From positions 1-37,688 of the forward strand of contig DSBO01000048.1 in NCBI GenBank assembly GCA_011046015.1: DNA of 37,688 bases. Reading direction: 5' to 3'. The notes under the pieces were generated by a model. The model was not told where the DNA came from. It saw only the letters and a program-made list of their open reading frames with translations, and made no database searches. The number at the start of each line of letters is the position of its first letter. The first letter of the stretch is position 1. This document shows, piece by piece, positions 1-37,688 of this stretch. This DNA is from Thioalkalivibrio sp. (GTDB lineage Bacteria; Pseudomonadota; Gammaproteobacteria; SpSt-1174). The translations under genes were made by a program, and so were the position numbers.

Positions 1-2532
1 ATCGAGGACATCCAGGACCAGGTGGAGCTGGCGTTGATGCGCAACGGCCACCACAAGGTGGCGCGCGCCTACGTGCTCTACCGCGAACAGCGTGCCCTGG
101 AGCGCGCGGCCACGCGTGCCGACACCGCATCCGGCGGCGAGACGCCGACGTTGCACGTCCGGCTGGCGGACGGCGCCACGCGCCCGGTGGACCTGGCCCA
201 TATCGAGGTCCTGGTGGCCGAGGCCTGCGAAGGGCTCGATGGCGCGGACCGTGCGCGGCTGCTGGAGGAATGCCGCCGCAACCTGTTCGACGGCATGAGC
301 GAGGCCGACCTGGGCAATGCCCTGGTGATGAGCGCGCGGGTGCTCATCGAGCAGGACCCGCACTACTCACAGGCGGCGGCCCGTCTGCTGCTGAACCACC
401 TGCGCCACGAGGCGCTCGGTTTCCTGTCCGGCCATGCGGCCGACGGCACGCGGGCGGCCATGGCCGAGGCCTATCCCGAGTACTTCATGCGTTACCTCGC
501 ACGCGGTGTCGAGCTCGAGCTGCTCGACCCCGAACTGCGGCGCTTCGATCTCGCGCGCCTGGGACAGGCGCTGCGACCCGAACGCGACGAACAGTTCACC
601 TACCTCGGCCTGCAGACGCTCTATGACCGGTACTTCCTGCACAGCCGGGGTGGGCGCTTCGAGCTGCCCCAGGCCTTCTTCATGCGTGTGGCCATGGGCC
701 TGGCCATGCACGAGATCGATCGCGAGGCCCGTGCCATCGAGTTCTACGAGCTGCTCTCGTCCTTCGACTTCATGTGCTCCACGCCGACCCTGTTCAACGC
801 CGGCACCCTGCGGCCGCAGCTGTCGTCCTGCTATCTCACCACCGTGCCCGACGACCTGGAGGGCATCTACAACGCCATCCGCGACAATGCGCTGCTGTCC
901 AAGTTCGCCGGCGGGCTGGGTAACGACTGGACGCGGGTGCGCGGTCTGGGCGCCCACATCAAGGGTACCAACGGCAGCTCGCAGGGGGTGGTGCCGTTCA
1001 TGAAGGTCGCCAGCGACACGGCCGTGGCCGTGAACCAGGGTGGCAAGCGCAAGGGCGCGGTCTGTGCCTACCTGGAGACCTGGCACATCGACATCGAGGA
1101 GTTCCTCGAGCTGCGCAAGAACACGGGCGACGAGCGTCGCCGCACCCACGACATGAACACCGCCAACTGGATCCCCGACCTGTTCATGAAGCGCGTGGCC
1201 GAGGAGGGCGAGTGGAGTCTGTTCTCGCCCGACGAGGTGCCGGACCTGCACGACCTGTACGGTGCGGCATTCGAGGCGCGCTACTGCGAGTACGAGGACC
1301 GGGCCGCGCGCGGCGAGCTGCGGGTACACAAGCGGGTCAGGGCCGTGGACCTGTGGCGCAAGATGCTCGGCATGCTGTTCGAGACCGGGCATCCCTGGAT
1401 CACCTTCAAGGATCCCTGCAACCTGCGCTCGCCGCAGGGCCATGCAGGCGTCGTGCATTCGTCGAACCTGTGCACCGAGATCACCCTCAACACCGCCGAT
1501 GACGAGATTGCCGTGTGCAACCTCGGCAGCATCAACCTGGTGCGCCACATGAGCGACGGCGCACTCGATCACGACAAGCTGCGGCGCACCGTGCGCACCG
1601 CCATGCGCATGCTCGACAACGTCATCGACTACAACTTCTACAGCGTGCCGCAGGCGCGCCGCTCCAACCTGCGCCATCGCCCGGTGGGGCTGGGCCTGAT
1701 GGGATTCCAGGACGCGCTCTACCTCGCGCGCCTGCCCTATGCCTCCGAGGCGGCCGTGGACTTCGCCGACGCGTCCATGGAGGCCATCAGCTACTACGCC
1801 ATCGAGGCCTCCAGCGACCTGGCCGCCGAGCGCGGGCGCTACGCGAGCTTCGAGGGATCACTCTGGAGCCAGGGCGTGTTGCCCATCGATTCCATCGCGC
1901 GCCTGGCGGCAGAGCGCGGCGGCTACCTCGACGTGGACCGGGAGACGCGCCTGGACTGGGAGGCGCTGCGTGACCGTGTACGCAGCCAGGGTATGCGCAA
2001 TTCCAACACCATGGCCATCGCGCCCACCGCCACCATCGCCAACATCTGCGGCGTGTCGCAGTCCATCGAGCCCACGTACCAGAACCTGTTCGTCAAATCG
2101 AACCTCTCCGGCGAGTTCACCGTGGTCAACCCCTACCTGGTGCGCGACCTCAAGGCGCTCGGTCGCTGGGACGAGGTCATGATCAACGACCTCAAGTACT
2201 ACGACGGGTCGGTCGCCGCGATCGGCGCCGTGCCCGAAGAACTGCGTGCGCTCTATGCCACCGCCTTCGAGCTCGATCCGCGCTGGCTGGTCGAGGCCGC
2301 AGCGCGGCGGCAGAAGTGGCTGGACCAGGCCCAGTCCCTCAACCTCTACCTGGCCGAACCCTCGGGTCGCAAGCTCGACGCGCTGTACAAGCTCGCCTGG
2401 GTGCGTGGTCTGAAGACCACCTACTACCTGCGTTCCATGGGCGCGACCCACGTGGAAAAAACGGCCGGGCCCGTTGCCGAGGCGCCGACGGCCTGCTCGA
2501 TACTCGATCCCGATTGCGAGGCCTGCCAGTGA
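1..2532 (+). CDS. nrdA: Class Ia ribonucleoside-diphosphate reductase alpha subunit (5'-truncated by window), with tandem ATP-cone region
   Basis: Frame is open from base 1 (IEDIQDQVELALM...ARAYVLYRE = end of an ATP cone), followed by a second degenerate cone. Motifs: STPTLFNAGT, QLSSCY, VNQGGKRKGA, SSNLCTEI (thiyl Cys), APTATI, KTTYYLR and C-terminal CEACQ. Confidence 0.97.
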   Translation: MEDIQDQVELALMRNGHHKVARAYVLYREQRALERAATRADTASGGETPTLHVRLADGATRPVDLAHIEVLVAEACEGLDGADRARLLEECRRNLFDGMSEADLGNALVMSARVLIEQDPHYSQAAARLLLNHLRHEALGFLSGHAADGTRAAMAEAYPEYFMRYLARGVELELLDPELRRFDLARLGQALRPERDEQFTYLGLQTLYDRYFLHSRGGRFELPQAFFMRVAMGLAMHEIDREARAIEFYELLSSFDFMCSTPTLFNAGTLRPQLSSCYLTTVPDDLEGIYNAIRDNALLSKFAGGLGNDWTRVRGLGAHIKGTNGSSQGVVPFMKVASDTAVAVNQGGKRKGAVCAYLETWHIDIEEFLELRKNTGDERRRTHDMNTANWIPDLFMKRVAEEGEWSLFSPDEVPDLHDLYGAAFEARYCEYEDRAARGELRVHKRVRAVDLWRKMLGMLFETGHPWITFKDPCNLRSPQGHAGVVHSSNLCTEITLNTADDEIAVCNLGSINLVRHMSDGALDHDKLRRTVRTAMRMLDNVIDYNFYSVPQARRSNLRHRPVGLGLMGFQDALYLARLPYASEAAVDFADASMEAISYYAIEASSDLAAERGRYASFEGSLWSQGVLPIDSIARLAAERGGYLDVDRETRLDWEALRDRVRSQGMRNSNTMAIAPTATIANICGVSQSIEPTYQNLFVKSNLSGEFTVVNPYLVRDLKALGRWDEVMINDLKYYDGSVAAIGAVPEELRALYATAFELDPRWLVEAAARRQKWLDQAQSLNLYLAEPSGRKLDALYKLAWVRGLKTTYYLRSMGATHVEKTAGPVAEAPTACSILDPDCEACQ

Positions 2533-2560
2533 AGCCCCAACCGAACACGGAGACGCGAAC

Positions 2561-3679
2561 ATGCTGAACTGGGACGATCCGATCGCGGCCGTCACCGGCC
2601 GCGCGACACGGGAACCCCCGGCGACCGCTGCCGAGGACGACGGCCGGGCCACGGAGCCGACCGCCGAGGGGAGCCCGCGGCCGGTGAACGCCGAGGACAA
2701 GCGCGTGGTCAACGGCCTGACCGACATCAACCAGCTCGCGCCCTTCAAGTACCCGTGGGCGTGGAACTACTTCATCAATGCCAATCGCAACCACTGGACG
2801 CCGCTCGACATCAACATGGCCTCCGACGTGCACGACTATCACCATCGCCTGACGCTGGAGGAGCGGCACGTGTACGAGAACGTGCTCGCCTATCTCACCA
2901 CTTCCGACATCCTGGCCATGCGCAACATCGGCCTGGCGGTGATGGAGAAGATGAGTGCGCCGGAGCTGCAGATCTATCAGGCACGCCAGGTCTACGAGGA
3001 ATCCCTGCACACCTGGACCTACCAGCACTGCATCGAAACCCTCGGTCTGGACCAGCAGGAGATCTACAACCGCTACCGCGTGGTGCCCGAGATCCACGGC
3101 AAGATCCGCATCGCCAACCGCCGCCTGGAGTCGGTGATGCGCCCGGACATCGATCTCACCCGGCGCGACGACCTGATGGACTTCCTGCTGGCCTACATCT
3201 TCTTCGCCGGCGTGTTCGAGGGCTGCTGGTTCTACAACGGGTTCACGCCCATCTTCGCCCTGCAGCGCCGGGGGCTGATGAAGGGGAGCGCCGAGCAACT
3301 GCAGTACATCATGCGCGACGAGGTCATGCACGTGAGCTTCGGCATCCGGGTGGCGAAGCAGATCATGCTGGAGGAAAACATCCGGCCGGAGGCGCGCGCC
3401 ATGGAAGCGATGTGGGCGGAGGCCGAGGCGGCCGAGGCGGCCTATGCGCGTTACCTGCTGCCCGATCCGATCCTCGGCTACAGCGCCGACATGCACAGTG
3501 CTCAGTTCCGCTTCGTGGCCAACCGGCGTGCCCGCCAGCTCGGCCTGGACGAGCCGTTCCCGGGCGCCGAGAACGTGCTGCCCTGGCTGGACGAGCAGTC
3601 GAACCTGAGAAAGGAGAAGAACTTCTTCGAGACGCGGGTCACCGAGTACCAGGCCGGCGGGGCGCTCAGCTGGGACTAG
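2561..3679 (+). CDS. nrdB: Class Ia ribonucleotide reductase beta (R2) subunit
   Basis: ATG 2561 follows GGAG. Ferritin-like ligands TTSD, EESLH, FEG and RDEVMH; radical Tyr in EESLHTWTY; C-terminal KEKNFFETRVTEY. Adjacent to nrdA. Confidence 0.95.
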   Translation: MLNWDDPIAAVTGRATREPPATAAEDDGRATEPTAEGSPRPVNAEDKRVVNGLTDINQLAPFKYPWAWNYFINANRNHWTPLDINMASDVHDYHHRLTLEERHVYENVLAYLTTSDILAMRNIGLAVMEKMSAPELQIYQARQVYEESLHTWTYQHCIETLGLDQQEIYNRYRVVPEIHGKIRIANRRLESVMRPDIDLTRRDDLMDFLLAYIFFAGVFEGCWFYNGFTPIFALQRRGLMKGSAEQLQYIMRDEVMHVSFGIRVAKQIMLEENIRPEARAMEAMWAEAEAAEAAYARYLLPDPILGYSADMHSAQFRFVANRRARQLGLDEPFPGAENVLPWLDEQSNLRKEKNFFETRVTEYQAGGALSWD

Positions 3680-4959
3680 ACCGGGTGGATGTCCGGCAGG
3701 TCCTGCTCCTCGCCTTCCTCGCGGGGGCGTGGCAGGGCCTCACGGCGCGGGGCCGTCAGGCGGGGCGGCTCGGTGTGGCCGGTGACGGCCAGCTCCAGCC
3801 CGGCGCGGTAGTAAGCGTCGGCGTGCTCGGGCTCCTTGAGCGTGGCCGACAGGCGCGCAAGCTCGTAATAGGTCTCGGCCTGAGGGCCGATGGCCAGGCT
3901 CGCGTCGAGGTAGGCGCGGGCCTTGCCCCAGAGCTGGGCCTGCAGGGCAAGCCGGCCGAGTGTAAGCAGCAGCGTGGCATCCTCGCCGTGCCGCTGTACC
4001 CAGCCTTCCGCCTCGCGCAGGGTACGGTCGGGGCGGTCGAACTGCACGCGCCCGTAGAGGCGCACCAGTTCGTCGTCCCAGCCCTTCGCGAGCGTGGACT
4101 TGAGCACGTTGCCGGCGGCCTCGTGATCCTCCAGCTCGATCAGGGCGCGGGCATAATGGGCGATAAGGTCCGGACGCTGGCGGGAGTCGCGCGGCAGCTG
4201 TTTCCAGATATTGACCAGCGTGGCGCGGTTGCCGTCGTGGGCGGCGGCCAGCAGTTCGGCCTCGACGGCCACCGTCTCGAAGCGCTCGAGTTCCTGCTCC
4301 TCGAACAGCTTGCGTCGACGCAGGGTGGGCAGCAGCTCCATCAGTCCCTGCCAGTCCTCGAGCTTGAGATAGAGCCGGGCCAGCAGGCGCAGGGCGTAGC
4401 CGTGGCGTGGCGCCACGTGCTTGAGGTGATTCAGCGTGGCGAGTGCCGGTTCGAGCTGGTCGTGGGCGAGTTGCAGCTCGGCCTGGGTGAGGCTCACGGC
4501 GACGTCGGCCCTGGCGTCGCTCTCGATCGCCCAGCGCAGGTAGTCATCGCGTCGGTCATAGGCGCCCTGGAGCTGCGCGGCGCGGGCGGCGGATAGGTAG
4601 TTGAGCAGGGGGGTGTCGCTACGCCGGGCACTGCGGATGAGCAGGCGTTCGGCCTTGGCGAAACGCCCTTCGGCCATCTCGATGAGGCCTCGTACCAGGC
4701 CCTTGCGGTCACGATCAGCCAGACGGCGCCGGTTCATCTCGCGCAGCTGGCCGGGTAGCTGCCACAGGCTGACGAGGAAGCGCACCAGCACGTACAGGGC
4801 GACCAGACCCGCCACCGTGAGCGGCAGGAAATACTGCATCGGCATCTCGACGCTGCGGTTGCCGTAGGCGAAGAGCACGAAGCCCTGTTCGGTCAGGAAG
4901 GCGTGCGTGAACACGGCTGTGGCCAGCGCCAGCAGCAGGGCGATGAACAGCGCCTTCAT
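3676..4959 (-). CDS. hemY: HemY_N/TPR heme biosynthesis-associated membrane protein (not the protoporphyrinogen oxidase HemY)
   Basis: Two N-terminal TM segments, GLIEMAEGRFAKAERLL, AARAAQLQG, TPR-like helices; last gene of hemCDXY. Confidence 0.9.
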   Translation of the reverse strand: MKALFIALLLALATAVFTHAFLTEQGFVLFAYGNRSVEMPMQYFLPLTVAGLVALYVLVRFLVSLWQLPGQLREMNRRRLADRDRKGLVRGLIEMAEGRFAKAERLLIRSARRSDTPLLNYLSAARAAQLQGAYDRRDDYLRWAIESDARADVAVSLTQAELQLAHDQLEPALATLNHLKHVAPRHGYALRLLARLYLKLEDWQGLMELLPTLRRRKLFEEQELERFETVAVEAELLAAAHDGNRATLVNIWKQLPRDSRQRPDLIAHYARALIELEDHEAAGNVLKSTLAKGWDDELVRLYGRVQFDRPDRTLREAEGWVQRHGEDATLLLTLGRLALQAQLWGKARAYLDASLAIGPQAETYYELARLSATLKEPEHADAYYRAGLELAVTGHTEPPRLTAPRREALPRPREEGEEQDLPDIHPV

Positions 4960-6134
4960 TGCGCGGGCACCTCGTCAGCCGGCTTCGGGGCGCCCGGGCG
5001 GCGGTTGAGTTCATGCAGCTTGTCGAGCGAGGCCGTCAGTTCCGGCAGTGCGGGACGCAGGTTGACGGCGTCCAGTGCCTCGAGTTCGGCGGCCAGCGTG
5101 GCGGCGTGCTCGCCGTCGAACTTCGCAGTGAGCCACTCGCGCGCAGCGCGGAGCTGGCGGTGGTATTCGGCGTCGTCCTGGCGCAGCACGGCGATGCGGG
5201 CGGCCTCCAGGCGCAGCCGCAGCAGCTGGTTGAGGTGCAGCTCGGTCTCGGTGTCCGGCAGGGCCTTCACCGGATCCGGGTACTCGCGATAGGTGATGTG
5301 CTCGCTGAAGGCGTTCCACACGTGTCGGGCAAGCCCGGCAGCGGTCTTCTGCTCCTCCTCGGGTACCTCCACGGTGAGCTCGCGCGCCACCGTTTCCTGC
5401 TCGGGCAGCTGCAGCGGCATGGGTTTCAGGTGCGTGGCCATACGGTCCAGGCGCAGGGCGACGCCCACGAGATCGGGCCGTTCGAAGTCCTTGAGCATCT
5501 GGACCTCGTCGGCCAGCAGCTCGCGCACGGGCAGCAGCTTGGGATCGGCCAGGTCGCGCACGCGCCGGTCGGCGGCCTCGAGTGCGGCGATGGCGCCGTC
5601 GAAGTCGCGCATCAGGCGCAGCCGCTGGTTGGCGATCTGTATGAGGTACTCGATCTCGGCGATCATCCAGTCACGCTGATCGCGCATGGATACCTCGTGC
5701 AGGGTGCCGACGGTGTCCTTGAGGTGTTCGATCTCGCGGCCGCGGGCGTCGCCGGCGCTTCGCAGGGCGCGGCCCTGTTCGGCGAGTTCCCGGCGCAGCG
5801 CGGCCACCTGGGCGGAGGCGTCGAGGCCGGCGATACGCTCCTCGAGGGCGGCGAGGGCGTCGGCCTGGCGCGTGTCCTCCGTGCGTTGCTGCTGCCAGGC
5901 CCACCAGCCCGCGCCGATGCCGCCGCCCCCGGTGGCCAGTGCGAGCAGTGCGATTGCCCAGGCGCCAACAATGGCGGCGTTCCGGCTTCTTGCCGGGGCC
6001 ACGTCACGCTCCTCCACCGGCTCGGCGATGACTTCCTCGACCTCAACCTCCTCGGTACCGGTCGTGTTGTCGGCGGTCCCGGCGTCGGTCGAGGCCTCCC
6101 CGGGGTTCTCGTCGCGCTTGTCGTCGTTATTCAT
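4956..6134 (-). CDS. hemX: HemX family membrane-anchored coiled-coil protein
   Basis: Acidic N-terminus, single TM, DWMIAEIEYLIQIANQRL motif, LRLRLEAARIAVL; lies between hemD and hemY. Confidence 0.9.
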   Translation of the reverse strand: MNNDDKRDENPGEASTDAGTADNTTGTEEVEVEEVIAEPVEERDVAPARSRNAAIVGAWAIALLALATGGGGIGAGWWAWQQQRTEDTRQADALAALEERIAGLDASAQVAALRRELAEQGRALRSAGDARGREIEHLKDTVGTLHEVSMRDQRDWMIAEIEYLIQIANQRLRLMRDFDGAIAALEAADRRVRDLADPKLLPVRELLADEVQMLKDFERPDLVGVALRLDRMATHLKPMPLQLPEQETVARELTVEVPEEEQKTAAGLARHVWNAFSEHITYREYPDPVKALPDTETELHLNQLLRLRLEAARIAVLRQDDAEYHRQLRAAREWLTAKFDGEHAATLAAELEALDAVNLRPALPELTASLDKLHELNRRPGAPKPADEVPAQ

Positions 6135-6939
6135 GCTCGGCTTTCCGGTTGCGCGCCCAGTGAAGCAGCGCCTCCATCATGGCTTCGTCGCTGGGGTCGG
6201 CCGCGACTTCGGGTTCGACCTTGAAGCCCAGCTCGTGCGCCGTCTCCAGCATGCGCTCGCCGCCCACGATCAGCGGCGTGCTGCGCAGCCACATCTGTCC
6301 CAGTTTTCCTACCATATCAAACAGGTTGCGCAAGCCCTCGGAACTGGTCACCAGAATGACATCGAGCTCGTTGCGCGACCAGAGGTAGAGGATCTCGCCA
6401 TTGTCGGTATCGGGCCGGCCCCGTCGGTAGGCGTTGGCGTACTCGACGATGGCGCCTCGCGCCCTGAGGGTGTCGCCCAGCATCTCGCGCCCGCCGTCGC
6501 CGCGGAAGATCACGACCCGCTTGCCGCCCACGTCCTGCATCTCGGGCAGCTCGAGCAGGGCCTCGCTGTCGAAGCGCTTGTTGGGGTAAATGTCAGCGAT
6601 GCGACCGAAGCCCTTTAGCTCCTGTGCCGATTTGCGCCCAATTGCCGCGATCTTCGTCGACTCGGGGAACGCCCGACGCGAGCGAATCAGGTTCATTGCC
6701 TTGCGCACGGCGTTGGGACTGATGAACACGGCGATGTCGAACTCCTCCAGCCGGTCGATGAGTTCCAGCAGGGGCTTGCTGTCATTGGGCTCGAGGATCT
6801 CCAGCACCGGAAAGCGCACCGCCCGCCCGCCGGCCGCCTCGATCTGGGCGCAGAGGGCATCGGCCTGGTGGGCAGGGCGGGTGATCACCACCTTGAGGTG
6901 GCTCAGCGCCAGTTCGTCGGTGCGGGTTTCGGGCTGCAT
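6127..6939 (-). CDS. hemD: Uroporphyrinogen-III synthase
   Basis: VVITRP, FISPNAV, AIG, DSEALL, RGDGGRE, YRR and TSSEG motifs. Confidence 0.95.
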   Translation of the reverse strand: MQPETRTDELALSHLKVVITRPAHQADALCAQIEAAGGRAVRFPVLEILEPNDSKPLLELIDRLEEFDIAVFISPNAVRKAMNLIRSRRAFPESTKIAAIGRKSAQELKGFGRIADIYPNKRFDSEALLELPEMQDVGGKRVVIFRGDGGREMLGDTLRARGAIVEYANAYRRGRPDTDNGEILYLWSRNELDVILVTSSEGLRNLFDMVGKLGQMWLRSTPLIVGGERMLETAHELGFKVEPEVAADPSDEAMMEALLHWARNRKAEHE

Positions 6940-6988
6940 GGGATTATTCTAGTGACTGTAGTCGACAATGCGTGGGGTATGGGTGCCG

Positions 6989-7927
6989 TCAGGCATCCGG
7001 GCCCAGGCCCAGGGCCCTGAGGACGTCATGGGCGCCCTGCGAAAGCAGGTCTTCAGCCACCGTCAGCCCAATGGCCGCGGCGTCGGCGCGCGCGCCGCGT
7101 GCCTCGGCACGGAAGATCTGCCTGCCATCGGGCGAGCCGACGAGGCCGCGCAGCCACAGGTCGTCACCGTCCAGCAGGGCGTAGCCGGCGATGGGCACCT
7201 GGCAGCCGCCGTTGAGGCGGTGGTTCATGGCCCGCTCGGCCGTCACGCGGTCGGTCGTGTCGGCGTCGCCCAGCGGCGCGAGCAGGTCCTTCACCCGGTT
7301 GTCATCGTCGCGGCATTCGATGCCAATGGCACCCTGGCCCACGGCCGGCAGGCTTTCTTCCGGGGTGAGGATGGCGGTGATGCGCTCGTGGAACTCCAGG
7401 CGCTTGAGGCCGGCGGCGGCGAGGATGATGGCGCCGTATTCTCCCTCGTCCAGTTTGCGCAGGCGGGTGTTCACGTTACCGCGCAGGAAGCGGATCTCGA
7501 GGTGCGGGTAGCGCGCCATGAGCTGGCACTGTCGGCGCAGGCTGGAGGTGCCGACCACCGCGCCCTCCGGCAGGTCCTCGGGCCGGGCGTAGCGGTTGGA
7601 GACATAGGCGTCGTGCGGATCCTCGCGCTCCATGATGACCGGCAGCGCGAAGCCCGCGGGCAGCTCCATGGGCACGTCCTTCATCGAGTGCACGGCGATG
7701 TCGGCGCGCCCCTCGATCATGCCCTGCTCCAGTTCTTTCACGAACAGGCCCTTGCCGCCGATCTTCGACAGCGGGCTGTCCAGCAACTGATCGCCCCGGG
7801 TGGTCATGCTCACCAGTTCGACCTCCAGGCCCGCGTGCAAGGCCCTGAGCCGGCGCGCGACCTCCTCGGCCTGCCAGACGGCCAGTGGGCTGCTGCGGGT
7901 GGCGATGCGGAGGATCTGCTGGGACAT
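6989..7927 (-). CDS. hemC: Hydroxymethylbilane synthase (porphobilinogen deaminase)
   Basis: [55 protein letters not shown]. Confidence 0.98.
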
Positions 7928-8025
7928 GTGACTCCCGGTCGGGCTGTTGTGAGTGAAGGCAGAACTTTACGGGAAATGGCGCTGGATGGCCACTTGCGCC
8001 CGCCCCCCCGGGCCCTGTCGACGGC

Positions 8026-8544
8026 CTAGTAACGCACCTCGTTGACCCGGTACACGCGGTCCGGCGGGCCGAGCACGTCGATCAGCTGTTCGCGGGTCAG
8101 CGGCAGCGTGTAGAAGCGCTGTCCGTCGGCGGAACCGATCACCGGAAAGCTCCGCCCGCCGCAGTGCGAACAGAGGCTCAGGCGGGTCAGGCGCCCGTTG
8201 CCAAAGGCCAGGAAATAGCCACCACCTGCGTAGGCGTTGGCCATCAGCGCCTGGCGGTTGAGGCGTTCGGGCCATTGCGGTGGGGGTGCGAAGGCGGGCA
8301 GGCGTGGCGCCACGACGGCGGGGGTCAGTTCATCCAGTGCCAGGGCCCGATCCCCGAGTCGGATGTGAAAGTTGGCCGGTGGTGGTACATCGTCTTCCAA
8401 GTCGAGGCGCAGCAGGTAGTACTGGTAGGTCTCTTCGCCCTCCAGGCGTTCCCCGAAGGCCACTGCCGCCCCTTTTTCGAAGCGGCTGACGTCGGCGCAG
8501 CCGCCAAGCGCTGCCAGCATCACCAGCAACAGGAGAGGGCGCAC
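8026..8544 (-). CDS. Hypothetical lipoprotein
   Basis: GTG start, hydrophobic signal with lipobox LGG|C; fills the gap between algR and hemC on the same strand. Confidence 0.7.
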   Translation of the reverse strand: MRPLLLLVMLAALGGCADVSRFEKGAAVAFGERLEGEETYQYYLLRLDLEDDVPPPANFHIRLGDRALALDELTPAVVAPRLPAFAPPPQWPERLNRQALMANAYAGGGYFLAFGNGRLTRLSLCSHCGGRSFPVIGSADGQRFYTLPLTREQLIDVLGPPDRVYRVNEVRY

Positions 8545-8549
8545 GGGCT

Positions 8550-9284
8550 TTAGCGGGACTTGAGGAAGCGCCGTACCTCGGCGACGTGGCGGCGGCTGAT
8601 CTCGAGACGATCGTCGATGCCCTTCATGGCGATCATGAAGCGGCCCTCGGGTGACTTTTCCATGCCGCCGGCGAAGCGGCGCTGTACCAGGGCGTTGCGG
8701 TGTACGCGCAGGAAGCGCTCGCCGAACTCTTCCTCCAGCGACTTGAGCGGCTCCTCGATGATGACCTCGCCATCGGTGTGGCGCACGGTGACGTACTTCT
8801 GGTCGGCCAGGAAGTAGATGATGTTGTCCACCGGAATGAGTTCGAGGTTGCCGCGAAAGCGCGCGCAGATGTGGGTGCGGGCCTGATCCTCCTCGACCTC
8901 CTCGCCCAGGGCGGCGAGCTGGGCACGGGTGGGCGTGCGGGCGGCCGCCAGGGCATCGAGCAGGTGCTGCTTGCGGATAGGCTTGACCAGGTAGCCGGCG
9001 GCATGGGCCCGGAAAGCCTCCAGGGCGTGCTCCTCGAAGGCAGTGGTGAAGATAACGGCGGGCGGCGCCTCCAGGCCGGCGAGGTGGCGCGCCGCCTCGA
9101 TACCGTCCATGCCGGGCATGCGCACGTCCATGAGTACGATGTCCGGGTGCGCATGGTCGGCCTCGCGCAGGGCCTCGGTGCCGTTGGCGGCCTCGGCACA
9201 GACGCCGAAGTCCGGCAGTTCGTCGATCAGGCTGCGCAGCCGGTCGCGCGCGGGTTTCTCGTCGTCGACAATCAGGACCTTCAT
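8550..9284 (-). CDS. algR: LytTR-family response regulator (AlgR-like)
   Basis: Start re-set to ATG 9284 (MKVLIVDDEKPAR). REC domain (MDVRMPGMDG, FTTA, YLVKP) and LytTR domain (ADQKYV, FLRVHRNALV, ISRRH). Confidence 0.92.
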   Translation of the reverse strand: MKVLIVDDEKPARDRLRSLIDELPDFGVCAEAANGTEALREADHAHPDIVLMDVRMPGMDGIEAARHLAGLEAPPAVIFTTAFEEHALEAFRAHAAGYLVKPIRKQHLLDALAAARTPTRAQLAALGEEVEEDQARTHICARFRGNLELIPVDNIIYFLADQKYVTVRHTDGEVIIEEPLKSLEEEFGERFLRVHRNALVQRRFAGGMEKSPEGRFMIAMKGIDDRLEISRRHVAEVRRFLKSR

Positions 9285-9288
9285 GGTC

Positions 9289-10347
9289 TCATTCCCCGGG
9301 GATCGTGAAGCATACAGTATACGTATCTTCACTCTGCTCGATGTGCAACTCGCTTTGCTCGCCATAGGCGAGTGCGAGGCGCTGGCGGATGTTGTCCTGC
9401 GCCATGTGGTTGCCCTGGCTCCGGCGTGTTTCCTGGCCCAGCGGGTTGCTGACCAGCACGCGCAGGCCCTGCGGCGCGCCCTCGATACGGATCTGCACGA
9501 TACCGCCCTGCGTGAGCGGTTCGATGCCGTGATAGATGGCGTTCTCCACCAGAGGCTGGATCACCAGCGCGGGCACGGTGATGCCGCGCGGTAGATGCTC
9601 GTCGATGTGCCACTCGATGGTGAGCCGTTCATCCAGCCGCAGTTGTTCGATGGCGAGATAGCGGCGGGTGATCTCGATCTCCTCGTCCAGCCCGATGCGT
9701 TCGCGCTTGTCCAGTGTGGCGCGGAACATGTCGGCCAGGTCGTGCACTGCCTCCTCAGCCTGGTCCGGGTGAGTGCGGGTGAGACTGGCAATGGTGTTCA
9801 TGCTGTTGAACAGGAAATGCGGCCGGATCCGCGCCGTGAGTGCCTGCACCCGCGCGCGGGCCTCAGCCTCGACGTTCTGCGCCCACTGGTGATGCACGTA
9901 GAAGTAGCGGAAGACGATGGTGGCGACAATCGTGGTGATGGCGAGATTGCGCAGCACGAACAGGGTCGGGGAGAGCTCGGAGCTCACGGCCTGCGCGCCG
10001 GCGTAGCGCTCGATGGCCAGCGTGAGCAGGGAGACGCCCAGCGCCATGCCGAGCGTGGTGCCGTAGCCTACCATGGCGGCCACGCGCGGGTCGGGTAGTG
10101 GCCGGTAGCGCCGGATCACGCACAGGGCGCCCGCCGAGCCCAGCGCCACCCACTGCACGAACAGGCTGATCAGCCCCAGGTCGGTCCACAGGTTGCCGGT
10201 ATGGGTGGCCGAGACCAGCGCCAGCATGCAGGCCAGCAGCTCGGCGATGAGCACGACCAGGAATACCGCGCGTGCGGTGCAGAAGTTTGGCAGGAAGCAG
10301 TCGCGCGACTCGGTAGCCACATCGCGACCGGGGGTGGTGGTTCGCAT
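9289..10347 (-). CDS. algZ: LytS-family sensor histidine kinase (AlgZ/FimS-like)
   Basis: Start re-set to ATG 10347. FLPNFC, several TM helices, ARIRPHFLFNSMNTIASL, QPLVENAIYHG, NIRQRL; divergent from argH as in Pseudomonas. Confidence 0.9.
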   Translation of the reverse strand: MRTTTPGRDVATESRDCFLPNFCTARAVFLVVLIAELLACMLALVSATHTGNLWTDLGLISLFVQWVALGSAGALCVIRRYRPLPDPRVAAMVGYGTTLGMALGVSLLTLAIERYAGAQAVSSELSPTLFVLRNLAITTIVATIVFRYFYVHHQWAQNVEAEARARVQALTARIRPHFLFNSMNTIASLTRTHPDQAEEAVHDLADMFRATLDKRERIGLDEEIEITRRYLAIEQLRLDERLTIEWHIDEHLPRGITVPALVIQPLVENAIYHGIEPLTQGGIVQIRIEGAPQGLRVLVSNPLGQETRRSQGNHMAQDNIRQRLALAYGEQSELHIEQSEDTYTVCFTIPGE

Positions 10348-10434
10348 GGACCAAGTGTTGCCGCTGGAGCGCCTCAAGGCAAGCGGCGCGATGGTATACT
10401 GCGCCACTTCAAGACCAGCCAGTGATGACACGCC

Positions 10435-11826
10435 ATGACCGATCAGCAACAGGACGACAAACTCTGGGGTGGCCGCTTCACCGAGGCGACCGATGCCTTC
10501 GTCGAGGCCTTTACCGCCTCGGTGGACTTTGACCGTCGGCTCTACCGCCACGACATCGAGGGCTCCAGGGCCCACGCGCGCATGCTCGCGAAGGTCGGGG
10601 TGCTCACCGAGGCGGAGTGCGCGGCGATCCTCGAGGGGCTGGACGAGGTGCTGCACGACATCGAGCGCGGCGACTTCGCCTGGTCGGTATCGCTCGAGGA
10701 CGTGCACATGAACATCGAGGCACGCCTCACCGACCGCATCGGCGTGGCCGGCAAGAAGCTGCACACCGGGCGCTCGCGCAACGACCAGGTCGCCACCGAC
10801 ATCCGCCTGTACCTGCGCGACGAAATCGACTTCCTGCTCGGCGAGATCCGTCGCGCCCAGCACGCGCTGCTCGACCTGGCCGAGCGCGAGGCGGACACCA
10901 TCCTCCCGGGATTCACCCACCTGCAGGTGGCGATGCCGGTTACCTTCGGCCACCACATGCTGGCCTGGTTCGAGATGCTGGATCGCGACTTCGACCGCCT
11001 GGCCGACTGCCGCAAGCGCGTGAACGTGATGCCGCTGGGTGCAGCGGCCCTGGCGGGCACCACCTATCCCATCGACCGCGACTACACGGCCGACCTGCTC
11101 GGCTTTGCGCGTCCGGCAAACAATTCGCTGGATGCCGTCTCCGATCGTGACTTCGCCATCGAATTCTGCGCCGCCGGCGCGCTGATCATGACGCACCTGT
11201 CGCGCTTCGCCGAGGAGCTGGTCCTCTGGGCCTCCGCGCAGTTCGATTTCGTCGACCTGCCGGATCGTTTCTGCACCGGCTCATCCATCATGCCGCAGAA
11301 GAAGAACCCGGACGTCCCCGAGCTGCTGCGCGGCAAGAGCGGGCGCACCAACGGCAACCTCATCAGCCTGCTCACGCTGATGAAGGGCCAGCCGCTGGCC
11401 TACAACAAGGACAACCAGGAAGACAAGGAGCCGCTGTTCGACACAGTCGACACGCTCAGGGGCAGCCTGCGTGCCTTCGCCGACATGGTTCCGCACCTCA
11501 AGGTGAAGGCCGAGCGCATGCGTGCTGCCGCCCGCCAGGGCTACTCCACCGCGACCGATCTGGCGGACTACCTGGTGCGCAAGGGCGTGGCCTTCCGCGA
11601 CGCCCACGAGATCGTCGGCAAGTCCGTGCGCTACGGCATCGAGCAGGGTCGCGACCTGGCCGACCTCGCGCTGGACGAACTGCGGCAGTTCTCGGATGCC
11701 ATTGAAGATGACGTGTTCGAGGTGCTCACGCTGGAAGGCTCGGTGGCCGCGCGCAACCACCTCGGCGGTACCGCGCCCGAGCAGGTGCGCAAGCAGGTTC
11801 AAGGCGCGAGGGGGCGGTTGGGGTAG
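10435..11826 (+). CDS. argH: Argininosuccinate lyase
   Basis: [56 protein letters not shown]. Confidence 0.98.
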
Positions 11827-11847
11827 TAAGTGGCAGGGACGGTGTTT

Positions 11848-11975
11848 GCCACCGAGGGCACAGAGATCACAGAGTTTCAGGCTGCACGCTTTAAGCAGGG
11901 GTGACGGAATTCACGACTGTCATCGCCTGTCACGACACCGCTTTATCCCTCTGTGTACTCTCTGCCCTCTGTGGC
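11848..11975. repeat. 128-bp MITE-like element with 27-bp imperfect inverted arms built from three 9-bp-periodic CACAGAG units
   Basis: Left arm GCCACCGAGGGCACAGAGATCACAGAG (11848-11874); right arm CTCTGTGTACTCTCTGCCCTCTGTGGC (11949-11975); 23/27 complementary. Confidence 0.8.
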
Positions 11976-11983
11976 TAGCTAAC

Positions 11984-12361
11984 CTAGCGCCGCCCCATGT
12001 AGGCCCGCTGGTCGGGCGCCACCAGCAAGGCCTCCGGGACGTGCAGCTTGATCACGGCGGGCAGCTCGAGCGTGATGCCGGGCACGGGGCGCACCGTGAC
12101 CCAGAGGGTGTTGAGCCTGAGGTTCATGTCGGCGAATACCACCACCTTGCCGTAGCGTTCCAGCACACGCTGGATGTGGCCGAGCTTGGTGCGGATGACG
12201 TCGGCCGGCTGGCGGCTGAGCCTGGGGATGATCATGAGAAAGTCACTCAGGGGCCGGCCGCTCTCGTCGCGCCCCGGGGCGCGCTTCCACAGGGGTTCGC
12301 AGGGTTCCAGTCCGATGCTGTGGCGCAGGGCCCGGGTGTCGTCGATCTGTAAGCCATTCAT
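11984..12361 (-). CDS. Hypothetical small alpha/beta protein (125 aa)
   Basis: Globular-looking sequence with typical codon use (EPLWKRAP, LSDFLMIIP, VVFADMNLRLNTLWV); promoter-like CTGGCA-17-TATGCT just upstream. Confidence 0.75.
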   Translation of the reverse strand: MNGLQIDDTRALRHSIGLEPCEPLWKRAPGRDESGRPLSDFLMIIPRLSRQPADVIRTKLGHIQRVLERYGKVVVFADMNLRLNTLWVTVRPVPGITLELPAVIKLHVPEALLVAPDQRAYMGRR

Positions 12362-12403
12362 GAATCGAGCATAGCCTGCGGCGGCCGTTTTGCCAGTGGC
12401 CGC

Positions 12404-13072
12404 CTAGCCGAGCCGTGCCCGCAGCCAGTGGGAGACGGCCGCGATCTCCTCGGCGCAGACGCTGTGCCCCATCGGGTAGTCGTGCGCCTCCAGCGCAAAT
12501 CCCCTGTCCTTCAGCCAGTTGCGCGCCTGGTGCCCGATGCTGATGGGGATGATCTCGTCGTGATGGCCATGTGCCATGAACACGGGCAGGCCGCGACTGG
12601 CAAGGCCCATGCGCGCCTCCAGCTCCTCGGCCAGGGGCAGATAGGTCGAAAGTGCCAGCACGCCGCCGAGCCGTTCCCGATAGCCGATGCCTGCGTGCAG
12701 CGCGATCACTCCGCCCTGCGAGAAGCCCGCCACGATGATACGTTCGGCCTGAATACCCCCCTCGCGCTGTGCGTCGATGAGGGCGGTCACGCGCTCCGTG
12801 GAGGCGCGGATGTGCTCCGCGTTTTCTCCCAGTCCGAAGTCCAGGCTCTCGAAGTCATACCAGGCGCGCATGGCCAGACCGCCGTTGATGGTCACCGGCA
12901 TGACGGGGGCATGGGGGAACAGGAAGCGGACGGACAGGTCGGGCGGCAGGTCGAGCTCGGGCACGATGGGTTCGAAGTCGTGGCCGTCCGCACCCAGCCC
13001 ATGCAGCCAGACGATACAGGCGGTCGGCTGTGTGCCGGTGTCGACGGTGAGAAATTCGAGTGATTCGGTCAT
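12404..13072 (-). CDS. Carboxylesterase/phospholipase (alpha/beta hydrolase, acyl-protein thioesterase-like)
   Basis: WLHGLGADG, PHAP, MRAWYD, GFSQGG nucleophile elbow, HGHHDEII, YPMGHSV. Confidence 0.92.
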   Translation of the reverse strand: MTESLEFLTVDTGTQPTACIVWLHGLGADGHDFEPIVPELDLPPDLSVRFLFPHAPVMPVTINGGLAMRAWYDFESLDFGLGENAEHIRASTERVTALIDAQREGGIQAERIIVAGFSQGGVIALHAGIGYRERLGGVLALSTYLPLAEELEARMGLASRGLPVFMAHGHHDEIIPISIGHQARNWLKDRGFALEAHDYPMGHSVCAEEIAAVSHWLRARLG

Positions 13073-13141
13073 GGCGGAAGCACGGAGATGACGAGATATC
13101 CAGCTTACCGCGTTCCCGGAACGGGATGATAGGAGGTGGGT

Positions 13142-13170
13142 AAAAAAGGGAAAGCGCGTCCGTGCGCTTC
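13142..13170 (-). terminator. Rho-independent terminator of the soxYZ transcript
   Basis: GAAGCGC-ACGGAC-GCGCTTT followed by CCCTTTTTT on the minus strand. Confidence 0.65.
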
Positions 13171-13295
13171 AAGTCACTGCCAAAGGAAACTCGCTGAAAC
13201 GGTGTGCATCCACAGACTCGGAAACGTTCCGGGGCGAGACTTTCAATATGGGGTTTCCCTGCCCCCAAGCCACTGCCAAAGGATTCTTTGCGTAA
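13142..13295 (-). ncRNA. Structured soxZ 3' region / candidate sRNA ending in an intrinsic terminator
   Basis: Two copies of TCCTTTGGCAGTG(G/A)CTTG, each followed by a hairpin with an ANGGAN loop; the last hairpin AAGCGC-ACGGAC-GCGCTT is followed by TCCCTTTTTT. Confidence 0.4.
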
Positions 13296-13607
13296 TCAGG
13301 AAACCTTGGTTTCCACGGAATCGGTGTTGCCCTCGTTGTCGGTCCAGCTGATCTTCAGCGTATCGCCGGCCTTGGCACCGGAAAACTTGAACGACAGGTA
13401 GGGGTTCTTGGAGATGGCCGGGCCCCACAGGGCGGTGAGCACGTTGTTGCCGTTGTGCTCGGCATTCACTTCCTGGATGAAGTGGGCCGGGATCATCTTG
13501 CCGGTCTTGCTGTCTTTGCGCTGACCGGTTTCCATCGGGTGGCTGATCAGGCACTTCACGGTGGTGGACTCACCGGCGGCCTGCGCACGAACTTTAATCG
13601 AAGACAT
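13296..13607 (-). CDS. soxZ: Thiosulfate oxidation carrier complex protein SoxZ
   Basis: LISHPMETGQRKD, IPAHFI, ISKNPYLSF, WTDNEG; directly after soxY. Confidence 0.97.
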   Translation of the reverse strand: MSSIKVRAQAAGESTTVKCLISHPMETGQRKDSKTGKMIPAHFIQEVNAEHNGNNVLTALWGPAISKNPYLSFKFSGAKAGDTLKISWTDNEGNTDSVETKVS

Positions 13608-13635
13608 GTCTGGTACTCCTCTGAATTCTCAGCGA

Positions 13636-14097
13636 TTAACCGCCGCAGCCACCGATGGTGACCTTGACTTCCTTGCGCGAGCTGTACAGCTTGCCATTGG
13701 CCTTGACCATGGCGATCACGTCGGAGGTCTTGCCCATCTTGATGCGCGTGGAGACGAACGGATCGGTGTTGGCGCCGAGCATGTAGCTCGAGGTCAGCGG
13801 ATTACCATTTTCGGCGGCCAGAATGCTGATCGACTCGACACCGGAGATGCCGGTGGAGACGGTCACGGGCACGACGGCGCCGTTCTCGGCGATGTCGGGG
13901 GCCTTGATTTCGATCTCGCCATCGGCGGCCTGGTCACTGCCGGCGATGCCCTTCATGGCAGCGCTGATGGAATCGGCTTCGAAGGCTTCTTTCGGCCAGG
14001 CGGCCAGAACGGCGCGCGGGGCCACGAGACCGGCGGCAACGGCCATACCGACGGTGCCGGCGGCCAGGGTGCCTTTGAGCAGGGTTCTACGCTTCAT
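13636..14097 (-). CDS. soxY: Thiosulfate oxidation carrier protein SoxY
   Basis: Tat signal MKRRTLLK, APDIAENGAVVPV, NGNPL, TRIKMGKTS, C-terminal VKVTIGGCGG swinging arm; RBS GAGGAG. Confidence 0.98.
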   Translation of the reverse strand: MKRRTLLKGTLAAGTVGMAVAAGLVAPRAVLAAWPKEAFEADSISAAMKGIAGSDQAADGEIEIKAPDIAENGAVVPVTVSTGISGVESISILAAENGNPLTSSYMLGANTDPFVSTRIKMGKTSDVIAMVKANGKLYSSRKEVKVTIGGCGG

Positions 14098-14145
14098 TTC
14101 TCAACTCCTCGATCATTGCTACTTTGGTGTAGCTGTAGGATGACT

Positions 14146-14163
14146 ATACAAACACCGTGCCAA
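14146..14163 (-). promoter_or_regulatory. sigma54 (-24/-12) promoter for soxYZ
   Basis: Minus strand TTGGCACGGTGTTTGTAT versus consensus TGGCACG-N4-TTGCW; the only deviation is GT for GC at -12. Confidence 0.8.
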
Positions 14164-14180
14164 CAGAGGCGACCTTGTAA

Positions 14181-14193
14181 AATCAACAGGTTG
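14181..14193. promoter_or_regulatory. IHF binding site
   Basis: AATCAACAGGTTG matches WATCAANNNNTTR exactly, at about -45 to -57 of the sigma54 promoter. Confidence 0.7.
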
Positions 14194-14225
14194 TGACCGA
14201 GGCGCGTGGAGATGGCGGCGCGTTG

Positions 14226-14262
14226 GTTGCAAATTGCAACGGGCGCCCGTTGCAATTTGCAG
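14226..14262. promoter_or_regulatory. Tandem enhancer (UAS) sites forming a perfect 34-bp palindrome
   Basis: TGCAAATTGCAACGGGC|GCCCGTTGCAATTTGCA (14228-14261); each half contains GTTGCA-N3-TGCA; about -90 to -126 from the predicted start. Confidence 0.7.
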
Positions 14263-14272
14263 GCGGGGTGGC

Positions 14273-15617
<1,345 letters not shown>

Positions 15618-15625
<8 letters not shown>

Positions 15626-17564
15626 TCGATTCTCCCGGGGTCTGCGGCCTGGGCGGCAGCACGATGGAAACGGTCAGGCCGCCGCGCTCGTTGTTGGCAA
15701 GTTTTATCGTACCACCATGGTGCTCGATGATGCCGAGACTCACCGACAGGCCAAGCCCGCTGCCCTTGCCCACCGGCTTGGTAGTGAAGAAGGGATCGAA
15801 CAGCTTGTCGATGATCTCGGGCGCGACGCCCGCGCCCTGGTCGCAGACGCAGATGCGGACCTTCTGTTCCTCGTCCACGCCTGCCTCGATGCGCACCTCG
15901 TCACCCGCGCCGCTCGCCTGTACCGCGTTGAGCAGCAGGTTGATCAGCACCTGCTGCAGTTGATGCGGGTCGCATTCGATGACCAGGTCGGGATCCATCT
16001 CCGACACGAATTCCACCCCCTGGTCGCGGGCCGCCTGGCTCACCAGCTGCAGTGACTGCTCGACCAGCGACTGAACGTGCGTGCGCTCGTAGTGCGGGGG
16101 CACCTGGCGAGAGAAATTGAGGATGCCGCGCACGATGCGTGAGGCGCGGTGAGCCTCGTCGACCAGCGCGCGCAGGTCTTCACGCGTTGCCCTGTCGTCC
16201 GGTGGCAGGGAACGATCGATCAGCTTGGCCAGCGTCAGGATGTTGTGCAGGGGGTTGTTGATCTCGTGCCCGATGCCCGCCGCCATCTCGCCGATGGAGG
16301 CGAGCTTGGCCGACTGCAGCAGCATGGATTCGGCCTGGTCGCGCTCCTCGCGCGCGCGTTCCAGGGTATCCGCCATGTAGTCGAAGGCGACCAGCAGTTC
16401 GTTGATCTCCTGCGTGGAGCGTACCGGCGCCAGCCGGCGGCGACGGCCGCGCGCGTAGTCGCGCAGCTGGCGCGTGAGCTGGGTGATCGGCCGGGCGATG
16501 CGACGCGCGCCGACCTGGGCCAGGACCAGGCTGGCGCCGATCGCGACCACGGCGAACAGCAGCATCCCGGCGCGTATGCGATTGAACGGCGCAGTGATGG
16601 CCGCCATGTCGACGCGTGTGGCGATCACCCAGCTCACCAGCTGGTTGGGGTAGGGGTAGTATTCGGCGTAGTAGACGCGGGTGCGTCCATCCGGCGCGTC
16701 GAAGGCCCCGTAGGGGGCGCTGCGCACGGCCTCCGTCAGGCGTCCGCCGAACTGCCCGTGAAGGTTGTCGGCCGGGGTCTTGGCCGTGCTGAAGAGCCGC
16801 CCGACCGTCTCGTCGTACAGGATCATGCCGTCGCGCTCGGGTACCTCCGGGTTCAGTTCCGCGATCAGCAGCCGCCCGTCGTAGAGTCGCGGCGAGAGTT
16901 CCAGGATCCGGTCGATCTGCACGCCCGTGGCGTTCACCGTGAGATAACCGATGGGCAGCAGCTCCGATTCGCCCGTTAGCGGCACCGCCACATCCAGCAT
17001 GGGCACGTGCCCGGAGTCGCCGTACTCGGTGTGCGAGGGCGGCTGCAGCAGGTAGTTCACCTCGCCCGGGTTCAGCGTCTGCAGCACGTACAGGAATTCG
17101 GGGTCGTCCAGCTCCTCTTCCGCATAGGGGTAGGGATCGAGTCCCATGAACGATGGCGGGGTCTCCTCGCCGTCGCGCACCTTCGCCAGCGTATTCCCGC
17201 GGTAGTCGAGCAGGCGGACGGTGCCCACGTCCTTGAGGATCAGCTGCACCTCGCCGAGAAAACCGGCCAGGTACCGGGTGCGTTGCTGGTGTTCGGCGTG
17301 CTGGTGACCGGTGAGTACGGCCCGCAGGACCGGCAGCACCTGATCCACCGAGGGCGACTGCGCCAGCGCGGCGATGACCTCGCGCTCGAAACTCAGGCGC
17401 CGGTCGAACTCCGCCACCGCGAAACTCAGGTTCGCCTGCAGGCGCTCGTCCACGTCCTTGCGGTGCAGCTGCTCGCTGTAGCCCGTGACCAGCAGCACGA
17501 TGGCCATCAGCGGCACCACGGTGGCCAGCGAGACCCAGAGAAAGATGTTGGTACGAAGGTGCAC
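15618..17564 (-). CDS. Membrane sensor histidine kinase (periplasmic Cache-like domain, HAMP, HisKA, HATPase)
   Basis: Two TM helices around a ~300-aa periplasmic region; KLASIGEMAAGIGHEINNPL, QVLINLLLNA, DQGAG, FDPFFTTK, GSGLGL; overlaps the regulator start. Confidence 0.93.
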
Positions 17565-17826
17565 GGCGTATCGGTCAGGTCAACGGCTCGGCGACCACTC
17601 AGGGGATGACACGAGCATTGTACACGCCTGGCGGCCGTGCTCGCGCCACGGGCCTGCGCTGGCCCGGCGGGACCAAAGGCTCACCGCTCCCGCCGATGAT
17701 CCGTTACCCGGGGCATCTGCCGGCCTCCCTCATGCACAAGCCCCCCGGCGAGGCGAGTCGCGCGTCGCCAAGGCCGATGCATGCGGCTATACTGCGCCCA
17801 ACACGCACACCAACATATCGCTCATC

Positions 17827-17976
17827 ATGTTTCCCTGTCGCGCCCAACTCGCCTTTATCCTGCTCGTGGTACTGCTCGGCTCGCTCGGCATGCTCCAGTC
17901 CTGCGGCCAGACCGGCGACCTGTACCTGCCGACCCCCGAGCCCACTCAGCCCGACAACACCCGCGGAGACGCCTGA
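17827..17976 (+). CDS. lptM: Small outer-membrane lipoprotein LptM (YifL/LppL family)
   Basis: Signal peptide plus CGQTGDLYLP (family motif CGxKGxLYLP); immediately upstream of lysA, the conserved position. Confidence 0.82.
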   Translation: MFPCRAQLAFILLVVLLGSLGMLQSCGQTGDLYLPTPEPTQPDNTRGDA

Positions 17977-17978
17977 CG

Positions 17979-19226
17979 GTGGACTTCTTCAACTATCGCA
18001 ACGGCGAGCTCTACGCCGAGGACCTGTCTGTCGCCCGGCTGGCCGAACAGTACGGCACGCCGCTCTATGTCTACTCGCGCGCCACCATCGAGCGTCACTG
18101 GCACGCCTTCAACGACGCCTTCGGCGATCACCCGCACCTGGTCTGCTACGCGGTGAAGGCCAACTCCAATCTCGCCGTGCTCAACCTGATGGCGCGCATG
18201 GGCTCCGGATTCGACATCGTCTCGGTGGGCGAGCTCGAGCGCGTGCTGAAGGCTGGCGGCGACCCGGGCAAGGTGGTGTTCTCGGGCGTGGGCAAGAAGG
18301 CCGACGAAATGCGCCGCGCGCTGGAGGTCGGCATCCGCTGTTTCAACGTGGAGTCCGAGGCCGAGCTCCAGCGCCTCAACGCGGTGGCTGGCGAGATGGG
18401 CCGGGTTGCACCGGTGTCGATCCGCGTGAACCCGGACGTGGACGCGAAGACCCATCCCTACATCTCCACCGGCCTGAAGGAGAACAAGTTCGGCATCGAT
18501 ATCGACGAGGCCGAGCGCGTATACCGGGAGGCCGCCGCGTTGCCGCACCTCGAGGTGGCCGGCATCGACTGTCACATCGGCTCGCAGCTCACCCGGGTCG
18601 AGCCCTTCCTCGATGCGCTGGATCGTGTCATCGCCCTGGCCGACCGGCTCAAGGCCGCCGGCATCGCGATCCATCACCTGGACCTGGGGGGCGGACTCGG
18701 CATTCGCTACCGCGACGAGACGCCGCCCGAGCCGGACGACTACGTGAAGGCCATGTTCGCGCGCTGCAAGGGCTGCGACTACGAGATCCTGCTCGAGCCG
18801 GGCCGCGCCATCATGGGCAACGCCGGGATCCTGGTCACGCGCGTGGAATACCTCAAGCCCACCGCACACAAGGGTTTCGCCGTGGTGGATGCGGCGATGA
18901 ACGACCTCATGCGTCCCGCGCTGTACCAGGCCTGGCAGGCCATCGTGCCGGTGGTCGAGGGCGGACGGGGCGAGGCGCGCGTGTACGACGTGGTCGGCCC
19001 CGTCTGCGAGACCGGCGACTTCATCGGCAAGGACCGTGAGCTCGCCATCCAGCCGGGCGACCTGCTCGCCGTGCGTTCTTCCGGCGCCTATGGTTTCTCC
19101 ATGAGCTCCAATTACAACACGCGCCCGCGCGCCGCCGAGGTCATGGTCGACGGTGACGCCGCACACGTCGTGCGCGAACGCGAGACCATCGACGTGCTGC
19201 TGGCCGGCGAGCGAATGCTGCCATAA
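17979..19226 (+). CDS. lysA: Diaminopimelate decarboxylase
   Basis: GTG 17979 after GGAG; YGTPLYVYS, YAVKANSN (PLP Lys), HIGSQ, DLGGGLG, EPGR, GPVCETGD, GAYG.MSSNYN. Confidence 0.97.
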   Translation: MDFFNYRNGELYAEDLSVARLAEQYGTPLYVYSRATIERHWHAFNDAFGDHPHLVCYAVKANSNLAVLNLMARMGSGFDIVSVGELERVLKAGGDPGKVVFSGVGKKADEMRRALEVGIRCFNVESEAELQRLNAVAGEMGRVAPVSIRVNPDVDAKTHPYISTGLKENKFGIDIDEAERVYREAAALPHLEVAGIDCHIGSQLTRVEPFLDALDRVIALADRLKAAGIAIHHLDLGGGLGIRYRDETPPEPDDYVKAMFARCKGCDYEILLEPGRAIMGNAGILVTRVEYLKPTAHKGFAVVDAAMNDLMRPALYQAWQAIVPVVEGGRGEARVYDVVGPVCETGDFIGKDRELAIQPGDLLAVRSSGAYGFSMSSNYNTRPRAAEVMVDGDAAHVVRERETIDVLLAGERMLP

Positions 19227-19239
19227 TCGGGGCCCCGGG

Positions 19240-19425
19240 GTGAGTGGCATCAGCACGCCCTGCGTCCAGGTCTGCGAGCTCGGACCTGACGATCGCTGCG
19301 TCGGCTGCGGGCGCAGCCGCGACGAGATCGCCGCCTGGACGCGCCTGCCGGAGTCCGCGCGGCGCGCGGTGATGGAACGCCTGCGGGCCGAGGGCTATCC
19401 GCGTCGCGCCACCGAATCGACCTAA
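19240..19425 (+). CDS. DUF1289 family small Cys-rich protein
   Basis: TPCVQVC...CVGCGRSRDEIAAW motif; start probably GTG 19240. Confidence 0.85.
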   Translation: MSGISTPCVQVCELGPDDRCVGCGRSRDEIAAWTRLPESARRAVMERLRAEGYPRRATEST

Positions 19426-19598
19426 ACGCCGGCCCGGTACGCCGCCAGTGGCGATGCGTGCCGGTACACTCGCGCGGGTCTTTAACGCCGGGATCGAGTT
19501 CATCTCGCCCGGGTGCTTCTCCTGGGGCCGACCGGGATGGACCGCGTCATCAACCGCCTCAGATTCACGTCCACCAGATGTCGAGCCGCGATAGCCTC

Positions 19599-19907
19599 AT
19601 GGAAATCCAGACATACGCCACCGTTACCCGCAAGGTCATCGCCGAGGAAGGCTTTGCGCATTTTCATCCCACCGCGTGCTTTCCGGCGCGCCGGCTCATC
19701 AAGGCGCTGGAGGGTGTGCCGCCGGATGCCGAACCCGAGCGCATCGAGGCTGGGGTGCTGTTATGGGCCGAGCGACAGGCCGAGCCCGGCGAGGAATTTC
19801 TGGTTGCCTTCAAGATCGGCCCCACGCAGTTCAAGATCGTGCGCCGCGTGGGCGACCAGGCCGAGTCCGCCGTCTTCAATGCGCAGGACGAAACGCCCGC
19901 TTCCTGA
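19599..19907 (+). CDS. Hypothetical protein (~102 aa)
   Basis: Coding-like composition from ATG 19599 (alternative ATG 19578); ends 18 bp before the VOC gene. Confidence 0.6.
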   Translation: MEIQTYATVTRKVIAEEGFAHFHPTACFPARRLIKALEGVPPDAEPERIEAGVLLWAERQAEPGEEFLVAFKIGPTQFKIVRRVGDQAESAVFNAQDETPAS

Positions 19908-19925
19908 ATCGGAGGGCTTGCCCAC

Positions 19926-20354
19926 ATGAAACCGCGCATCAGTTTCATCACCCTCGGCGTGGATGACCTCGAACGCGCCCTGCGCTTTTACCGCGACGGC
20001 CTCGGTTTGCCCACCGAGGGCATTATTGGCACCGAGTTCGACCACGGCGCCGTCGTTTTCATCGAGCTGCAGCCCGGCCTCAGGCTTGCGCTGTGGCCGC
20101 GCGCGAGCATCGCGCACGAGACCGGTCTGCCGGTGTCGCCGCCCGCGCCGACCGATGGCCTGCTCGCGCACAACGTCGGCTCCCGGGAGGAGGTCGACGC
20201 CGTCCTGGCACAGGCCGAGGCCGCCGGCGCCGTGCTCGTCAAGCCGCCACAGGACACCTTCTGGGGTGGCTACGCGGGCCACTTCCAGGATCCCGATCGG
20301 CACCTCTGGGAGGTGGTCTGGAATCCGGCGTTCGAGTTGACGGACGCGGGATAG
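19926..20354 (+). CDS. VOC/glyoxalase family protein
   Basis: ISFITLGVDDL..A..FY, LAHNV.S.EEVD, KPPQDTFWGGYAGHFQDPDRHLWEV; RBS GGAGG. Confidence 0.9.
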   Translation: MKPRISFITLGVDDLERALRFYRDGLGLPTEGIIGTEFDHGAVVFIELQPGLRLALWPRASIAHETGLPVSPPAPTDGLLAHNVGSREEVDAVLAQAEAAGAVLVKPPQDTFWGGYAGHFQDPDRHLWEVVWNPAFELTDAG

Positions 20355-20461
20355 ACACTCGGCAGGCGGCGGGGCCAAGTCCCTGCGGGCGCTGACGGAT
20401 TTCGCCACGTTCCGTGGATGTGCATTACACTCGATTACGCCCCTTCCGTTCGGAGCCCCGC

Positions 20462-21841
20462 ATGTTTATCAGCGTTCTCGAACTCTTCAAGATAGGCATC
20501 GGCCCGTCGAGCTCGCACACCATGGGGCCGATGGTTGCCGCTCGCCGCTTCGTCCAGCAAGTGCAGCGCCACCAGCTGGGAGGCGATGCCACGCCGGATG
20601 TCGGCATCCGTTGCATCCTCAAGGGTTCGCTCGCCTATACGGGCAAGGGCCACGCCACCGACCGTGCTATCACCCTGGGCCTGCACGGCCACACGCCCGA
20701 GGGCGTGGCCGAGCACGACGTCGATGCCCTGGTGCGCGACATCTGGCAGCGCGACGCGCTCGCCCTGGACGGCGACCGGCAGGTCGGCTTCTCGCCCGAT
20801 CGCGATATCATCTTCGATCGTGGCCAGCCGCTGCCCGAGCACCCCAATGGCATGATCTTCGAACTGGTCACGCCCGCCGGCGAAATCCTGCTCACCGAGA
20901 CGGTGTTCTCCATCGGCGGCGGATTCATCGCCTCGGCCGAGGAGATCGGCCAGCTTGCCGCGCCGCTCAAGTCCTCCGAAGGCGGACAGTGCCCTTTCGG
21001 CTTTGCCACGGCCAGGGCCATGCTCGAGATGGCCGAGGCCACCGGGCTTTCCATCGCGGCCATGAAGCGCGCCAACGAGATGGAGTGTCGTGCGGTGGAG
21101 GCCCTGGATGCGAAACTCGATGCGGTGTGGGGTGCCATGCACAGCTGCGTGGAAAATGGCCTCTCCGCCGAGGGCATCCTGCCCGGCGGGCTCGACATCC
21201 CGCGCCGCGCCCGGCATTTGTTCGACGAACTGCGTGCGCATCCGGAAGGGGTGACGGTCAACGACTGGCTCTGCGCCTACGCCATGGCGGTCAACGAGGA
21301 GAATGCTGCCGGCCACCTGGTGGTCACGGCGCCCACCAACGGCGCCGCCGGCGTGATCCCCGCCGTGCTCTACCACCTGGTCGAACACGAGGGCGGGACG
21401 GCGGAACAGGTGCGCGACTTCCTGCTCACCGCCGCCGCCATCGGCGGCATCATCAAGCACAACAGCTCCATCTCCGGTGCCGAGGTCGGCTGTCAGGGCG
21501 AGGTCGGTTCCGCCGCCGCCATGGCCGCGGCCGGCCTGTGCGCGGCGCGTGGCGGCAGCGCGCCGCAGATCGAGAAGGCCGCCGAGATGGCGCTGGAGCA
21601 TCACCTCGGCATGACCTGCGACCCGGTAAAGGGCCTGGTGCAGGTGCCCTGCATCGAGCGCAACGGCTTCGGTGCGATCAAGGCCTACGCCGCCGCCTCG
21701 TTGGCCCTGCGCGAGACCGGCCAGCACTTCATGCCGCTGGACAACTGCATCGCCGCCATGAAACGCACCGGCCAGGAGATGTCGGCCAAGTACAAGGAGA
21801 CCTCGCTGGGCGGGCTGGCGGTGAGCATCACCGAATGCTGA
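20462..21841 (+). CDS. sdaA: L-serine ammonia-lyase (Fe-S, single chain)
   Basis: ATG 20462; [75 protein letters not shown]. Confidence 0.96.
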
Positions 21842-21849
21842 GGCATCAT

Positions 21850-21962
21850 CCGTAAGCGCCGCAAGGCGCGATCAGGGGGTGGCGCTTAGCGAGAGAGGCG
21901 TGAGGCATGAGGCGCGATGATGTCTGATCCACGACAGGTCGCGCCTTGCGGCGCTCCTACGG
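21850..21962. repeat. GTAG-family REP doublet (REPIN-like)
   Basis: Right copy (reverse strand) CCGTAGGAGCGCCGCAAGGCGCGA; left copy CCGTA--AGCGCCGCAAGGCGCGA; perfect 17-bp inverted core 21855-21871 / 21939-21955. Confidence 0.8.
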
Positions 21963-22019
21963 TGCATCGCTGTGCTCCCTGTGGCAGATTGTGATTTTCC
22001 GAAAAATTATCGACCAGCC

Positions 22020-22682
22020 ATGCAACGCATTCCCGAACCCGAGCTCATGCTCGATCCCGAACAGGCGATCGCCTACGCGCAGGCGGATTTCGAGGCGCCG
22101 CACAACCGGTTCATCGCGCTGTTTCGCGAACGCTTCCCCGAACCGGTGACGGGCGACGTGCTGGACCTCGGCTGCGGGCCGGGCGATATCGCCGTGCGTT
22201 TCGCCCGGGCCTTTCCCGGGACCTTCGTCGACGGCGTGGACGGGGCGGCGGCGATGCTGGACGCCGGGCGCGAACAGGTCGCGGCCTCGGGTGTGGCACA
22301 CCGGCTGAACCTGGTACAGGCCTGCCTGCCGCAGGACCCGGCACCCAAGCCGGCCTATCCCACCATCATCTCCAACAGCCTGCTGCATCACCTGCACGCC
22401 CCATCCGTGATGTGGGAGGCGGTGAAGCGGCATGCCGCGCCTGGGGCGCGGGTATTCGTGATGGACCTGATGCGGCCGGCCAGCCCGGCCGAGGCGGCGC
22501 GGCTGGTGGCGTTCTATGCGCAGGACGAACCCGAGGTGTTGCGGCGCGATTTCTACCACTCGCTGTGCGCGGCCTTCACGCCCGCGGAGGTGCAGGGGCA
22601 GCTGGCCGAGGCCGGGCTGGCCGGGCTCACGGTCGAGGCCGTGAGCGACCGGCATCTCATCGTTTACGGGGTACTGTCCTGA
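22020..22682 (+). CDS. Class I SAM-dependent methyltransferase
   Basis: ATG 22020 ([10 protein letters not shown]); LDLGCGPGD motif [20 protein letters not shown]. Confidence 0.88.
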
Positions 22683-24348
22683 CGCCGCGTTGCCCATCGA
22701 GGGCGGCGATGAGCATGGCGAGGATGCCGGCCGCACCCAGCGCCCAGGAAAACACCGGGGCGCCGCCTACCGTGGGCATGTCGGACAGGCCGAGGGTGAG
22801 GAAGCCGCCGAGCGCCAGGGCGGCGCCGGCGATGACGGCGATGCTGCGGCGGTTGGCACGGCTGATCTCCCCGCGCAGCTGTTCGAGCTGTTCGCTCTGC
22901 CATTGCAACTGCAGTTCGCCGTTGTTGGTGCGCGTGATGAGCTCGTGCACTTGGTCCGGCATGGAGGGCAGCTGTTCGAGGAACTTCGGCAGGTGTTTCT
23001 TCACGCCACCGATGAGCGCGCGCACGCCGACCTGTTCGTCCATCCAGCGTTCGAGGAAGGGCTTGGCGGTCTTCCACAGGTCGAGATCGGGGTAGAGCTG
23101 GCGGCCGAGGCCCTCGATGTTGAGCAGGGTCTTTTGCAGCAGCACGAGCTGCGGCTGTACCTCCATGTGGAAGCGGCGCGCGGTCTGGAACAGGCGCAGC
23201 AGCAGCTGGCCGAAGGAGATGTCCCTGAGCGGGCGCTGGAAGATTGGTTCGCAGACGGTGCGTATCGCGCTCTCGAACTCGTCCACCCGCGTGTCGGCCG
23301 GCACCCAGCCGGACTCGACGTGCAGTTCAGCGACGCGGCGGTAGTCGCGGTTGAAAAAGGCGTGAAAGTTCTCGGCCAGGTAGCGCTTGTCCTCCGGCGC
23401 GAGCGTGCCGACGATGCCGAAGTCCACCGCCAGGTAGCGCGGATTGTCGGTCTCGTCGTGGGCAACGAAGATGTTGCCCGGGTGCATGTCGGCGTGGAAG
23501 AAGTTGTGACGAAACACCTGGGTGAAGAAGATCTCCACGCCGCGCTCGGCCAGTTTCTTCAGGTTCACGCCGCGCGCGACCAGGGTGTCGATGTCGCTGA
23601 TCGGCGTGCCGTGGATCCGCTCCATCACCATCACGCGCGGCGTGCTGTACTCCCAGTAGATCTCGGGGATGTACAACTTCGACGAGCCTTCGAAGTTGCG
23701 GCGCAGCTGCGAGGCGTTGGCCGCCTCGCGCACCAGGTCGAGCTCGTCGAAGATGGTCTTCTCGTATTCGCGCACCACCTCCACCGGCCGCAGGCGCCGG
23801 CCTTCGGGCCAGTAGCGCTCGGCCAGCTCGGCGCCGATGTAGAGCAGATCCACGTCGCGGCGGATCACCGTCTTGATGTTCGGCCGCACTACCTTCACCA
23901 CCACGTCGGTGCCGTCCTTGAGCGTGGCGGCGTGCACCTGGGCGATGGAGGCCGAGGCCAGTGGCGTCTCGTCGAAGTGGGCGAAGACCTCGCTGGCCGG
24001 GCGGCCGTAGGCCTTTTCGATCCGCGCGCGCACGTCCTCGATGGGGAAGGGTGGCACCGCGTCCTGCAGGCGCGTGAGCTCGACGGCGATGTCGTCCGGC
24101 AGCAGGTCGCGGCGGGTGGAGAGCATCTGCCCGAACTTCACGAACACGGGGCCGAGGTCTTCCAGCGCACGGCGGATGCGTTCGCCGCGCGGGGCGCGCT
24201 TGCGGCGGAACCAGTTCCACGGCAGCAGGAACAGCAGCCAGCGCACCGGCCGGAACAGGTGGATGGCGAACACCACCTCGTCCAGGCCGTGGCGGACCAG
24301 CACGAAGTTGATGTAGAGCAGTCGCAGCAGCTGTGCCGGTCGGATCAT
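22657..24348 (-). CDS. ubiB: Ubiquinone biosynthesis atypical kinase UbiB
   Basis: [56 protein letters not shown]; C-terminal TM helices. Confidence 0.97.
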
Positions 24349-24365
24349 GTGATAGGGGCCGTGGG

Positions 24366-24992
24366 TTACTGTTGGTCCGGGTCGCCGAGGCCACGGGCGG
24401 CGCGCGCCACACGCGCGGCCAGGCGTTCGACCCCGTCGCGCAGGTCGTCCACGCCGTTGGCGAAGTCCTCGATCTCGTAGCGCGTGGGCAGGTCGCGGGA
24501 TTCTTCCTGCAGGTACTCGGTGACGTCCATGCGCAGCGCACCGGCCGACCGCCTGGCCCAGCCGCCGAGGCCGCGCAGCGCGTTGCCGATCTGGTGCGCG
24601 GCGATGTCGCCCACGGCCTTGGAGAGCAGCTCCTCCCAGTCGAGTTCGACGGATGCCAGCGCCTCGCGGAACACGCGCCCGGCGTGGGTGTTGCCGTCGA
24701 TACTCACGTCACCCGACAGCACCACGCGGTTGGGGTCCTCCGCGAGCGAGAGGCGCGCCAGCGCCATGGGCGTACCGCGAATCACCGTGTCGGGGCGGTC
24801 GCCGTAGCGTCCCAGCACCTGCAGGCCGGTCGCGCCCGGCACGAAGTAGAGCGTCAGATCCAGTCCGGTGATCTCCAGCGCGACGACCTTTCCCTCGATC
24901 TCGGCGAGCCGCGCACGGGCCCGTTCGTCGAGCGCGAAGTAGCCGTTCAGGGCGTTCTCGATCACGGCGGTGAGGAGGACGGGGGCGTCCAT
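24366..24992 (-). CDS. ubiJ: Ubiquinone biosynthesis accessory factor UbiJ (SCP2 domain)
   Basis: ATG 24992; SCP2-like region, DWEELLS..VGD..AH, EYLQEE, DDLRD.VERL.AR; between ubiE and ubiB. Confidence 0.9.
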
Positions 24993-24994
24993 GA

Positions 24995-25744
24995 CTAGAG
25001 CCTGTAGCCCGAGTGCAGGGCGACGATGCCGCCGGTGAGGTTGAAGTACTCGCAGCGCTCGAAGCCGGCCTCCTGCATCATGGCCTTGAGCGTCTCCTGG
25101 TCCGGGTGCATGCGGATGGACTCGGCGAGGTAGCGGTAGCTCTCGGCGTCGTTGGCCACCAGCTTGCCCATGAACGGCAGCAGCCGGAAGGAGTAGAGGT
25201 CGTACACCGGCGAGAGGCCGGGGGCCACGGGTTTGGAGAACTCCAGTACCAGCAGGCGGCCGCCGGGCTTGAGCACGCGGTACATGGAGCGCAGTGCGGC
25301 GTCCTTGTCCGTGACGTTGCGCAGGCCGAAGGCGATGGTGATGAGGTCGAAGTGATTGTCCGGGAACGGCAGCGCCTCGGCATTGGCCTGCACGTACTCG
25401 ATGTTGCCGGCCACGCCCTCGTCGGTGAGCCGCTCGCGGCCGCGCGCCAGCATGGAGGCGTTGATGTCGGACAGCACCACCTGCCCGTCCGGGCCCACCA
25501 GGCGTGAGAAGCGCAGGGCCAGGTCGCCGGTGCCGCCGGCCAGGTCCAGCACGCGCTGGCCCTTCTTCACGGCCGCCTGCTCGATGGTGAAGCGTTTCCA
25601 AAGGCGGTGGATGCCCATGGACATGAGGTCGTTCATCACGTCGTACTTGTCGGCGACGGAATGGAAGACGCCAGCGACCTTGCGCGCCTTTTCCTCGATC
25701 GGGACTTCCTGGTACCCGAAGTGGGTCGTCTTCTTCTCGCTCAT
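24995..25744 (-). CDS. ubiE: Ubiquinone/menaquinone C-methyltransferase
   Basis: [57 protein letters not shown]. Confidence 0.98.
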
Positions 25745-25776
25745 GTGCGCGGACCTTGTGCGTTGCGGTGTGGTGT

Positions 25777-26136
25777 TCAGTCGGCCGGCTTGCGCTGGTA
25801 ACCAGCCTCTGCCAGGCGCTCGAGGTAGTTCTGCCAGTAGGCGTCGTGGTTCAGGCCGAGGTCGTAGAGGTAGTTCCAGTCGTAGATGCCGGTGTCGTGA
25901 CCGTCGGAGAACACGAACTTGACGGCATAGTTGCCGATCGGCTCGATCCCGGTGATGTTCACGTCTTCCTTGCCGGTCTGCAACACGTCCTGGCCCGGGC
26001 CGTGGCCGCGTACCTCCGCGGACGGTGAGTAGACGCGCAGGTATTCGGAGGGCAGCTTGAAGCGCGTGCCGTCTTCGTAGGCGAGTTCCAGGATGCGGGA
26101 CTTCTGGTGCAGGTGGATCTCGGTCGGGCGTGTCAT
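25777..26136 (-). CDS. DUF971 family protein
   Basis: [21 protein letters not shown]...[13 protein letters not shown]. Confidence 0.9.
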
Positions 26137-26155
26137 GTCACTCTCCGCTGGGCGT

Positions 26156-26770
26156 TCAGGCGCGTTTCTCGAACCGGCAGTATACGAAAGCCTGCTCGAT
26201 GCCGGCAGGCGTGCTGTGCATTTCGCGCCGTGTTTCGATCAATGTGTAGTTCGGGCCGAGGATGGCGGCCAGGGTTTGTTCGTCGTACTGCCGCACGGGC
26301 AGGCCGCTGCATTTGTCTGGCCCGTCCGGGGCGAAGGCGGCGATGATGGCCTGGCCACCGACCTTGAGAAAGCGGCCCAGGCGCTCGAGATAGGCCTCGC
26401 GGTCGGCGTCTTCCATGAGGAAGTGGAACACGGCGCGATCGTGCCAGATGTCGTATTGTCTGGGTAGCTCGACCTCGGTGGCGTCGGCCGTAATCCAGTT
26501 GATGCGCTCGGCGCGTTCGCCCAGGCGGGCGCGGGCCTGGGCCAGCGCGGCCTCGGCGATGTCCACTACGGTCACGTCGACGAAGCCCGCCGCCACCAGG
26601 TCGTCCACCAGGCGCGAGGCGCCAGCCCCCATGTCGATGACCGCCGCGTTGGGGATGCCGGCGGCGGCGATCAGGTCCAGCGAGATGCCGGCGCGGGGCT
26701 GGAACCAGGCCAGCTCGTGGGCGGCCTTGCCGCGGTACACGTCTTCCCAGTGTGTCTTGCGGTCGCTCAT
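26156..26770 (-). CDS. Class I SAM-dependent methyltransferase
   Basis: HWEDVY, IDMGAGASRLVD, WHDRAVFHFL, GPDKCSGLPV, H.TP.G..Q.F. Confidence 0.88.
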   Translation of the reverse strand: MSDRKTHWEDVYRGKAAHELAWFQPRAGISLDLIAAAGIPNAAVIDMGAGASRLVDDLVAAGFVDVTVVDIAEAALAQARARLGERAERINWITADATEVELPRQYDIWHDRAVFHFLMEDADREAYLERLGRFLKVGGQAIIAAFAPDGPDKCSGLPVRQYDEQTLAAILGPNYTLIETRREMHSTPAGIEQAFVYCRFEKRA

Positions 26771-26783
26771 CGTCAACCCGTCC

Positions 26784-28115
26784 CTAGAGTATGTAGCGGC
26801 TCAGGTCCTCGTCCTGCACCAGCTCGCCGAGGTAGCGGTCCACGTAGGCCGCGTCCACGGTGACCGACTTCGCCCCGTCCGGCGCCTCGAAGGAGACGGT
26901 CTCGAGCAGGCGCTCCATCACCGTGTGCAGGCGGCGCGCGCCGATGTTCTCGGTACGGGCGTTGACCTCGAAGGCCACCTCGGCGATGCGTTTCACGCCG
27001 TCGGCGGTGAAGTCCACTGTCACGCCCTCGGTGCGCAGCAGCTCCCGGTACTGCTCGCTGAGGCTCGCGCTGGGCTCGGTGAGGATGCGCACGAAATCCT
27101 CGGCGGAGAGTGCGTCCAGTTCCACGCGGATGGGCAGGCGGCCCTGCAGCTCGGGGATCATGTCCGAGGGCTTGGACAGGTGAAACGCGCCGGAAGCGAT
27201 GAACAGGATGTGGTCGGTGCGCACCATGCCGTACTTGGTGTTGATGGTGCAGCCCTCGATCAGCGGCAGCAGGTCGCGTTGCACGCCCTCGCGCGAGACG
27301 TCCGCTCCGCCGGTCTCGCCGCGCTTGGCCACCTTGTCGATCTCGTCGATGAAGACGATGCCGTTCTGCTCGACCATGGCCAGCGCGCGCGCCTTGAGTT
27401 CCTCCTCGTTGATCATCTTGTACGCCTCCTCGTCCGTGAGGACCTTCATGGCGTCTTTGATCTTCATCTTGCGCGTCTGCTTGCGCCCGCCGCCCAGGTT
27501 CTGGAACAGGCCTTGCAACTGACTGGCCATCTCCTCCATCCCGGGCGGGGTCATGATCTCCACGCCCGCCGGCGAGGCGCTGACCTCGATCTCGATCTCG
27601 CGGTCGTCGAGCTCGCCCTCGCGCAGTTTCTTGCGGAATTTCTGGCGCGTGCCGGAGTCCTCGGTCGGCGCCGGCTCGTTGAGGAAGCCGGGGTTGCGCG
27701 GCTGCGGCAGCAGGGCGTCGAGGATGCGCTCCTCGGCGGCATCCTCGGCGCGGTGGCGCAGGCGGGAGGCCTCCTGCTCACGCATCTGCTTGATGGCCAC
27801 GTCCACCAGGTCGCGGATGATGGAGTCCACCTCGCGGCCGACGTAACCGACTTCGGTGAACTTGGTTGCCTCCACCTTGATGAACGGGGCGTTGGCCAGG
27901 CGCGCCAGGCGGCGGGCGATCTCGGTCTTGCCCACCCCGGTGGGGCCGATCATGAGGATGTTCTTGGGCGTGACTTCCTGGCGCAGCGCCTCGGGCAGCT
28001 GCTGCCGGCGCCAGCGGTTACGCAGGGCGATGGCGACGGCGCGCTTGGCGTCCTGCTGGCCGACGATGTGCTTGTCCAGTTCCTGGACGATTTCCCGCGG
28101 AGTCATCTCGGTCAT
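26784..28115 (-). CDS. hslU: ATP-dependent protease ATPase subunit HslU
   Basis: [50 protein letters not shown]. Confidence 0.98.
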
Positions 28116-28174
28116 GGGATAGACGGTCTCTGTGTCGCTTGAAGAAGGGGTAACCCTGAGAGTTGCGGGTGACC

Positions 28175-28708
28175 CTAGAGTTCTTCAATGGTCAGGTTGT
28201 GATTCGTGTAGATGCAGATGTCGGCCGCGATGTTCAGGCCCTTCTCCACGATCTCGCGGGCGGAGAGCTCGGTGTTCTCCAGCAGGGCGCGCGCGGCCGA
28301 CTGCGCGTAGGGGCCGCCGGAGCCGATGGCGATGAGGCTCTCCTCGGGTTCGATCACGTCGCCGTTGCCGGAGATGATGAGCGAGGCGGTGTCGTCGGCC
28401 ACGGCCAGCAGGGCCTCCAGGCGGCGCAGCATGCGGTCGGTGCGCCAGTCCTTGGCCAGTTCCACGGCGGCGCGGGTGAGGTTGCCCCCGTGCTCCTGCA
28501 GCTTGGCCTCGAAGCGCTCGAACAGGGTGAAGGCGTCGGCCGTGCCGCCGGCGAAGCCCGCGATCACACGGTCATCATACAGTCGCCGAACCTTGCGCGC
28601 GTTGCCCTTCATGATGGTGTTGCCCAGCGAGACCTGACCGTCGCCGCCGATCACGACCTTGCCGTTGCGGCGGACGGACAGGATGGTGGTGCCTCGGTAC
28701 TGTTCCAC
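28175..28708 (-). CDS. hslV: ATP-dependent protease peptidase subunit HslV
   Basis: GTG 28708; TTILSVRR (catalytic Thr), [27 protein letters not shown]. Confidence 0.97.
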
Positions 28709-28783
28709 GCGGGGTCTCCGAAGATTCAGGGGTCGGACATTGTACACCAGGGGCCGGCCGGCTTCCCCTCGGCGGGCGGCGGG

Positions 28784-29704
28784 TTATTCGCTGCCGCGCC
28801 GCTTGCGGGCCCGCGGGTGGGCCGCGTCGTAGACCTTCGCCAGGTGCTGGAAGTCCAGGTGGGTGTAGATCTGGGTGGTACCGATGTCGGCGTGGCCGAG
28901 CAGCTCCTGCACGGCGCGCAGGTCGCCCGAGGACTCGAGCAGGTGGCTGGCGAAGGAGTGGCGCAGCATGTGCGGGTGAACGCCGCGCTCCAGGCCCGCG
29001 GTGATGCCGTGTTCACGGAAGCGCTTTTGCACGGCGCGTGGCGAGAGGCGGCCGCCGCGCTGGGTGACGAACAGGGCCGGTTCGTCGGGCGCGGCCAGGC
29101 CTGGCCGCGCCCGCAACCAGTCGGTCAGGGCGCGCAGGGCGTGACGCCCCACGGGCAGGTCGCGTTGCTTGCTGCCCTTGCCGGTCACGCGCAGCAGGGC
29201 ATCACTGCGGTCCACGTCGTCCAGGTTCAGCCCCACCAGTTCGGCCAGGCGCAGGCCGGAGGAATACATCAGCTCCAGCATGGCGGCGTCCCGCAACGCC
29301 AGCGGGTCGTCGCCCGCGGGCTGCAGCAGCCGGTTCATCTCGTCCACGTCCAGGGCCTTGGGCAGCCGGCGGGGCGATTTCGGGGCGGGGATGTCGAGCG
29401 CGGGATTGGCCGTGGCCAGTCCCTCGCGCACCAGGTAGTGGTAGAAGCGGCGCACGGCCGAGAGCTGGCGCCTGAGGCTGCGCCCGCCGAGGCCCTGGCG
29501 GTGCAGCTCGGCGACGAAGCGGCGCAGGTGGTGGCCGGTGAGCCGTGTCCAGTCGCCGATGGCCTCGCGCTCGCACCAGGCGACCAGGCGATCGAGGTCG
29601 TGGGTGTAGCCCTTGAGGGTGTGTGGCGAGTAGCGCTTCTCTTCCCGCAGGTGGCGGATAAAGGCCTCGAGCGGGGCGTGCGAGGGGGTATTCACGGCAG
29701 GCAC
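28784..29704 (-). CDS. xerC: Tyrosine recombinase XerC
   Basis: S.HT...[57 protein letters not shown]; dapF-DUF484-xerC synteny. Confidence 0.96.
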
Positions 29705-29715
29705 CGCACCGGGGC

Positions 29716-30417
29716 TCAGGCGCCCCGGCCGCCCTGCACGGCGGCGGAGACCAGCTCGCCAAGGTAGCCCAGGAACAGCGTACCCATGCCAGGATGAAAG
29801 CGTGCCTCCTCGCGGCTGCCCAGGCCGAGTACGCCGAGGCGCCCGGCATTGAACAGCGGCACGGCCACGGCCGAGGCGACCTCGTCGGCATGTTCGTCGA
29901 AGAGGAAGGCCAGCTGGTGCTTGTCCAGACGCCCGCAGGCTGGTCGCCTGGACTCGAACAGTTCCTCGAAGGCGGCCAGCCCGGCATGGTCGGGTGGGAC
30001 ATGGTGCGGCGAGTCGGCCGCTTCCTGCTCACTGACGAGTCGCACCACCACGTGGTCGGCCTTGAACTCCGAGCGCAGCAGCTCCTGGGTGGTGGCGAGC
30101 ACGCCGTCAAGGCCGTCGGCCTCCATCAGGGCCAGTGCCAGCCGGTGCAGGCGGCTGCTCAGGTGCTCGTTGTCGCGCGCCACCTGCACCAGATCCATGA
30201 GCTTGCGCTCGAGCTGGCGGTTCTTCTCGCGCAGCAGGCCCACTTGGCGCTCCACCAGCGATACCGCGCCACCACCCACCTGATGGGGCAGGTGCATGAG
30301 CGCCAGCAGTCCGGTGTGGCGGTCGAAAAAATCCGGGTGGGCCTTCAGGTAGTCTTCCACGGCCTCGTCGGAGAGGGTCGGTGCCGCGCTGTCTCGCTCG
30401 GTCTGGGTGGTGGTCAT
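29716..30417 (-). CDS. DUF484 (YigA-like) GAF-fold protein
   Basis: [21 protein letters not shown]....[10 protein letters not shown]; between dapF and xerC. Confidence 0.92.
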
Positions 30418-31244
30418 AAATCGATGGTCCCCTCGAATACTCGTTCCGCCGGGCCGGTCATGAGCACCGGCGAGTCGTCCCCCGGCCAGCTTATCATAAG
30501 ACGCCCACCCGGCAGGTCCACGGCCACCAGCTCGTCGAGCAGTCCCTGGATGCGCCCGGCCACCACCGCCGCGCAGGCGCCAGTGCCGCAGGCCAGGGTC
30601 TCGCCCGCGCCGCGTTCGTAGACGCGCAGGCGGATGTGGTTGCGGTCCACCACCTGCATGAAACCGACGTTTACGTGATTCGGGAATCGCGGATGGGCCT
30701 CGATCGCGGGTCCGAGGCGCGCCACCGGTGCGGTCTGGACATTGTCTACGCGCAGCACGGCATGCGGGTTGCCCATGGAAACCGCGCCGATCTCCACGGT
30801 CTCGCCGTCCACGTCCAGCAGGTAGGCGGTGTTTACCACCCCGGCCTCGAAGGGGATGTCGGCCGGGTTCAGCCGCGGCGGGCCCATGTCCACGGTCACC
30901 TGACCGTCAGGCTGCACCTTGAGCAGAATACGCCCGCCGCTGGTGAGCACCGGGATCTCCGTCTTGTCGGTCAGTCCGCGGTCGCGCACGAAGCGCGCGA
31001 AGCAGCGCGCGCCATTGCCGCACTGTTCCACCTCGTTACCGTCGGCATTGAAAATACGGTAGCGGAAGTCGGCATCGGCCACCGGCGAGCGCTCCACCAG
31101 CAGCACCTGGTCGCAACCCACGCCGAGGCGCCGGTTGGCGAGAAAGCGCACGCGCTCTGGCGTCAGGTCGACGGCCTGGCTGATGGCATCGATCACGACG
31201 AAGTCGTTGCCAAGGCCGTGCATCTTGGTGAACTGGAGTTTCAT
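30414..31244 (-). CDS. dapF: Diaminopimelate epimerase
   Basis: ATG 31244; [42 protein letters not shown]. Confidence 0.98.
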
Positions 31245-31329
31245 ATGACTGCGGAGCATACCGCTAACCGCCCGATTTTCCACCTGTTTTTATTGTTATA
31301 GCCCTATCTAGGACGGGTATATCAAAGAA

Positions 31330-31359
31330 TTGTGAAATAAGCCGGGTCTATGGTAAGGT
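31330..31359 (+). promoter_or_regulatory. Possible sigma70 promoter of tusA
   Basis: TTGTGA-18 nt-TAAGGT with an extended TGn, in an AT-rich divergent intergenic region. Confidence 0.4.
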
Positions 31360-31471
31360 GCAGCCTCTTCGGGCCCGCACATGCGCTTGCAGCGCGGTTT
31401 AACCGAGAAATAAAGCTTTATTCAGACGACCCTGTCTCTCACTGCTGACTACATAACGAACGGGAGGTCCC

Positions 31472-31702
31472 ATGACTGACTTCGCTTCCGAACTCGACGC
31501 TCGCGGCCTGAACTGCCCGCTGCCGATCCTGCGCACCAAGAAGGCCATCGCCGAACTGAACTCCGGTGACGTGCTGAAGGTTGTCGCCACCGACCCGGGT
31601 GCCGTGAAGGACTTCGAAGCCTTCTGCAAGCAGACCGGTAACGAGCTGGTCGAACACAGCGAAGCCGGCGGCGAATTCACCTTCTTCATCAAGAAGGGCT
31701 AA
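31472..31702 (+). CDS. tusA: Sulfurtransferase TusA
   Basis: LDARGLNCPLP, ATDPG, DF..FC.QTGN.L; RBS GGAGG. Confidence 0.95.
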   Translation: MTDFASELDARGLNCPLPILRTKKAIAELNSGDVLKVVATDPGAVKDFEAFCKQTGNELVEHSEAGGEFTFFIKKG

Positions 31703-31738
31703 GCACCGCCAGCTTCGAACCGGAGACCTCCGGTTCCG

Positions 31739-31773
31739 AAAAAAGCCGACCGGGAGACCGGTCGGCTTTTTTT
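31739..31773 (+). terminator. Bidirectional intrinsic terminator after tusA
   Basis: AAAAAA-GCCGACCGG-GAGA-CCGGTCGGC-TTTTTTT; preceded by a second hairpin at 31717-31736. Confidence 0.92.
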
Positions 31774-31889
31774 GTGGCATCCTGAATGGCACTGCGCCAC
31801 CGCTACCCTAGCGGGCTGCTTGTCGGGGCCTGCGACGCGTTATCGCGCAGAAAGTCAGTTGCAGTCGATAACACCCTGAGGAGAGATCG

Positions 31890-32429
31890 ATGAAAAAGTG
31901 GGCGATGTATTTGCTGTTGGCGGCACTGCCTGCCGCCAGTTCAGCGGCAGATATCTACCTGACCCTGGGTGCTGGTGCAAGCGAGTTTCGTGATGCAGGG
32001 GACATGGCGCCTGGCGCCAATGTCGACGATGAGTCGACGGCCCTGATGATCGGGGTGGGGGGCGATGTTGGAAAAGGACTGATGGTGGAAGGCGGCTACC
32101 TGAGTCTCGGTAAGGCAGAGGAAAGTGCCACCAACCTGGAATTCAAGGCACGAGCCGTCACTGCGACGGCATTGCCCTACCTGCAGGCAGGTGATGCCAG
32201 GGCCTTCGTGCGCGTTGGCGCCGCCTATTGGCAGGCTGGCAACGACTTGGTGAAGGATAGAAATGGCTGGGCACCGGTCGGGGGACTCGGCATCGAATAC
32301 ATGATATCTGAGGCGACATACCGCTGGTCGGTGCGCGCGGAGTGGATGCGTATCCTGGATATAGGCACGGATCATATCGGCAAGACAGATGTAGACGCCG
32401 CCATGTTGGGTCTAGTGTTACGCCATTAA
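31890..32429 (+). CDS. Outer-membrane beta-barrel protein (OmpA transmembrane-like, 8-strand)
   Basis: RBS GAGGAG; signal peptide; amphipathic beta strands (YLTLGAG, VEGGYLSLG, FVRVGAAYW, GLGIEY, VRAEW). Confidence 0.75.
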   Translation: MKKWAMYLLLAALPAASSAADIYLTLGAGASEFRDAGDMAPGANVDDESTALMIGVGGDVGKGLMVEGGYLSLGKAEESATNLEFKARAVTATALPYLQAGDARAFVRVGAAYWQAGNDLVKDRNGWAPVGGLGIEYMISEATYRWSVRAEWMRILDIGTDHIGKTDVDAAMLGLVLRH

Positions 32430-32754
32430 AGATCAATCAAGTCGACACATGTCCTCGACGAGGCATATCCTCTTCATCACATCCGATCCACACGATGATA
32501 GACGCGTTCAATGGGCTGAGTTGGCTGTTGTCGTGCAGATATGATGGTCGATCAACGGAGCGGTCTAGCTATCACCTCCTTCCATATGTCGCTCGTCAGG
32601 GTTGACATGTATACGGCATTGAATCGCCACCCGCCCGGTTGAAAGTTTGACTGAAATTTGCCTGCCGCCGAGAAAGCGGGGTTTACCCGGAAAACAAGAC
32701 ACGGGGTCAGGCCTTTCATCTTGCCTCAACGGGCATACGTACTAACCTCTCCCC

Positions 32755-32841
32755 ATGGCGAGGCCGTTGCGGATTGAGTTTCGTGGTGCCCTTTACCATC
32801 TCATCTCACGAGGGGAAGCTTACGTCCTGAGCGTTGCCTAG
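32755..32841 (+). pseudogene. Truncated REP-associated tyrosine transposase (RAYT/IS200-like Y1) N-terminal remnant
   Basis: Translates as MARPLRIEFRGALYHLISRGEAYVLSVA*, matching the characteristic RAYT start MARPLRIEF.GALYH...RG; stops after 28 codons; upstream GGGGTCAGGCCTTTCAT motif. Confidence 0.8.
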
Positions 32842-33086
32842 TTTTCGCGGTCGATACGCGCGAGTTCGCGGTCGAAGGCGATGTGCGTCCATGCGACCGC
32901 GAACCAGACGATTGGGCCGCAGATGAACAGCACGATGATCGATGTAGGCATGTTCTGGTCGAGAAAGGCCTCGCACTGGGGCAGCTTGGATACCACGCAG
33001 CACAGCAGCCAGGCGAGGAGCATGCCGCCGACCAGCCAGGCTGCCAGGGCGATGAGCCAGGGATAGATATCAGCGGTCGGTGACAT
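32838..33086 (-). CDS. Small hypothetical membrane protein (82 aa, two TM helices)
   Basis: Strong RBS AAGGAGG 5 nt before the ATG; two hydrophobic segments and a charged C-terminus. Confidence 0.65.
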   Translation of the reverse strand: MSPTADIYPWLIALAAWLVGGMLLAWLLCCVVSKLPQCEAFLDQNMPTSIIVLFICGPIVWFAVAWTHIAFDRELARIDREN

Positions 33087-33168
33087 GTGAGCCTCCTTGA
33101 TTAAACAGGTCAGGCTTGTCGTCCGTTACTGCTCCTCCGTGACCCGGGGTGCCGAAAAAGCCGGGGCT

Positions 33169-34617
33169 TCATCCCTGGCGTTTCCTTCCCGTCGCCATGT
33201 GAATCGCGCGTTGTCCCACCGCCAGCGCCGCCTCGTGCACTGCCTCCGACAGAGTCGGATGCGCGAACACCGTTCGCGCGAGGTCCTCGGCGGAGGCCTG
33301 GAACGCCATCGCGATGGTGGCCTCGCTGATGAGCTCCGATGCGCCGGGGCCCACGATGTGTGCGCCGAGGATGCGGTCGGTCTCGGCGCTGGCCAGCAGC
33401 TTGACGAAGCCATCAGTCTCGCCGCGGGCCTGGGCGCGGCCGCTGGCGGCCAGCGGAAACACACCCTTGTGGTAGGCCTCGCCGGCGGTCTTCAGGTCTT
33501 CCTCGGTGCGACCGACCCAGGCGATCTCTGGCTGAGTGTAGATCACCGACGGAACACAGCCGTAATCGAGCGTGGTCGACTGGCCGGCGATGCGCTCGAC
33601 CACCATGCACCCTTCCTCCGAGCCCTTGTGCGCGAGCATGGCGCCGCGTACCACGTCACCGACGGCGTACACGCCGGGCAGGTTGGTCTCGCAGAACTCG
33701 TTCACGTGGATGTAACCACGTTCGTCGAGGAGCAGGCCGCTTTCCTGAGTATAGACGTCATCCGACAGGGGGCGGCGCCCCACCGCGACGACGACGCGAT
33801 CGGCCTTGAAGGTGTGGGATTTCCCTTCGCCGTCGGTGTAGTCCAGCGTGGCCTCCGCCTTGCCGACGCGGGTCGTCATCAGCCGGCAGCCGAGCCGAAT
33901 GTCGAGCCCCTGATCACGAAGGAGCCGGAGCGCGGCCTGGGCGACCTCGCCGTCGGTGACGGGCAGGAAGCGGTCCTGTGCCTCCAGCATCACCACCTCG
34001 GCTCCCAGGCGTCGCCAGACACTGCCGAGTTCCAGTCCGATGACGCCGGCGCCGATCACCGCCAGCCGTTTGGGGACCTCGTCGAAGGCGAGCGCTCCGG
34101 TGGAATCGACCACGACCGTGCCATCCAGTGGCGCTCCGCCCAGCTCGATGGGCGTGGAGCCGGTCGCGATAATGACGTGATCGCTGGCAAGCTCTTCTGG
34201 CCGGCTCTTGCCATGGGCGGTAAAGGCCACCTTGCCCGGGCCGAGCAGCTTGCCCTCGCCCTGCAGCCAGGTGATGCCGTTGCCCTTGAACAGGCGCTCG
34301 ATGCCCCGGGTAAGTCGGTCGACCACACCCTGCTTGCGTGCATGCATGGCGGCGAGATCCAGTTCGAGCTTGCCGATGCGGATGCCGTGACCCGCGAAGC
34401 CGTTGGCCGCCAGCTCGTATTGTTCGGTCGATTCGAGCAGGGCCTTGGAGGGGATGCAGCCGGCATTGAGGCAGGTACCCCCCAGCGCGGGCTTGCCGTC
34501 CGCGGCGAGCCAGCGGTCGATGCAGGCCGTCTTCATGCCGAGCTGGGCGGCGCGGATGGCGGCCACGTAGCCGGCCGGGCCCGCGCCGATGATGATGATG
34601 TCGTAGTCTGCGCTCAT
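33169..34617 (-). CDS. lpdA: Dihydrolipoyl dehydrogenase (E3)
   Basis: GAGPAGYVAAIRAAQLG, GGTCLNAGCIPSK, GAGVIGLELG, MLAHK, HPTLSE. Confidence 0.97.
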   Translation of the reverse strand: MSADYDIIIIGAGPAGYVAAIRAAQLGMKTACIDRWLAADGKPALGGTCLNAGCIPSKALLESTEQYELAANGFAGHGIRIGKLELDLAAMHARKQGVVDRLTRGIERLFKGNGITWLQGEGKLLGPGKVAFTAHGKSRPEELASDHVIIATGSTPIELGGAPLDGTVVVDSTGALAFDEVPKRLAVIGAGVIGLELGSVWRRLGAEVVMLEAQDRFLPVTDGEVAQAALRLLRDQGLDIRLGCRLMTTRVGKAEATLDYTDGEGKSHTFKADRVVVAVGRRPLSDDVYTQESGLLLDERGYIHVNEFCETNLPGVYAVGDVVRGAMLAHKGSEEGCMVVERIAGQSTTLDYGCVPSVIYTQPEIAWVGRTEEDLKTAGEAYHKGVFPLAASGRAQARGETDGFVKLLASAETDRILGAHIVGPGASELISEATIAMAFQASAEDLARTVFAHPTLSEAVHEAALAVGQRAIHMATGRKRQG

Positions 34618-34654
34618 GATGTCCGTGTCACTGTCGCGATGGGTTGGGCGCGGA

Positions 34655-35866
34655 TCAGACTTCCAGCAGCAACCGCGCGGGATCTTCCAGCATGTCCTTG
34701 ATCGTGACCAGGAAGCGCACCGCGCTGCTGCCGTCGATCAGGCGGTGATCGTAGGACAGCGCGAGGTACATCATGGGCCGGATCACGATCTCGCCGTGCT
34801 CCACCACCGGTCGCTCCTCGATCTTGTGCATGCCGAGGATGGCGCTTTGCGGCGGGTTGAGGATGGGCGTGGACAGCAGCGAACCGAATACGCCGCCGTT
34901 GGAAAGGGTGAAGGTGCCGCCGGTGAGCTCCTCCATGTCGAGCTTTCCGTCCTGCGCGCGCTGGCTGAGGTCGGCAATCTGCTTTTCGATCCCGGCGAAG
35001 CCCAGCTGGTCGGCGTCGCGCAGGATGGGTACCACCAGCCCCCGCGGCGAGGAGACGGCCACGCCGATGTCGAAGAAGCCGTGGTAGACGATGTCATCGC
35101 CGTCGATGGAGGCGTTGACCTCGGGAAAGCGGCGCAGCGCCTCGATGCAGGCCTTGACGAAGAAGGACATGAAGCCGAGCCGCACGCCGTGGGTCTTCTC
35201 GAAACGCTCGCGATGTGTCTTGCGCAGCGCCATCACCGGGGCCATGTTGACCTCGTTGAAGGTGGTGAGCATGGCGGCGGTCTGCTGGGCCTCGAGCAGA
35301 CGCTCGGCGATGCGCTTGCGCAGGCGCGTCATGGTGACCCGTTTCTCCGGGCGCTCGCCGCTATCCAGTGCCAGCGGTGGCCGACGGGCCGGGGGGCGCG
35401 TCTCCGCAGCCGGCTGCCGGGCCGCCGGCCGAGGCTCCTCCTCGGCCGGTTTGGACTTCAGCGATTCTAGATAGGCCAGAACGTCCTCCTTGAGCACGCG
35501 ACCATCCTTGCCGCTGCCCGGGATCTGCGCCGGGTCGAGGTCATGCTCGTGCACCAGCTTGCGCACCGCGGGGCTCAGTGCAGGCGCATGACGCGCGGCC
35601 GTCCTGTCATCGTTCTTCGCTTCCTTCGCCCCTTCGTCCAGCAGTCCGATGAGCTGGCCGGCGGTGACCGTCACCCCTGCGTCCTGTTCGATCCGGCTCA
35701 GTACGCCGGCCGCGGGGGCGGGTACCTCGAGCACGACCTTGTCCGTCTCGATGTCGACGAGGTTCTCGTCCTGTTCGACGCGCTCACCCGGTTGCTTGTG
35801 CCAGGTGACGATGGTGGCGTCGGCCACCGACTCGGGTAGTGGCGGGATTCGGATCTCAGTGCTCAT
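34655..35866 (-). CDS. sucB: 2-oxoglutarate dehydrogenase E2 (dihydrolipoyl succinyltransferase)
   Basis: Lipoyl domain ETDKV, E3-binding domain SPAVRKL...[38 protein letters not shown]. Confidence 0.97.
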
Positions 35867-35896
35867 GTTGTTCTCGCGTCTTGTTCGGTGAGCGGG

Positions 35897-37688
35897 TCAT
35901 TCGCATTCATGGCTGGCCGGGATGAGGCCCAGCGCCTCGTCCACCAGATGTTTTTGCTGCTCCACGTGCACCCCGTGATAGCCGACGGCGGGTGAGGCCG
36001 AGTCGGGCCGCGTCACATGATGCAGGTAGTGATGTGGGCCGAGCAGGTTGCGGATGTGGTGCTGCGTGCTGTACCAGGCGCCCTGGTTGAGGGGTTCCTC
36101 CTGGCACCAGATGTAGCAGTCGGTCTTCGCATAGCGCGCGAGCACTGCCTGCAGGTCGTCCTGCGGGAACGGGTAGAGCTGTTCCAGACGGATGATCGCA
36201 ATGTCCTCACGCTCCAGTTCGCGACGGCGTTCCAGCAGGTCGTAGTACACCTTGCCACTGCACAGCACGACGCGCTCGATGCCCCTGGGGTCGAGGCCGT
36301 CGATCTCGTCGATGACGGTCTGAAACCCGCCGGCGGTGAGGTCTTCCAGGGCGTTGACCGCGAGCTTGTGTCGCAGCAGGCTCTTGGGCGACATGACCAC
36401 CAGCGGCTTGCGGTAGGCGCGCAGCATCTGCCGGCGGAGCATGTGGAAGACCTGTGCCGGGGTGCTCGGTACACAGACCTGCATGTTGTGCTGGGCGCAG
36501 AGCTGCAGGTAACGCTCCAGGCGGGCCGAGGAGTGCTCGGGGCCCTGGCCCTCGTAGCCATGGGGCAGCAGCATGGTGAGCCCGCACCGCCGCCCCCATT
36601 TCTGCTCGCCGGAGCTGATGAACTGGTCGATGACCACCTGCGCGCCGTTCGCAAAGTCGCCGAACTGTGCCTCCCAGATCACCAGCGTGTCGGGCGCGGC
36701 GGTCGCATAGCCGTACTCGAAGCCGAGCACGCCTTCTTCGGAGAGCAGCGAGTCGATGACGAGGAAGCCGGCCTGGTCTTCGGCCAGGTTGCGTAGCGGT
36801 ACATAGGTGCCGTAGCGTTTCTGGTTGTGCAGCACCGCATGGCGGTGGAAGAAGGTGCCGCGCCCCGAGTCCTGGCCCGAGAGGCGCACGGCGTATCCCT
36901 CGGTGACCAGGGTCGCGTAGGCCATGTTCTCGGCAAAGCCCCAGTCCAGCGGCAGGGCACCCTGCGCCATCTTGCGCCGGTCGTCGAGGATCTTGGCGAC
37001 CCGCGGGTTGATCTCGAAGCCCTCGGGCAGGGCCAGCATTCTTTCGGCAAGCTCGCGGATGCGCTGCTGCGTCACGGCCGTGTTGGCCGGCTCCGTCCAC
37101 TCGCGGCCGGCATAGCGCGACCAGTCCACCAGGAAGCCGCGCTCGGCCTGCTCGGTGGGCACCCACTCGGCCACCATGCAGTCGCCGGCCTCCAGGCAGG
37201 CGCGCACCTGCTGCTGTATCCCCTCGGCCTCTTCGGGCGCGAGCACCCCGTCTGTGGCCAGCCGCTCGGCATACAGCGCGCGCGTAGTGGGCAGGGCGCG
37301 GATGCGCTGGTACATCATCGGCTGGGTGGCCGCCGGCTCGTCGGCCTCGTTGTGGCCGTGGCGACGGTAGCAGAACAGGTCGATGACCACGTCCTTGCGG
37401 AAGGCCATGCGGAAGTCGAGCGCGAGCCGGGTGACGAAGGCCACGGCCTCCGGGTCGTCGCCGTTCACGTGAAAGATGGGCGCGTTGACCATCTTTACCA
37501 CGTCGGTGCAATAGTAGGTGGAGCGCGCGTCCTTCTGCGTACTGGTGGTGAAACCGATCTGGTTGTTGATGACGATGTGCACCGTGCCCTTGGTGGCGAA
37601 GCCGCGCGTCTGCGACATGTTCAGCGTCTCCATCACCACGCCCTGGGCGGCGAAGGCGGCATCGCCATGGATGAGCACGGGCAGCACC
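35897..37688 (-). CDS. sucA: 2-oxoglutarate dehydrogenase E1 (5' part outside window)
   Basis: HGDAAFAAQGVV.ET, NNQIGFTT, GHNEADEP, GQDSGRGTF.HRH, WEAQFGDFANGAQ, GPEHSSAR.ER, QEEP.NQG. Confidence 0.97.
   Translation of the reverse strand, partial: VLPVLIHGDAAFAAQGVVMETLNMSQTRGFATKGTVHIVINNQIGFTTSTQKDARSTYYCTDVVKMVNAPIFHVNGDDPEAVAFVTRLALDFRMAFRKDVVIDLFCYRRHGHNEADEPAATQPMMYQRIRALPTTRALYAERLATDGVLAPEEAEGIQQQVRACLEAGDCMVAEWVPTEQAERGFLVDWSRYAGREWTEPANTAVTQQRIRELAERMLALPEGFEINPRVAKILDDRRKMAQGALPLDWGFAENMAYATLVTEGYAVRLSGQDSGRGTFFHRHAVLHNQKRYGTYVPLRNLAEDQAGFLVIDSLLSEEGVLGFEYGYATAAPDTLVIWEAQFGDFANGAQVVIDQFISSGEQKWGRRCGLTMLLPHGYEGQGPEHSSARLERYLQLCAQHNMQVCVPSTPAQVFHMLRRQMLRAYRKPLVVMSPKSLLRHKLAVNALEDLTAGGFQTVIDEIDGLDPRGIERVVLCSGKVYYDLLERRRELEREDIAIIRLEQLYPFPQDDLQAVLARYAKTDCYIWCQEEPLNQGAWYSTQHHIRNLLGPHHYLHHVTRPDSASPAVGYHGVHVEQQKHLVDEALGLIPASHECE

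Follow-up and report, generated by a model that had tools for sequence, protein, structure and literature searches.

The gene pair soxYZ of a Thioalkalivibrio genome is followed by a short spacer that holds a repeated sequence and two hairpins, and the question is whether this spacer carries an RNA element and, if so, what such an element would recognize. We address it in a window of 37,688 nucleotides, the whole stretch of DNA that was analysed (contig DSBO01000048.1). A first-pass annotation had proposed that the soxYZ transcript yields a 3'-derived regulatory RNA, built of a duplicated 18-nt motif and hairpins with ANGGAN loops, that links thiosulfate sensing to post-transcriptional control. 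To our knowledge, next to nothing is known of how chemolithotrophic sulfur oxidisers exercise post-transcriptional control. In the papers retrieved on soxYZ or soxZ together with small RNAs, as judged by titles and the opening of abstracts, mentions are incidental and no sox-linked RNA element or sRNA is described.

The soxYZ locus and its neighbors

The minus strand of the window carries, in order, a HAMP histidine kinase and an NtrC-type response regulator, soxY, soxZ, a 223-nt spacer and an esterase gene. The features of the locus are:

15618-17564, minus strand: HAMP histidine kinase (Pfam HisKA, HATPase_c, HAMP)
14273-15625, minus strand: NtrC-type response regulator (Pfam Sigma54_activat, Response_reg, HTH_8), forming with the kinase a pair (14273..17564) upstream of soxY
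14228..14261, minus strand: two dyads TGCAA-N-TTGCA, candidate enhancer site for the adjacent sigma-54 activator
14148..14162, minus strand: sigma-54-type promoter candidate for soxYZ, TGGCAC-GGTGT-TTGT, one mismatch to consensus
13636..14097, minus strand: soxY, open reading frame of 153 aa with C-terminal GGCGG (Pfam PF13501 SoxY, E = 3.3e-32)
13296..13607, minus strand: soxZ, open reading frame of 103 aa (Pfam PF08770 SoxZ, E = 2.1e-41)
13298-13296, minus strand: TGA stop codon of soxZ
13073..13141, minus strand: spacer between terminator and esterase
12404..13072, minus strand: esterase gene, 222 aa, Abhydrolase_2 phospholipase/carboxylesterase family (Pfam PF02230, E = 1.3e-46)

In the sigma-54 consensus, TGGCAC-N5-TTGC, exactly one turn of the helix separates GG from GC. 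The promoter candidate is kept in a congener (G001), inside a spacer between response regulator and soxY that is otherwise just 67% identical (118/175), and the dyads are retained there although the sequence between them differs. The soxYZ pair of the window seems to have a sigma-54 promoter, with an NtrC-type two-component system encoded alongside, and soxYZ and the element behind it would be transcribed as one unit from that promoter. The window soxYZ is a stand-alone extra copy. A second soxZ is present in G001, and a soxA-like gene directly follows soxZ in that second copy, in genomes G002 and G003, and in the named relatives inspected. An esterase orthologue lies 3' of the repeated modules described below in all three genomes that carry them: the window's own (G000), G001, and a genome of another family and order (G066). 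A promoter scan assigned the esterase no sigma-70-like promoter of its own.

Anatomy of the repeated module

The spacer contains two modules, each an 18-mer directly followed by a hairpin. Their parts are:

13277..13290, minus strand: small predicted hairpin CAAAG-AAUC-CUUUG, from minimum-free-energy and consensus folds
13266..13283, minus strand: 18-mer copy 1 (module 1), UCCUUUGGCAGUGGCUUG; the same in G001, 16/18 identical to the three G066 copies
13250..13265, minus strand: module-1 hairpin GGGG-CAGGGAAA-CCCC, GGA in the loop, no U run after it
13209..13230, minus strand: stretch with two further GGA, in CGGAAC (13231-13226, mostly paired) and UGGAUG (13212-13207)
13170..13187, minus strand: 18-mer copy 2 (module 2), UCCUUUGGCAGUGACUUG; 17/18 identical in G001 and 17/18 to the G066 copies
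13142..13170, minus strand: module-2 intrinsic terminator, GAAGCGC-ACGGAC-GCGCUUU then CCCUUUUUU, from a terminator scan

The two copies of the 18-mer, TCCTTTGGCAGTG(G/A)CTTG, read TCCTTTGGCAGTGGCTTG at 13283-13266 and TCCTTTGGCAGTGACTTG at 13187-13170. With a spacing of 96 nt, the copies agree at 17 of 18 positions, which bears out the duplication first reported. Among 2,000 dinucleotide shuffles of the 223-nt spacer, none produced a direct repeat of at least 18 nt with at most one mismatch (0/2000; the largest was 15). Local 17/18 repeats occur at 101 loci across the 2.2-Mb genome, mostly in coding sequence or in tandem-repeat and repeat families, and the repeat alone is therefore a weak signal. 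Similarity between the copies ends sharply at the borders of the 18-mer, their flanks being no more similar than chance (equalled or exceeded by 243/500 and 293/500 shuffles); we accordingly rejected a tandemly duplicated 96-nt unit. Downstream of the soxZ stop the reading frame remains open, with both repeats in frame (96 nt being 32 codons). A coding reading is ruled out by 1-nt indels in G001 that break every frame and by the 97-nt spacing there.

The 18-mer is not a dispersed DNA repeat, an outcome that the first-pass annotation had named as counting against its proposal. Apart from one match with two mismatches inside a glcF-like coding sequence, G000 has only the two copies, G001 has it only in its two spacer copies, and degenerate matches are no commoner than for a reversed control pattern. 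An Rfam search, proposed in the same place, matched no family, with no relevant match for either the window region or the G066 region.

The second hairpin (13170-13151, with a U run to 13142) has a 7-bp stem and the hexaloop C-ACGGAC-G, an instance of CANGGANG, and leads into a U tract just as first described. Four of the seven pairs are G-C and the stem is followed by UUUCCCUUUUUU, which gives it the form of an intrinsic terminator; it is the sole terminator-like site on the minus strand of the spacer. Its predicted free energy is -9.6 kcal/mol, and the GGA of the loop is predicted to be unpaired (P > 0.94).

The first hairpin departs from what had been proposed, namely an ANGGAN hexaloop after each copy, which holds for module 2. 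In the window, module 1 is not a hexaloop because the closing pair of GGGGC/ACCCC is a C.A mismatch, leaving a 4-bp stem (13265-13262 / 13253-13250) and the 8-nt loop CAGGGAAA. In G001 the same hairpin is GGGGC-CAGGGAU-GCCCC, one pair gained via two changes. The predicted probability that its GGA is unpaired is 0.41-0.89 in the window and 0.95-0.98 in G001. Two more GGA motifs lie between the hairpins, as reported, at 13230-13228 and 13211-13209; for the one at 13230-13228 the folding ensemble predicts pairing.

Beyond the hairpins, predicted structure adds little. The 3' stretch of the window is not more stable than its shuffles (z = +0.87), and RNAalifold found no compensatory pairs between the two congeners, window and G001. 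The small hairpin CAAAG-AAUC-CUUUG includes the first 7 nt of copy 1 and has no testable covariation because its sequence is identical in G001. We rejected long-range folds that pair copy 2 with the region after hairpin 1, which show no compensatory change and whose region is hit by 4-5 G001 substitutions. An alternative UCCUU:AGGGA fold, considered as a shared anti-terminator, was also rejected, with a probability of ~0 in all four G000 and G001 modules; it is the minimum-free-energy fold in the G066 modules. The 18-mers themselves are ~60% paired in the predicted ensembles.

Conservation and recurrence of the module

Among 41 related genomes, a homologous spacer was found in the congener G001 only. 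Between window and G001 the spacer is identical at 199 of 221 positions (90%). Third codon positions of five neighboring genes are 64-84% identical (pooled, 1117/1580), and the excess in the spacer is significant (Fisher p = 8e-11); it also holds against the third positions of soxYZ themselves (208/257, p = 0.006). The spacer is under constraint, with conservation far above neutral. Both 18-mers are kept in G001, at a spacing of 97. In the terminator loop only the N position differs (ACGGAC to AUGGAC), and in its stem a G.U pair is replaced by A-U.

A pattern search of 401 genomes of the class found the module again in G066. Three 18-mer copies lie there 60 and 63 nt apart, and the layout is that of the window: the end of soxZ, three tandem modules, and the esterase orthologue. 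Each module consists of GAAUCCUUUGGCAGUGACUUU followed by GUGC-AGGGA(A/C)-GC(A/G)C and U6-7, so that all three hairpins (4-5 bp) run into a U tract. The G066 18-mer is 17/18 identical to copy 2 of the window, with the esterase proteins at 52% identity. The two loci are colinear at 59.5% nucleotide identity; the modules are the only local matches besides the colinear alignment, and the rest of the spacer is unalignable.

We aligned seven modules and found 17 invariant letters in the 18-mer together with three different stem sequences. Every loop has the form A-N-G-G-A-N (7/7), with A, G, G and A fixed and the two N positions variable. Across the five hexaloop modules, the 5-bp stem pairs in 25 of 25 cells. 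Two of its five pairs have changed on both sides (U-A/A-U; C-G/U-A/U.G), and the covariation score was reached by 8 of 500 shuffles. These changes amount to very few independent events, because only three genomes, one open reading frame and a few contigs carry the element; they lend the stems modest support from few, related sequences. The alignment of soxZ 3' regions that the first-pass annotation had suggested thus shows repeat and loop letters conserved over differing stems. The proposed unit of repeat plus ANGGAN-loop hairpin is a conserved module, present two to three times in the soxZ-esterase spacer of the congener and of the genome from another order. As read from its strand specificity, covarying stems, fixed loops and fixed 18-mer, the module is a conserved element at the RNA level. 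It is an unusual pattern, in which 18-mer and hairpin loop are kept across orders as the surroundings drift.

A covariance model built from five modules recovered the two held-out modules at 36.8 and 41.6 bits (E = 6e-8 and 3e-9). On 151 genomes it found G066 only; in 80 other soxZ loci it gave nothing with E < 0.1; and on the 47 genomes behind 50 soxZ loci it gave two weak, terminator-only matches. The 80 soxZ loci, drawn from named species genomes, contain no module by BLAST or by the covariance model. Of the 15 soxZ 3' regions that we inspected among these 80, 14 lead straight into a soxA-like gene, and the fifteenth ends at a likely frame break in the soxA-like gene. A class-wide search listed ~130 other near-matches, from which 20 were picked for an intact core; none of the 20 has an upstream soxZ or the hairpin, so that we regard them as chance, and the match in one further genome (G402) lies inside an open reading frame.

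Metagenomic sequence extends this range somewhat. A further carrier lineage (P0001) is represented by a 64-aa spurious open reading frame in a JGI metagenome contig that spans two modules in two frames; judged from the protein, these modules adjoin G066-like sequence. Beyond it, the search of protein collections for spurious reading frames spanning modules revealed no other lineage. A metagenome scan with a 15-base pattern returned, among at least 118 loci, chance single matches only, with neither soxZ nor hairpin; the pattern is too loose for this to say anything on distribution. At most a tenth of the words was present in any one sequencing run. Two sludge runs contain G001-like DNA contigs that bridge the spacer. 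A contig from a soil RNA library (run X16, ~89% identical) aligns from soxZ to 13143, 1-2 bases from the end of the U run, an endpoint that fits the end of the contig as well as a switch to unlike sequence. The library may also hold DNA, and it is available as assembled contigs, from which RNA ends and sizes are not readable. At six sites in or just after the spacer, the X16 contig has the window letters where the G001-like sludge contigs differ. The known carriers are three of ~450 genomes searched genome-wide, the one further open reading frame and a few metagenomic contigs, all uncultivated, and this narrow known distribution limits the immediate impact of the element.

Readings of the element

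We propose that the spacer is the 3' untranslated end of the soxYZ transcript and carries a modular RNA element. Each module would have two parts: (i) an invariant single-stranded segment of ~18 nt, (GAA)UCCUUUGGCAGUGRCUU; and (ii) adjoining its 3' side, a short hairpin in which loop and closing pair, CANGGANG, form the recognition sequence of CsrA/Rsm proteins. The second hairpin of the window and its U run would end the transcript; in G066, U runs follow all three hairpins. The hairpins would combine two roles, termination and the docking of CsrA or of another protein that favors the same loop, and the invariant 18-mer would offer a further surface for recognition, as a base-pairing seed or as a protein site. 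Under such an arrangement, soxYZ transcription could titrate a CsrA-type protein; alternatively, the CsrA-type protein could set termination behind soxYZ, hence read-through into the downstream esterase. CsrA binding, any action in trans and any effect on the esterase are inferred. Taken as a 3'-UTR element in which hairpins serve as terminators and CsrA-type sites and the 18-mer as a second recognition surface, this is the reading we favor; it is tentative, and we stop somewhat short of calling it probable.

CANGGANG, loop plus closing pair, occurs in six of the seven modules, and the hexaloop is closed by C-G in five of the seven. An excerpt of one report gives CANGGANG as the Rsm/CsrA binding motif, quoted with the Schubert 2007 consensus (PMC6849547), and CLIP data, as excerpted in another, indicate that CsrA prefers A(N)GGA in apical loops (PMC5207318). 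Only 13 of the 352 terminator-like hairpins of G000 have GGA in the loop; five hairpins in the genome combine a CANGGANG hexaloop with a T-rich tail, and the module-2 stem is the longest of these. csrA is present in G000, G001, G003 and G066. The proposal of ANGGAN as a CsrA/RsmA-type site is supported by motif and by gene content. The GGA count is ordinary: the 154 nt of 13142..13295 contain 4 GGA, two of them in loops, and 18% of genome windows have at least 4. G066 has 6 GGA in 183 nt, a count reached by 587 of 5,000 shuffles. It also has 5 copies of ANGGA, reached by 11 of 5,000, though these copies are paralogous and so not independent. The 18-mer contains no GGA, and a CsrA model offers no account of it.

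Comparison with known CsrA-binding RNAs brings out likenesses and differences. The element resembles CsrB, RsmY, RsmZ and McaS in its A-N-GGA-N loops with a C-G closing pair, i.e. CANGGANG. It shares with them the further GGA in its linkers, 19-50 nt apart, and a CsrA encoded by the carrier genomes. McaS is a dual-function sRNA that combines a few GGA sites with Hfq-type base pairing. Unlike CsrB, RsmY and RsmZ, the element has 2-3 loop sites rather than 5-22, stands in an mRNA 3' end behind an apparent sigma-54 promoter rather than as a free-standing gene, and includes an invariant 18-mer that has no counterpart there. The Rfam models RF00018, RF00166 and RF00195, run on the whole genome, gave nothing over cut-off (best 23.5 bits vs 57, terminator only); the sub-threshold RsmY matches were terminators only and were discarded.

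A second comparison is with dual terminators of rrn operons, where, in the excerpted account, sRNAs lying between the terminators interact with Hfq and CsrA in vitro (PMC8144298). In both, a highly expressed unit ends in successive pairs of hairpin and U run, which a short conserved sequence separates. As far as that excerpt describes the rrn case, there is no sequence relation, and the units of the element differ in being repeats of one module that stand before a protein gene.

A bolder version is that the modules are a new RNA family, in which tandem units of seed and CsrA-type GGA terminator end a stand-alone, sigma-54-driven soxYZ operon, and the small RNAs released or exposed titrate CsrA and base-pair with mRNAs. 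We hold this to be rather improbable. If it were true, sulfur oxidation would be tied to global post-transcriptional control and the downstream thioesterase-like gene would be gated. Short of this, the repeated module joins features of two well-studied systems, 3'-UTR sRNAs and CsrA-binding hairpins. If CsrA binds or the seed is real, it would offer a testable link between expression of a sulfur-carrier protein and global regulation. It would also bear on the conserved pairing of soxYZ with an esterase of the acyl-protein-thioesterase family.

The foremost rival keeps the RNA and shifts the emphasis to the 18-mer. Here the modules would be processed from the soxYZ transcript as a 3'-UTR-derived sRNA of the Hfq type, the 18-mer pairing in trans, its UCCUUU start able to cover a Shine-Dalgarno sequence, and the GGA loops being secondary. 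RNase E prefers R-N-W-U-U, and such a site stands just before copy 2. The parental terminator (13170-13142) is shared and the conserved 18-mer, the most conserved part across orders, abuts it; hfq is present in G000. Seed, shared terminator and U run are the architecture of known 3'-UTR sRNAs as excerpted in PMC5207318, and the Hfq-dependent sRNAs of this class (PMC5207318, PMC7038943; both in excerpt) invite direct comparison. Like CpxQ, SroC, DapZ, MicL and NarS, the element lies between the stop codon and the mRNA's own Rho-independent terminator, its best-conserved stretch immediately precedes the terminator hairpin, and it has a U tail in a genome with hfq. It differs from them in that the seed-plus-hairpin unit comes in 2-3 tandem repeats and that the terminator loops themselves are conserved.

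Target prediction in G000 gave one borderline candidate, ranked best: the ribosome-binding site of a gene for a PhnD-like binding protein (-30.7 kcal/mol), where an 11-nt perfect match is extended to 18 nt and 1 of 44 composition-matched shuffles does as well. Taken together, the energies of the top 50 targets do not surpass those of shuffles (8/44). The PhnD-like site has a 1-nt insertion in G001 (-26.9 kcal/mol), and the three other TGCCAAAGGA sites of G066 all lie away from any plausible start of a PhnD-like gene. The UCCUU seed suggested at first yielded no target conserved across G000, G001 and G066. The predicted pairing of the 18-mers (~60%) also speaks against this rival, and the invariant loop letters would be left unexplained. 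We think this reading unlikely.

A plainer account, which we consider decidedly unlikely, is punctuation: tandem terminators would insulate the esterase from strongly expressed soxYZ and fix the ratio between the two, with 18-mer and loops kept by descent or for terminator efficiency and no regulator involved. Hairpin 2 has the form of a terminator, and a U run follows each of the three G066 hairpins. Control of read-through is plausible because the scan gave the esterase no sigma-70-like promoter, and terminators with AGGGAN hexaloops occur without the 18-mer in two other sulfur-oxidiser genomes. Descent alone, however, cannot keep 17 of 18 letters across orders when the neighboring protein is at 52% identity and the remaining spacer is unalignable. 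Terminator loops normally vary freely, and the share with GGA in this genome is the low one given above (13/352). Module 1 of the window, moreover, lacks a U run and yet retains both 18-mer and loop.

It is very unlikely that the 18-mer acts at the DNA level, as a protein-binding site or as a sigma-54 promoter (-24 TGGCA...) repeated upstream of the esterase. The TTGGCA of the 18-mer does resemble the -24 element in the candidate promoter of soxY. The modules are also oriented toward the esterase, and the locus includes a gene for a sigma-54 activator. Every G066 module moreover reads TGGCAG-N5-TTGT, with the correct sigma-54 spacing and the -12 variant of the soxY promoter. This fit is restricted to the G066 modules and not common to all carriers: the window (TGGCAG-N4-TTGG) and G001 (TGGCAG-N4-TTGA) have the wrong spacing to any GC. 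The likely dyads of the activator, TGCAA-N-TTGCA, are unrelated to the 18-mer, a promoter here would start transcription inside a hairpin that a T run follows, and stems that covary around a fixed loop would be unexplained.

That the repeat is a mobile or repeat remnant (REP-like, or an att duplication of a tRNA 3' end) or a chance repeat is scarcely credible: dispersed repeat families do exist in the genome, and GAAUCC-UUU-GGCAGUG-R can be written as the T-loop end, T-stem, acceptor strand and discriminator of a tRNA, but ARAGORN found no tRNA gene in window 12900-13700 or in the G066 locus (L270), no tRNA-like conserved match appeared in 401 genomes, the copies number two each in G000 and G001 with degenerate ones at the level of the reversed control, no shuffle reached the repeat length (0/2000), and recurrence at an identical position, between the same two genes, in both orders speaks against debris of an insertion.

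The spacer between terminator and esterase (13073..13141) has no conservation in G066. The interval 13035-13128 is without cover from the RNA run X16, and we attach no meaning to that gap. A 40-nt block of the spacer is identical in G001 and contains the palindrome CGTTCC-G-GGAACG.

Regulatory candidates and gene order around soxYZ

Five features flank the stand-alone soxYZ copy or its counterpart at L270, the soxZ locus of a carrier genome of another order (G066).

Window 14228-14261, minus strand: two dyads, TGCAA-N-TTGCA, about 70-100 nt upstream of the sigma-54-type promoter
Window 14148-14162, minus strand: sigma-54-type promoter candidate, TGGCAC-GGTGT-TTGT, upstream of soxY
Window 13101-13140, minus strand: 40-nt block 3' of the soxZ-esterase intrinsic terminator, with the perfect palindrome CGTTCC-G-GGAACG
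Window 12404-13072, minus strand: Abhydrolase_2 esterase gene, 3' of soxYZ
L270 513-1202, minus strand: Abhydrolase_2 esterase gene of G066, 3' of soxYZ

The dyads lie directly 3' of a gene for an NtrC-type regulator. The congener G001 retains both the promoter candidate and the dyads, despite only 67% identity to the window in the surrounding spacer. This arrangement suggests that a dedicated two-component system controls this soxYZ copy. The 40-nt block, identical in the window and G001 but with no counterpart found in G066, may be an operator or leader hairpin of the esterase.

The order soxYZ then esterase is common to two orders. Acyl-protein thioesterases are members of the Abhydrolase_2 family, and the conserved pairing hints that the esterase could be functionally tied to the cysteine-carried sulfur of SoxY.

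GGA motifs at other loci

GGA motifs were also found at four other loci, two in the window's genome (G000) and two in sulfur oxidisers other than the module carriers.

G000 contig C41, 11020-11070 (L260 720-770): start region of a lone gene for a PhnD-like binding protein
G000 contig C93, 2690-2860 (L261 691-861), plus strand: clpP-clpX spacer
L306 1500-1560, minus strand: terminator with GGA hexaloop
L305 1500-1545, minus strand: terminator with GGA hexaloop

In the PhnD-like start region, a hairpin (CCGGCC-GGGACA-GGCCGG) is followed by CUGCCAAAGGA across the ribosome-binding site, which places two GGA motifs in a CsrA-target-like layout. This region is also complementary to the 18-mer repeated 3' of soxZ, and G001 conserves it except for a 1-nt insertion. 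The clpP-clpX spacer (92-93% conserved in G001 and the related genome G002) carries nine GGA, including four ANGGA, on the strand opposite clpP and clpX. It may encode an antisense RNA rich in GGA, or the motifs may simply mirror a CU-rich sense spacer.

The hexaloop hairpins of these two terminators are GGGC-AGGGAG-GCCC and GGGC-AGGGAC-GCCC. Neither terminator is accompanied by the 18-mer; UCCUUGGGCAG stands 5' of one of them.

Repeat families in the genome

A tandem-repeat family with a period of ~83-97 nt, whose words include AATCGCGCCTCGCAGC and GGTAGGAGCG, occupies many G000 loci and contig ends.

C1:12376-12700, C1:21147, C4:36640, C29:749-1600, C74 (several), C90, C104 and C141: tandem repeats of this family

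Arrays based on a 7-nt unit (GACTTGC) lie at numerous contig ends, and these repeats probably caused the assembly breaks in G000.
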